From Paramoeba atlantica (Eukaryota; Protista; Discosea), in assembly GCA_977017575.1 (NCBI GenBank), contig CDRNVI010000023.1, positions 62,001 to 126,000 of the forward strand: DNA of 64,000 nt, in the 5' to 3' direction. The notes under the pieces are model-generated. The model did not search any database. It was not told the DNA's origin and saw only the letters and a list, made by a program, of their open reading frames with translations. Made by a program: the position numbers and the translations under genes. Below, one piece after another: positions 1 to 64,000 of the stretch (positions within the stretch are counted from its first letter, which is position 1; every line of letters starts with the position of its first letter).

Positions 1-34
1 ACCTTCTCCCCCAGCTCTTTCATCAGATGCAATC

Positions 35-2578
35 GTGCCAACTTTAGCTGAAGCAAATTCTTCCGAATCTGTTTCATCTACTACTCCTTCAGTTACTTCG
101 GTTCGTGCCAAGAGAACCAATTCGGCGAAGAAGAATAGAACTGCCATGCAGCGAGATGCTTCCACGGAAGCAGCAGATGGTCCTACCCAGAGCAGATTTG
201 AAATTTCCGATAACGTTCCGTCAGGGAGTTATGTTCCTGTCTCAGTACGACGAGAGTGTACCGCGAGGCTTGAAGAGGAAATGTCGTCCTCTCCATCACA
301 ACAGGCAAGCTCTGTAAGGCAAGTAGTTCGAAAACAGCTTGTACAGGACCCAATGCGGTTTCCCCGTATTTCGACAAAATTCTTTCGTGAACGCTGCTTG
401 GGAATGGATACCCCGCCTGGTAGAACGAAAGATTTGGAGAAGAAAAACAAAGAGTGTCGCGAATACGCCGAGAAATATCCTCGGCCCCATCTCGTGAATA
501 CCATGGGCCAGCGGACTCACATAAAGTGTCGCGACTGTCCGTGGTGGAGTCATTCGCTCCATAACAACCATTACTATCACCATATCAATCACACTTGTTT
601 AGTGCGCGAGGGACAGAGAATCGCAAACGAACCGGAACTTTTTTCACTGACCCCGAACGACAATTCAATGAGTGTAAATGTTTTTGTTCGTCGCTGCGTT
701 CCCTGTCTTGTGGCAAAGACGAACTTGTCATGCAAAGCTGCACACGCTTTACTTCGTAACTATGAAGAATTACGCCCCAAGCGAGCAAATACTGAAGAAA
801 TTCTCAATGCACTCGGCAACAATCACAGGGTCATGCGTGATTGGGAGAAGGACTTGGCCAACGAAATATGGGAAAAAATGATTTCAAAAATCGATATTCA
901 TCCTTTCTTCGGGGTAGCTGTGGATGCTGGGGTTGATTCCGTGCTCAACGAGCACGTATTAGTAGGGGTGGTGTATGTTTCAGATGAGCAATATCTATTA
1001 CCACCCATGTATCATCCGAAGCGGAAGGCATTCAACGGCAAAGAAACAGCTGAGAGTTTGGTTAATACATTGAATTCTATTCTCGGCATTACCCTGGTAC
1101 GAAAAATGAGGTTTTTAATGGTGGATGGCTGTGCCGTTAACCACGTGGCCCGTGATGAGGCAGAAGGAGAATTAAAAAGAATATATGATCGCGTTCAAAG
1201 AATTGGGGAGTCGGACTGGATAAACTTCGGAAACCGGGCCGTGGACATGATGCCACACGTCTCCTTACTATCTTGCTTTGGTCATTTTCTCAATAACCTC
1301 GCGATGGATGCGATGAAACCCTTTCAGGAAACACCCCTTTTTGAACTTAAAAAGCTCTTCAGACAAACATTTTATGGACATGACAAGATCTGTACGAAGA
1401 AGGGGCGGTATCGTGGTGTGGCCCTAGACGTTCTTCTTGGATCTTTCGACGAAGAAACTAACAAAGCGGAACAATTTTTCACTCAATGGTATGGGGGGCT
1501 GTCTAGCAATAAACTGGACGATGAATATCAGACAGAGCTGGTGTGTCAGCTTCGCAGCAGCGTACAAATTTTGAAACAATATGCGCCCGATGAAGCTGAT
1601 ATAATTTTGGCGGAACTGAACGCTCAGCATGAAAATATTCCTCGCTGTCGTGACGCACTTTCATTGTATGGACCTCAAGTAATTGAAGCTGTTCGTAGAG
1701 CAAAGGATGTACACGGCATTACGGCTCCTAAGTTAGGGGGAGTTACTCGCTGGTGCCATGATAAGTTCAGCAGCATTTCCTTCTTTTCTACTCAGTTACC
1801 TACTGTTGTCGCGTTCCTGAAGCAAGAACTGGAAAACCCCCGAGTTTGTCAGTCTGTACGTAAGTGTGCGGATCTTATTGCTCGGGAAGGGGTAGATAAC
1901 CTGGCGACTTCCGCAAAATATTTTCTTGAAGAACTAGCTCCTATCCAGAAAGCGTTACAAAAATTTTCGGATTTAGACGGTACGCCTTTAGCAACGGGAG
2001 TTTGGCCAACTTTAGAAAGATTACGGAAGGCTAGTCGGGTGGGAAGCTGCAGTGAAGCTTTTGAATGTGCCCTCAAGCATCACATAAATCGACTTTCAGT
2101 TCATCACAATATGAAATATTGGGAAGACGTCATGTGGTTTGCACCGGATTTCATTGCACTACGCGCCCGGAAAGCCGGTCTCGAACCAATTCATTTCAGT
2201 CGTGCTAACGACCTTTTTCGAGGCGGTTCTCCCATTTTTCAAATTACGGAAAATGAATGGAATGAATATGTGAATTGCGTCGACTACGAATGGGATTCGC
2301 GAGTGCACAAGTGCGAATTGCATTGGTGGCAAACAGTTGGAGTCTACAAATACCCAGGTATACATCAAGCGGCGATACATTATTTATGGGTACCCCCTTT
2401 AGTGACGAAATGTGATTCTTGGATGTCGGTTATGAACACCAAGTACAACTCCCGTCAATCATCCATGGGCACTCAAACAGTACAAAACTCTATGCTGTTA
2501 CGGGGGAACTACGACAAACTCGGGTATCTTGACAATTTGGAACAGTTAGGATCAGCGGGAAATGGGGATTCGGTGTAA
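35..2578 (+). CDS. hAT-superfamily transposase-like protein (first in-frame ATG at 146)
   Basis: N-terminal Cys/His finger (KCRDC...HHINHTC). RNase H-like D motifs (FFGVAVDAGVD; FLMVDGCAVN), CxxH (SCFGH) and TRW (VTRW). C-terminal hAT dimerisation-like block (WWQTVGVYKYPGIHQAAIHYLWVPP..CDSWMS). ORF is uninterrupted. Confidence 0.75.
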   Translation: MPTLAEANSSESVSSTTPSVTSVRAKRTNSAKKNRTAMQRDASTEAADGPTQSRFEISDNVPSGSYVPVSVRRECTARLEEEMSSSPSQQASSVRQVVRKQLVQDPMRFPRISTKFFRERCLGMDTPPGRTKDLEKKNKECREYAEKYPRPHLVNTMGQRTHIKCRDCPWWSHSLHNNHYYHHINHTCLVREGQRIANEPELFSLTPNDNSMSVNVFVRRCVPCLVAKTNLSCKAAHALLRNYEELRPKRANTEEILNALGNNHRVMRDWEKDLANEIWEKMISKIDIHPFFGVAVDAGVDSVLNEHVLVGVVYVSDEQYLLPPMYHPKRKAFNGKETAESLVNTLNSILGITLVRKMRFLMVDGCAVNHVARDEAEGELKRIYDRVQRIGESDWINFGNRAVDMMPHVSLLSCFGHFLNNLAMDAMKPFQETPLFELKKLFRQTFYGHDKICTKKGRYRGVALDVLLGSFDEETNKAEQFFTQWYGGLSSNKLDDEYQTELVCQLRSSVQILKQYAPDEADIILAELNAQHENIPRCRDALSLYGPQVIEAVRRAKDVHGITAPKLGGVTRWCHDKFSSISFFSTQLPTVVAFLKQELENPRVCQSVRKCADLIAREGVDNLATSAKYFLEELAPIQKALQKFSDLDGTPLATGVWPTLERLRKASRVGSCSEAFECALKHHINRLSVHHNMKYWEDVMWFAPDFIALRARKAGLEPIHFSRANDLFRGGSPIFQITENEWNEYVNCVDYEWDSRVHKCELHWWQTVGVYKYPGIHQAAIHYLWVPPLVTKCDSWMSVMNTKYNSRQSSMGTQTVQNSMLLRGNYDKLGYLDNLEQLGSAGNGDSV

Positions 2579-3174
2579 CTTCTTTCAAGCTTCCGAATTA
2601 CTTAATGGCTCCTGATGCGAGTCTGCTTTTTTTCTGATACGTCATAAATTCATAACCCATTATAATATTGTTATATTGTATTACTGTATAATTATTTATG
2701 TATGGATGTTTCATGTATTGTTCGGAAACTGGTATTTTCTGGGGTTTTTTCCATGTTTTGTCTCATACTTCAGGACCATTAAGGCTAAACTTTTTCCCCA
2801 CACTTAAATTTTTCTTGTATTATTGCAACGCGAGATATTTTGTGCTTAGCTATACGGCAACAGTAAACGTCATAAGCTTATACTATGATAATGACTAGTA
2901 CAGTCATAATTTTCCGTATCTTTTTATTAAACTTCATTAATTACGTATTTGAACATGTTTCAAATAAAAGGTGACGCATTTAACACGGTTAGAACTTCCT
3001 AGCGGTCTGACGAACAATCTGACGACAACCATACGTTGCTACTTTCTTATTCTCTGGTAGTCATCTATTCGTCCGAATACCATAGCAAATTACTGTAGTG
3101 AAAAGAATCCGTCGATCGAAACATTTTTTCAAGTGCTGCACATGAACACAAGAATCCCCCATTTTTTTCCTTCG

Positions 3175-3260
3175 TTCGACGTCGAAAGACCCATTTTTTC
3201 GACGTCGAAAGGCATTCGAAGACGTCGAATTGCAATTTTCGACGTCGAATGACAGCTATG
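3175..3260. repeat. Array of palindromic TTCGACGTCGAA motifs; possible right end of the hAT element
   Basis: TTCGACGTCGAA at 3175, 3198 and 3238, plus GACGTCGAA at 3221. Spacing is about 20-23 bp. The array ends in GACAGCTATG at 3251-3260. Confidence 0.6.
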
Positions 3261-3372
3261 ACACATGGAATATAAAAATATTTAGTTGTGCTTAATGATG
3301 CTTGATTTACTTGGTACTAAGTTCGGGGTGTGATATTATTAGTCATGCGCAACTAACATACAATTTTCTCGA

Positions 3373-4659
3373 ATGCCACCCACTGTCAGTACGTCGTTCG
3401 GGGGCATACAAGTCCCAACGCGCGGCTGGAGATTCCTTCTTTTGCTATCCAATCTCTCCCCAAACATCACCTCCGAACATCTGGTTGAAATTTCGAAAGC
3501 CGCTTTTTCCTCTCACGCCGGAACCCCTTCTCTTCACGAGCCACTGCTTGTCATCGCAGCTCGACCTTTTACCAAAGAGTTTGCTGGTAATCTTCGTGTT
3601 CCAGATCCTGGATTTCAATCCGCTTTGAATACTTCAAACAACACAACCGGTGACAATCCGGAGGGTAAAGAACAGACGTCGGTCCCTTCGTTGGATATGA
3701 GGCCGCAATTCGAACTCCACACTTCCAAACGTCGCGATGCGGTTCGTCTGTGGGCCATTCTAGGCGGATCCCTACTGGAGGGTCGACCTCTACATGTTAC
3801 ATTGAATGTCGCACACATTGAGCCTCACAAAGATCTTCTCCCGCTCGGGGACTACCGATTCAACTCAAATTCCGATATTGCCAGCGCGGAGCGCGTCCTG
3901 CTGCGTCAACCGTTACGACTGCACCCCCTCCCCCTCACAGGAATCCATGAATTTGACCCCACAAAGGCGCCCAAACCGCCCCATGTCGATACCCGAACCC
4001 ATCGGTCTGCTGAACACTCCGAAAACAAAAGGGGTCGCTACGATCGACGCCGTAGTCTCTCCCCCGACCGACACAATCCTCAACCTCAACGCATCTCACG
4101 TTATCACAATACGCAACGAACTCGATATTCTCCCTCACGACGCTCGTACAGTCCGAGAGGCCTACGTTCCTCTCGTTCCCCGTATGACCGTAGAAGAAGA
4201 AGTCCGACTCGCCGGTACTCACCGGACTCTCCCCCTCATCTTTATCGTTATCCTCATGATCGTGATTATGCGGATAACGATCGAAGGGATCGTTCACGTG
4301 TGCGCCGACGTGAGGATTCATTTTCACGAATGAGTCCACAACGCTCCCGTAGTCACTCCAACGGGTCTCGCTCTCATCACGGAGAGCGACCAAGAGGTAC
4401 AAGAAGGGGAGAGGAGTCGATACAACGACAAAGAGAGGGGGCTCATTTGTCGGGATGCCCCATAGAGGGGTCGATGGAAAGAAACGACAGAGTCGTTCGT
4501 TGTCCTCGCTCTCCCCCTCCCTTGGAAAAGTCTCCAAGCTTAGAGGAGTGGCGGAAAGGGCAATATCCGAAATCACCTCCGCCGTTACCTCTGGGTAATC
4601 ATGGGGGTGCAATGGAGAGTGCGGTACGTAGGCCAAGATCTCCCCCTCCGCTGCCATGA
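3373..4659 (+). CDS. SR45/RNPS1-like protein: split RRM followed by an RS/RP-rich tail
   Basis: RRM-like start (LLLLSNLSPNITSEHLVEI) and end (DAVRLWAILGGSLLEGRPLHV), then many RS/SP repeats (RRRSLSP, RYSPSRRSYSP, RRRRSPTRRYSP). Confidence 0.6.
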   Translation: MPPTVSTSFGGIQVPTRGWRFLLLLSNLSPNITSEHLVEISKAAFSSHAGTPSLHEPLLVIAARPFTKEFAGNLRVPDPGFQSALNTSNNTTGDNPEGKEQTSVPSLDMRPQFELHTSKRRDAVRLWAILGGSLLEGRPLHVTLNVAHIEPHKDLLPLGDYRFNSNSDIASAERVLLRQPLRLHPLPLTGIHEFDPTKAPKPPHVDTRTHRSAEHSENKRGRYDRRRSLSPDRHNPQPQRISRYHNTQRTRYSPSRRSYSPRGLRSSRSPYDRRRRSPTRRYSPDSPPHLYRYPHDRDYADNDRRDRSRVRRREDSFSRMSPQRSRSHSNGSRSHHGERPRGTRRGEESIQRQREGAHLSGCPIEGSMERNDRVVRCPRSPPPLEKSPSLEEWRKGQYPKSPPPLPLGNHGGAMESAVRRPRSPPPLP

Positions 4660-5005
4660 GGCCGTGGGTGGAAGGGAAAACCTGTCTCTGTTTTAAAGGG
4701 GGAAAAGGGGGAGCGAGGCAGAAAATGGGGTGGGCAGGAAGAAGGGGTTACGGAGGCGATGAGGAACGGAGCGGGGAAAGAAGTAGGATGCGATGGAAGG
4801 TTTATTTCGGTGTCGAGTCGAGATGCGTGTGAGTAGAAACTTTTTTATGATTTAGTTTCTTGGTCAAGGTGAGTATGTAACCTACTATGGGTGATGTTTT
4901 CACGAATGAACAGAATGAAAAGTGTTCTCTTGGTACAAGACGATTAAAGAATGTTACGAGATACCCAAATACAGAAAGTCGTTATCATAGACCATCTATT
5001 CAACA

Positions 5006-5716
5006 ATGCCTCAGAAACAAGTGAAACTCTTCTTATTTCCGATACTATTTGTTGATATGTTACAGGCAACGTTGGCCGCAGACCAGAATTTGCGTCCCCT
5101 TCGGGCTGCGAAAGTGCGAAACTTACCCCAAACCGCTCCACAAATTGTCGCCATGATACACTTTGTGCAGGGAATGGAAGTATTACATCGTACGTGGAAT
5201 GCGGCTGTCCCGGTATGTAGATGGTCTGGAATAACATGCGATGCAGAATACAAAATCGTAAGTATCGACTGGTGTGCCAGAGCCCTAAAAGGTACAGTCC
5301 AGTTTGAAGAGTTGCCGACCTCTGTAAAACGTATTGATCTTAGTGACGAGGATGGGCACGTCTACATGTATAGAATGCAAGCGGTGAACTATAATGAAAA
5401 TTTGCTGCAGGGAAATTTGCCTCTGTACCGTCTTCCGAACACCATAAAAACTTTGCGACTCACTCGTAATTTATTTTCTGGGGAAGTTGATTTACCGCAT
5501 CTTCCGCCACAACTAGAAGAGCTGTATTTGGCGTTTAATGAATTTGAAGGTCTTGTCGAGTTCCACGATCTGCCTCAGAGTTTACGAACCGTGCGTCTCG
5601 ATGGAAATAAGAAACTTTACGGAGTTATCCATAGAAATCTCCTTCCCCCTGCATTGCAGTCGGCGTGGGGCATTACAATGACTGATACGAGATTGCTCCA
5701 CTGGATCAGCTTTTAG
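5006..5716 (+). CDS. Leucine-rich repeat protein (LRRNT cap plus LRRs)
   Basis: CRWSGITCD cap and repeats such as LPNTIKTLRLTRNLFSGEVDL and LPPQLEELYLAFNEFEG. Confidence 0.85.
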   Translation: MPQKQVKLFLFPILFVDMLQATLAADQNLRPLRAAKVRNLPQTAPQIVAMIHFVQGMEVLHRTWNAAVPVCRWSGITCDAEYKIVSIDWCARALKGTVQFEELPTSVKRIDLSDEDGHVYMYRMQAVNYNENLLQGNLPLYRLPNTIKTLRLTRNLFSGEVDLPHLPPQLEELYLAFNEFEGLVEFHDLPQSLRTVRLDGNKKLYGVIHRNLLPPALQSAWGITMTDTRLLHWISF

Positions 5717-5892
5717 ATGATTGAATTGATTGAAAAGAATGGTTTGTTTTTTGCGAGGTTATAAAGAAAAATAGGGAAGTGGAAAACGAGTAAGCGGAAA
5801 GGGGGGAAAGGAGAAAGTGGAAAGTATTTTTCTTTTTGAGTCGCAAAAGAACAAAAAGAAATTGAAAGTATTCTTCACAAAAATGGCCGACA

Positions 5893-5961
5893 CAAAAAGT
5901 ATTGTATTTATAAGTGTCGACCAAAAATTCGTGGTCGATACTAATAATACAATACTTTTTG
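5893..5961. repeat. ~70-bp imperfect palindrome
   Basis: CAAAAAGTATTGTATT pairs perfectly with AATACAATACTTTTTG; an inner GTCGACCA/TGGTCGAT arm surrounds an 8-nt loop. Confidence 0.75.
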
Positions 5962-6304
5962 GCGGGGGTGTATAACTGACAATCTCGGGCAGTTGCCCGA
6001 AAAATAAAAGTTTACTTAAACAAACACATTGAAAATATGTTTCGAAACATTCGAAAAGCATAATTCTTGTAAGAATACAATACAAGCTCCCCTTCCTAGA
6101 CGTATCCGATTGCCTCAATTATCTTTGCAAAAAGTAAAGATGTCACGGACTGGCAATTTACTGTAAAGAAGATTGCAACTCTCTCAGTATTTTTAGGGCG
6201 ATTTGTACTTTATCCTGTTTGTTTCCACTTAGTTTTTGAACAAGACGGACTCATCAGTTAGACTAACATTACTAGAATTATTGATTTAGTTCGCGATAAA
6301 CTTA

Positions 6305-7570
6305 ATGGAAGCCTCCAAGGCATTCTGCATAATTACCAATGTCCCGGAGGAGGTGACATCTGATGCTTTCATCGAATATTTTGAGAGCTGTGGAGAAATT
6401 ACTCAACACCGATTTATTTCGAACTGTTCAGCAGAGCTTTACTTCGCCTCCGCTGACTCTTTGATGCTAGCCGAGACGTTATGCCAGAGTACTGAACTGT
6501 TAGGGAAACGACTAAATTATGTTAAAGAGCATTTCGGAGAAAATTCTTTCCCATTACAACAAGTGCAACCGAAAAGCACAAATACGGAAAACACGCCGCT
6601 CACCGCAGACTCTCCACTTCCCCAGCCGCTAGGAGTACCACATTTTTCCGAGTCTCCAGTAATTTCACATTTGAGCCATATATTGGAACAGAATTCTCGT
6701 GATCGAGAGGTAGATCACACTGAACATGCAGTAAGCAATGCAAATTTCCATGGAGAAACCAAACGACGACGCAGCCCTGACGAAATAAATATCAGCACGC
6801 GTTCTCGCGAGAATAGCTCCGAAAACAAAGGAGAGAATCCTTCTGTTCGAGAAGTCCATGAAGACATTAAGGTAGCGAACGTACCTAGTAGCATTTGTCC
6901 CCGCGAACTGCATCCCGATACGTCACAGAAATTTAGCTATGAAAAAAGAGTTCTCGATCGGACCACTCTCTGTCGTAATATTTTATCTAGCGACTTCTGC
7001 CATTTCGGGAACAGATGTCACTTTGGTCACAGCTACGCAGAAATTATAGATGCCCTCGAAAAGATGTGCAAGCTCCCGAAACGTGAGTCCTCGTCAGCCA
7101 GGGCTCTCTCTCAGCTGATACAACCTCCCCGGAACCCTCCTGCTCTTCCAGTAGGATTTCACGACGAACAGGCAGTGAATAAATTATCTCGACGAGTAGA
7201 AATCTGTCGTAATCTGCTGAACGAAGGGAAATGCTTTAAGGAACAGGAATGTGCCTATGCGCACAGCGGTTTGGAAATAAAAGCAGCAGTTGAAATTTTG
7301 CAGGACTTTTATCGCCAACGCCGAGGTCAAGCATTGGAGAGTAACTTCACGCCTCCTGACACCAAAACAGGAAAAATCACAATGCTAGCCAATTTGAAGC
7401 CACCGGCTCGTGATGTTCGACGAGCGATCGAGTCGCAAATACCTAAGGACACTTTAAAGACATTTAAAAAATGGGGAAAATTGATTAAAGGGAATCAGAA
7501 AATAGAAAAACCGAAAAAAAGAAACCTACCACCTTCTGTAGCAACTCGCCCTCGTAAACGCCGAAAGTAA
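6305..7570 (+). CDS. RRM plus two CCCH zinc-finger RNA-binding protein
   Basis: N-terminal RRM-like segment (IITNVPEEVTSDAFIEYFESCGEI). C-x8-C-x5-C-x3-H fingers at TTLCRNILSSDFCHFGNRCHFGH and VEICRNLLNEGKCFKEQECAYAH. Confidence 0.8.
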   Translation: MEASKAFCIITNVPEEVTSDAFIEYFESCGEITQHRFISNCSAELYFASADSLMLAETLCQSTELLGKRLNYVKEHFGENSFPLQQVQPKSTNTENTPLTADSPLPQPLGVPHFSESPVISHLSHILEQNSRDREVDHTEHAVSNANFHGETKRRRSPDEINISTRSRENSSENKGENPSVREVHEDIKVANVPSSICPRELHPDTSQKFSYEKRVLDRTTLCRNILSSDFCHFGNRCHFGHSYAEIIDALEKMCKLPKRESSSARALSQLIQPPRNPPALPVGFHDEQAVNKLSRRVEICRNLLNEGKCFKEQECAYAHSGLEIKAAVEILQDFYRQRRGQALESNFTPPDTKTGKITMLANLKPPARDVRRAIESQIPKDTLKTFKKWGKLIKGNQKIEKPKKRNLPPSVATRPRKRRK

Positions 7571-7998
7571 ATGGCTCAACTTTTCGTAACTGCACGTATG
7601 AGTTGTATAAAGCTTGTAGAGTGTTTCAAATCAAAGTATGGAGTTTAAAACTGTAGACTTCCTCCTGTGAATATCCAAACAGTGCTGCACACAGGAAGCT
7701 TGCAAAAGCCACGACATTCAATTCGGATCTCACCCTTCCGTATTGACATTACGGAATGACATTAAATGGCATTCCTCAAATATAGTAAACTTTACTATAT
7801 TTATAGGCTTTACTAAGTAAAGCCTTTTGCCACTAGTTCAGTATACAGTGTAGATTTTTTTGTGCAGTAGAACACTGACAATAAGATCCTAATGAAGAAG
7901 ACACCATTGCATTTTTAGTATGGAACATAAGTTGGAGTTTTGAAAACCTTAGCCTGTAGCAAATTTTACTTTACTGATTCAAATCGAAACAGTCTGAT

Positions 7999-8727
7999 AT
8001 GTGTTCTGCACCATGGAATACGATAGAGAATGATCCAGAAATTTTTGTTAACATGATACGTCGTTGGGGTGTAGAAAAGGTTAACGTGCAGGAAATTTAC
8101 AGTCTGGAGGAGGATACCTATCTCAGTGATTCTTCCGTGATGGGGCTTGTTTTTCTGTTTCAACCAGCCACTATGGGGGCAAAAGAACAGAGTTCCTCTG
8201 AATCCACAAACAAGGAAGACTCCGTCGAGAGCGAAATAATACAGTCTGCCCGCAGACACATTTATTTTGCGCAGCAAACCACGAAGAATGCATGCGCCAC
8301 GCACGCATTACTTCATGTATTGTTCAATCAGGAGCACACGCAGGACACACTCAGTGACGACTTGACTCAATTGTATATGGAAACAACATCCAGTGATCCG
8401 ATTCGACGTGGGAATGCCATTGGCAGAAACGTATTACTCCGAGAAGTTCATAATAGCCTTGGTGCTGTGAACCGACACGCAGAAGGGGTCACTACAAAGG
8501 GAGATGTCCCAGAAGACTATCATTACGTTGCTTATGTCCCATTAGAAGGGCATCTGTGGGAACTTGACGGTCTGGAGCCCCAGCCCATTCACTGCGGAGA
8601 GCTCCATTCATCAGACAAGGATTGGTTAAAATTGGCCATGCGAGTGGTGTCTCTGCGAATACAAAGATTAGCAGATCGCATGCACTCTACTTTCCCTGGC
8701 TTTAGCCTCCTTGCTATTACAAAATAA
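7999..8727 (+). CDS. Ubiquitin C-terminal hydrolase, peptidase C12 (UCH-L5/UCH37-like catalytic domain)
   Basis: WNTIENDPEIF, FAQQTTKNACATHALL (catalytic Gln/Cys) and DYHYVAYVP..LWELDGL (His/Asp). Confidence 0.9.
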   Translation: MCSAPWNTIENDPEIFVNMIRRWGVEKVNVQEIYSLEEDTYLSDSSVMGLVFLFQPATMGAKEQSSSESTNKEDSVESEIIQSARRHIYFAQQTTKNACATHALLHVLFNQEHTQDTLSDDLTQLYMETTSSDPIRRGNAIGRNVLLREVHNSLGAVNRHAEGVTTKGDVPEDYHYVAYVPLEGHLWELDGLEPQPIHCGELHSSDKDWLKLAMRVVSLRIQRLADRMHSTFPGFSLLAITK

Positions 8728-8966
8728 GTTTCAATAGTCAATTTTCTGCTGCTTCATGTCTTTAATGGAATGTATTTAATGGACAGAAACTAAATATTTT
8801 TGTGCTTTATGGCCACCACATACATGCACGTAACTTTGTATAATGTACATGCACGTAGCTTTGGCCTGTTGTGCACTGTCCGCCCCACATGCACGTGTAC
8901 GTAACCGTTTGACCCGGCTATGCGCAAAATTGGGGCTTAAATTAGGGAAGTAAGGGCTTACGGGCA

Positions 8967-9340
8967 ACCAATTTTTTTCAAAAATTATTTTTGAAAAACC
9001 ACAGAAGGGGTAGCCGGGGACCCAAAGGGGCCTTTTTATGTTGGAAGAATGGTGTGGTTAAAGTCGCATGCTCTACCCATTTCGTTCTGTGGGCTATAAT
9101 TCATACCTACGAGTAATTCCTCACATGCAAATGTCGGATTTAGTGCTCTGAGAGCAAAGATACCCCCATTTTTACCCAAAAATCGACTATTTTAGGCTCA
9201 AATCATTTCGGTTTCTTCGGCTTTCCTGGACAAGTTTTCTTTTTTAGCCGCTTCGTTAAACGCGGAGGTAGTTAGCGCGCAGCATGAGCGACTTCTACTT
9301 TAAAAACAATCACCGGGTTTAACGAAGCGACTAATACTGC
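8967..9340 (+). mobile_element. Diverged partial copy of repeat family A
   Basis: Shares GCAAATGTCGGATTTAGTGCTCTGAGAG and the CTTCGTTAAACGCGG...GTTTAACGAAG palindrome with the copies at 21.1-21.7, 26.5-27.4 and 62.9-63.8 kb. Confidence 0.75.
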
Positions 9341-9367
9341 ATAGGGTGCCTTGTGTAGTGCCTTATA

Positions 9368-10695
9368 ACCCCCCCACAGCCAAAAGTCACCCCCCCCCCA
9401 ACTTTTCAGCCCAGTGTCCGTTTGAACTGATTTTTGTTGCATTTTGCAGATCTCAACACAAAGGCTTTGCGCGCTAAAAACCGGAATCAAAAAAATCATT
9501 CATGATATTGTATATTTAACATTTACCATTTTTTCACTTTTTCGCCTTTCAATCTTATACACGCTTTGAGGCGAGCATCGAAACTCAAAACAGTTTTATC
9601 AGTCATTTTTTGTGGCAAACGAGACCACGCATTGCGTATGCATCGGATGAGTGAGGATTTGTCTGATGGGGTCTTCTCGTCCACTACCTCTTGGACCATA
9701 GACCAGACGTTTTCTATGGGGGAAGGTCTGGTGAATTGGGGGGGCAATTTTTTAATAGATCTTTCATTCTATTCGTAATATACTCCTTAGAGGCGCGTGC
9801 GGTGTGTGCCGTGACCCCGTCTTGCTGAAAAATACACTTCCGTGGGAAAGATACCTTTTTTAACGTTTTAATGTAGGACATGCTCGTGATAGACGAGTCA
9901 GAGCCCAGAAAAACTAAGTATCTCCACCCTACTCCTATAGCACCCCAAACTTGACATCTAGGCGCCCAGCGTACTTTTTGACGTGGAGCGGCTCTTTCAC
10001 CGGGTGCTACCCACATATTCTTTCGGCCATCATTAGTATCAAAGATTTTTTCGTCTGTAAAGACGACGCGAGATGTATCCATATTGTATTTCTTTGAAAA
10101 GGCTACTCTTTTTCTTTTTTGTAACTTTGTGAGTCCTTGGCACACGGGCCTAGCATTATGGTTATACCCCATGATTGAAAGATCATGAAGCACCGTGCTT
10201 TGAGACACTTTAGTACCTCCCCCACTTAGTTTAGCCTTTATTCGCCTAGCCGAGTTAATTTTTGGCACACCGGCGGGATCGAGAGGGGCAATAATTTTCT
10301 TTATTCTATTTCTTCGAGATTCAATACATTGTTTTCGTTCAGGGCTCAAAGTGTATTCTGGGGTCAAGTTTTTTTCGCTAAGGTATTTTCTTACAATCTT
10401 TACTGAGAGGTTAAAATCACGAGACAATTGCTTTTTTGATACACCTTGACCGTATCTCATCCTCAATAGAACTTTTCCACTGTTTGTAAGTCCCCCTTTC
10501 GGCAACCGATATGCGGATTTAGGCATTTTTGGGAAAAAGTTAAAAAAAAAAATTTTTTTTGAAGTTTTTAAAATGAGCTGAAAACAGCGGGAACGTGGAG
10601 ATCTCAAAATTTTGAACGACAAAGCGGTGTCGTAACCCCCTTTACCCCCCCTGTACAAAAAAAAGAGGGGGGTGACTTATTCGCTGTGGGGGGTT
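9368..10695 (-). mobile_element. Tc1-like DNA transposon (~1.3 kb) with imperfect ~30-bp TIRs
   Basis: Left end ACCCCCCCACAGCCAAAAGTCACCCCCC is inverted relative to the right end GGGGGGTGACTTATTCGCTGTGGGGGGTT. TA flanks both ends and a transposase lies inside. Confidence 0.8.
9523..10526 (-). pseudogene. Tc1-like transposase with a 1-nt frameshift
   Basis: VVFTDEKIF, FQQDGVTAH, then PPNSPDL followed in another frame by SPIENVW...LKACI. GACCTTCCCCCATAG is one T short of D-L-S-P-I-E. Confidence 0.85.
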
Positions 10696-10898
10696 TATTA
10701 TACAACCTTCTGTGTCACCAACCTATGTTTTCTTAGCCACTCTCTGCATTTCGATTCGCTCTAGACAGGAGTTTTTCTCGAAGTAAGATTTCTTCGGCAA
10801 ACGAAACATCCTTTACAGGGAATGTGTTAAGTTGAGAGAGTTCTGAATGTGAAAAATGGAGAAAAGTACCGAATAATACGTTGCTTAATAATACTTTG

Positions 10899-11535
10899 CT
10901 TTTAGAAAGTACCGAATAATACGTGTATGTCAACTCTCGTTGTCCACTCTCGTTGGTATTTCATTTGAAAAAAGTAAAATATACAATAGGTAGAGTAGCA
11001 ATGCTCGTTTTTTATGATGACAACAAGACACTGGAGTCTCTGATTACATTCTGATTGAATAGCCTTCTTTCCCCGACTGAACTTTTTTTTTTGAAAATTG
11101 GAAAACGTACTTTCCATAAATGTTTTTGACTTGCTTTTAGAAAGTATCGAATAATACGTGTACGTCGACTCTCGTTGGAATTTCATTTGAAAAAAGTAAA
11201 ATATGCAATAGGTAGAGTAGCAATGCTCGTTTATTATGATGACAACAAGACACTGGAGTCTCTGATTACATTCTGATTGAATAGCCTTCTTTCCCCGACT
11301 GAACTCTTTTTTTTGAAAATTGGAAAACGTACTTTCCATAAATGTTTATGATTTACTTTTAGAAACTATTGAATAATACGTGTACGTCGACTCTCGTTGG
11401 AATTTGTTTTGAAAAAAGTAAAGCATGCAATGCTAGCAAAGCTCATTTTTTATGATGATAACAAGATACTGGAGTCTCTGATTACATTCTGATTGAATAG
11501 CCTTCTTTCCCCGACTGATTTTCTTTTGAAAATGT
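10899..11535. repeat. Tandem repeat, about three copies of a ~220-235-bp unit
   Basis: TTTAGAAA...GAATAATACGTG recurs at 10901, 11136 and 11358. ACTGGAGTCTCTGATTACATTCTGATTGAATAGCCTTCTTTCCCCGACTGA is present in all three copies. Confidence 0.9.
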
Positions 11536-11735
11536 ATGCGAACAGTTAGTGGGAAAATCTGGATGGTAGGATCTACAGTATGCAGGTAGCGCTACGACTA
11601 TAAAGCGTAGGGTGCATTCAGTGCCGTTAATCATGCATTCGTAGAAAATAAAATTTTCTACGTTCATGTAATTCTAGAAAAGAAAAGAATGAACATAGCT
11701 TTTTCATTCCATTTTTTTAGACTATTTATGAATCT

Positions 11736-13817
11736 ATGAGTACCAAGGTGTTAACCCGTCTGCGTGAGGAAGCTACTGAAATTAAGCATGACCTTGCTTG
11801 TGGTGATGTTTCTCGTCAGCGGCACGCCGTGCAACGTTTGATTCATCAAATTTCTTTCTCATTCGAAAGCAGTGCCTTCTTGCATCTTCAGGACACTGTG
11901 CGATTAATATCCCGTGCTCCAGCTGACCTACGTAGCCAAATTTACTTGTATCTTGAGATTAGTGCACCGCACGATCCGGAAAAACTACGAGCCTTGGCAC
12001 CTACCCTCTGCCGGGAGCTAGGTCAAGATAATCCCATACTCAGGGCCCAACTGTGGAGAATTTTAGGTATACTTGCGCATCAGTCACTTGTAGATGTCTT
12101 AAACAGCTACATTGTGCATTGTCTACGCAGTGAAACCAATACGCATGTCCTTCGTTCCGCACTTCTAGCATGCTCACGATTTACCGCGGTCGCCTTAACC
12201 GAAGTTACGCAACGTGCATGGGTGTCAAAAATTCGAGACCTTCTTCTCAGTGCGAAGCAACCTTCTGTAATAGCAGCAGCAGCGTACGTCCTATTTTCTG
12301 TGTGGCAACAGAAAGAGAACACCAAAGATGTGAGTTATGAAGGATGTACAGAAGAAGAGTGTCAAATTTTAATTGAGGCCTTGGACCACTGTGATTCATG
12401 GGACCAGTGCTCAATTCTTGGCTATCTTCAATCACTCGAAATTGACGCTGTTAGTTCTGAGTTGCTATTAGAAAAAGCATGTACACGCTTACATCATTCC
12501 AACGGAGGCGTTGTAATGGCCGCTGTGCGACTAGCTATTCATGCACTGTTATCTCGATCTACTACTAATGATATCAAAAGGAGTACATATACCGCTCGAC
12601 TTGTGGATGCATTTTTAGCTATGGCGCTTCTGAGTTACGAAGATGACACTAAATTCGCAGCATTGCATTTTTTAGGCTTGTTGTCGCGTTATCTTCACAA
12701 TCACAGCTTGTCATCCAACGATCTACAAGCTTTGTTACCGAAAAGTCAAGATACTCCGTCTGTTCAAATTGAGAAGCTATCTCTCCTAGTTAGATTTTCT
12801 CGTCCAGACGACGTACTTCCAATATTGAACCCAATTCTAAGGTGGAGTCACTCACCAGAACAAAGTGTGGCAATTCACGCCATATATTCGTACGCGTGGG
12901 TAGGACTTCGTTGGGAAGGTCTTCGTTCGACAGTGTTTCAAGGACTCATTGCTTCTCTGGAACACTCAGCCGAGAATGGTGTAGTTTTAGAAACCGTCTT
13001 ACATGCGCTTGTCGATCACTTGCGTCGTTACCCTAGCCTATATGTAAAATCTGTCGCGTCAGTTTGCTCCAAAGTTGCGGAATCCATAGCTTCTAGTGGA
13101 ACAGTGGGTCGGATTTCATTCTTATGGCTCATCGGTAGCTTTGCCAAAGCCTTTGGGGAATCTGCATTTTGCAATATTGAACTAGTTGCGGAGCACTGTG
13201 AACCTTTATGCGTTGAAGAACAGCTTGCCCTGCTCACAGCGACTTCTAAATTATACGTTTCTGCTCCTTCGACTCAAATACAAGATTATCTTTATAGCTT
13301 ACTCCAATTACATGCGGATAATGACAACATTGAACTACGCGAAAGAGCTCTATTTTACTGGCGCCTTCTTACAGTGGAAGACACCAGCGTACGCTCTTCC
13401 TTATTTTTGCAGAACGGTATCTCAACAGACCCACCTCGGGCGTCCGACTCTGAAATTCAAGTACTCGAGAAGAATCTTTTTAGTTTCGGAGACAATAGCT
13501 GTATTTTGGGATGCAAAATCTCTTGTTGCAGGGAAAAACGGTCTGACCTATCTTTACGCTCATCGGACCGTAAGATCGGCTTTTGTTCCGTACTTTATCC
13601 ACGTCAAACAGCACTGAAACAACCCCTTCTTCACAGCAGCGATATAGAGCAACTTAAAGCGTATTATCAGAAAAGAGTAAAGGTGCAAACTGCAGTCCCA
13701 GCTATTGAAAACGGAAACTTTGGCAACACATCATCATTGGAGAACGAGCAGCAGCTTGAGATGACATCAACGAAAATAGACAAAAACATCATTGACCTAG
13801 ACTCCTTATTATTATGA
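11736..13817 (+). CDS. Divergent beta-adaptin (AP complex beta subunit, Adaptin_N trunk)
   Basis: DNPILRAQL..L, DSWDQCSIL, RLHHSNGGVVMAAVR, QIEKLSLL and ELRERALFYWRLL match beta-adaptin landmarks. A polypyrimidine tract plus AG at ~11700-11720 resembles a trans-splice acceptor. Confidence 0.8.
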   Translation: MSTKVLTRLREEATEIKHDLACGDVSRQRHAVQRLIHQISFSFESSAFLHLQDTVRLISRAPADLRSQIYLYLEISAPHDPEKLRALAPTLCRELGQDNPILRAQLWRILGILAHQSLVDVLNSYIVHCLRSETNTHVLRSALLACSRFTAVALTEVTQRAWVSKIRDLLLSAKQPSVIAAAAYVLFSVWQQKENTKDVSYEGCTEEECQILIEALDHCDSWDQCSILGYLQSLEIDAVSSELLLEKACTRLHHSNGGVVMAAVRLAIHALLSRSTTNDIKRSTYTARLVDAFLAMALLSYEDDTKFAALHFLGLLSRYLHNHSLSSNDLQALLPKSQDTPSVQIEKLSLLVRFSRPDDVLPILNPILRWSHSPEQSVAIHAIYSYAWVGLRWEGLRSTVFQGLIASLEHSAENGVVLETVLHALVDHLRRYPSLYVKSVASVCSKVAESIASSGTVGRISFLWLIGSFAKAFGESAFCNIELVAEHCEPLCVEEQLALLTATSKLYVSAPSTQIQDYLYSLLQLHADNDNIELRERALFYWRLLTVEDTSVRSSLFLQNGISTDPPRASDSEIQVLEKNLFSFGDNSCILGCKISCCREKRSDLSLRSSDRKIGFCSVLYPRQTALKQPLLHSSDIEQLKAYYQKRVKVQTAVPAIENGNFGNTSSLENEQQLEMTSTKIDKNIIDLDSLLL

Positions 13818-14169
13818 GAACAGTGACTACGGTTACTTTCGTATCATAAAGCGCATGTACATTTCCTTATAAACGTATTTCCTTACAAATTGCATTGTAT
13901 GCTACGGTCTTTTCTTATCGTTCGTTCAATAGAAAAACAACGCAAAACTCATGAGAATATAGGTTACAAGCAAATTTGTTGAAGCTGCGAGCAGTCTGTT
14001 TACAAGGAGTCGACTATCTACGTGTTCCGTAATTTTTCTCCATGTTTTTATCTCTCGATTATATTCACGTAGAATAAATTGTGGAGTAAATGTAGAATAA
14101 ATTATGAAATATAAATTAGAAAGCTAGAGAACTCTAAATAAAGTTAACTTAATAAATTACAGTATTACG

Positions 14170-16635
14170 ATGCTTTGCGTTTGTCGGCTTCACCACAACT
14201 TGAGCACAAAGCTCTACGGACATCGCCTAAGAACAAAGGTAAAGGGATGGGTTCCGCGTCTTTCTAAGACCACATCCAAGCAGCGCAATCTTGTTGAGTC
14301 GTCTCCTACTACCCAAGCATCAGAATCCTTCACAGAGAACGGTACAAATAATACCCCTTCCAGCAGTCGTTCCCTCTGCAATCAAGAGAAACGTGACCTT
14401 CACATCGCCGAAATCGCGGACGCCACTTTTCGCAAAGGGGTGCGCCACGTAGGCGTCAGCCGCAATATTACATACCTTCCCGAGGGAAACCCCGCGGTTC
14501 CGGAAGTCGTGTTATGCGGCAGCGTCCCCAGCGGAAAGAACAACCTCCTTCGAGCGCTTTTTAAAAAAGGCAGCGCCGCTGCGAACCGTGCCCGACGTCC
14601 ACTGTTTTGTTACGCCATGAACACGTTTTTGGTCGGGGAGAGTTTCTACATCGTCGACACTCCCGCCTATGGGGGTCGCTGGGTGAGCTGGAGCACTGTC
14701 CTAGAACATGCGTGTTTGATTTACAACTTCATTCGTTTTCGCCCCAATGTGCGACAAATTTATTACTGTGTCACCCCGACGGGGAACAACCGACTGGCGG
14801 TACGCGACATGGACATGCTGCAGTTTATGCAACGTGATCTCCCGGTGGGAAGTTTCACCGTGCTGCTGACAGGGTGCGAAAAATATGGCGCCGATCCCAT
14901 GGAGATAACTTTGCAGCTACGGGCAAAAGGAGTGGAAGTTCCAGTCATTGCATGCGGTACCAAGACGTTAGGAGGGATGGATACACTGCGGTTCGATATG
15001 GTGAACCACTGCGTGCGTACGATTCCCACCTCCATGCTTTCGGCTCGGGAATTCCGTCGACTTTCTCGGCGTATGTTAAGCGCGAAAGAGTTGGCAGCGC
15101 TTCCGCAGATGAAGGAACGACCGAGGCTCCCCCCGCCACTCAGTACCGCACATGAAAGGGCGTGGCAATGGGATTGGTTCGTTCAAAGGAACAAAGATTT
15201 TCTTTTGAACGCGTCTTCTGTGATCGATGAAATGAACCCTCAGTTAGTCTCGAGCACTACAATGGGCACACGGCTTGACGAAGAAACAAGCCACGTCGTA
15301 ACTGACCCAGCACGTGAATCACTTCCTCACCCCGTAACCAACGAAAGGAACACAACTCCTGTTGCGCAGGAATTATCCTCCCACGACACTCTCCTCCCCC
15401 ATATCCTCACCCCCACAGATACAACTCTCTCACAAGCACCTTCCAAAACACATGTACCCGGGACCACTGCACCCCCTACCCCTACCCCCGTCACCCCTAC
15501 CCCCTCTTGCACCACCACTCCCTCTACCCCAACTTCCCTTACCTCTACCCCTACCACCCTTATCCCTACTCTCCCTCCCTCTACCCCCACCATCCCCACC
15601 TCTACGACGCTTACCACTCCCTCTACCACCCCTACGACTATCACCCCTACCTCCACGACTCTTATCCCTACAACTCCCTCTACCCCAACTTCCCTTACCT
15701 CTACCCCTCCCTCTACCCCTACTACTCCCTCTACCCCTACGACTCTTATCCCTACCTCTCCCTCTACCCCTACCTCTCCCTCTACCCCTACGACTCTTAT
15801 CCCTACTTCCCTTACCCCAACAACCCCCACTCCCCCTACGACGCTCATCCCTCCTCCCCACACCGCTACCCCCCCCACGACGCCTGCCCCCACACGCACC
15901 TCCCGCACGCCCCCCTTCACCCCCCTCGCCCGTGCCCTCCGCAAGCTCACCTCCCTCCCCTACCTCACCACCCTCCACGCCCTCGCCCCCCACCGCAACC
16001 CCCTCACCGCCTACCCCCCCCACCTCCAACCCACCCCCTCCCCCCGGCGCAACCTCACGCGCTGCCCCGGCGACCCCACCAACCCCTACCTCACCCACCC
16101 CCAGGTCGTCGCGGCCCGCGCCGACCTCGTGTGGAGGGCCGTGCCAGGGGACAACGCGGTGCGGCGCCTCCAGGGGGGCTACGTCGTGGAGGGCGGCAGG
16201 AGGGGGAGGTACGGGGGACACGAGGAGGGGGGAGGGGGGGAAGGAAGGAACCGGGTGGGGCAGGGGGGGAGGAACAGCAGGGTGGGGGGATGGAAGAGGT
16301 ACACGTTGCCGTATTTTCCCGAGATTGTGGCGGTGTCGTTGCGACCGAGTGCGGTGGCGACGGAGGCGGTGGGGCATATGGAGACGAATTTGGGCGCGGG
16401 GAGGGGGAGGAGGGGAGGGGCGAAGACCCCGACACGGGCGTTAAGGCTCACTGCGGCGATGGTGAGTGGTTTTGTGGATGTACATGGGCGGTCGTTGAAA
16501 GAGCCGTATTTGCAGCATCCAGCGGTGCAGGAAAGCTTGCGGAGGGAGTTGTCTCGGGAAGGGGGGCTGCTTCCTTGTGGCGAGTCCGCAAACGAAGAGG
16601 GAAAACAAAACTGGAATGCCATTTTGGAAGATTAG
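14170..16635 (+). CDS. EngB/YihA-like GTPase domain with a long Pro/Thr-rich then Gly-rich extension
   Basis: PEVVLCGSVPSGKNNLLRAL (G1-like), YIVDTPAYGG (G3-like) and FTVLLTGCEK (G4-like), all degenerate. Low-complexity from about 15460. Confidence 0.6.
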   Translation: MLCVCRLHHNLSTKLYGHRLRTKVKGWVPRLSKTTSKQRNLVESSPTTQASESFTENGTNNTPSSSRSLCNQEKRDLHIAEIADATFRKGVRHVGVSRNITYLPEGNPAVPEVVLCGSVPSGKNNLLRALFKKGSAAANRARRPLFCYAMNTFLVGESFYIVDTPAYGGRWVSWSTVLEHACLIYNFIRFRPNVRQIYYCVTPTGNNRLAVRDMDMLQFMQRDLPVGSFTVLLTGCEKYGADPMEITLQLRAKGVEVPVIACGTKTLGGMDTLRFDMVNHCVRTIPTSMLSAREFRRLSRRMLSAKELAALPQMKERPRLPPPLSTAHERAWQWDWFVQRNKDFLLNASSVIDEMNPQLVSSTTMGTRLDEETSHVVTDPARESLPHPVTNERNTTPVAQELSSHDTLLPHILTPTDTTLSQAPSKTHVPGTTAPPTPTPVTPTPSCTTTPSTPTSLTSTPTTLIPTLPPSTPTIPTSTTLTTPSTTPTTITPTSTTLIPTTPSTPTSLTSTPPSTPTTPSTPTTLIPTSPSTPTSPSTPTTLIPTSLTPTTPTPPTTLIPPPHTATPPTTPAPTRTSRTPPFTPLARALRKLTSLPYLTTLHALAPHRNPLTAYPPHLQPTPSPRRNLTRCPGDPTNPYLTHPQVVAARADLVWRAVPGDNAVRRLQGGYVVEGGRRGRYGGHEEGGGGEGRNRVGQGGRNSRVGGWKRYTLPYFPEIVAVSLRPSAVATEAVGHMETNLGAGRGRRGGAKTPTRALRLTAAMVSGFVDVHGRSLKEPYLQHPAVQESLRRELSREGGLLPCGESANEEGKQNWNAILED

Positions 16636-16800
16636 TTTTAGTCCGTGCAACGTGCATTGTGCATAGTGTATACAGCTGTTTATTGTAGTAGTGATTTATT
16701 TTGCATTCATTTTTCATTTTTTTCTTCTCTAACAAACAGAATCGAACCTATATCGGCACTACAATCCAGACATTGTTTCCTAAACCTCTTTCCATATTAC

Positions 16801-17658
16801 ATGACCCCTATCCTTCCTGTATTCACATACGAACCTACCCCTTCACACTCCCCAGGCAGTCGGCTCGGGAAGGCACGTCATACGATGCTCCCTCCAGAGA
16901 CCTCACTGCTGCTTTTCCTCCAGCACGTCCACGAGAATCTTCACCACAGCTGGAAGCCCTCCCAGAGAGCCTGCACGTGGCGGCACGTCGCCTGTGATGC
17001 GGACCAGCGTGTGGTGCGACTGATATGGCACTATTTAATGCTCCGGGGTAACCTCACGTGGCACCACCTACCCTCCACCGTGCGCTATCTCCATCTTACC
17101 GGGAATGAACTCCGAGGGGAGGTGGAGCTACGGTGCCTGGGGGAGGAAATGACCAACGCGTTTTTGAATTTGAACTCATTCGCCGGCTCCCTGGATCTAG
17201 GCTCGCTACCACCCAGTATGGAAAACTTTTTCGGTTCCCAGAATGAGTTTCAAGGGGAGCTCGACCTCACATCGCTTCCGGCAAAATTACAAAACCTTCA
17301 CCTCGGGAACAATCGGTTCCATGGCACCGTGGACTTGGAGCACCTCCCTCGGTTGCTGCGTAACCTCCATCTAGGGGATAACGCGCTCTCTGGGCGAATC
17401 TCCCTGTTACGACTGCCTCAAACCCTGCATGGACTCTATCTCCACGGGAACGATTTTGTCGGAGGGGTGGATGTCTCACGACTCCCTCCGTATTTACAGG
17501 AATTAGGACTTCAGCGGACGCGGTTGTTGCCGTTTCCCGAGTATGCGCGTTTAAAACCTGCGCAGCATATGAAAACGGGGCCCTATGAGGAGCCGAGGAT
17601 TTCGGTAGGCTTTGTTACGATACTTGCCGTAGTTGCCGTCTTGTGTCATTTGCTGTAG
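16801..17658 (+). CDS. LRR protein with a hydrophobic C-terminus
   Basis: CTWRHVACD cap, LPSTVRYLHLTGNELRG-type repeats and a terminal VGFVTILAVVAVLCHLL. Start placed at the first ATG. Confidence 0.8.
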   Translation: MTPILPVFTYEPTPSHSPGSRLGKARHTMLPPETSLLLFLQHVHENLHHSWKPSQRACTWRHVACDADQRVVRLIWHYLMLRGNLTWHHLPSTVRYLHLTGNELRGEVELRCLGEEMTNAFLNLNSFAGSLDLGSLPPSMENFFGSQNEFQGELDLTSLPAKLQNLHLGNNRFHGTVDLEHLPRLLRNLHLGDNALSGRISLLRLPQTLHGLYLHGNDFVGGVDVSRLPPYLQELGLQRTRLLPFPEYARLKPAQHMKTGPYEEPRISVGFVTILAVVAVLCHLL

Positions 17659-19341
17659 GGAGCATGGGGATGAGAATGAGCAGTTTTAGCAATTCGCATG
17701 TGAAACTCTAACGCCTCCTTCTTTGGTATCGTCATTTTTCGGTTTGACCTCTAGTGGTAGAAGGTTGTTCTTTCAATGCTTCTTACTGAGGAAACGCTGA
17801 TTCGTCGAAAATTTGGAGTATTCTGTGTTGTGTGTGATGCTCTGTAAAGGACGTGCGCACCGATTCGTTTCCTGAATTCGTTTCCTAAATCTACGATTGT
17901 CAATCATCAAAGATTCCGGGTCACCTGCGCTCAAATTGTACAAACAAAAAAGAACTGACCACTTCGACTACTTTTCAATTTAAAATCGTTCTGAGTACCA
18001 TAAAACAATAATTCCCGAAATTTGAAAGATTGGAGCCCATTCAAAATCACTAGAATATTCTTTAGAATTACATGTATGACAGCGCAGCAAGCTCACTGGG
18101 GGGTAAACTGGGATTTTAGTAGATCTGGGTGATTTTCATCAACTCCAAGTTCCTTCATTAAGACGAAATCCACACCCCTGAAAGCAGCTGGAGGAAAAAT
18201 CACTAACTACTTGATCTAAGCTCTTCTCAAGGAATAAAAGTAGCAATCACTACTTTTTAAATAGTAACTTTGGTAATTACTATTGCGGTGGTTGTAAAAC
18301 TACCGCTCTACCCTCGATTATTGAAAAGAAAAATTAAAAGTGAACAATGAAAATATAAAGAGGAATACAGTAATAAGGAAAAAAATATAAAAGGGGGCTC
18401 CGGTGGTCCAAAATTGAAATAAAAATTGAAAAACAATGGGGGGTCTAGGGGGGGTATACCGCACGATCTTTTTTTGAAAAAATTATTTTTCGAAACAAAC
18501 TCGCAGAAGGGGTGGCCGGGGTCTTGGCGCGCATTTTCCACCCCCCACTCGCACCCTTATCTGTCATATAAGCCGCACCCTTATCTGTCATAAACCAATT
18601 AAAAAAAAGGCGACCCCTTAAAAAAAATTTCAAGGCCTAAAAAAGATTTCAACCCCTAAAAAAAAAATCGACCCCTAAAAAAAATTTCAACCCCTTCCAA
18701 AAATTTACAATTTTGCTACACAGTTAACATAAAAAATAGGTAACCTCAATTGTGCTTCCGGTGAGGCCCCGGAGTTGCGAGAGGCCTCCATACCCCACAA
18801 CTACCACCTTCCCCCCTATTTAGCGGGGGTCGCGCGAGCGACCCCTGATAAATGGGGGGAAGGTGGTAGTTGTTTTGGGGAATATGAGAGGCCGAACGCA
18901 CGGAGGGGCCGGCCGGGCCAATGAGTCACGTCAAAGTGTGACGCTGAGTTCGTGGGAAGCAATTTGCGAAGCCCTAGGTGATGATCAGTTGTATTGGACG
19001 ACACCGAGACAAACCACAGAAATCCCGGATACGACAAGGTCTAGATATCATAAAGAGAGAAAAAACCGGAGCTGTGGACGCGAAAAAGAAGCCCAATTGA
19101 AAAAGTATGAATTTTTTGATACTAATTATTGAGATCAAACTTGCACGCCCAAGGGATCTCTTTTGGGAAATTTCATAAGGAAAGCACAAATGAATAAACA
19201 ATCGAGTTTTATATAATATTTCGCACAAAAGCTTTACTCCATTGTATCAAGATTGCGCACGATTTCCAAGGTGCTAACAATCGCTTCTTCACCAGCAGAT
19301 GAAACTGCTTCATGAGAATTCTCAGAGTCGGGAGAGTCATA

Positions 19342-19955
19342 CAAGAGCGGAGGGCGACACTTTAAAATCTCTTTGTGGAGGCTCAGTGGGGATGTTCGAT
19401 GTTCATGCGCTCGTTGGCGCAGAGATACAGCCCTTGATGCGACAACCGATATCATCGGCACAATCCGTAATGACGGATGTCGCACCAAGGGGATTAGCAC
19501 GGACTCTGTCGGTAGAGGGGGTCCAGGCAACTCGCCCTCTCTTTACGCAGCCGGAGGGGCACACTGCAACCGACTCGGTCCCAGTCGGTAGAGGTGGTCC
19601 AGGCAACTCACCACCTCTTTACGCAGCCGGAGGGGCGCACTGCAACCGACCGCTGCCTCGCGATAAGACGAGGCGGAGCCACGCCCAGTGGTCTTCAAGG
19701 GAGGTCACCATGGCGCATGGCTCCCCGGGAAGGAAAGGGCGCGAAAGGAAGAAATCCGGGGAGGGAAGAAAACTCGCTCAAAGAGTGAGCCGGGGAGGGG
19801 TGATGGGGTGGAAGCGCGTCCCCTACTTTGCCGAGAAAGAGGGACAGTTTCGGCCTTAGTGCCGGCCGGCAACGGGCATATGAACAGTAAGACTATGCCC
19901 GTTGCCGGGGAAAGAAAAGATAAACAAGGTACAGAAACTGTATCTTTATAGCGTT
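19342..19955 (-). mobile_element. SL-headed non-coding retroposon-like insert (3' boundary uncertain, ~19342-19385)
   Basis: The minus strand begins AACGCTATAAAGATACAGTTTCTGTACCTTGTTT immediately after the transposase VLG codons. A 15-bp-stem hairpin, a 76-bp tandem duplication and a 3' motif shared with the HERO-like element follow. Confidence 0.7.
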
Positions 19956-20879
19956 CCCAAGAACTTCTTTTGGACGCTCATTTATTTCAAATGCAACGCG
20001 GCGCACCTCTTCCTGCGACTGGGCAAGAAACGGGAGCTTTTTAGGATAATAGTCGCGCACTAGGCCATTAAAATTTTCAACGCCCCCCTTCTCCCAGCTC
20101 GCATACGGCTTGCAGAAAAAGGAAATGCAGTCATACGCCTGGTTGATTATCTCGTGCTTTGCGAATTCCGTACCATTGTCGTATGTAATGCTTTGCACAC
20201 GGTAGCCTTTGAGAGCTTCAACGATCATGTCAGCCACATGATCTGACTTTTTGTTCTCAAGTTTACGCAGTATTCCAAATCTACTCTTCCGCTCGATCAG
20301 GCTTAAAAGATATCCGCTGTGTTTGGCGCCTTCGATGAGATCAGCTTCCCAATCTCCATATCTCTCTCTGTTGTTTATTATCTCAGGGCGTTCAGAAATA
20401 TCTACACGATTTTGAATACGAAATCGATTCGAGCCACGGCGACGCCGACATCGGCGTGAGCCGCCACGGCGGAGAAAACGTCCCAAGTTTCCACCGTAGC
20501 CTTCATCTCGTTTTATAAAATTATAAATCGCCTTCCGAGATGTACTGATACCATGCTCCTTATTCAGAGTGACACTAATCTGTTGCGGGCTGTATCGCCG
20601 TTCCAGAAGGCTGGTCACTAGTCCAGTTACTTCGCCGTCTACTTTCCGGTGGCGGACCAAGCGCTTTGACATTGTATTCTTCGCCGTTCGTTCGGCCAAG
20701 CGAGGGTCATACACGTTTCGCTTGCAGCCCCGCTTCAATTCACGGCTGAGTCCTGACTGCGTAATCCCTACTTGTTCTGCAATCTCCTCCTGTGACATCT
20801 CTCCGTTATTATATAACAATGCGATATGCGACCGATGAGTTGAATCGATGCGTGTGCTGACTCTACCTTCCACCGTCAT
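19893..20879 (-). CDS. IS30-family (Tra8-like) DDE transposase; C-terminus replaced by the SL-headed insert
   Basis: N-terminal HTH (SQEEIAEQVGITQSGLSRELKR), SPQQIS, DISERPEIINNRERYGDWEAD, SITYDNGTEFAKH, FCKPYASWEKGGVENFNGLVR and INERPKEVLG. D-E spacing is 33. Confidence 0.93.
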   Translation of the reverse strand: MTVEGRVSTRIDSTHRSHIALLYNNGEMSQEEIAEQVGITQSGLSRELKRGCKRNVYDPRLAERTAKNTMSKRLVRHRKVDGEVTGLVTSLLERRYSPQQISVTLNKEHGISTSRKAIYNFIKRDEGYGGNLGRFLRRGGSRRCRRRRGSNRFRIQNRVDISERPEIINNRERYGDWEADLIEGAKHSGYLLSLIERKSRFGILRKLENKKSDHVADMIVEALKGYRVQSITYDNGTEFAKHEIINQAYDCISFFCKPYASWEKGGVENFNGLVRDYYPKKLPFLAQSQEEVRRVAFEINERPKEVLGNAIKIQFLYLVYLFFPRQRA

Positions 20880-20905
20880 TCACAGAAAATTAACAAAAAA
20901 TGTAT

Positions 20906-21064
20906 TATGACAGATAAGGGTGCAGTATGACAGATAAGGGTGCCTTATGACAGATAAGGGTGTATATGACAGACAAGGGTGCATTATGACAGATAAGGGT
21001 GCATTATGACAGATAAGGGTGCATTTATGACAGATAAGGGTGCATTTATGACAGATAAGGGTGC
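20906..21064. repeat. Eight tandem copies of the TIR core TATGACAGATAAGGGTGC (19-21-bp period); two inverted copies at 18551-18591
   Basis: Copies start at 20906, 20926, 20946, 20965, 20985, 21005, 21026 and 21047. Confidence 0.95.
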
Positions 21065-23217
21065 GGGTGCCCCCCCCTACCCGGGGGTGATCCCCGCGCG
21101 CATGCGCAGGACGGGTCCGCCAAGTTCGGATTTTTTCGGAATTTTTTTTTTGAAAAAAAATTCAACTGGGCGAAAAAAATGGCTAAAAAAATATTTTTTC
21201 CAAAATCGTTTCCCCTATTGTATTTTTATAGTTTGAGACCTATACAAGCAGTATAGGCTTTCTCCGCAGTTGTTTTCGCAGGCTAGCTCTTCTTCGAGCC
21301 GTGGTATGCCCGCGAAATTGGCCCATTTTTGACTAAAAGGGATGAAAAAGTATTTTTCACCCCTTTCATTTTTGGACCCCAAGCGGCCCTTTTGGGTCGA
21401 AAAAATGGTGTGGTTGGAGTCGTATTCTCTACCCAATACGGTTGGTAGGCTTTCAGTCCTGCCTACGAGTGATTTCCCGCACGCAAATGTCGGATTTAGT
21501 GCTCTGAGAGCTAAAATACGCAAAAATGGCCTCATTTTTACCCAAAAATCGGCGATTTTTGGCTATAATCATTCTGTTTTCTTCAGCTTTCCAGACCAAA
21601 TTTTCTTTTTTAGGCTCTTCGTTAAACGCGGTGGTAGTTTTCGACGCGAAGATCGCAGCATGAGTGACTTAAGAATGGCTATAAAAAGATTCCAAAATCG
21701 TTTCCCCTATTGTATTTGTATAGTTTGGGACCTATACTAGCCTTCTCCGCAGTTGTTTTCGCAAGATATCTCTTCTTGAGGCCGTGGTATGCCCTCGAAA
21801 ATGGTCTATTTTTGACTAAAAAAGGTGAAAAAGTATGTTTCAGACCCCAAGGGCCCTTTTTGTGTCAAAAGAATCATCGGAAGTCAGCTGTTTCATGCAT
21901 AACCTGTATTTCCTGTAACCCGTTGTGCGCTTTCCACATTGGCACGCATGGCACTCAGCGTTTCCTTGAATGCGCGGGATATCTCTTCAATATTTTTCGG
22001 AGCGGTACTTGCGGGACATACAGTGTACTTGCGCAGTACTTGCGGGACAGTATGTTGGCGGTGACGGGCACGTTTTTGTAATTACAGCGCAGGCATGTCT
22101 CCACATCCACAGTGGTAGATACTGCGTCTTCTGGTTCTTGATACACGAGACAACGCCTAGGAGCCAACACCGAAACGGTTTTTTTTCACATTCCGTACAG
22201 TAAAGCTGCGGAAGAGAATCTTGCCCAGACGTACACCCCTGTCCAGCTTCTGTGATAGAAAAGAAAGGTTATGATATTGGATATTGAATACGTATCTAGC
22301 GTCACTTTTGCGTTATCTAAGCATGCATCAATATATCTTTTAAAAACATAAAAAAAAACCCAAAAATATAAAAAAGCGTCTCTCTGCTTATAAGGACCCC
22401 GAGGAAATGATTGAGCTTTGGGGACGGGCCACAGTTGTGTGGGACGCACTTCCCAGTGCCCTATGCGCGTCCACAGCGAGCAGCATACCTCGCCGTATGA
22501 GAGCGGTGATTGCTGCGAGAGGGGGGCATACAAAGTATTAGTTTTACCTTGTTTTTACCGTTTATTAATCAAGAAATAATCCATCTTTTTATCAAAAAAT
22601 CTTCACTCGAAAAAAGTGTAAAAAATGTCTCAATAATATTTTTCACTCAAGGGTGTTACAGGTCCTCGTACACCCCCGTTCCCCTGTTTTGCCCGGTATT
22701 ATGTGATAAAAAAAGTTTCTGTTTGGGTCTAAAGAGTGGTTTTTCGGCATAATTAGGTGATGCCCTACCAGGGAAAAATATGCCTATAGTCAAACCGCAT
22801 GCGATAAACATGGGAGGAAGGGCAAAAATCTGAGAATTTGCTCATCTGGGCAGTGAAAAAAATCCTGTGAAACTTTTCAAAAATTCTCATCTTCAAGTAA
22901 AATAACTCGGTTTAATAGGAAAGGAAGATCCGAGGAGTCTGCAGGCCATCCTGGGAGAGTGTGAGAGCCTACTCTTTGTTTTAGGTGGAGGAGATTTCAT
23001 CATCAATGCTCGTGTCTTGTCAAAGACGTGTCATCTCTGAAAGAAGAACATCGAAAAGAAAAAGAAAAATTACTTTTTTTTTTAAATTTTGTCAAAGGCA
23101 GACGCGGTTTTCACAGAGATATAAATACTTAAACATGTTCCTCTGAACTAGAACTTGCAGAAAGTTGCATAATTTCTATCGAAATACTAAAGTGGATGAA
23201 ATATTCACTGTAGTATT

Positions 23218-24483
23218 TCAGTAAGGGATCTTCTTTCCTCCATACAAAATAACCATTTCCATTCGTTTTTTAAAAGTACGGTGCAGTTTATAACATTCCT
23301 TCCGACAAGCAGGAGACTTCAAGTATCGATCGCACACTTCCTTTATTTCACTCACGGTATTTGGTCTATGTTTATTCTTGTACAGCTTGAGAATACTCCA
23401 GAAATTTTCTATTGGGTTTAGATTCGGGGAGTCCGCTGGCCATCTTGGGAGAGTCTGAGCACTCTTCACCTCTTTACAAAGCCGCAGAGCCTCAACCCGG
23501 GGATGAGATTTCCACCAGGCGATTGTTAGTATGGCACTTGTGCCCAGGCGCGTTATCGTCCATAAAAATTTTGTTTCCTATCTTTTCCCACGGAAGATAC
23601 GTCTTTTGCAAAAAGCAACTTCGATAATACAATGTTCCGAGCCCTTCTTTTGGAGGAATTTCTTCTTGACCCCCGTTTCGAGTATATTCGTCGTAAAAAG
23701 ATTTGAATTCACACCAGTGATGGAGGAAATTCCCGTCGACATCCATAGCGCCTCATAACATTATTTGAGGTGGATGGTCCGTGCGGGATTTGGATACTGG
23801 GGAATCCGGGTGTTGCCAGGTTTTTCTGGATGAGTCACCGGCCTGTATCATAACTTCGTCAGAAAAAATTAGGCGCGAAAAAAAAAATTGGTCTCGATTG
23901 TCCTGTTCTTGCAGCATTGCTTGTGCAAAGCGAACTCGGGCTTCCATCTTTGATACACTCAGACAAAGAGTATGAACTTTGGGTCCGTAGTGATACTTAT
24001 GGTGCAATAATAATTGGCGTACCTTCTTGCGAGAAGGGACGATCTTGAAGTTTGTCAGCTTCACGTACGCGCATTGAATATCTGTAATTGTACGGTATGA
24101 GCCGTACATAGAAATTGCTTGCGGCAAAAGGTCAGTAGCCGCATCGTAGTGTTCCCATTTCATAATGGAATTTCATCCTGCTCCTCTCCGGTGGAAACTT
24201 TGACAGGAGAATTCCAGAGCCGCCGACATGTCGTGCGCTCCAGAGAAAACATGTAGCCCAACTCCCAACGTTGCACTCGTCCCGTTGATTGAATCTTTTT
24301 GAAGGCAAACGTGTCTTCCTCATTGAGCGCCCCTTTTCCGTGGACTAGGATTGGTAGAGAATCGGTATCTCGCGGTTTTCTTCCACGCTTGCGCTTGGAA
24401 CTGAAACGCCCGCGCCGTATAACTGAATCCCCTTCATCAGAAGAAGGTACTTCTTCAACGGGTCGTTGCTGAAGGTAGCTCAA
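23218..24483 (-). pseudogene. Decayed Tc1/IS630-like transposase
   Basis: LIFSDEV, QIML*GA (W to stop), IFMDDNAPGH, then a frameshift to RWPADSPNLNPIENFWSILK...KRMEMVILYGG. Confidence 0.8.
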
Positions 24484-24969
24484 GATATTTAGGAGTTTGA
24501 TTTCTTTAGCGGCTCTTTTCTCGCTTTCCAGGGTAACTCCTTGAGATAACTCCTAAAGATAGAAGTATACATAAATCGTGGTAAAATAACCTTAAAAAAC
24601 AAAAAAAGAACACAATTCGTTACTGAAAAACGCGGAAAAAACGAACCTTTTTTGCTTAGCCACCACAGCTGAAACAAGGGGTGAAAAACGCATTTTTTAC
24701 ATGCTCTGGCGAATCATCTACGTACTTTGCTGAAAAAATTATTCGAAAAGATCATCTGGTGCGCTCAATCAATGGTCAGTGGCCTCATGGTCAGTGTGAT
24801 GGTACATACCCCTACATAACCCCCATATACTATGACAACGATTCGTCTTTCATTTCAAAAATAGTCACTCAACAAAATATTTTTTCATAACAATTGAGAC
24901 ATTTTTTAACGTCACTGTACTTAGAACGGTGTTCCGTGTTCCCGGAACAGTGTTCCGTGTTCCAAGGAA

Positions 24970-25863
24970 TCACAACGTATGAAGAGTAGCTAATTGTGTC
25001 TGTTTATTTTCTTTGAATGTACGTGCCTTACGGCGATTTCGCAGTAAACTACTACGTTTTTTCGTTTGGTTTTTTTGTCTATGTGACTCACTCTGCTGCT
25101 TCATTTTGGATTTCATTTCACTCCTGGTTATTTTTTCATAAGTTTCCGCACCCTTTTTCCGTTTTCTAGAGCATTTTATGATTTTTGTCTCACCTTTCTC
25201 CTCTAAAATCTTTTTCACTTCCTCCCCATACTCATCAATACTCGCCCCGTCACCCCCGTCATGCTTGAGAAAAGCACACGAGCAAGACTCTCGCGACTTC
25301 CATTCCTGTACTATTGGCGATGTAGAAGGCAATATTGCTACCGAATCGTTGTAGAGGCTTCTGTTGCCAACTTCCCATTACACACATTCTGCATTCCGCA
25401 TCAAACCGAATGCAGACTTAACAAAGTCATTTTTATGTTGATTATAGTGTAATAATTTGTGGTGATCAATTGAGGCGAAAAACCTTTCTACACGGTTTCT
25501 GATACGGTGAGACTTCATATCAAAAAAGCCTAATGCTTCCACGAGAATCGTGTAGTCCAATGGAGCTTCGCACAATACCCGGGAAACACTACTGATAGTC
25601 GGATTTTCCAATAACAACTTTCGTTTTGTCACCCATTCCACACAGAGCGTCGTTACCGCCTCTGCCAAACGATCCATAATTTCTTTTGGGGGGAGGGAAG
25701 TAAACTGCTCTAGTGGGACCATAAGGGAAATCGTACACGGTCGCTTCAGCACACGTTTAATACCGTACACAACCCACTTACGCAGGCGTTCATACAGCTC
25801 TGGTGTTGGATCCACGTAAGGATCACCCGATTCATCAGGCGGAGGTAATTCCATGGAAGGCAA
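24970..25863 (-). CDS. Two unassigned ORFs (161 aa and 120 aa), probably TE-associated
   Basis: ATG-initiated, protein-like ORFs antisense to the host cluster. No recognisable motif. Confidence 0.3.
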
Positions 25864-26206
25864 ACAAATACGACAAAAAGAATTTATAGTGAGTAAAATG
25901 TCGGGGATTATTGATCGTTAGGCGCTTTGTTAAAATTTTTGAAGGGCATTCCAAATACTAAATTTTTTTACTTGTATTTCATCAGCTCATCTTCTGAGGC
26001 CGAAATAATAGCCATTCGTGCTTTCAATTTCCCATTTTTATCGTTCGTGTGTTGTCCATGCAGTATCGATACGCTACCGAACTCTATACAAGTAAGTGTG
26101 TCACACCTTGGGTAATATTTTCTTCAGGAATTTTATTGATGAGATCACACATAGTAGTACAAAGAAATAGGGGATTGTGTAGGACTTCATTCAATCGTAA
26201 TAGAAA

Positions 26207-27799
26207 ATGTCGGATGATCAACTGACTCACGTTAATAAATGTAGCTCTGCTCGAGGAAAGATTCGTGGTGCCTGTTTCCCTCCAGAAATCGAACTTGCAC
26301 TATTTACAAAATATCTTAAAAATACGGATTTCACGTGGAATTCTCATGTTCCTGCCTGTAAGTGGTCTGGAATTCGTTGCACCGACCTTACCATGTCTGA
26401 TGCCGTTACAGACCTTGACTGGGGATTCCGTAACCTTCAAGGAACTCCACAATGGGGACACATACCTTCGTCTGTACGCCGAATAAATTTTCTTTTTTAG
26501 GCTCTTCGTTAAACGCGGTGGTTGTTTTCAACTTAGAAGTCACTCATGCTGCGCGCTTCGCGTTGAAAACTGCCGCCGCGTTTAACGAAGAGCCCAAAAA
26601 AGAAAATCTAGCCTGGAAAACGGAAAGATTATAGCCAAAAATAGCCGAATTTCGGGTAAAAATGGGGTGATTTTCGCGTATTTTTCCTCTCAGAGCACTA
26701 AATCCGACATTTGCGCGTGGGAAATCACTCGTAGGCATGAATGAAAGCCTACCGAACGTATTGGGTAGAGAATACGACTCCAACCATACCATTCTTTCGA
26801 CACAAAAATGCCCCTTTAGGTCCGAAAAATACTTTTTCACCTTTTTTAGTCAAAATTGGGTCATTTTGAGGGGCGCACCACATTTCGAAGAAGTGATACC
26901 TTGCGAAAACAACTGCGTAGAAAGCTAGTGTAGGTCCCAAACTATCAAAATACAATAGGGGAAACGATTTTGGAAAAATATTTTTTTTGTCATTTTTTTC
27001 ACCAAGTTGAATTTTTTTTCAAATTTTTTTTCCGAAAAAATCCGAACTTGGCGGACCCGTCCTGCGGATACGCGGGGGGGTCACCCCCGGGTAGGGGGGT
27101 GGAAAATGCGCGCCAAGACCCTGGCTACCCTTCCTGCGGTTTTTTTTCGAAAACTAATTTTTTCGAAAAAATTTGCTCGACCATGCCCCCCCCCCGTGGA
27201 CCCCCCCCATGGACCCCCCATTTTTTTCAATTTTTTTTTTCAGTTTTGGACCACCGGAGCCCCCTTTTATATTTTTTTCTTCTATTATATTACTGTGTTC
27301 CCCTTTATATTTTCACTGTTTTTGTTCACTTTTTTTTCAATAATCGAGTGTAGAGCGGTAGTTTTACAACCACCGCAATGGTACACTAGATCTAGAGAAT
27401 ATGCCGCCTGATATGAGTGATGCAAGTTTTGGTTCAAACTTTTTTTGGTGGCACACTCGATCTTAGTACGTTACCCGCGGATCTTTTGCAATTTCACGCA
27501 TATAAAAACTCCTTTGTGGGTTCTCTAAATCTTACTACATTACCACAATCACTGCAATATCTGGACCTCAGCGCTAACCTCTTTTCGATTTGAGTCGTCT
27601 TCCCCATGGTTTATTAGTTCTTGATCTGGCATCAAATCGCCTGGAGAAGGTAACAGGGTTAGATTTACTGCCTTCCACCTTGGAAGAGCTGAACCTTGCG
27701 AAGAACCTTGAGCTTTGTGGAGAGTACAATAAAGCCTCGTTACCTGTGTCTCTTGATTTTGAAATCCTAGAGGCAAACCTAGCTGGTGTAGGGGCATAG
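26207..27799 (+). pseudogene. LRR paralog disrupted by a family A insertion, a deletion and frameshifts
   Basis: Near-identical to 28232-29032 up to 26488 and again from 27379. About 90 bp of the paralog is missing at the insertion site. Confidence 0.9.
26489..27378 (-). mobile_element. Repeat family A, complete inverted copy (~890 bp)
   Basis: Reverse complement of 62854-63768, including the terminal palindrome and the TTGCGGTGGTTGTAAAACTACCGC end. Confidence 0.9.
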
Positions 27800-28231
27800 T
27801 TTAGGTCTACAAGTACAAACGACGGAAACCGATTTGTGAACACAAAATTATTTGGACAAGCATGCGGTCTTTGTGATACTCTTCTCCATTACACTTATTT
27901 TCTTCAGAGCAATATTTATAGAATTTTAGAGGCGAGAGGCTGTGGATGTGGATGTGATCATTATGAATGACAGGAGGAGTACTACTGGTATCGTAAGTCA
28001 TTTTAGTAATGGCATTTTTATATATTTTCGTATCCACAATTTGATTCACATTAAAAACGTACAAAACGTTTGTGTGTTGTCCATACAGTATCGATACGCT
28101 ACCGAACTCTATACAAGTAAGTGTGTCACACCTTGGGTAATATTTTCTTCAGGAATTTTATTGATGAGATCACACATAGTAGTACAAAGAAATAGGGGAT
28201 TGTGTAGGACTTCATTCAATCGTAATAGAAA

Positions 28232-29032
28232 ATGTCGGATGATCAACTGACTCACGTTAATAAATGTAGCTCTGCTCGAGGAAAGATTCGTGGTGCCTGT
28301 TTCCCTCCAGAAGTCGAACTTGCACTATTTACAAAATATCTTAAAAATACGGATTTCACGTGGAATTCTCATGTTCCTGCCTGTAAGTGGTCTGGAATTC
28401 GTTGCACCGACCTTACCATGTCTGATGCTGTTACACACCTTGACTGGGGATTCCGTAACCTTCAAGGAACTCCACAATGGGGACACATACCTTCGTCTGT
28501 ACGCCTAATAAATGTCTTTGTTAATGAGCTAACGGGAGTGGTGCCACTCAGCCTTCTACCTCGTGGACTTGACGAATTGGATTTGGGAGGCAACATATTC
28601 AGTGGTACACTAGATCTAGAGAATATGCCACCTGATGTGAGTGATGCGAGTTTTGGTTCAAACTTGTTTAATGGCACACTCGAGCTGGGTACGCTACCCG
28701 CGGATCTTTTGCAATTTCGCGCATACAAAAATTCCTTTGTAGGGTCTCTAAATCTTACTACATTACCACAATCACTGGAGCATCTGGACCTCAGCGCTAA
28801 CCTATTTTCAGGTGGTATCGATTTGAGTCGTCTTCCCCATGGTTTATTAGTTCTTGATCTGGCATCAAATCGCCTGGAGAAGGTAACAGGGTTAGATTTA
28901 CTGCCTTCCACCTTGGAAGAGTTGAACCTTGCGAAGAACCTTGAGCTTTGTGGAGAGTACAATAAAGCCTCGTTACCTGTGTCTCTTGATTTTGAAATCC
29001 TAGAGACAAACCTAGTTGGTGTAGGGGCATAG
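28232..29032 (+). CDS. LRR protein (intact member of the tandem pair)
   Basis: CKWSGIRC cap and several LPxxLxxLDLxxNxFSG repeats. Confidence 0.9.
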   Translation: MSDDQLTHVNKCSSARGKIRGACFPPEVELALFTKYLKNTDFTWNSHVPACKWSGIRCTDLTMSDAVTHLDWGFRNLQGTPQWGHIPSSVRLINVFVNELTGVVPLSLLPRGLDELDLGGNIFSGTLDLENMPPDVSDASFGSNLFNGTLELGTLPADLLQFRAYKNSFVGSLNLTTLPQSLEHLDLSANLFSGGIDLSRLPHGLLVLDLASNRLEKVTGLDLLPSTLEELNLAKNLELCGEYNKASLPVSLDFEILETNLVGVGA

Positions 29033-29308
29033 TTTAGGTCTACAAGTACAAACGACGGAAACCAATTTGTGAACACAAAATTATTTGGACAAGCATGCGG
29101 TCTTTGTGACACTCTTCTCCGTTAAAAGGACCCAGAAGTGCGCATTTTTATCTTTTTCTTAAATTTCCCCATTTTATAAAACATTTCACTCTAAAGTAAC
29201 CTCTACATATCTGCAGTACACTTGCACGTCCATCAAGAGTCTACGTAGAGGATGCCCGCAGTGCTCTCCACGTTTTAATTTCCCGTTGACAACCTCACGG
29301 CTAAACTT

Positions 29309-29750
29309 TAAGCCAGCGTTGCGGCTTTGTCTTCACGTCCAAGCATGTTTGTGCCACGAGTGTGTACTTTTTATGAACCCATTCATGAACTCAACTGTCT
29401 GCATATGGACTTCCGTCTCTCAATCAATCCAATGACGTCGATGATTTACGACTCCGTGACGCAAATCATCACCCAACGCAGCACTTCCTCACCAACGATC
29501 CGTTCAAAGGACGGTCCTAGGGCCCACTGCCAAGTCTAACACTTCGGGATTAGTGGAGCACTGCGCGACGATCAGCGAGAGAGTTCGACCTTATTATAGC
29601 GATTGGTCTTCACGACAACATTTACCCATTGCGAACCATCGGCCCGTAGTCGACGTACACGATTATTTTCGCCCCGCTTAGCCTTCGAGAAGCAAATCTC
29701 TTCTGCATAAATGCTCACGGTTCCCTCAGCCTCGCTACGCCGCATGTCAT
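29309..29750 (-). pseudogene. Decayed Merlin (IS1595/IS1016-like) transposase fragment
   Basis: Manual minus-strand translation gives EEICFSKAKRGENNRVRRLRADGSQWV and, in another frame, GPRTVL*TDRW*GSAALGDDLRHGVVNHRRHWID*ETEVHMQTVE. These resemble the Merlin TD / H..VNH / HT..E motifs. Confidence 0.65.
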
Positions 29751-30061
29751 GGGATAAGGATTAATTCTAACATGTTTGCCAGCCGAGTGATCGCTTTTGC
29801 CCCAAGTCCACTCTCCGTTGAGATCTGTAACCGGCTATTTCCAGATGTGATGCCGTATAAGACTTTAAAAACCTGGTTTGCGGTGCGCCCATATGTGGTC
29901 GTCAGAAGAGGTTCCAAAAAATAGTTTTGCCGCAACACTTTCTACGATCGAAGCGTAACCAATCTTGGGTAAAGTGAAAGAGAATTCGTCTTTTCCAAAA
30001 TATTATTAAATTTTTCAAAATAATTATACCAAAAAGGTCATTATTATGCTTCTATCTTAGA

Positions 30062-30319
30062 AGCGCTCGAGGGATGGAATTTCACCCCTTGGCCTTCACC
30101 ACGTACGGGATCCCGGGCCCAGAGACCTTGAACTTCCTAACCAAGGTGGTCCGGGCCCACACATCCGACAAGAATGGATGTATGTCCCACTTCATGGCCA
30201 TCGGGGTGGCCGTCCAGAGAGGGAACGCCCAGATTGTACAGGCGGCGGTACAAGACTGATACCGCTGCGGCATATGAGGTTAGCTGGGCGAGGGGGTTTA
30301 GGGAGGGAACCAAAAAAAA
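30062..30319 (+). mobile_element. 5'-truncated 3' end of a CRE-clade-like non-LTR retrotransposon
   Basis: FHPLAFTTYGIPGPETLNFL...IGVAVQRGNAQIV resembles the CRE-type REL C-terminus (F.Pla..t.G...avQrgNA). A short A-run follows at ~30312. Confidence 0.65.
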
Positions 30320-33300
30320 TAGTAAATTTTTTTTTACATCTTTCTTCACTCCCTCTTTACACTTCTTCGTTAAATATGAACAGAGTCATACATGAATGAA
30401 GAGTCACACACAAATGAAGGACACTGAGCTGCTCCAGCTGGCCGCTCGCTCCCTCATAGAGTTGTGCCCCCTCTGGGAAGCTGCCACCCCCTTTTCAAGG
30501 GTGACACGCTAGGCCCTTCACAGACGGTTGGGGTGCGAGATCCGAGCTCCTCTATCAGTTTCCGCGGTTAAAGTAAAGCAAAATTCGCCTTTTTAAAAAG
30601 ATTAAAAAAAAAATTGCTTTACACCCTATCTAGAAATCTACCCTTGCATTTCTTAGTACAGTGCCACACACTATCCTCTAATTCCATTTCTTTTGGTGAT
30701 GAGTGTGTCCTTTTTCCACAGCAAACCCTTCTCGTGACAAGCCCGTGGCTTTGAAGCCACTGCTCGCACTATGCTTCCGTCCGGCGTGATATACGGCTGA
30801 GGGTGAACTTTCTTCGACAAGCGAACCCCCGACACCCCTGGCATACCATAGAAAATAACGGAAAAGGGGTATACAATAGTCATATACAATATTATGTACG
30901 TAGATAATGTCCTTTTGTCGAAAGGAAAAATTTCAAGCTAAAAAGTCATAAGAAAAGCGAATTTTCCTTTACTTTCACCGTTTCCGCTTGTCCAAGGCGG
31001 CGCCGACGGGTTTAACGTGGGGTACGGGATCTCCCTGGTTCCCGGCGGGAGGCTCCGGGTCGATCCTCCGGGCCCGTTCGGTGGGTCTGGGCCCTTACTC
31101 GGCCGTACTGGGTGTGGATTCTGGGCCGCCAGGGAAACTGGCGCACCCGCAACTGGAACACATGGCCTTTGGATTCATAGTCGGGTGCGTTAACGACTGA
31201 GTCGCCTCCCCATGTGTGACAGAGTCACACGATGACTTTTCGGTCACACGAGAATGGCCCTTCAATTTGTTTTCCCATACCGCACGACCTTTGGAATGTA
31301 ATAAGTTTGCCGATTGTAATACAATTTGCATTCCTTTGAGGAACTGATTCGCATACAGAAATAGAGGTAGAGAAGTGCTACCTCGCATTCTCTGAGCAAA
31401 TCATCTTTAAAGCACTGGGCGTACTGTTGAAAGTCTTCAGGTTCCGAATCAGTAGGAGCTGCATCGGGTATGCTTGAAGAACTTCCGACAGGAGATTCCA
31501 TCCTTTTCACTTTTGCACTACGGACGATTGTCTCTGCTTCGACAAGTTCTTGTCGCAGTTGGGAGCGCAAGTTGCGATGAATAAAAGAGGCTGAGCTGAA
31601 GATACGCTAGCGGGGCGCTTCAGAAGTGACGGAGCGTCCTACTATCTTTCGTCCCGCTCGAGTCATACATGAAAATTTGTCATTGACAACAAAATCGTTC
31701 CAAAAACAATAAGCAATAAAAACAATAAGCAATAAACATCCGCGAGGATATTGCAAAATGAGATTGTTCATGGTAGGCTCACCAGGAATTGAAACAAGTC
31801 CTTTCGTCGCCATCCAATTAAAATCTTCATCTTGTAAGATCGCATTAAAAATACCATGCCTGCATTTCCATCTCTTTGCAGTTGTAAGTTTGGACCAGTA
31901 GTGAAACCTTTCACTGTTTGTTCGGAGAGCCACTTTTTATTTCTTGTTTCGCTTTGCCATTCATCAAAAGAAAGCCTATGCGAATTTGTCAAATGTGAGA
32001 GAGGAGCGTCATACGACGACTGTATACAGGGGGGGGGGAGTTATGTCTATAAAAATCGAGGCAACAAAAGTTGTGTCAACGAAAGTCGCGTTAATCCCAG
32101 AAATTAACACAACTTTTGTTGATACAACTTAATTTCCCCCCTGCACTCTTCTCACATAAGAAAACCTTTCATGACTCCTCGGGGCAAACTTGGCACTCAA
32201 ATGTTTTCCTGCCCAGCAACAGGTGCAAAATGTGAAGATACGAAAGCAGCTCGGGACTCATCATTGAATCTGTTGTTTGCGCTTTGACCTGAACATGTTG
32301 GTTGGAATCAGGGGTTAGAATTCCATATTTAGCAAATAGCTTTTAAGCTTTTTTTGCTTGCAAATAGGTTGTTTCCCATTTTGGGCTAGTTGGTGTGAAA
32401 AGTGAGGTTTGAAGCCGCCCCTTTCCAAGAGGGGTCCTCCTCACCACCTTCCATCCTCATCCAAGATGGGTCCTATGGGTAGCACTGGGTAAAATTGGGT
32501 GGCAGTCGGTAACTGCAGGCACTCCATTGTTGACGCCTAACGCTACTCTCAAAACATTCTATGAACCTCGCAGGAAATAGGTCTGAGCACCGTCATGATG
32601 GGAGTATTCACTGCCTCTCAACTCTAGCGGCACAGTTGTTCCTCCAATGATTTCATCAGCATAGGAACGTAACTCAGACAAATATTGATTCGCGACAACA
32701 TTTGAACTGGCATCGACGGTGAACCTGTCCTACTCCCCCCGAACTGCTCAGCGAAACAATGTAGTCAATAATTCAAAGCAATCGCCCACAGGTAAGACAG
32801 ATTCACATATCGTAACCCCCCCAGTAATAGAATCGATCTTGGGTCAAAATGGCCAAATCCTTGTTACTGGGGGGAGTATGCTTTTTGGGTGAAAAAGGAC
32901 CTTTTTTGTTCATGAGCGTTGATTTTCCGCCCATCCAACCACGCAACCACGCCATTCGCTCCCCGGCAACCTCCCTCACCCCGCCCAGCCACCCTCACCC
33001 GCCCAAACACCCCCCCTCCAACGACCTTGTTGCGAATCCTTGAAGCCGAAAAAGGGTCAAAGCCTTGTTACTGGGGGGGTCTACGGTAGTACCTCAAACC
33101 GCGCCCACCTAATGCCTCTACCAAGATTTCGCACAGGGAATGGGACGTCATTTTTTCTTTTTTGGTGCACTGGATGTACAAAAATGTTAGTGCGTTGGAT
33201 AAGAAAAAGTGGGGTTTCATTTGTGCACGGGATAAGATAATCCAGAGCTACATACCCTCGCTATGTTAGGAAACACGGTGGTAAGCAAAATATTTCCAAA

Positions 33301-33513
33301 AATACAAGAAAAATGCAAGGCCAGTAGGGGGTACGTATCGTTGAATACCATTGTATCTTCGCAGCATCTGTGTAGTAGCAAAGAATAATACAGTAGCACA
33401 GAATAATACAGCAGAATAGTAAATACAGTTTACTGTTCACTATTTATACAACAGCACAGAATATTCAACTAATTAGTGCTTAAAATTTTATTGTCCATCT
33501 TACCCATTCTCCC

Positions 33514-35223
33514 ATGTCATTCCTCCGTAACCAAGGCCTCCCCTCCATGCTCAAGGAGGGCACCACGCACCAGGAGAAACCGCTGCAGAAAAACATTGCC
33601 GCGTGCACCGAGCTCTCCCGCCTCACCCGCTCCTCTCTCGGCCCCCACGGTCTCTCCAAACTCATCATCAACCACCTCTCCAAACTTTTCGTCACCCACG
33701 ACGCCGCCGTCATGATGGCCGAACTCGACATCGAGCACCCCGCCGCCAACCTCCTCGCCATGGCCTCCAAATCCATGGACGAGGAAGTCGGGGACGGCAC
33801 CAACACCGTTCTCACCCTCGCCGGGGAACTCCTCACCCGGGCCCGCGCCCTCCTCCGCCACGGTCTCCACCCCGCCGACATCCTCGACGGCTACCGCACC
33901 GCCCTCTCCGCCGCCGCCCCCCGCCTCCCCGCCCTCGTCGCCCACACCCTCCCCGACCTCCACCACCTCCCCACCCTCCTCCCCGCGCTCCGCACCGCCG
34001 TGGCCCCCAAGGTCGGCCTCGGCCCCCTCTCCACCTTCTTCGCCACCCTCTGCGCCACCGCCTGCATCAACGCCGCCCCCCCCAACCCCGCGGACTTCAA
34101 CGTCGACAACGTGCGCGTCGTCCACGTCGAGGGGGGCCATGCCACCGGCAGCACGGTGGTCCACGGCCTGGTGCTCCCCCCTCCCCACGGGGTTGTGACC
34201 ACCACGAAAGGGCTCCACGCCCCCAAGGTGGTGGTGTACCACTGCGCGGTGGATATTGCGGGCACCGAGACGAAGGGGACGGTGCGGCTGGGGAGTGCGG
34301 CACGGCTGCTGTCGTACTCGAGGGAGGAGGAGACGGTGTTGGGGGGGAAGATCGCGGCGCTGGCACAGGCGGGGGTGGGGGTGGTGGTCTCCAGTGCGAG
34401 TTTCAGTGACCTGGCGGTTCATTTCATGGAGCGGCACGGGATGATGGGGGTGAAGGTGGGGAGTAAGTTTGAGCTTCGGCGGTTGTGTGTGGCGGTGGAG
34501 GCGGTGGCGTTGGCACGGTTTACGGTGCCCTCCCCGGAGGAGTTGGGGCGGTGTGATGTGGTGGAGCAGCGGGAGATTGGGGGGAGCTCGTTGGTGGTGT
34601 TTGAGCAAACCGCGCGGGATTCCAGGGTGAGTACGATTGTGCTTCGTGGGAGTACCTCGACGTATCGTACGGCCCTGGAGCGTGCGCTGGAGGATGGGAT
34701 TAATGTGTACAAGACACTGACAAAGGATCCGCGTGTGGTGGCGGGGGCGGGAGCGTTTGAGGTGGAGCTCACGCGACGGCTCGCGGCGGTGGCGGATGCT
34801 ACTCCCGGGCTGGCACAGTACGCCCTGAAGGAGTTTGCGGAGGCGCTGAGTGTGATCCCCCGCACCCTGGCGGAGGTCTCGGGGTTTCCCCCGACACAGG
34901 CATTGATGGCACTCTCCGCAAAGCATTACCAAAGTGGTGTGGATGTGGAGACGGAGTTGTGTGAGGTGGCAAAAAAGGAAGTAGCGGAAGGAGAGGAGGA
35001 GGATATGGCTCGAGGTGTGTTCCATGGTTTGGATTTAGCCACCGGGGAGACGATGGATGCGTTAAAGCAAGGGGTCGTGGAGCCTTTCGCGTTGAAGCAC
35101 TGGGCGTTGCAGCTCGCGACGGACGCCGCCGTGACCGTGTTACAGATTGATCAAATTATAATGTCTAAGCCGGCTGGAGGACCTAAAATCGCGCCAGGGA
35201 CAGGAAGGGATGAGCTGGAGTAG
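33514..35223 (+). CDS. CCT8: Chaperonin CCT/TRiC theta subunit
   Basis: KNIAAC, SLGPHGLSKLIINHLSKLFVTHDAA, EEVGDGTN, IAGTETKGTV, KVGSKFELRRLC and TVLQIDQIIMSKPAGGPK are theta-specific landmarks. Confidence 0.93.
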   Translation: MSFLRNQGLPSMLKEGTTHQEKPLQKNIAACTELSRLTRSSLGPHGLSKLIINHLSKLFVTHDAAVMMAELDIEHPAANLLAMASKSMDEEVGDGTNTVLTLAGELLTRARALLRHGLHPADILDGYRTALSAAAPRLPALVAHTLPDLHHLPTLLPALRTAVAPKVGLGPLSTFFATLCATACINAAPPNPADFNVDNVRVVHVEGGHATGSTVVHGLVLPPPHGVVTTTKGLHAPKVVVYHCAVDIAGTETKGTVRLGSAARLLSYSREEETVLGGKIAALAQAGVGVVVSSASFSDLAVHFMERHGMMGVKVGSKFELRRLCVAVEAVALARFTVPSPEELGRCDVVEQREIGGSSLVVFEQTARDSRVSTIVLRGSTSTYRTALERALEDGINVYKTLTKDPRVVAGAGAFEVELTRRLAAVADATPGLAQYALKEFAEALSVIPRTLAEVSGFPPTQALMALSAKHYQSGVDVETELCEVAKKEVAEGEEEDMARGVFHGLDLATGETMDALKQGVVEPFALKHWALQLATDAAVTVLQIDQIIMSKPAGGPKIAPGTGRDELE

Positions 35224-35603
35224 GTGCCAGGTGAGATGGTAGACAAGGGGCGGTAGCAGACCCGAAATCTGAATTTATTTTTGATACGCGACTACGGTGT
35301 GGAGAGTTTCGCAACAGGGTTAATGATCTATAAAAAAATGAGCTCCAAATATTGAAAATTGAGTGAAATTGGATCTACGTAACTTGTGTCTTATGGAAAG
35401 CGGGAAGGCGCTTTTTAACATGGCCTTCAGGCGACTTTAGTGCAGCACTTTATAAAAAAATTGAAGCACTGAAAATAAGTTATGTTCGATGTAATCGATA
35501 ATGTAATTACCTAAGTTTATTGCAACTTTACAAGGATTTTTCCTCCTATTTCCTTTTTATCAATAGCCCCCCTCACTCGTCAATCACTTCATTGACCTTG
35601 CTC

Positions 35604-35948
35604 ATGATGGCTCACGGGGCACGAGACGCAATGTCGCGTCTTTCTCATACGACGTCACAAACCTCCTCCCTCCTCCATCGAACTCCCATCCGCAGCTACA
35701 CAGATTATATGCATCGGAAATATCCTGTAAACTGGTTCCCTTATGCCTTCGCTGTGGTTTCTATCGGGTTGTGTTGGAACTTGTACCGCACCGGTCACAT
35801 GCACACTCTGACGGGACGAAACATGTGGCGATATGACATCCACAAGGGTTGGCACACCAATTTCCCCGAAGGGGTGAAGTGGGGAGACGAGATGGGGCCC
35901 ACAGTGGAGTCAATCTACTGCAACCTACCCGATGCAGTCGAGGAGTAA
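35604..35948 (+). CDS. Small hypothetical single-TM protein, possibly mitochondrial
   Basis: Ser/Arg-rich N-terminus, one hydrophobic stretch (WFPYAFAVVSIGLCWNLY) and co-orientation with the cluster. Confidence 0.5.
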   Translation: MMAHGARDAMSRLSHTTSQTSSLLHRTPIRSYTDYMHRKYPVNWFPYAFAVVSIGLCWNLYRTGHMHTLTGRNMWRYDIHKGWHTNFPEGVKWGDEMGPTVESIYCNLPDAVEE

Positions 35949-36420
35949 ACTCGGTGAGAGGTGGACGAATATCGAACCTTGTAAATAATATGTTTTTTGT
36001 GTTTTGAAATTTCTACGCAAACACGTAAATATTCAAATCTATTTGCAAAATATACTTTAAATACCTGCAGTTTTAAAACAAATACTATTTGACGGAGACA
36101 TGCGCTTCCCCATAGCAGATATTGTCAGATTTGTTTATCATGGGGTGTACTGACCTTTGCTATACGAGCTTTTTTTGCTAGATATTTTCATGCACTATCT
36201 TGTTCATCGTGTGATTGTCTCGTCACGAGCATCTTAAGGTCTATAATCATACATCCACGTGAAAGAATATGACACTTTTCAGCGTTTATTTCTTCCTTGT
36301 GAATTTTCTTTGAATTGCGTATTTTTTCTCGTAGAATGTGCATGTATGAATTATACGTTCATGTATGAATATGCGGTATAAGTCTCTGACCTTCCTGTTG
36401 AGCAAGTTTTCGGTCAGAAA

Positions 36421-37359
36421 ATGACAAAAGTTAAATCGCGCGGGAAAAGCGCTAAGTCTTCACGGGAACCACAAATTTGTGAGTGTGCTGGCACGGAACA
36501 CACCTTTTGGCTAAACTGTGTCAACTGTGGAAAGTTGGCGTGTGAGTTGGAATCCAGTTTTCCCACGTGCACCTTTTGTCACAAAGACTGGAACACATTT
36601 ATGCCAAATGAGGAAGACAGCATAGATATAGAATTCTCTAAATTGGGAGTAGAAGGCACGTCCGCCCATGACAGGGCGATACAGGAAAGAGACCGCTTGC
36701 TGCACTATGCCTCCCAGAATGAACAACGCATGTCTGTTGTCGACGACCAAAGTGACTACTACGAGATTCATGCTCGGGGAAGCGAGTGGCTCTCGGAAGA
36801 AGACCGTACAATTGCAATGGCAAAGGAAAAAGACAGGAGAGAAGATGTTGCGGCATTTCAAAAGGAATTTGGTACATACCAGGTTCATTTGGATTTGCTC
36901 AATCAAAGTGTCAGTTTGGGAGGTCCAAAGGAGGCACCTGGAAACTCGCAGAGCGCAGATTCACTTTCGGAAGATATGGCGAGGAGTTTGACTTTACAGT
37001 CCGGAAGAAACACCAATGCAATAGCGTCGCTTCAAGCCCGGCATCGAGCCGCCCAGGTGACCAACAAATCTACAGCGTCTCAAATGGAAGATAATAATTT
37101 ATTATCGAAAAATACAGCATTAGCACGCAGCGATTCCAAGTTCGACGAAACGAATATATTTTCGCAGGAACCTACTTCCTCTCCGGCTGAAAGAAATCCT
37201 CTCTGCCCTAATGATCTGGCTTGCTTTCTTGATAAAGCATACACAAAGACTGGTGCAATGAAAAATATAACACAAGCACCAGCGAAAAATCAACGTTTGC
37301 AAAGTTTTTCTTCCTGGAGGGATTCTGGGAGTGAGATCTCCTCTGAGGAGGAAAGTTGA
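36421..37359 (+). CDS. TRIP4/ASC-1/Rqt4-like C2HC5 zinc-finger protein without an ASCH domain
   Basis: CECAGTEH...NCVNCGKLAC...CTFC plus RDRLLHY...VVDDQSDYY. Confidence 0.85.
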   Translation: MTKVKSRGKSAKSSREPQICECAGTEHTFWLNCVNCGKLACELESSFPTCTFCHKDWNTFMPNEEDSIDIEFSKLGVEGTSAHDRAIQERDRLLHYASQNEQRMSVVDDQSDYYEIHARGSEWLSEEDRTIAMAKEKDRREDVAAFQKEFGTYQVHLDLLNQSVSLGGPKEAPGNSQSADSLSEDMARSLTLQSGRNTNAIASLQARHRAAQVTNKSTASQMEDNNLLSKNTALARSDSKFDETNIFSQEPTSSPAERNPLCPNDLACFLDKAYTKTGAMKNITQAPAKNQRLQSFSSWRDSGSEISSEEES

Positions 37360-37596
37360 GCACATGCCTCTGTATTTTCATCGAGTCTACTCGTCTGCAG
37401 TCGACATTGCTTCTACATTTTACTGTCAACGCACGCGCACATGTCCTGAAACGTGAACCGAAATGTGTATTTAGTAGAATGTACCCCTGTCTTCAAAATT
37501 ACTTGTACAGGTCTTTTCCGCAACTTATTAAAGCGTAACCTACAAAATTTATTATACTTGAAGACGTAGTGAACGTACTGCGAATGGATCTGAATA

Positions 37597-38376
37597 CAGT
37601 CCAGGTATTGGTTTCCCCCTCCCAGGCTCCAGAGCGCGCCGCAAGAGCTTTTGACCTAATTCCTTCGGCATTCGACAGATCTCGAAAAACTAGTGCGTTT
37701 CCCACAGTTGCTTTGCCTATCACCCCCCCTAGGTCCTAAGTGGGCGTGGTGAAAGTTGACAAATTTCAAAAAAAGATATATTTTTGAGAGGGGGAAAAAA
37801 GAAAAAAATGTGTATAGATTCCTATATATTAATACCTACAATGGTCTCCTTGAACGCTCCGCAGAATTCGCAAGCGTTTAGGAACTGAATTCATACAAAT
37901 TAAGAATTGGCGTCCATAAGGATGACGCTTAAGCATCATAAAGGCTTTCCTTAGCGCCTTCCGGAGCTGTTTTTCAGGCTCTGGTTTCAAATTTTCCTTA
38001 ACAATTTGATCAATGCGCTCTGGGAGTGCACATCGTGACGTTTTATGGGTAATAGGGGGTATCTTGCTTTTCGGCGAGTTGTACTGGCCTTTAGTACTGG
38101 TCTTTAGTAGATTTGACGGGAGTATCCCTCAGATTCATAGAATGAGAAACCATATTTGAATAAAAAAAACAAATTTTTGAAAAATTGGGATTTTTTAGTA
38201 AAATTGTGCTATTTTTTGGTGTTTTTATTAAACATTTTTGACCCAGGAGGGGGTGATAGGCAAACAAACGGTGGGAAACGCTCCAGTTTTTCGAGATCTG
38301 TTGAATGCCGAAGGAATTAGGTCAAAAGCTCTTACGGTGTGTTTTGGAGCCTGGGAGGGAACGAGTACCTGGACTG
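37597..38376. mobile_element. Tc1/mariner-type MITE, 780 bp, ~140-bp imperfect TIRs, TA TSD
   Basis: TA|CAGTCCAGGTA...TACCTGGACTG|TA; the arms share AAGAGCTTTTGACCTAATTCCTTCGGCATTC. Confidence 0.85.
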
Positions 38377-38762
38377 TAAGTGCTCATTCATATTCTGCGC
38401 TACAAGGAAAGTTGTCAAACAAGAACGACTCAGACTTTTTGCTCAGAATTTCGTTGTTCAATTGAAATTTTCTCGAGCAACAGGATGTCGGAACTGAAAG
38501 TGTAGTTAAACGAACTAAACATCTTCCTTTCTGTTTCTTTTTCCTTTTTGATAAGAAAACGACGTTTCTTTAACCCACAGACGAGTTTAACTATTAACAA
38601 GGTAGCATGTTTCTGTGTCATTCATTTTTGATGTTGCAAAAAAATCAAAGTATAAATGTACGTAATCTTTAAAATTGGTAACCGACCACCACACCTCTAA
38701 GATGCGCTTATGCGATGATTTCTATTGATTACTACTATATTTGACGCAGTTCATCTGTTCTC

Positions 38763-39470
38763 ATGTTGACCATCTCTCTTCGAGACGATGCAGCCACGGG
38801 AACAAGCTCTCGGTGCGGAAGAGTAAGTGCTGCCGCGCTCTCACCTTACTATCAAATGATGCGAGTCATTACCAATCTACAGAAGAATAAAAAAGTTGAA
38901 GAATGGGAAAAAGAACCCAACGTGTGCCTTTGGTCAGGTATCAAATGTGAAAAACACAAAGTAAGTTCAGTCTTCTGGCAGAATTCTGAGTTGGCGGGCG
39001 AACTCGCTTTGCAGCACCTTCCTATTTCAACTGAAAGAGTGAACTTCTCATTCAATAAGCTTGATAGATTGGATGGCTTGAACAATCTACCTTCAGAGAT
39101 TACCGAATTCGTTTCTGCCAATAATCCGTTGGTCGGTACAATTGATTTAAAATGTATGCCGGAGAAAATGAGACATTACGTAATTTCGGAAACAGAACTA
39201 GATGGAAATTTGGACTTGACGAGTCTTCCGTCAACTATCGTATTTATTTCACTACGAGAAAATAATTTTTCTGGGGAGATCAATTTGTCTCGACTTCCCG
39301 ATTCGCTGAAAACATTATGGCTTCAAGGTAACCGTCTCAGCGGAGTGGTGAATGTTAACAACGTTTCAGAATGTTCTATTGATATACGAAAAAATGCTTT
39401 TGATGGAACGATACCTGATCCCCCACCAGTGTGGCTGAAGTATGAGCCACAGCGCCACAGTAATAAATAG
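38763..39470 (+). CDS. LRR protein
   Basis: CLWSGIKC cap and LPSTIVFISLRENNFSGEINL-type repeats. Confidence 0.85.
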   Translation: MLTISLRDDAATGTSSRCGRVSAAALSPYYQMMRVITNLQKNKKVEEWEKEPNVCLWSGIKCEKHKVSSVFWQNSELAGELALQHLPISTERVNFSFNKLDRLDGLNNLPSEITEFVSANNPLVGTIDLKCMPEKMRHYVISETELDGNLDLTSLPSTIVFISLRENNFSGEINLSRLPDSLKTLWLQGNRLSGVVNVNNVSECSIDIRKNAFDGTIPDPPPVWLKYEPQRHSNK

Positions 39471-39804
39471 GGTGTAAATAGCGCTTTGTAAACTAGGACT
39501 TATTACTAGTAAGAAACTCTAATACTGTTTGTCATCCTTCTATAAAATTCACAAATCTCGGAGACCAATTTTATTGTTGAACAAAGTTGTTCCTTCGTAA
39601 AACAAAATCGACAGTTACGAATGTTTATATTTCATGCATCTTTTACTGGAGGATGCAGAGGTTTACAGATACGCCGATCAATACTTGGAGAGCTTCCAAA
39701 ACGCTATCGATGCGTTTTATCTCTCTGCCTAATCTGAGGAAATAATCTGAAGAAGAAGAAGAAGACATCTGTTTATCATTATAGAATTCGCCTTAGTATT
39801 ATTT

Positions 39805-41709
39805 ATGTTGGAGCACTCAGTGCATTATTTGACGTTGGTCCTCACATGTATTCCTTACCTATTCCTGTCTAAAGATTTTCCTACTTACGCAGGACGACGA
39901 AAAAACTCACAATCGAGCTTTAAACGTTCGTCTGACAGGACTCTTTGCTCAAGGGACCCAACTGAGATCACAGATCCCAGCGTAGTTTCTCCTACATACA
40001 GCGAAGAATGGGCACAACAGTGTATGCATTGGAGTCGGGTCGCCCATTGTCATCACAGCTTACTTGATTCATGGAGTACTGCAGCAAAATCTAAAGCTTA
40101 CGGCAACTCTCTGTACATGAATTTGAATAAACCTTTTTCTTCTGAAAGTCAAAAAATTACACCTGGGGATGAGATTTCTCTTTTACCTATTCAGAATAAA
40201 ACGCTTCAAACACTTGCATTAGTGGTTTTTCATCGCAGAAGAAAGCCCGAGTATCTAAGTTCCTCTAGTAGAAAGAAGGACTTACCCAAGCCGAACAGAC
40301 ATTCTCTTTCATCTAATGGAATAAGAAACATACATTCTACTTTTGAAGAGACAATTGTCTTATCTTTTCGGTCAGGGTATGTTGAAAATCTACGTTCTAT
40401 GCGCATTTGTGAATGGTGTGATGAGTTGTCTCAGAAGGCTTCTCATGCGCATGGTGTTCACGGAAGCTATAATTTTACTTCTTTTGGGCCTCTGAACAAC
40501 CTTTTGCAGAGCGCTTGGCGTCTTCGTTCAAAGTCCCGAATTCACGGAGGAGTTCTTGATGCCTACGAATCATTACGAAGCGAAGTTCATGCATTGTTTC
40601 GCGAGGTTCTGCGAGCGCATGAAACCGCGAATATATTGATTACTGGATTCTGCGGTGGTGGTGCAATTGCGCAGCTTGCCGCATTCGACCTTTGGTATAG
40701 CTTTCCTGAACTTCGTCGTAAGCTGCTAGTGTATACTTTTGGTGTTCCGAAAATGAGCAACAAAAACTTCCTAAAAGGCTACAGCCAACTGTCACCTCAA
40801 GAAAGGCTTCAACAAAGCGCGAGAAGCCAAAAACATTATGGAACTAAAAACGGGAAGCAGAAACCTATTCTGAGTTCGCTTTACCTCCATACGTTTAATA
40901 TTGCTAATTCAGATGATCCACTGCAAGAGTACCCCTCCCTTGTGGGCGACTTCTCCTGGGATCATTTTTCTCATCTCGGACAACAGATTCGTTACACAGT
41001 TCGAGAGTCGCCTTTTTTTATGACGCAACCAATAAAGGTGCCGAATGAAGTTTGGAAACAGGGTTCGGAAAGTGAAGCGCATGTGGATTCTAATGCTAGC
41101 ATTTCGTTCAATATCGAAAAGTCGGGTAAGGAAGGGAGATCACAATGTCACGCCAGGGAGGTCCGTCGATCAGATTTTCGTAACCAATCTGACGAACGTG
41201 CTCCTAACTACGTGGAAACTTATCCTTATCGACCTAAGAGGCGCTCCTTGAGACACTTCTTTCATCCTATACAAACCCCGTTCCTGTTTTTGTATCGTTT
41301 TTACTACTTTGGTGTACATGCGTTACAATGCCCAATAGATGTTTCTTCCAGTATAGCTAAAAAGAAGGACGCACTAAGTCTAATGATTAAATTTCCAGCT
41401 CCATATTCTTCGGCCTGCAGGACTGACAGAACCACAAAGGGATATCTCGTCAATATGTCAACTGCTTATCGAAGGGCTGAGCTTTGTCCTCCAAAAGGCA
41501 ATGGCATTAAAATCACCGGCAAAACGAGTTCCTCGAAGAGTGCAGAGGTGTCCAAACCACCTGTGTACATGAACAATGACGCCCATACCGTATTGCATAA
41601 TGTTCTTGTCAGAGCACGTCAATTATTAGCGGCAGTAGGCTCCGTTTTTCATATGCTGGTGGCATACTTGTCGAATCTTTGCACAGAAAGGAACCACGAG
41701 AGTAACTGA
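39805..41709 (+). CDS. Class-3 lipase-like (alpha/beta hydrolase) protein with an altered nucleophile motif
   Basis: RIHGGVLDAYESL, ILITGFCGGGAIAQLAAFDL, LVYTFGVPKMSN and IANSDDPL align with lipase_3 landmarks. Confidence 0.75.
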   Translation: MLEHSVHYLTLVLTCIPYLFLSKDFPTYAGRRKNSQSSFKRSSDRTLCSRDPTEITDPSVVSPTYSEEWAQQCMHWSRVAHCHHSLLDSWSTAAKSKAYGNSLYMNLNKPFSSESQKITPGDEISLLPIQNKTLQTLALVVFHRRRKPEYLSSSSRKKDLPKPNRHSLSSNGIRNIHSTFEETIVLSFRSGYVENLRSMRICEWCDELSQKASHAHGVHGSYNFTSFGPLNNLLQSAWRLRSKSRIHGGVLDAYESLRSEVHALFREVLRAHETANILITGFCGGGAIAQLAAFDLWYSFPELRRKLLVYTFGVPKMSNKNFLKGYSQLSPQERLQQSARSQKHYGTKNGKQKPILSSLYLHTFNIANSDDPLQEYPSLVGDFSWDHFSHLGQQIRYTVRESPFFMTQPIKVPNEVWKQGSESEAHVDSNASISFNIEKSGKEGRSQCHAREVRRSDFRNQSDERAPNYVETYPYRPKRRSLRHFFHPIQTPFLFLYRFYYFGVHALQCPIDVSSSIAKKKDALSLMIKFPAPYSSACRTDRTTKGYLVNMSTAYRRAELCPPKGNGIKITGKTSSSKSAEVSKPPVYMNNDAHTVLHNVLVRARQLLAAVGSVFHMLVAYLSNLCTERNHESN

Positions 41710-42144
41710 AACGGGGAATATTCGTACGATATGCGCTCCTGCCTCTCTAGAAAGCAAGATTATAGGAATAATCTTGAAGGGAGGTAGTCTGTTAATAATA
41801 GCCAAGTGCCAAGTACATGTATCTTGCTAGTAAGAGCGAGTGGAAGTGGTGATAACGTTGTAGAACGCCTCGGGGATACGTAAAGAGAACATGAATCTCT
41901 CTTTCGATCTTCAAAGGCAGAATCCCTGACTCTTTGTACACATGCCGTGCAATGCGGTAGACAATCGATGGTATCGGTTTCTATCCGAGCGCTGCTCTGC
42001 AGGTACTGTCCTGCATTGAAGTTTACATCTCGCCAATTTACACCTCAAGACCGATAAATTTGGCGAATGCATATTTTCAATCAATAACTCTATTTTAGGA
42101 AATCTTTTGTCTACTACAGAACGTCACTAGTCTAGCTTTAATTC

Positions 42145-42939
42145 ATGTTTCCTCCAAACCCCCTGTCTCTATTGTACGCCACGGATTCGAGCGTGACGCG
42201 ATCCGGAAAGATTCGAGGAGCGAACCTTCCCCCAGAGTATTTGTTAGAGCGTTGTGTGTCTGAATTGACGTTTTCGGATCCAACCTGGAATTCGGGAACT
42301 TCCGCCTGTAAATGGACCGGAATAGAATGTACAGCGGATGAAGAAGTGATCGAAATGAATTGGGATGAGATCAGTGTGAGAGGTACCATACTACTGGAAT
42401 TTTTACCCGAGACTCTTCAAATAGTGACGCTTCAAAACACTGGTATTATGGGCACTATTCCGTGCGGAAAACTTCCTCGGCATCTTCATGAGTTTACTGT
42501 CAGTCAAAATAATTTATCCGGCGCATTGGATTTGTGTGCGCTTCCTGCTTCACTGTTAACATTCAACGTTTTTGCAAATCTACTCTCTGGAAATCTAAAT
42601 TTGAGTGCACTTCCCGAGCAAATTCGGGAGATGCGCTTTCACGTGAATCGTTTTGTGGGAGAACTTTCGCTGACGAATTTACCAGACACATGTGTGTTGT
42701 TATCGTTTTCCAAAAACCAATTTACGGGACCTCTCGATTTAAGTCACATCCCTGTTAAGATAGAATATCTTTGGTTAAATACGAACAAGTTTACGGGAAT
42801 TGTAGATCTGACCCCATTACGGCGGTTAACCGCATGCAAGGTCATGGATTTATCATACAACGAGATTACTGAATTCATCGGTAGTCGTGAATCTGCTATT
42901 GGAACTAGGGCTAAATTGAGTGGACAAAAAGTATCATGA
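42145..42939 (+). CDS. LRR protein
   Basis: CKWTGIEC cap and LPRHLHEFTVSQNNLSGALDL-type repeats. Confidence 0.88.
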   Translation: MFPPNPLSLLYATDSSVTRSGKIRGANLPPEYLLERCVSELTFSDPTWNSGTSACKWTGIECTADEEVIEMNWDEISVRGTILLEFLPETLQIVTLQNTGIMGTIPCGKLPRHLHEFTVSQNNLSGALDLCALPASLLTFNVFANLLSGNLNLSALPEQIREMRFHVNRFVGELSLTNLPDTCVLLSFSKNQFTGPLDLSHIPVKIEYLWLNTNKFTGIVDLTPLRRLTACKVMDLSYNEITEFIGSRESAIGTRAKLSGQKVS

Positions 42940-44501
42940 CTACTATAAACCCCTATTTTTATTATACAGGTAGGTACTGTGACCCCACATACGTGTACAT
43001 ACACACAATTACTTTCAAAGCACGATTCTGTTGTAAATAGTAAAGCAAGCCTTACCAAGGAGTGGGCGAACATTCATCGTACAGTCATCAGTATGTCGTA
43101 CTCAGGTGGACAGCGTGCCTGCCCGTATGAAGACCTTTCTGACGTACCGTGATATTAAATTTACGGGCCTACCGTTACCCCCCCCCCTTAGATATCCCGC
43201 ATTCCGTCTCCGAAATGGGCAGTTTGAGGCTAAGTAACGTACTAGGATAAGTAGCATACTAGGATAAGTAGCGTACTAGAAGAAGTTCGCGCGACATTTG
43301 CGCCAGAAGTTATTTTTAGCATGATACAATCGCGCCGAAAGCATTCGCCGATGTGTTCTTTTGGACGGAGTTGCACGCTGTCCAAGTGAGGCATCAAAAT
43401 CAAGAAAAAGGGATAGGGATACCTCGGTTGGGTGACTTGCGTACAAGTCTAGCACGAATAAAGTCTTGCCGGGGGGATACTTGCTCGTGTCAAAAAACAT
43501 CCTCTATCATTCATTGAAAAAAGGAATCTCCTGTTATCCAGCCTGATCCTGTAACGGTTGAAGTGCAACAGTACAGATCTGATGCTGCCTTCGTTTCCCG
43601 TGCAACTCGACCTCGACAAGACTGAGCGCTCCACAACAGGTGCAGTGGAAACAAACGATGTTCCCAAGTACGTTGTTCTGGGAGGAACCGGGAAAAAGCA
43701 CAGGCATTGTCCAAAACCAAGATGTTACCATGGCCTTTTCTTTCATGTCTTAACTTTCACCCTCTTTGTGCCACGGATTTCCTAGGTTATTTCACTTGTG
43801 GGCTCCCGACACACCGAAGCCTCATCACCAGTCACAATATATGACTTATGTATTGTACACAATATACATACACCGCGGTTCCTGCGTACCCACCGCGGTT
43901 CCCTTATTTAGTCTAGTACACCCCCTCTAGCTCTCCACTCTAAAAAAATACCTACAGAAACTGTCAGAGTCCGCCAGAAACTGTCAGAGTCCGCGAGTTC
44001 CCGCCAGAAACTGCCAGCGACCTACAGCGATCTATAGGTACCGTCTACATACTCTCCATTTTCTTCGCGAAGTAAAGACACCGTTTCTGAAAAATATGCT
44101 TCACTGAAGCCTGACAAGTTGTGCTGAGTTTGTCAACTCAGCATGGGGAAGCATGGTCGGGACCTCATCGCGGTCTTCCCTGGAACTATCATTTTGCAGA
44201 TGATATTTACTCAGACTTACATTTTGCAGATAGACAACCTACTCAAACGACAGAAATACCGTTTCTGCAAAAATTAATTTTATCAAGTTGGCAAATTTTT
44301 TGAGGGCAGTGCAAAAATTAGTAAATTTTTAATTAGTAAAACTTTTTTTATTATTTTACAATAAAAGTTTTACTAATTTTTGCGAGCACTGTATCTTTCG
44401 TCGAAAATGAACGCCGTACTCACTGACAAACGTTTGCTTCCTATCTACGAATCATGATTCTCATTGTTCTCAGAACACCGAGAATTATTTTCTGAATATA
44501 A

Positions 44502-45937
44502 GAGGGGTGACTCCTACCCAGGCGCTTCTAGGCGCTTCCAGTGAACTTCTATGGAGTTCGGACTTGGTAATTTGAGGACAAGCAACATAAACCCCCCTAT
44601 AGGGGGACATGGGGGGACACCTTTTTCTATTTTCTAAAAGATTGTCCAAGAAGGTGACAGATTGGGCCTCGGCTATCATTCGGGTGCGGTAGTAAGGCAT
44701 TTTGCACTGCGCCAGAAAGAGACGAACGGCTTAAATTGTTGTTGGTTTTGTTGGTAATAAGAGCGTCTGCAATACCCTCATGCAAGCGCCGAAAGTACCA
44801 CTCCGGCTCTCGCGCTCCGCCCGATTGCGGGGACGCAAGGCTCTTCTAGGTCGCTTCACCAATGTGTGTGTGATTCAAGCCATTTGGCTCCGAAGAACTG
44901 TGGCTTCCTACTTCACGTGTAGGTCGCGCTGCCGGTTCTCCACGCGAAGCGTGATCTTCTAACACGAGAGCGTCGAAACGCTCGATCATGTTGTTAGGTC
45001 CGGGCCGTTTGTCTCCGAAGAGATGTGGCCTCCTCACTTTCCGCGTAGGTAGCGGTGCTGGTGCTCCACGCGCGGAGTAAATCTACAGCGCGAGAGCCTA
45101 GGTTCAACCGCAGCATGTAGACACCCGACTTGCCTCCTGCGGGGAGTGCGGCCGGTGTCGCGGCGGGTGGCGCGGTGGGTGGCGTGGCGGGGAGCGCGGG
45201 TGGGGAGCTCAGCGGGGAGGGATGCGGGGAGCACGGCGGGGAGAGCGGCGGAAGCGCGGCGGGTAGCACGGTGGTGGTCAGAGGGAGGGGTGAGGGGGGT
45301 CATCGGGGAAAGAAAGAAAGAGTCCAACAGGGTACACCGACCGTCCAACAACAAGGATCCGATCAACAAGGTACAAAAAAGAAACGCTCGATCATACAGG
45401 TAGACACCGGACTTTCCTCACGGGCGGTCAGGCGGGCGGCGCATGGGTGAAGGAGGGTGCGAAGAGGGCGGGGCAGGGAGTCGAATTGAGTGGCCAGGAG
45501 GCTGGCCAAGAGTGAGGGCGAAGGCCCAGAGGGCAGGCGAGGAGGGCAGGCGAAGACGGCAGGCGAGGAGGGCAGCCAGGGGGCGCCGAGGAGAGCGGCG
45601 AAGAGCGATGAAGGCTCACCAGTGACGATGAACATTCCATAGTTAGCCTACCATGTCTCAAAAAGATATAAAACGGCTCCGTCGGTCCAAAATTGAAAAC
45701 AAAAATCAAAAAATGGAGAGTTCCCACACCTGGGGATGACCGCCCTGATACATTCTAAAATATTTATGTACTTGAAACCATAATAAAGTCTTGTAGGCTA
45801 AACATTTCCAACAACATGATCACCAGATCCTCTAACTGAAGCAAGAAAAGATTAAGAAAAATAAAAAAGAAATATTAAGACAAAGGTCCTTGGCGCTTCC
45901 AGGCGCTTCTAGGCGCTCCCAGGCGCTCCCACCCCTC
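44502..45937. mobile_element. PIF/Harbinger-like non-autonomous element, TAA TSD
   Basis: TAA|GAGGGGTG ... CACCCCTC|TAA. Removing it restores the sequence of copy 2. AGGCGCTTC repeats occur at both ends. Confidence 0.8.
44990..45380 (-). mobile_element. 391-bp segment between 15-bp direct repeats, headed by SL 3'-end relics
   Basis: GAAACGCTCGATCAT at 44975 and 45381. The minus strand starts TTTTTTGTACCTTGTTG, followed by GATCCTTGTTG and GTACCCTGTTG. Confidence 0.5.
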
Positions 45938-46143
45938 TAACTGTGCACAACTCTTAAAAATTTTACTACTGATTTTTTAAGAAAAGATTTTGAAAATTTT
46001 CTCTGTAAACTAGTATGCTACTTATCCTCTCGTGACCCAGAGGTTTCGTCACAAAAGAGGATAAGTAGCGTACTAGGATATCTAAGGGGGGGAACGGTAA
46101 TAAGATCGTTTTTATTTTTTTTGAAAAAGTGTGCAAACTTCGT

Positions 46144-46960
46144 TCAATTCCACCAAAATACAAATAAAATCTCTGGAGAAACATTTTCTACAGTCAGAGA
46201 ATTTGATAGGAAAAAACAGGAAAAAACCGAAATTTGATTCAGTTTCACCGAAGTGTCTAACAAACGTTCAATTAGAGTAATCGTTTCACTTTCATACCCG
46301 CTTGAGAATTCATTGTCGCCAATCTCCATGTTGTGGGCGCTGCGTTGCCCAACAATGAACTCAGAATCTGGTTCTTCATCGCTTGACATTTCAACTTCTT
46401 TCAAATCCAAATCTTTCGCTTCCTTCAGGGCTATCAGGAGTGCTTGAAGTCGGAGTTGCCAGGATGGTTTCTTAAACCACAAGGTGTACAGTGAAATTGT
46501 TTCTTCCGCTTCTTCGGGTAACATTGAGAGTCGACCCTGCCTGCGTATTGCTCGTTTTATTGCCGAATGACAACTTTCCGCATTATTTGTATGAATCCCA
46601 TCCTCAGTAACGAACCGGTATCTGCCTTTTCTACTGTGGTTTACGGTTTTATGGTTCAGGTAGTCACTCAATCCTTTGTAGGCTTTGAGGCAGTCTGTCA
46701 TGACTAAGCTTCTTTTACTGTCTACAGTATGCTTTTTTACGATGCCCTGTAAGGTTTCTTTTTTCTTATTATTGATCCGTTTCCAGAGGGTAGATATACA
46801 TTTTCCATCTCTGCTGATTCCTGTCACTGCTGCCATCCAGAAAGAGTCACGATATTTATTGGAACTTCAGTGATAGGAGAAAAATAGCCCCTCTCGTTCA
46901 TCCTGGAAGGTGAGTCTGATTCCAAGTCCAGAAACAAAAGAAATCTAGCGAATCGTTACC
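46144..46960 (-). pseudogene. Merlin (IS1595/IS1016-like) transposase with an upstream in-frame stop
   Basis: VMTDCLKAYKGL..HKTVNHS..RFV..GIHTNNAES. The upstream in-frame TFQDER...YH*SSNKYRDSFW carries the first acidic motif. Confidence 0.8.
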
Positions 46961-47488
46961 GGAACGACGACTGCGCACTTTCAGCGCAACGGCCGACGCA
47001 CGGATTTGCACTGCTGTGTTCGAAAAGATGCACTTTATGCCCAGAAGAATCTTATGGCTACTGGACCGTTTCGAAGGACATCGGCATCTTACATTCCCAA
47101 TACTTGGATAGGGAAAAAAATTCACTCCAATCTAGACCCGAATACCCCTCTTCAGCAGCACGTCTCCATTGACGCGGACAACTTTGTAAATGAAGATGGC
47201 GAAGCCCAAGAAGAAGAACTCTCTCTGGAAACAGAGAGTGAGTACAGTGAAGACGTAGACGAAGAAGAAGTTTTTAACTTCATCGGAAGTATGTTAATCA
47301 CCACACACTAATATTTAGTACAAAGAGGAACAGAAGCAGTATGGAACTTTTTTGGCTATTCTCATTTTTGTTGTTCAAATGGAGTTGCACGTTGATATGG
47401 TGATTCAGAGACGCATTCTCATTTTTAAAATTGCATTCTCATTTTTCCTAGTTATATGTTGACAGCCAATTTTAGTGATTCTCAGAAT

Positions 47489-48423
47489 CAGAGGTCCCTA
47501 AAACTATTTATAGATAGTTTATAGTGTTTCAAGAAAATTTATAGTACTATAAACCTCGTTTATAGTACTATAAACACTATACATATGTACATACTATGTA
47601 TATGGCTATAAAAACTATATGGTGTTTATCAGTGTTTCATGTCCAGAAAGGCGCGCGGTAGACAGATCGGTCGATGGACCTGGAGGAATTTCGCTAGGCA
47701 GGAGAGAGCCGATGGAGGTGTAGAGGCTTAGAGGGGTCACGATGTCAGGTGGAGCAAGTGGTGTGGATACGCTGACGCGTAGAAAAAAGTGAAAAGAGTT
47801 TTAGTTTTTGTGCAGAAATGGAAAAAGACGGGATCCTATGGCTCACAATAAGTTCTTCCCATAATGCTCCTTCCTTGTACCGTGAAAACCGCGTTACAGT
47901 TGTCCTTCAACGAGTTCCAGTTAGATCACTCGTTGGATCCTAGACGTGGCGTATTCAATGGCAAGATAAAACACAAAAACACACCGCAGAGCCTGCAAGA
48001 TTTAATATCTGCAAAATTCATAATCTTTTGAAGAAATTTGAAGATTCACTTACCCGCTATTTCACATTTACACATTATACTTCGGCAGGAAAGGCGGCCT
48101 AAGAAGACAAGGCGTCTGGACTGGAACATATCTGAAATTAAAGTAGGTCGAGTTCCCCATCGACTTCAACGAAGTGTGAAAAAACGATTTGAGCTTGACC
48201 ACGACGCTTGTTGGGCATAATGATGAGAAAAATAGTGAGAAATCTTTCAAGAAAACGGGAGTGATAAAAATTAATTGCGTCGAGTCGGCATTTCAAGCAA
48301 TACTTTCAGAAAAAACTTACTAAAAAAAATTGTAAAAAAAAATTGTTTTTATTTATAGTGTTTCAAAGTTTATAGTACTATAATAGTACTATAAAATAGT
48401 TTTCGTACTTTTACGGACCTCTG
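47489..48423. mobile_element. hAT-type MITE, 935 bp, 8-bp TSD CTCAGAAT
   Basis: CTCAGAAT|CAGAGGTCCCTAAAA ... TTTTACGGACCTCTG|CTCAGAAT, with subterminal TATAGTACTATA palindromes. Confidence 0.88.
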
Positions 48424-48467
48424 CTCAGAATTGTGACTTTTACTGTATAGTATACAGTAGAGATGTA

Positions 48468-50870
48468 CCGTTACCCCCCCCCTTAGATATCCTAGTACGC
48501 TACTTATCCTCTTTTGTGATGAAACCTCTGGGTCACGAGAGGATAAGTAGCATACTAGTTTACAGAGAAAATTTTCAGAATCTTTTCTTAAAAAATCAGT
48601 AGTAAAATTTTTAAGAGTTGTGCACAGTTATATTCAGAATATAATTCTCGGTGTTCTGAGAACAATGAGAATCATGATTCGTAGATAGGAAGCAAACGTT
48701 TGTCAGTGAGTACGGCGTTCATTTTCGACGAAAGATACAGTGCTCGCAAAAATTAGTAAAACTTTTATTGTAAAATAATAAAAAAAGTTTTACTAATTAA
48801 AAATTTACTAATTTTTGCACTGCCCTCAAAAAATTTGCCAACTTGATAAAATTAATTTTTGCAGAAACGGTATTTCTGTCGTTTGAGTAGGTTGTCTATC
48901 TGCAAAATGTAAGTCTGAGTAAATATCATCTGCAAAATGATAGTTCCAGGGAAGACCGCGATGAGGTCCCGACCATGCTTCCCCATGCTGAGTTGACAAA
49001 CTCAGCACAACTTGTCAGGCTTCAGTGAAGCATATTTTTCAGAAACGGTGTCTTTACTTCGCGAAGAAAATGGAGAGTATGTAGACGGTACCTATAGATC
49101 GCTGTAGGTCGCTGGCAGTTTCTGGCGGGAACTCGCGGACTCTGACAGTTTCTGGCGGACTCTGACAGTTTCTGTAGGTATTTTTTTAGAGTGGAGAGCT
49201 AGAGGGGGTGTACTAGACTAAATAAGGGAACCGCGGTGGGTACGCAGGAACCGCGGTGTATGTATATTGTGTACAATACATAAGTCATATATTGTGACTG
49301 GTGATGAGGCTTCGGTGTGTCGGGAGCCCACAAGTGAAATAACCTAGGAAATCCGTGGCACAAAGAGGGTGAAAGTTAAGACATGAAAGAAAAGGCCATG
49401 GTAACATCTTGGTTTTGGACAATGCCTGTGCTTTTTCCCGGTTCCTCCCAGAACAACGTACTTGGGAACATCGTTTGTTTCCACTGCACCTGTTGTGGAG
49501 CGCTCAGTCTTGTCGAGGTCGAGTTGCACGGGAAACGAAGGCAGCATCAGATCTGTACTGTTGCACTTCAACCGTTACAGGATCAGGCTGGATAACAGGA
49601 GATTCCTTTTTTCAATGAATGATAGAGGATGTTTTTTGACACGAGCAAGTATCCCCCCGGCAAGACTTTATTCGTGCTAGACTTGTACGCAAGTCACCCA
49701 ACCGAAGTATCCCTATCCCTTTTTCTTGATTTTGATGCCTCACTTGGACAGCGTGCAACTCCGTCCAAAAGAACACATCGGCGAATGCTTTCGGCGCGAT
49801 TGTATCATGCTAAAAATAACTTCTGGCGCAAATGTCGCGCGAACTTCTTCTAGTACGCTACTTATCCTAGTATGCTACTTATCCTAGTACGTTACTTAGC
49901 CTCAAACTGCCCATTTCGGAGACGGAATGCGGGATATCTAAGAGGGCTGAAACCAGTAAAATGCAAACTCAGGCAAACCCAGTCAGGTCCCAAGAGAAAT
50001 CAATGGCGAAGGTACTTGGCGTTTTCCCGGCTATGGAGTTCGCTGGAGAATCCGGGAGGGTCTAGGGGACTCCAAGGGGATATACGTATGGAGGGTATAG
50101 GGGGGGGGCGAAGCCGGGTCCAGGTTGGAGGTGAAGGAGGGTGCAGGGAGTGTGTAGGGAGCGAATACCCTGTAATGGGGTGTCTCCCCTGAGATAAGTG
50201 AGTGGAAACATTCATTCATCTTGCCACTGGAAGGTGGCCACCTCACTCGATCAAGAAAAGCTCGCCGGTTGAAAACCGGGTGGTGGTCGAGGCGGCTGTG
50301 GCAAAGATTTCTCCATCAAATAAGAAAAAAGAACAAAGGTATTTGCTAGGACCGAGATCTATCAAATACAATGAAAACAAGCTAAAGTCCGAGAGCAAAT
50401 ATTTTGACAAAGCATAAAACGACAAAAAAAGCGAGAAAAAATGATGTGTTTCAGAAAAATAACCCCCCAAAAAACCAAGTATTTTGGACCCAGGGGAAGC
50501 CAGGGGGTCCCTGCATAAACAAGGCGGCAAAACTTTTGACCAGGGGAACGAGATCTATCCAATGCTGCAAACATGAGAAAAAACAGATAAAAAAATCAAA
50601 TTTCCGCAAGGGGGAAGATATATTGAAACCACTGTACAATATAGAAAATTAGGGTGAAAGTAAAGGAAAACTCGTTTTTTTATGACTTTTTAGCTTGATG
50701 TTTTTCTTTTCAACAAAAAGACATTATCTACATAGAGGGTCATTTTACACCCTTTTTCCGTTATTTTCCATGGTATGCCAGGGGTATCGGGGGTTTGCTT
50801 GTCGCAAACCCAGACAAACCTAGGCAAACTCAGGTGGTTTCAGCCCTCTAAGGGGGGGGGGGGGTAACGG
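48468..50870 (-). mobile_element. TIR element T, copy 2, inverted and near-identical to copy 1
   Basis: 48468-49941 is the reverse complement of 43172-44501 plus 45941-46097 with few mismatches. TA flanks both ends. Confidence 0.9.
49942..50848. mobile_element. PIF/Harbinger-like MITE, 907 bp, TAA TSD
   Basis: TAA|GAGGGCTGAAACC ... GGTTTCAGCCCTC|TAA, inserted in the TIR of T copy 2. Confidence 0.88.
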
Positions 50871-50949
50871 TATTATTATGTTTTGCTGCTGTTTCTTGCA
50901 AAAGATATAGTTTAGAATCTTTGCTAGTATCTTTGACGTTTTTACGTTC

Positions 50950-51889
50950 TCAGGTACGGGTAAAATCATGGTCAATCACTTTGATGGTGGGTTTTGTTGT
51001 GAGTGTCTTGAAATGAACTGTGTCACACGTCTTCCGTTTATTGAGGTTAAGTGAGGTTAGGCCCGCTGGTACGAGTTTTGTTGGATGTGGCATTGTTTTG
51101 TGCGGAAATCGTTCCAGATCGCACTTCCGCTTCTCGTCCCCGGAATTATAGAACTTACCTGAATTTGGACAGACGGCGCTCGTCACAATATTCGTCTTGC
51201 GGAGAACTACAAGTGGGAAAGCGTGAACCACCGTCGACTGTGCGTCACTGAGGAAAGCATACGCACAAACGCTGTGGAGTACACGTAAAGAAGCGCTTGA
51301 AGCGTGAAGGTGGCGTGTAGGGCCGGAAAGCCGCCCGGAGAGAAGATCGGGTGCAGGCCTACGCAGAGCAGGCAAGCGGAAGCTTGAAGTGTAATGGGGG
51401 GGATGCATTGCTGCGCGTGCTTGAAAATTTAACTTGACAGAGCATTGCATTTGCGTGTATGTATAGTGTCCGCATTTTAAGCCTAAGTTGTCAGTTTATT
51501 GCTTCTGGGGCTAGGAAACCTTTTTTGCAGTAAACATACTTCGACCCATGTGAAATAAACAACCCCATCTCATCAACGTTCCATACTCGAACTTCACCGT
51601 ACGCCTCGGCGTGAAATGCACTTTCTGAACAAAACTTAATACTTCTGTATCCCAACTTAATACTTCTATATCCCTTAATACTTCTGTATATACTTTTTCC
51701 TTCAAGTTTACTTCCCGTGATACTGAGGACGTAGGACTGTGGTTGTTGGGTGAACTGTTTCTTGTCATCCATCGAGGAAAATACACAAGCTTCGAGCGTT
51801 AGCTGATTCTTACGGCGCGCAACCCCGGCATGTTTTCTCTTCGGCATAGTAGCAGAATTAATAATTTTTTCCTTTACTGCCCCCCCCAT
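50950..51889 (-). pseudogene. Decayed pogo-like transposase fragments
   Basis: VRVWNVDEMGLF matches the pogo/Tigger (I/V)WNxDExG motif. Flanking frames are broken. Confidence 0.5.
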
Positions 51890-52162
51890 TTACTATTGAG
51901 TGCTCAACTCCCCTATTTAGTGTTGAATTTTGGGTTCGGTGCGTATAGGCGCCGCGAAGCGGTGCTTAATTTGTTTCCCAAAAACGTTTTTTATCTTTGC
52001 TTGTTGCGATAGGCTCGTAAGTCCCCATCCTTGCATCGAGTACAATAGTTCACTTGTGGCGCTCTGCGCCATATTCAATCATTTGCGAATGTGCCTAGTT
52101 ACGAATTTCTGAAGTCTCAGGATGAAGTTCATGGTTAGGCCAGGATTCGGTGTAAACACATA

Positions 52163-52923
52163 CAGGGGTGAAAACTTCCATCTGGGGAGGGTCTAAAATT
52201 TGCAAAAACTTTTCAATTTCGGAAAATAATACCGCATTCGAGAGCTCTCGCAGATTTGTATGTCTTTGCACTGGTAGCTTTTGACATATCAAATTAGAAC
52301 TCCAAATAGCGAATAGGCCAAAAAAGCAAATTGTCACTTAAAGAAATAATAAAAATATCAGATATTTTTAGGAAACATTATTTTAAAACCCATGTAGCAT
52401 CCACAATATGCACCCTTCTTTTCTACGATGATTCTACAACGTTTTCTGAAGTTTTTTAACATATTTTCAAACTTATCTTAGTCTTTTGTCTGAAGTTTAT
52501 CGTAAAAAACATGAATCGTTCCACCCAGAGTTTCACAGTTCCCTAGTGGACCCAAACACTTTGATACACTTTGTAAGTCCGGGAAGAAGACTGTTTTTTC
52601 TCGAAGTCGGCCACAAGAAGTAATCTTTAGTGTACTTTAATCTTCCCTGGCTAAGCATAAGAACGGGCGTTCGAAACACCATGAGAATTCCTTGAGCGAA
52701 CTCGCTTTTGGGGCGTAAAATGGGGCAAAAATGAAAAATTGCCATATTTTCACAAGAAAAAAAACATGTTTTTTTCTCATCGGATTAAATCTTTCAAACC
52801 GAGCGTTCCGAATACGCCAAAGACATACAACTCTGCGAGATCTCTCCAATGCGCTATTATTTTCCAAAATTGGACAATTTTTACAAAATTTAGCCCCCCC
52901 ACAGATGGAAGTTTTCACCCCTA
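52163..52923. mobile_element. Tc1/mariner-type MITE with ~110-bp imperfect TIRs, TA TSD
   Basis: TA|CAGGGGTGAAAACTTCCATCTG ... CAGATGGAAGTTTTCACCCCTA|TA. Confidence 0.85.
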
Positions 52924-53052
52924 TATAAGTATATTAGTCGCGAGGTTGTTCGATATTCATGCAGTTTAACTGCAGAGATTGATACCTAGAAGATGCATGA
53001 CTAGCACGCAATCCTCGCACAAAACGAGTTTCTCCTAGGTTTTTAAAACTCT

Positions 53053-56000
53053 TCACCAGCACGTGCCCTCACTCCACTGCTCAATGTCGCGATTATTAAA
53101 ATTTTTGAAACTGCCACTAAGGGCTCTTGTTGCCATATGCTGACGACATCGCGAGGCGGTGGCCTTGTTTCCACCAAAAAGGGAGTTCAGTGCTCGAGTT
53201 GAGCTGTTGAGCTTTCCCCTGGCACCTACTTCAATGGCCAGGAGAAAAGTGGCTGGGTTCGACATTTTCCGCTGTAGATACATATGTCCATACTTCTGCA
53301 TCTTCCGTTCGTGTGAGGAGATAAAGTTTTCCTCCCACGGAGATGTCAGTTCGAGTATGAACTCAGAACCGTTCTTAAGTTGGACCCATCCATCAGGTCG
53401 GAGGGACGATTCTTGCCCGCTCAGCCAGGTTGGCGGATTCTGATGGTGAGCGAGGTCAAAGTGATACTGTGCGGTTTCGGGGGATTGTCGAATAGCATCT
53501 GCAAGGGCGTGTAGAATGAGGTTGTGTCGGAAGGTATACCGCCCCTGTTGCAGGGCGGCCTTGCAGCCTGTTAGAACGTGGCGCACAGTTTGTACGTCTT
53601 CTGTGCAAATGGGGCATTTACGGTTCGTGTGGGAACTGAGGCTCCAGCGGTGTAAGGCGGATCGGGTCGGAAGCGGGGTCTGTGTCAGAACAGATGAAGC
53701 AAATCTGGAGAGCGACGTACTTTTAATATTGCACAGAGCAGCAGCGAAGTCTTTCGCGAGGTCGTCTTCTGTAGCCATGCGAAACCACTGCCCCGCGATT
53801 GGTGCTCGACGCTGCACAGCTTCTGAGAGATGTCTTTCGTATTCATGTTCAATGTACTGCCGTGTCGATGCGTGATTTCCACTGCGGTCGTACAACTCGA
53901 CGACTGGTCGCACTTGTCCGGAAGAACGTTTGTCGTGTTCACGACGGATGCGATATCTCAGCGCTTGTTGCACTGCTGGATCACGAGATTTTTTCATCTG
54001 TTGAACTGCTGTGCCTGTGCAGAGTAACCAAAGCTTAGACAGGCTGGTGAGAGCCCAGCCGCGTTCAGAGTACAGAACTTCGCTCGTAGCTGTTTTGGCC
54101 ATGTTTATCCATTTTCGAATGTGTCTCGTCGCATATTTTTGTAGTCGAAGGATAAAGTTTAGTGTGATTCCTGGATTGACCGTGAGCACATATCGCAGGC
54201 GAGATATGATTACGTTATTATAGGCCCAGAGACGAGCGGGGGTATCTAGGGCACTATTGGATACATTGTTCAACCAAAATCGTAGCTGCTTTAGGAGACT
54301 TTTGAACAGCACCTTCCCTTGTTGGGCCCCCGGCGCGAGTGTCATACCTAGGAACTGACTTCCTTTGTCGCAAACGTTGGGAATACTCTCACCGTATGCC
54401 AAGATACGGGGTCTGTGGGTCTTATATCCGCCTTCTGCTACAGACATGTGTTGGAGACGACATTTCGGTACGTTAAGGAGCATGCCTAACCTGGAAAGCA
54501 TGTTCACCAGGGCGTTCGTCACGTGTTGCATTTCTTCAGCCGAGTTCGTGATGATAGCCAGATCGTCTGCAAAGGCTTTTAAGAACGACTCTTGGTTGCC
54601 CCATTTAATACCATAGCTAGGGAAGCTCGATCGGAGATATCGTAGAACCACTTCCATCGCGAGATTGAATAGTACGGGGGATAGTGTGTCGCCCTGGAGG
54701 ACACCTCGTTTGACGGGGATGTGTTTGGTCAGCCCTTCCGAACATTTGATCCGGATAGTCGCATCATGGTATAGGGAGCGGATGTACGCGATGATTTGAG
54801 GTGATACCTTTGCCCACGTTAGGACTTGAAAGAGAATGGAGTGTGGGAGAGAACCAAACGCGTTCTTTAAGTCAAATTGACCAAGGCAGTATTGTCGTTT
54901 ATGCTGTCGTTGAAAGTCCAATAGTTCACAGAGTGACTGGGTATGCTCGATAGTTCCATTTACGTTTGGCAAAAATCCTTTTTGTATGGTTGTGTCAATT
55001 ATTCCTGTCGTCACAGCATGGCTCAAGATTCTGTGGCCAATAATGGAGTGGAGTAACTTACCAAGGCAGCTCGTAAGACTGATGGGTCTCCAGTTGGACA
55101 ATTGGTTGGGAGCTCCGCCTTTGTGAATGAGTCGGGTGGCGGCCTGTTTCCAATAGGGAGGGCTGACCGAATGCTTTAGTACGTCATTGAAGACTTGCGC
55201 GATGAACGGGTAGAGCTCTTCGCAGCGTCGAAGAAATGCGTTTCCTACGTTATCGGAGCCTGGGGCAGCCGAGGGGCGTTTCGAGGAGATTGCCACTGCT
55301 ATGGTTGGTACGTCGATTGCTTCCCATTCCATTGCATTCTCTAGATCCAGGCCAAGGAGGTTTGTTGGAGGTAGACTATGATCTTCCGTGTCTGTGCTTA
55401 ACGATTCTTGGAAAAATGTTTCGATAGCTGCTTGCGAGCAGTCTGGAAAGGTTGCCGGCTGATTTACCAGTTGCTCGTTCTTGTCAAGACACTCTCCGGC
55501 TGCTGTCTAAGGGTTTCTTTGGAACCTGTCCATCATCCAGCGTTTCTCTCGTTCTTGTTTGACTAGTTTCGCTTCTTCCGTGTACAGCTTATGCGCTTTG
55601 GTCGCTTCTTTTATGTTGCCGATCAAGCGGTCCCTTTCTGAGCGTCCGTGGGTAAAGGAAAGAGTACGTTTCAGTTGACGGATGTGTCCTGCTAGTTGCT
55701 TCGCAGAGCGGTCATAGCTAAGGGGTCGTGTGGGGCGTTTCGCATGGCCAATTTTGGAGCGCAATTTGAACCCTTTGGTGGGGTCGAGTTCCCGTACAAC
55801 TTCATAAACCGAGACCGCCATGCAAGCTGTCAGTAATTCCGTATGTAGTAGGGCTTCGCTCGGGGTTGATGCAGGCTTTAAGTACTTTTTACATCTATCC
55901 ATGGCCTTCTTTATTGCCAGCTGCCATTGGTCCTGTGAGAGGCTTATCATGACCCGCCCTCCTTCGATCGTACGCATGGTGCTTAACAAGTATTCAGCCG

Positions 56001-57453
56001 TCTCGGTGTCTAATATGTTTTCATTTCGAGATCTATTCCTCTGTGAGTTCAGGATCGTGCTGTCATTCGGCCCGTGGGTCTGCCGTGGTCCGCCCCGCGG
56101 TGGGAGAGTCTGGGTAAGCGTCTGTGTGTTACTTTCAGTTCCGAAGGTTGGCGCTGGTTCCGAGGTTACGTTGTTCACCGGTGGATGTGCTGGTTGTCGT
56201 GGAGACTGATTGATGCGGGTTTCTTCGGAGGCATTTGTGGAGCGTCTTTCGTGGCGCTGATCTCGTGGTGAACTCCGTGCGGCGCCTATTTTGGTTTCTA
56301 CCTGTCTTTGGGGCTCAAAAGATACGGATCTTTCGCTGTGACCAGCAGGTGCTTGTCCGTTTGTCTCGTTGTTAGACAGATTCCACGAGAAGAGGTTGCG
56401 TAGGCTCCAGCGGGTGGGTTCCTGCCGAGCGTCCTGAGGGCGGCTGAGTACTCCCTCCTTACAACATTGGTGTTTGCATTCGGCCTTGTTGCGGCATACG
56501 TACTTGCAGGGCCTGCGCGAGAGTTCTTGTTCTTCCGACGTTGTTATGTGATGCAGATTTCTGTCTGGCGGTGTCTGAGTGCGTGGGGCGGGTGAGGGAG
56601 GGGTGGCAATTACTGTTGTTTCTTCGTTTAGGGATTCAAGTCTTCTAGGGTCGATCTTTACCCCAATCTTGCAACACATGTGCTTACATTGTTGCTTGTT
56701 TTGGCAAATGTGTTTACATGATCGTCGAGGTGTCGCGCATGTGCTAGACGTTTGTTCATCTCGAAGCCATGGTGTAGCATCAGGCCTGGCATCAGACTTT
56801 TGGATTGCACTATCTGCTCTCTGCATATCTGGGTGAGGTGAGGGGTGGTCCATAGGTTCGGGGTCAATACTGATCTTGCAACATTGGTGGAAGCATATGC
56901 GCTTGTTCAAAAATCGATGAGAACACGGTTGAGTACGGCTGGGTCGAGCTTCGTGGTTGGGGGTTGGTTCGTCCGTTGTACGAGGCAGCGGATGACTTCT
57001 GTTTGGTGCATGGCCACCCGGTTCCTCTGGACGATTGTTGGTGAGCTCGGGTTCCATCCCAACTTTGCAACACGGGTGGAGACAGGTGCGTTTATTCGAG
57101 CAGCGGTGGGCACAAGGTTGTTGCCGCACTGTCCGCGTTCCTTGTGCCGCCGCCTGATTGGGCTTCCGGATCAGGAAAGGTTCGCCGTACTCAATCCTAG
57201 TTCTTTCCCAAGAGCCTTCATCGTGTACTTCCTTAGTGTGGACGTGGGTTAGGTCGAACGCCGCAAGTCCCGAGATGTTGTTCCCAGCCAGTTTCTTCTT
57301 GATGGCGCGTCCAAGGGTTCCAGGACAAGAGTACTGTTTATCTAGCTGTAGAGATGCGTCTGCGTGTGCTGTCGCCCAGCTAGTGTGCCGGAATATCCTG
57401 TGTGGCGGTGCAATTTCGCGGAATACGAAATGTTCGCATGCTTCCTCGTTCAT
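53053..57453 (-). CDS. Single long retrotransposon ORF (~1466 codons) split by one in-frame TAG at 55507-55509
   Basis: Manual translation across 55507-55332 stays in frame: DRFQRNP*TAAGECLDK...IETFFQES...AMEWEAID. Confidence 0.8.
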
Positions 57454-57655
57454 TACGTCTTGTAAAGTGCATTTTTCTACTAATATACCATCAGACCGCT
57501 TTGCTCCTGTTTCAAGGGTTCGTGCTAAGGAAAGTTCCGCTGAAATTTCGGCATTGAAGGGGACCTCGAGGGAGGTCGCCTTGCGCCTGGGGGGCAGAGG
57601 TAGTGGTGTGGAGTGACATGCCCCTGTAGGGGTGACAACAGTTAGTACAAAAGAT

Positions 57656-57691
57656 CAACAAGGTACAGAAACTGTATCTTTATGCGTGGTT
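57656..57691 (-). other. Spliced-leader exon-like sequence
   Basis: AACCACGCATAAAGATACAGTTTCTGTACCTTGTTG, followed by ATCTTTTG rather than a GT donor. Confidence 0.75.
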
Positions 57692-58561
57692 GTGTGCCTA
57701 AAGACGTACAGGAGTATATCTAGGGGACTTCCGGAGATATTTGTAAGCCAGGTGCGAAGTTTGTGTTGGAGACTCTTAAGCAGTATCTTCCCTTGTTAAG
57801 CGCCGGGATTCAGTGTCATGCCAACGAAGAGAGTAGCTGTCCACAGTACACTTCCGCACTAAGCCATGTAACGTAGCCTTATCTCGCTTCTTAACAGTAG
57901 TCTATACTGTGCGACTGCAACTAACATCCCTTTCGATACTTGTAATGGTTGCCATGTAGAAGGATTGAAGAACGGCCTTCGATACCCATCTTAGAAGTTG
58001 TCGTTTCCATTTAAAAGCAGTCACTCGGCTGACCGTACACAGGGACGGCTGACCGTACACAGGCTATACTAGACATTTCAACCCTCTGACACAGCTTAAT
58101 CCGGAACATGAATTTCGTCTTCGCCATCTTCGGCTTACCCGAAAAATAAGGAGTAAAACTGCTTAATCGCTCTCGACACTTTGCGTTTCCATTCCTTCCC
58201 CAAAATACCGGTCGAACAAAAAAATTGACATTTTTTAAATTTGGTCCTTCGAGCTCGAAAAAAAAGTCGGACCAATATTTATGTGGAGTAGAATTATTGG
58301 AGCCAAATTTTTCGTGCATTGAAACAAAAAAAATTATCTTCCTGGCCTCCCTCGAGGTTTGACATCGTTATTAGATTTTTCGTTTTCCAGAAAACGAAGG
58401 ACCGTACTTTCAGATTTTTTGCTTCGTGTGTTGTTCCAGTAGCCCACAACACTTGCGACCTTTCATGTCTCACACAATTGTGTGAATCAAAATGAAGCAA
58501 AATCACTCGCTTTGTTGGTCGGGGAAAAATGCATTTTTTACGTTGCAGCCTTTCAACCTTA

Positions 58562-60003
58562 CCGTCACCCCCCCTCACTTGTCCTACCACGTTGCATATC
58601 CGCTTTTGAGAATCTGAAGGCGGATAAGTCATGTGGTAGCCCCTCTGCCCTTGATCATTTTTGAAAATTTAGTTTTCGTATTTTTAAGTTGCAGATATTT
58701 AATAGAAACCAGTTACGACTATCTCTACAAAGTACGACACTCAGTCTACAGATATTATCTCTTTAAAAATTATTTGAATCATGATGTCCAGAAAGAAGCG
58801 AAACTACGAACCATTCAACGCTAGTCAAGTACTAGTACTCATCACTTTGAAAACTGAAAACACAGCGGTAATGCCCCATGTGGGAGACACGTCTGGAAAT
58901 ATCAGAAAGATCAGAAACTGTTTTATTAAAAATGATAGCTGTATTATAAATCAGAATAAACTTAAATTGTATTTTCCGTTTTAGCGTTATACGCCTTCCT
59001 ATCTTTCATAAAATCTATATTCGCGCACTTTTTGTTTACTTGGGTTTGTTTACATGCTTTAATTCAGTTGATAATTGTTTTTCCCTTGCAAACACCATTT
59101 GTATTCATATACAATGTATTTAATCTATTAGTTCGTGGGCTCATGTTACCGGTGACACACTTTTTAGCGTAATTAAAATGTACGTTCATTTCAAGTCAAG
59201 AATCACGTTATATCACGCTATATTCGGAAAGCGATAAAGTTACCGTTTCTGTAAAGAAAACTACTTCCTCTGAAAGTTAGGCACAAATGATGCGAGATGG
59301 GGAAGTAAGGTTGGAACCTCCTCGTGGTCTTCCCTGGCACTGCCATCTCGCTGATGGTACTGACGCCGACCTAATAAAGGGGGGGCTCGTTTATTGTTAA
59401 CATTTTTTTCGAGTATTTTTCGCCAACAAAAATCGAATATTAACAATAATCGAACTTTTACCCCCCAATGTTAACATTATACGAGTTGCAATGAAAGTTC
59501 GAATATTGTTAATTTGGGTATTTCGGCACTCTCTGGAGGTCACTGAAGGTCATTGCAATCGCCGGAGCTACTAACGACTCTCCAATGATACATCTTTAGG
59601 GAACTATGTAGTTTTCAAATCCAGTTTCACCCAAAACTGTGTCTCTGGGGGTTGCCATCGTCGGGCGACCGAAACTCTGTTGTTTCAATAACATTGTTTC
59701 GCATATCGTTAAGCGCACCATTTTTCTTATCAAGAACGCTATACAACATGACCATAGGGAACAAAAAAATTCAAAAGTCACACGAAAAAACCGAAATTAA
59801 TTCATTGTTAACAATAATCGAATGTTAACAATAAACGAGCCCCCCCTTTAAGTTCGAAAAAGAGTTTTTTCATGTATACGGATGTATACAAAAATGTGTC
59901 ATACAGTTCCTCTTGATGCTACGTGACTTGTCCTACCACGCGACTTATCCGCCTTTTCCGCTTTTTTGGCCTTTTCGCCGGGACAAGTGAGGGGGGGTGA
60001 CGG
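58562..60003. mobile_element. Non-autonomous Tc1/mariner-type element, 23-bp perfect TIRs, TA TSD
   Basis: TA|CCGTCA-C7-TCACTTGTCC ... GGACAAGTGA-G7-TGACGG|TA, with subterminal CTACCAC..GACTTATCCGCC inverted repeats. Confidence 0.9.
59377..59848. mobile_element. Nested MITE, 472 bp, 28-bp perfect TIRs, TA TSD
   Basis: TA|AAGGGGGGGCTCGTTTATTGTTAACATT ... AATGTTAACAATAAACGAGCCCCCCCTT|TA. Confidence 0.88.
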
Positions 60004-60125
60004 TACTATGTTTATCCACGTACACACGGAATTTCATCTCCATTTAGGAAAAATTCGTAATGTTCATGCTATTTCAGGGAATGAAGTTTCTTAGCGATTT
60101 TCAACTCTATTTTCTGTAGTGAGCA

Positions 60126-62084
60126 ATGATCCCTGACATTGATTGCATCCTCTTGGTGAGTATTCTGTTGTGCGCCCTCTTTACATATCTGAGGACGCAT
60201 GCCAAAAATCAGCTGACTATGCAGCTTGAGCTTCTACTAGTGTTATGTCTCCATTTAGCATTTTATCTTGTGATCTGTTTGACAAGGAGTTTGCTTAAAT
60301 TTATTCGATCGTTCTTTCAAGGCCATTCGTACGAACTTCGGGCAATCATTCTTGTGATCTTCGCGGGCTTATTATCCCTCTCTGGTAAACGTGTGCAACA
60401 TTCTGCTCACTTAGCTCGTGCGGATGTCTCTGCTACGTTGTCAGATATACCCTATCACGTCTGTGGAACGCGTGACGCGTTTCCTGTACCCTGGAAAGGC
60501 ATGCTCCCGTCTCGAGCTCTTAACTTTTTTATGGGTGACCAAAATTGTCAAGTGTCACACTTTAAGAGCACTGTAGATATTCGTTGTTATTCTTATAACG
60601 TATCCGAATCACTTCGCGCATGTAGAAACCAAACCACGTGTTTTCCTGTGCTCTCGGTACAATGTACAGCTGGTCGGGGACAAGTTACAGATTGGTCAAC
60701 CCACCGGAAGGCTATCCGGGAAAATAGTTACGATACCTTTGCTGTGAGGCAAGGAAAAAAAGTTTCGCTAACGCCCATATTGCGACAATTTGAAAACATT
60801 ACAGAATTTACAATGAACATCCCTCGAGGTATCGAAAATGTCGTAGTGAAATGCGGGGACGAAACTCGGAGGCACATCTTCTTTAATCGATTTTTAGATC
60901 ACCGCATTTGTCATTCAACTTTTGCTTCGACGGCCAACGGCACTCAGTCGCTTGCACGTGAAGTCGACCAAGTTTCAACGAAACGCCCGAAATCTCCTCA
61001 ATCTACCCCGAATGTTCTTCTTGTAATTCTTGATGCCATGTCACGGCCGTTTTTTAACAGAGCTTTGCCAAAGACCAAAAAACTGTTACAAACATGGCGC
61101 AGGGAATTTCAACACCCCTCTCGAGGAAACGGTACCCCAACCTACACAGAGCCGGGTCCCGCGACAAACAGCAACCACACCGCTGCTCCCTTCCACGTGC
61201 TTGAATTTCTGCGTTATCATATTGTGGGAATGTCCACCACAGGGAACATGGTCCCCATGTTCACTGGCTACCCAACCCCAGCGGATGCCATCCCGGGATA
61301 CAACAATGGGACCTATTTGTCCTCGATTGCGAAAACCTCTGGGTATTACAGCGCGTTGCTCCACGGTATGTGTGCCCCCCACATCCCAGAGCTCTCCCAT
61401 GTCGGCAACGGATCCCTCGGGTGGGACGTGCCCGATGCGCACGAGAATTTCTGTCTTGCTGAATATCCCGAAACGGAGGGGAATTTTATTGGGCCCTATT
61501 CCCTCACAAAACGTTGCGTGACGGATCGTCACGTGCATGAGCACCTGATGAAATACACACGCGATCTGTGGGATACCATCCCGGCCGATCAGCCGAAATT
61601 TATTACCGCTGTGTTTCTGGAACCCCATGAGGGGACACAGGAAGTCGCGACGTTAATGGACCAGGATCTGGTCGATTTTCTACGTGACGCGCGGTTTCAA
61701 GACGGGAACACGCTTTTGGTGCTCATGTCGGATCACGGTCATCACATGGGGCCGTATTTTGAGTACACCACCGCTGGTCGATTGGAGCATATGATGCCGT
61801 TTGCGACACTGTTGGTACCTCACTGCCTCCTCGGGCACCACAGCCCTATTTTGGACCAACTTCGACGATATGAACGAGAAATAGTTACCCCGTATGATTT
61901 CTACCTTACGTTGGTAGATTTATTTAGATACGCAGGGAACCGTACAGTGGAGAGATTGACAGTGAGCCACACCCCATCAGGGGCTCAGTCCTTGTTGCAG
62001 CCAAAAGGGTGTGTGAACCGAAGTTGTGCACAGGCCGCGGTCCCAGAAAACTATTGTCCAAAGCGTCTGTGCTACGAGGAATAG
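60126..62084 (+). CDS. DUF229-like, alkaline phosphatase/sulfatase-superfamily membrane protein
   Basis: Hydrophobic N-terminus, PNVLLVILDAMSRPFFNRALPKT, LVLMSDHG, LEHMMPF and TPYDFYLTL. Confidence 0.8.
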   Translation: MIPDIDCILLVSILLCALFTYLRTHAKNQLTMQLELLLVLCLHLAFYLVICLTRSLLKFIRSFFQGHSYELRAIILVIFAGLLSLSGKRVQHSAHLARADVSATLSDIPYHVCGTRDAFPVPWKGMLPSRALNFFMGDQNCQVSHFKSTVDIRCYSYNVSESLRACRNQTTCFPVLSVQCTAGRGQVTDWSTHRKAIRENSYDTFAVRQGKKVSLTPILRQFENITEFTMNIPRGIENVVVKCGDETRRHIFFNRFLDHRICHSTFASTANGTQSLAREVDQVSTKRPKSPQSTPNVLLVILDAMSRPFFNRALPKTKKLLQTWRREFQHPSRGNGTPTYTEPGPATNSNHTAAPFHVLEFLRYHIVGMSTTGNMVPMFTGYPTPADAIPGYNNGTYLSSIAKTSGYYSALLHGMCAPHIPELSHVGNGSLGWDVPDAHENFCLAEYPETEGNFIGPYSLTKRCVTDRHVHEHLMKYTRDLWDTIPADQPKFITAVFLEPHEGTQEVATLMDQDLVDFLRDARFQDGNTLLVLMSDHGHHMGPYFEYTTAGRLEHMMPFATLLVPHCLLGHHSPILDQLRRYEREIVTPYDFYLTLVDLFRYAGNRTVERLTVSHTPSGAQSLLQPKGCVNRSCAQAAVPENYCPKRLCYEE

Positions 62085-62434
62085 GAATATTACATCTCCG
62101 TGACGAGATGTAGTACCTTGCCTGTCCATTTTGACACGCTTTAACACAGCATGTAAACAGCGTGAGTAGTAAGGAAGCGTTCAGCACCGGGAAAAACGCT
62201 TCTATTCATCATCATGGCTCCTAGTGTTTATTGGGATATCTACATCAATCATAGATTGTAGAGGATCGATCTGTGGGCCACTTGCCCGCGTGGTAAAATA
62301 GTTTTTGTCTCGGTTCTTGGTCTCCGTCTCAGATTTTTTTTGAGCCCATGTTTGCGTTTTTCTACCCAAGCCGCTGTTTCGCGTTGTTTTGCAGTGGCTC
62401 TCCCTCTTTCGCGATGTTTCGGCAAAATGCAGTA

Positions 62435-62764
62435 CTCCCCCTCTCATTAATAATTATAAACCTCCAAAAATCATTAAAGGGATCGCTTATAGAAATTTAA
62501 TGAGATTATAATTCTAAGTCTCACTTTTATAAATCTCAAATTCTTCATTTTTTATCTAGAAAGACACCTGTACCACATCCAGGTAGTGTATTTTGCACTA
62601 AAAATTGCTTCCAAGTTGAACGAAATGTCTCGAAAATCAAGAATTTGAAGTCCATAATAAGAAAAAATCACTTACCGAATCTCATTAATAATTATAAACT
62701 ATAATTATAATTATAATTATAAACGAAAAAGGTTTATACATTATAATTATTAATGAGAGGAGGG
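62435..62764. mobile_element. AT-rich MITE, 330 bp, TA TSD
   Basis: TA|CTCCCCCTCTCATTAATAATTATAA ... TTATAATTATTAATGAGAGGAGGG|TA. Confidence 0.8.
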
Positions 62765-62853
62765 TAGCCTCTTAATTATAAAGAGTTTCGTATTTTATAT
62801 ACGAACCGTATATTTTATATACGGTCCAGTTTACCATACCAATACCCCCGTAA

Positions 62854-63768
62854 TTGCGGTGGTTGTAAAACTACCGCTCTACACTCGATTATTGAAAAAA
62901 AAGTGAACAAAAACAGTGAAAATATAAAGAGGAACACAGTAATATAATAGAAGAAAAAAATATAAAAGGGGGCTCCGGTGGACCAAAACTGAAAAAAAAA
63001 TTTGAAAAAAATGGGGGGTCCAGGGGGGGGTCCAGGGGGGGGTCCAGGGGGGGGGGTCCAGGGGGGGGGGCATGGTCGAGCAAATTTTTTCGAAAAAATT
63101 AGTTTTCGAAAAAAAACCGCAGAAAGGGTAGCCGGGGTCTTGGCGCGCATTTTCCACCCCCTACCCCGGGGTGACCCCCCCGCGTATCCGCATGACGGGT
63201 CCGCCAAGTTCGGATTTTTTCGGAAAAAACATTTTGAAAAAAAATTCAACTTGGCGAAAAAAATGACAAAAAAAATATTTTTCCAAAATCGTTTCCCCTA
63301 TTGTATTTCGATAGTTTGGGACCTACACTAGCTTTCTCCGCAGTTGTTTTCGCAAGGTATCACTTCTTCGAACCGTGGTGCGCCCCTCAAAATGACCCAA
63401 TTTTGACTAAAAAAGGTGAAAAAGTATTTTTCGGACCTAAAGGGGCATTTTTGTGTCGAACGAATGGTATGGTTGGAGTCGTATTCTCTACCCAATACGT
63501 GCGGTAGGCTTTCATTCATGCCTGCGAGTGATTTCCCACGCGCAAATGTCGGATTTAGTGCTCTGAGAGCAAAAATATGCGAAAATGACCCCATTTGTAC
63601 CCGAAATTCGGCTATTTTTGGCTATAATCTTTCCGTTTTCCAGGCTAAATTTTCTTTTTTTAGGCTCTTCGTTAAACGCGGCGGTAGTTTTCAACGCGAA
63701 GCGCGCAGCATGAGTGACTTCTAAGTTGAAAGCAACCACCGCGTTTAACGAAGAGCCTAAAAAAGAAA
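62854..63768 (+). mobile_element. Repeat family A, complete copy (~915 bp)
   Basis: Runs from TTGCGGTGGTTGTAAAACTACCGC to the terminal palindrome ending GAAGAGCCTAAAAAAGAAA. Contains internal GGGGGGGTCCA repeats. Confidence 0.9.
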
Positions 63769-64000
63769 TATACCGGGGGGTATATTACGGTGTCCACTCA
63801 GGCTTAATATACCTCCCTCTGACACAAATGCCCAACATCCGAGAAATGGCCTAGCGAAAAGAGTATTTGTAGAAAAAGTAAGGACATTTTTTTGCGTTTT
63901 TGGGCCTAAACAGGACTTTTCTTTGATTTTATAGACACTTTTAGGGAGAAACCGCGCCGCGAAGGGGCGCGATTTCTTTTGTGGAAATTTTGGATTTAAT

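Follow-up and report, generated by a model that had tools for sequence, protein, structure and literature searches.

The 64,000-nucleotide stretch of DNA analysed here (the window) carries an IS30-like transposase gene that is interrupted by a sequence resembling a spliced leader (SL), which raises the question of what this sequence is and how it came to lie within a gene. Directly after the codons for INERPKEVLG, the minus strand reads AACGCTATAAAGATACAGTTTCTGTACCTTGTTT, part of the longer stretch AACGCTATAAAGATACAGTTTCTGTACCTTGTTTATC.... The original prediction held that a trans-spliced, cap-4-bearing non-coding RNA had been reverse-transcribed up to its cap and integrated here, with the copy beginning at SL nt 5. 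The string itself is real, and the 16-mer GATACAGTTTCTGTAC is found twice in the window (19929-19944 and 57663-57678, both on the minus strand) against a chance expectation of 0.03. The explanation that we consider best, with a probability of about 0.78, is that the insert is a copy of a young, non-coding, non-autonomous family mobilised in trans by an R2-like LINE of the same genome, which encodes a reverse transcriptase (RT) and a C-terminal restriction-like endonuclease.

The IS30-like open reading frame (ORF) has many relatives in the genome, and two uninterrupted copies, L062 (100% amino acid identity, 362 aa) and L063 (97%), provide empty sites for comparison. At the window's insertion point these read ...cttgggaacgct/tccccactgagcc... 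(a slash marks the junction), and the empty-site context in both is ...GGGAACGCT/TCCCCAC.... By this comparison the insert measures 557 bp, and its boundaries are unambiguous because the junction bases differ on both sides. The span first proposed, 19342-19955 (614 bp), was therefore too long at either end. The six bases AACGCT (19950-19955) are transposase-gene sequence, since both empty sites carry them, and the transposase frame picks up again at 19392 (..LGNA/SPLSLHKEILKCRPPLLYDSP..) rather than as YDSP at 19341, a position 17 codons past the actual restart. A target-site duplication (TSD), which the uninterrupted copies had been expected to reveal, is absent relative to L062 and L063, and no target bases were lost. 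The interrupted ORF extends over 19893-20879 and includes the rve core and HTH; the consequence of the insertion is a transposase shortened to 328 aa from 362.

One might suspect an assembly artefact, with cDNA or chimeric reads built into the assembly, given that SL copies with a preceding poly(A) number in the hundreds and look like cDNA. However, the filled junction together with the element was found in contigs of separate public sequencing runs. The copies are dispersed over the IS30 gene, LRR genes and elsewhere, dozens of them with different genomic flanks and several in duplicated loci, and an old copy has been homogenised within the SL/5S array. An artefact is thus exceedingly improbable.

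The organism's own SL was taken from 5S-linked SL RNA gene arrays and is the 38-nt sequence AACTTTAACGATAAAGATACAGTTTCTGTACCTTGTTG. Across the 45.7-Mb assembly there are 811 occurrences of its core, ACAGTTTCTGTAC, and TTTAACGATAAAGATACAGTTTCTGTACCTTGTTGGT is present in 49 exact copies, largely in regular arrays. The array unit at locus L081 is 2.56 kb long and reads ...cccttgttAACTTTAACGATAAAGATACAGTTTCTGTACCTTGTTG/GTATGAGAAGC..., with the 5S rRNA gene on the opposite strand; the neighbouring SL array stretch consists of the same type of unit with point variants. The intron of the SL RNA gene begins GTATGAG. At about nt 7-16 the SL has AACGATAAAG instead of AACGCTATTA. Its stretch A11 to T37 is the part found in the insert (27 bases), so the true leader agrees with the predicted head except in its 5' part, and the head begins at SL nt 11, not at nt 5. 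AACGCTAT agrees with SL nt 5-12 by chance, through host-gene bases that happen to adjoin the insert: the "+5" start arose because six IS30-gene bases resemble a trypanosome SL and because a T. cruzi SL, not the organism's own, had served as the reference.

Under the cap-stall explanation, reverse transcription of a cap-4 RNA proceeds to the cap, stalls at the hypermodified nt 1-4 and leaves a copy that starts at SL +5. The window's AACGCTAT... does resemble nt 5-12 of trypanosome SLs, and stops near the cap exist in this genome: mRNA-type SL-headed copies, often with poly(A) before them, retain the SL down to about nt 2-3. Against it stand the host-gene origin of AACGCT, the organism's own AACGATAAAG and the distribution of 5' ends in the family. 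Head starts tabulated at 63 family loci range from SL nt 3 to nt 20 with a mode at nt 11 (nt 3, 1 locus; nt 6, 3; nt 8, 1; nt 9, 1; nt 10, 9; nt 11, 25; nt 12, 6; nt 13, 5; nt 14, 4; nt 15, 2; nt 17, 3; nt 18, 1; nt 20, 2). Starts at nt 10-12 account for 40/63 loci, whereas nt 5 accounts for 0/63 and nt 5 or earlier for 1/63 (the nt 3 start). The predicted enrichment at +5 is absent, and a stall at the cap is only very remotely probable as the origin of the insert.

Coordinates of the insert, its host gene and the candidate partner LINE in the window
Feature	Position	Strand	Basis or remark
Whole insert: non-autonomous SINE-like retroposon, subfamily A, short-form-like	19393-19949	-	5' end 19949, 3' end 19393; empty-site comparison
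SL-derived head ATAAAGATACAGTTTCTGTACCTTGTT, SL nt 11-37, G38 replaced by T	19923-19949	-	SL RNA gene in L081 and alignment of 30 copies
Perfect 15-bp hairpin (CCGGCAACGGGCATA and TATGCCCGTTGCCGG) just past the head	19866-19908	-	Sequence, fold, alignment; conserved in the family
Internal tandem duplication of about 75 bp (19576-19650 and 19500-19574, 89% alike)	19500-19650	-	Self-BLAST
3' module ATCTCTGC-GCCAACGAGC-GCATGAACATC with terminus GAACA, common to the LINE 3' end	19393-19426	-	Local score 16
IS30-like transposase, 5' part, including AACGCT (19950-19955)	19950-20879	-	rve integrase core and HTH
IS30-like transposase, 3' part (SPLSLHKEIL...DTME, stop)	19234-19392	-	Uninterrupted 362-aa ORF in L062
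Candidate autonomous partner: 4.74-kb R2-like non-LTR retrotransposon	52947-57683	-	SL head, RT ORF2; 33 kb from the insert
LINE head, SL nt 11-38	57656-57683	-	Second SL core of the window
LINE ORF1, 648 aa	55507-57453	-	Four CxxxCxNKxxCxHxCCK motifs
LINE ORF2, 759 aa: RT, CCHC finger, restriction-like endonuclease	53053-55332	-	RVT_1 4.6e-31 and zf-RVT

The insert has the composition of a structured, non-coding element. Its body is GC-rich, the whole element folds far better than shuffled sequences (z = -6.85), and the element strand has no ORF except the read-in from the IS30 gene. No part related to tRNA, 5S, 7SL, a ribozyme or an R2 element was found by an Rfam search over the whole window at gathering score, and at a permissive E <= 1 the interval 19300-20000 gave only two chance-level matches. 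A classical pol III SINE can be rejected, as the Rfam search detected no 5' part derived from tRNA, 7SL or 5S RNA.

Other SL-headed copies share this body and tail. At least 40 near-full-length relatives of the insert were scored elsewhere, and the 3' end GCGCCAACGAGCGCATGAACATC occurs 87 times genome-wide at no more than two mismatches. Heads in which the SL is followed by GTACATTTT number 171 genome-wide, a count that includes a sister subfamily B (e.g., L022), whose 5' half is 84% identical to that of subfamily A; its centre differs, and its tail is related. Among 30 aligned copies, divergence from the consensus is 0.2-3.7% (3.4% for the window copy); the family is young, includes copies less than 1% from the consensus and is hitting genes. 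Its 3' ends read ...GAACATC followed by 3-10 A, usually with a pyrimidine next. By exact-match search, a target duplication is undetectable in most copies; one of 15 bp is present in L032, and perhaps 5-8 bp in a few others. At several 5' junctions, 8-13 bp of the upstream target are tandemly duplicated, sometimes with an SL fragment between both copies, and stutters of SL fragments are present in some 5' flanks. Stacked SLs were not observed; the window copy and all 63 tabulated loci have a single head. Tail-to-head tandems occur, of a LINE and a SINE in L086 (LINE-AAAAA-AGATACAG...SINE) and of two SINEs in L054.

The junction between the SL and the body lies exactly after G38, the end of the SL exon, in three types of element: a long form (SL/GTACATTTTCCCTTTAGTTCATC), a short form (SL/TTCATC; L032, L034 and others, about 12 loci genome-wide) and the LINE (SL/ATCTTTTG). 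The same exon end, ...CCTTGTTG, is thus joined to GTACATTTT in the long form and to TTCATC in the short form. The long form (SL/GTACATTTTCCCTTTAG/TTCATC) and the short form differ by exactly 17 nt, GTACATTTTCCCTTTAG, a GT..AG-bounded segment with a pyrimidine tract ending in AG, whose placement is ambiguous by one G. This is what trans-splicing of a long-form transcript at an internal AG acceptor would remove, which points to RNA splicing; a deletion at the DNA level could also account for it. The exon-end junctions in three types and the GT..AG-bounded difference, together with the ragged 5' ends, the short 3' A-run and an RT-encoding partner that shares head and tail, support the origin of the insert as a short non-coding retroposon probably reverse-transcribed from an SL-carrying RNA. 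The general idea of a trans-spliced, reverse-transcribed non-coding RNA is retained from the original prediction, minus the copying to the cap. The element was found in none of the sequencing runs recorded as RNA, and a single run marked "RNA?" yielded only a 36-nt SL-like match within an unrelated 825-nt contig.

The presence of SL sequence could alternatively reflect descent from an SL RNA gene or its unspliced primary transcript, which would make the element an SL RNA pseudogene or an SL-RNA-derived SINE. The prediction had noted that no GT donor follows the SL. This holds for the window copy and fails for most other family copies, which have GT after the SL (GGTACATTTT); some 170 copies share with the SL RNA gene a GTA immediately past the SL. 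Furthermore, every SL array unit holds an old degenerate copy of the element in reverse orientation, 350 bp downstream of the SL gene. However, beyond GTA, a 1-in-64 coincidence, the copies show zero match to the SL RNA intron, the SL exon is joined directly to other sequence in the short form and the LINE, and the element lacks the promoter as well as the first 10 nt of the SL. The insert is not an SL RNA gene, as originally stated, and descent of the family from one appears improbable.

Clean insertion with no TSD, in the window and in most copies, would also suit a DNA-level element (Helitron-, IS200/605- or Crypton-like) or the repair-mediated capture of a DNA fragment. The ends of DNA transposons are fixed, whereas the 5' ends in this family are ragged over about 15 nt; the 3' A-runs vary, at least one copy (L032) has its 15-bp TSD, neither terminal inverted repeats nor a transposase are found, and head and tail are common to an RT-encoding element. 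Such an origin is highly improbable. The usual absence of TSDs is nevertheless atypical compared with many LINE-driven SINEs, and it counts against our main reading.

The RT-encoding element is the LINE that carries the second SL core of the window. Its ORF1 has no Pfam match. In the C-terminal part of ORF2 we identified CPIC-x8-H-x4-C, RHN, E and RPD-x13-E, with two spacings outside the published ranges. The solved structures closest to ORF2 are R2 proteins (9nl3, 8gh6 and others; R2 RT E values of 5e-31 to 8e-24) and the LINE-1 ORF2. Its database relatives comprise R2-type proteins, unnamed metagenomic proteins and, from the transcriptome of a prokinetoplastid culture, a fragment of 50% identity; 0 are named SLACS, CZAR or CRE. 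The 3' boundary of the LINE, which in the window reads ...CTGCATGAATATCGAACA, follows from some 15 further copies, which end in ...CTGCATGAATATC and an A-run. For the 5' boundary, the indications are the SL head, the arrangement of the ORFs and a weak similarity of the flanks, ACC[A/T]CGC, which is 9/10 if ACAACC[A/T]CGC is counted and at best a possible TSD.

The LINE and the SINE are alike at both ends. Their first 35 nt agree at 34/35 positions, and their last 33 nt align as ATCTCTGC-[5-bp stem-loop]-GCATGAAYATC(A)n, an alignment that 0/5000 shuffles score as well as. Along the 4.7-kb LINE, the best match of the SINE tail is the extreme 3' end. The stem of the shared tail is UGCGC/GCGCA in the SINE and UGCAG/CUGCA in the LINE, with two compensatory pairs (G-C to A-U and C-G to G-C). 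A rare terminus, ATCGAACA, which replaces ATCAAAAY, occurs genome-wide only in the window LINE, a duplicate LINE on another contig and two SINE copies, namely the window SINE and one long-form SINE on contig C49. The shared 3' stem-loop and tail are likely a recognition site of the LINE. The tail match is short (about 33 nt) and a single LINE was compared, so the driver may be another LINE family in the genome. Given the shared ends, the absence of an ORF and the 3' module, the element would be, in kind, a non-autonomous LINE partner.

How the head is maintained bears on a further explanation, in which a piece of the SL was captured once and has since been inherited and selected, as an internal promoter, a protein-binding site or a homology arm, so that element RNAs start near nt 11 and there is no ongoing trans-splicing. 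An AG acceptor directly before the body is present in no genomic copy, and a head-less source locus (AG/GTACATTTT...) is absent from the assembly; both observations are in keeping with an inherited head and speak against a leader renewed at this junction through ordinary trans-splicing. Subfamilies A and B agree at 37/37 positions over the head and GTACATTTT and are 84% identical over the next 260 nt, which indicates constraint and argues for selection or renewal of the head. A master copy beginning at nt 10-12 would explain the sharp mode at these positions, and counted from the ACAG core the head start coincides with the SLACS/CZAR site at nt 11/12 (PMC5814959). On the other hand, the longer heads (nt 3, 6, 8 and 9) need templates with more SL, the short form requires a second splicing-like event, and SL genes with an interruption at nt 10/11 are lacking from the assembly. 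We consider a head inherited from a single capture possible but doubtful.

Pairs of a LINE and a shorter dependent are familiar from trypanosomes, in which RIME/ingi and NARTc/L1Tc are non-autonomous/LINE pairs, and some SINEs borrow the 3' tail of a "stringent" LINE. Like RIME and NARTc, the element described here is short, non-coding and multicopy, and its first and last tens of bases are common to an RT element of the same genome. Unlike in such pairs, its body is unrelated to the LINE, it contains no tRNA, 7SL or 5S part, TSDs are mostly absent, and the driver has a restriction-like endonuclease instead of an AP endonuclease. At the shared 5' end, nt 11-38 of the host SL take the place of an element-specific promoter or ribozyme such as Pr77, which is described together with L1Tc and NARTc in PMC5814959 and PMC8190864.

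The position of the head start also invites comparison with elements that reside in SL RNA genes. Relative to the trypanosome SL, the modal head start, 8 nt upstream of the ACAG core, is presumably homologous to the SLACS/CZAR site. CRE1/CRE2, SLACS and CZAR are site-specific retrotransposons of trypanosomatid SL RNA genes, with SLACS/CZAR inserted between SL nt 11 and 12 (PMC5814959). The host group is similar, and the LINE ORF2 has an RT followed by CCHC, RHN, E and RPD..E in the same order as in the restriction-like endonuclease (REL) motif quoted for SLACS/CRE (PMC12857005). Two REL spacings, however, are off the published consensus, and the named relatives of ORF2 are R2-type. Moreover, the LINE and SINE copies are dispersed, and the SL piece forms the 5' end of the element rather than its 3' flank. 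A search of the assembly for interruption of SL genes past nt 10 (upstream region and SL nt 1-10 running into other sequence) retrieved only two point-variant SL genes. A 7.7-kb gap in the SL array of contig C97 was considered as an insertion and rejected, as it consists of two SL genes with an A17G variant. By their target, then, the elements do not belong to the CRE/SLACS/CZAR group, since site-specificity for the SL gene is absent in this assembly.

Like R2, the LINE has an endonuclease C-terminal to a homologous RT. R2 elements produce variable 5' junctions and little or no target duplication, and jump between templates end to end. The tail-to-head tandems would be explained by R2-like template jumping. 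In contrast, R2 inserts specifically into 28S rDNA, and its 5' end is generated through co-transcription with cleavage by a ribozyme; no ribozyme family was matched in the element.

Relics of SLs in retrocopies have been described outside kinetoplastids. Dinoflagellate retrogenes carry them (PMC5585692), and partial SLs at flatworm LTR/LINE loci received a one-sentence suggestion with no junction analysis (PMC12582326). As in the dinoflagellate retrogenes, a DNA copy of the host SL lies at the 5' end of the retrocopy and is joined at the SL exon end (with G38 replaced by T in the window), and, as for those relics, an SL copy at the 5' end is taken as proof of a trans-spliced RNA intermediate. 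The present case is distinct from both in that the carrier is a LINE with its non-autonomous partner, the organism is of kinetoplastid type and the head consistently spans about nt 11-38. Our literature search found no report of SL-headed retroelements in kinetoplastids, the dinoflagellate and flatworm cases being the nearest.

For the R2-like LINE and its non-autonomous family, the following course of events would be consistent with the sequences. The host would trans-splice the RNA of the family's founder as it does an mRNA, and the leader-bearing RNA would then be reverse-transcribed. A second splicing event at the internal AG may have given rise to the short form. The reverse transcriptase of the LINE would recognise the shared 3' module and prime on nicked target DNA. 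Joining of the cDNA end to the upstream DNA would account for the variability of the 5' end and for TSDs being mostly absent.

A tentative extension, which we think clearly more doubtful than the trans-mobilisation itself, treats the half-leader head as a maintained functional part of the LINE/SINE system and not a passive scar, its boundary at SL nt 10/11 matching the SLACS/CZAR cut in SL genes. The elements would descend from, or work like, SL-gene-specific ones, the downstream half of the former target having become their own 5' end, which the host leader defines, caps or integrates. The host leader would be renewed by trans-splicing or kept by selection.

To our knowledge, the 5' ends of kinetoplastid retrotransposons have so far been traced to an internal promoter/ribozyme (Pr77 in L1Tc/ingi) or to a location inside SL RNA genes (SLACS, CZAR, CRE). 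The present analysis corrects the tempting cap-4/+5 reading and yields the anatomy of a non-autonomous family, an empty-site proof of its insertion, a table of 5' starts, long and short splice forms and a covarying 3' module. Copies of a LINE and of its short hitch-hiker begin with the host SL and have splice-precise junctions, which indicates that, in an organism that transcribes polycistronically, the RNAs of mobile elements can undergo mRNA-like processing and return to the genome as DNA. The family offers a usable system for the formation of a 5' end with no promoter, for R2-like template choice, for which the 33-nt covarying module is a candidate, and for the stop near leader nt 11. If the head is indeed functional, it would represent a promoter-free 5'-end strategy for retrotransposons under polycistronic transcription.

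The rare 3′ terminus ATCGAACA was found at one locus of the R2-like LINE and at two SINE copies with different 5′ forms, and nowhere else genome-wide. Under one reading of this common ending, the last bases may be supplied by the mobilising LINE, via a template switch at the common GCATGAAYATC. ORF1 of the LINE carries four repeats of the cysteine-rich motif C-x3-C-x-NK-x2-C-x-H-x-CCK-x-G and has no Pfam match; the repeats may form a nucleic-acid-binding or zinc-knuckle-like domain.

At many 5′ junctions, 8-13 bp of the target sequence lying upstream are duplicated in tandem (5′ flanks of L050, L060, L104, L106, L107, L109, L117 and L025). At some of them a fragment of the spliced leader (SL) lies between both copies of the duplication, e.g., tccggccgt-AAGATACA-tccggccgt|ATAAAG..., and the duplications look like the product of template jumping or of an aborted first attempt at forming the 5′ junction. 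On the 3′ side, several SINE copies (L047, L057, L059, L060, L050 and others) are followed just downstream by ...AAT/AAC nnn TTn AGT GGT..., a coding flank that looks like leucine-rich-repeat (LRR) motifs. The SINE copy in the window is not at an LRR-type site, its target being GGGAACGCT|TCCCCAC.

Locations of the features discussed
Feature	Location	Remarks
Terminus ATCGAACA	window 19393-19400
Terminus ATCGAACA	window 52947-52954
Terminus ATCGAACA	G000:C49:456258-456275
Terminus ATCGAACA	G000:C14:216282-216296
LINE ORF1	window 55507-57453	minus strand
SL array L081	G000:C107:4200-7000
SL array L128	G000:C97:20800-28700
Head-less SINE copy in SL unit	~350 bp downstream of SL gene	reverse orientation; (CT)n run before copy
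IS30-like region	window 18546-21069
IS30-like copy L062	G000:C5:184719-187966

Near-complete SL copies, starting at nt 2-3 and lying upstream of a 5′ UTR and ATG, number in the hundreds (e.g., L001-L021 and L024-L028; G000:C1, C2). Poly(A) often immediately precedes them, and they look like mRNA retrocopies in tail-to-head joins; one case is a tandem gene array of 5.09 kb, each unit of which has the SL inside it. The base preceding CTTTAACG in these mRNA-type copies is very often T, whereas the SL gene has A (A2), and the T may reflect misreading of a modified cap nucleotide.

The SL RNA genes themselves share their tandem units of 2.56 kb (L081, L128) with a 5S rRNA gene encoded by the opposite strand, and an old head-less SINE copy (about 85%) is present in every unit. 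Two point variants of the SL gene, A17G and A30C, occur. In a 2015 run under the same species label (X9, record 12), one contig of 825 nt and very high depth contains ...GGTAACG|ATAAAGATACAGTTTCTGTAC..., with 3 differences, and is probably the SL RNA gene or transcript of a related strain or species.

In this genome of eukaryote type, the family of IS30-like transposases is large. There are 130 protein matches, among them several intact ORFs (315-362 aa, 43-100% identity), and three copies are near-identical; L062 and L063 are copies of the family, and short tandem repeats of MTDKGA-coding units flank the element. The size of the family, its intact ORFs and the three near-identical copies together suggest that this bacterial-type element was active recently.
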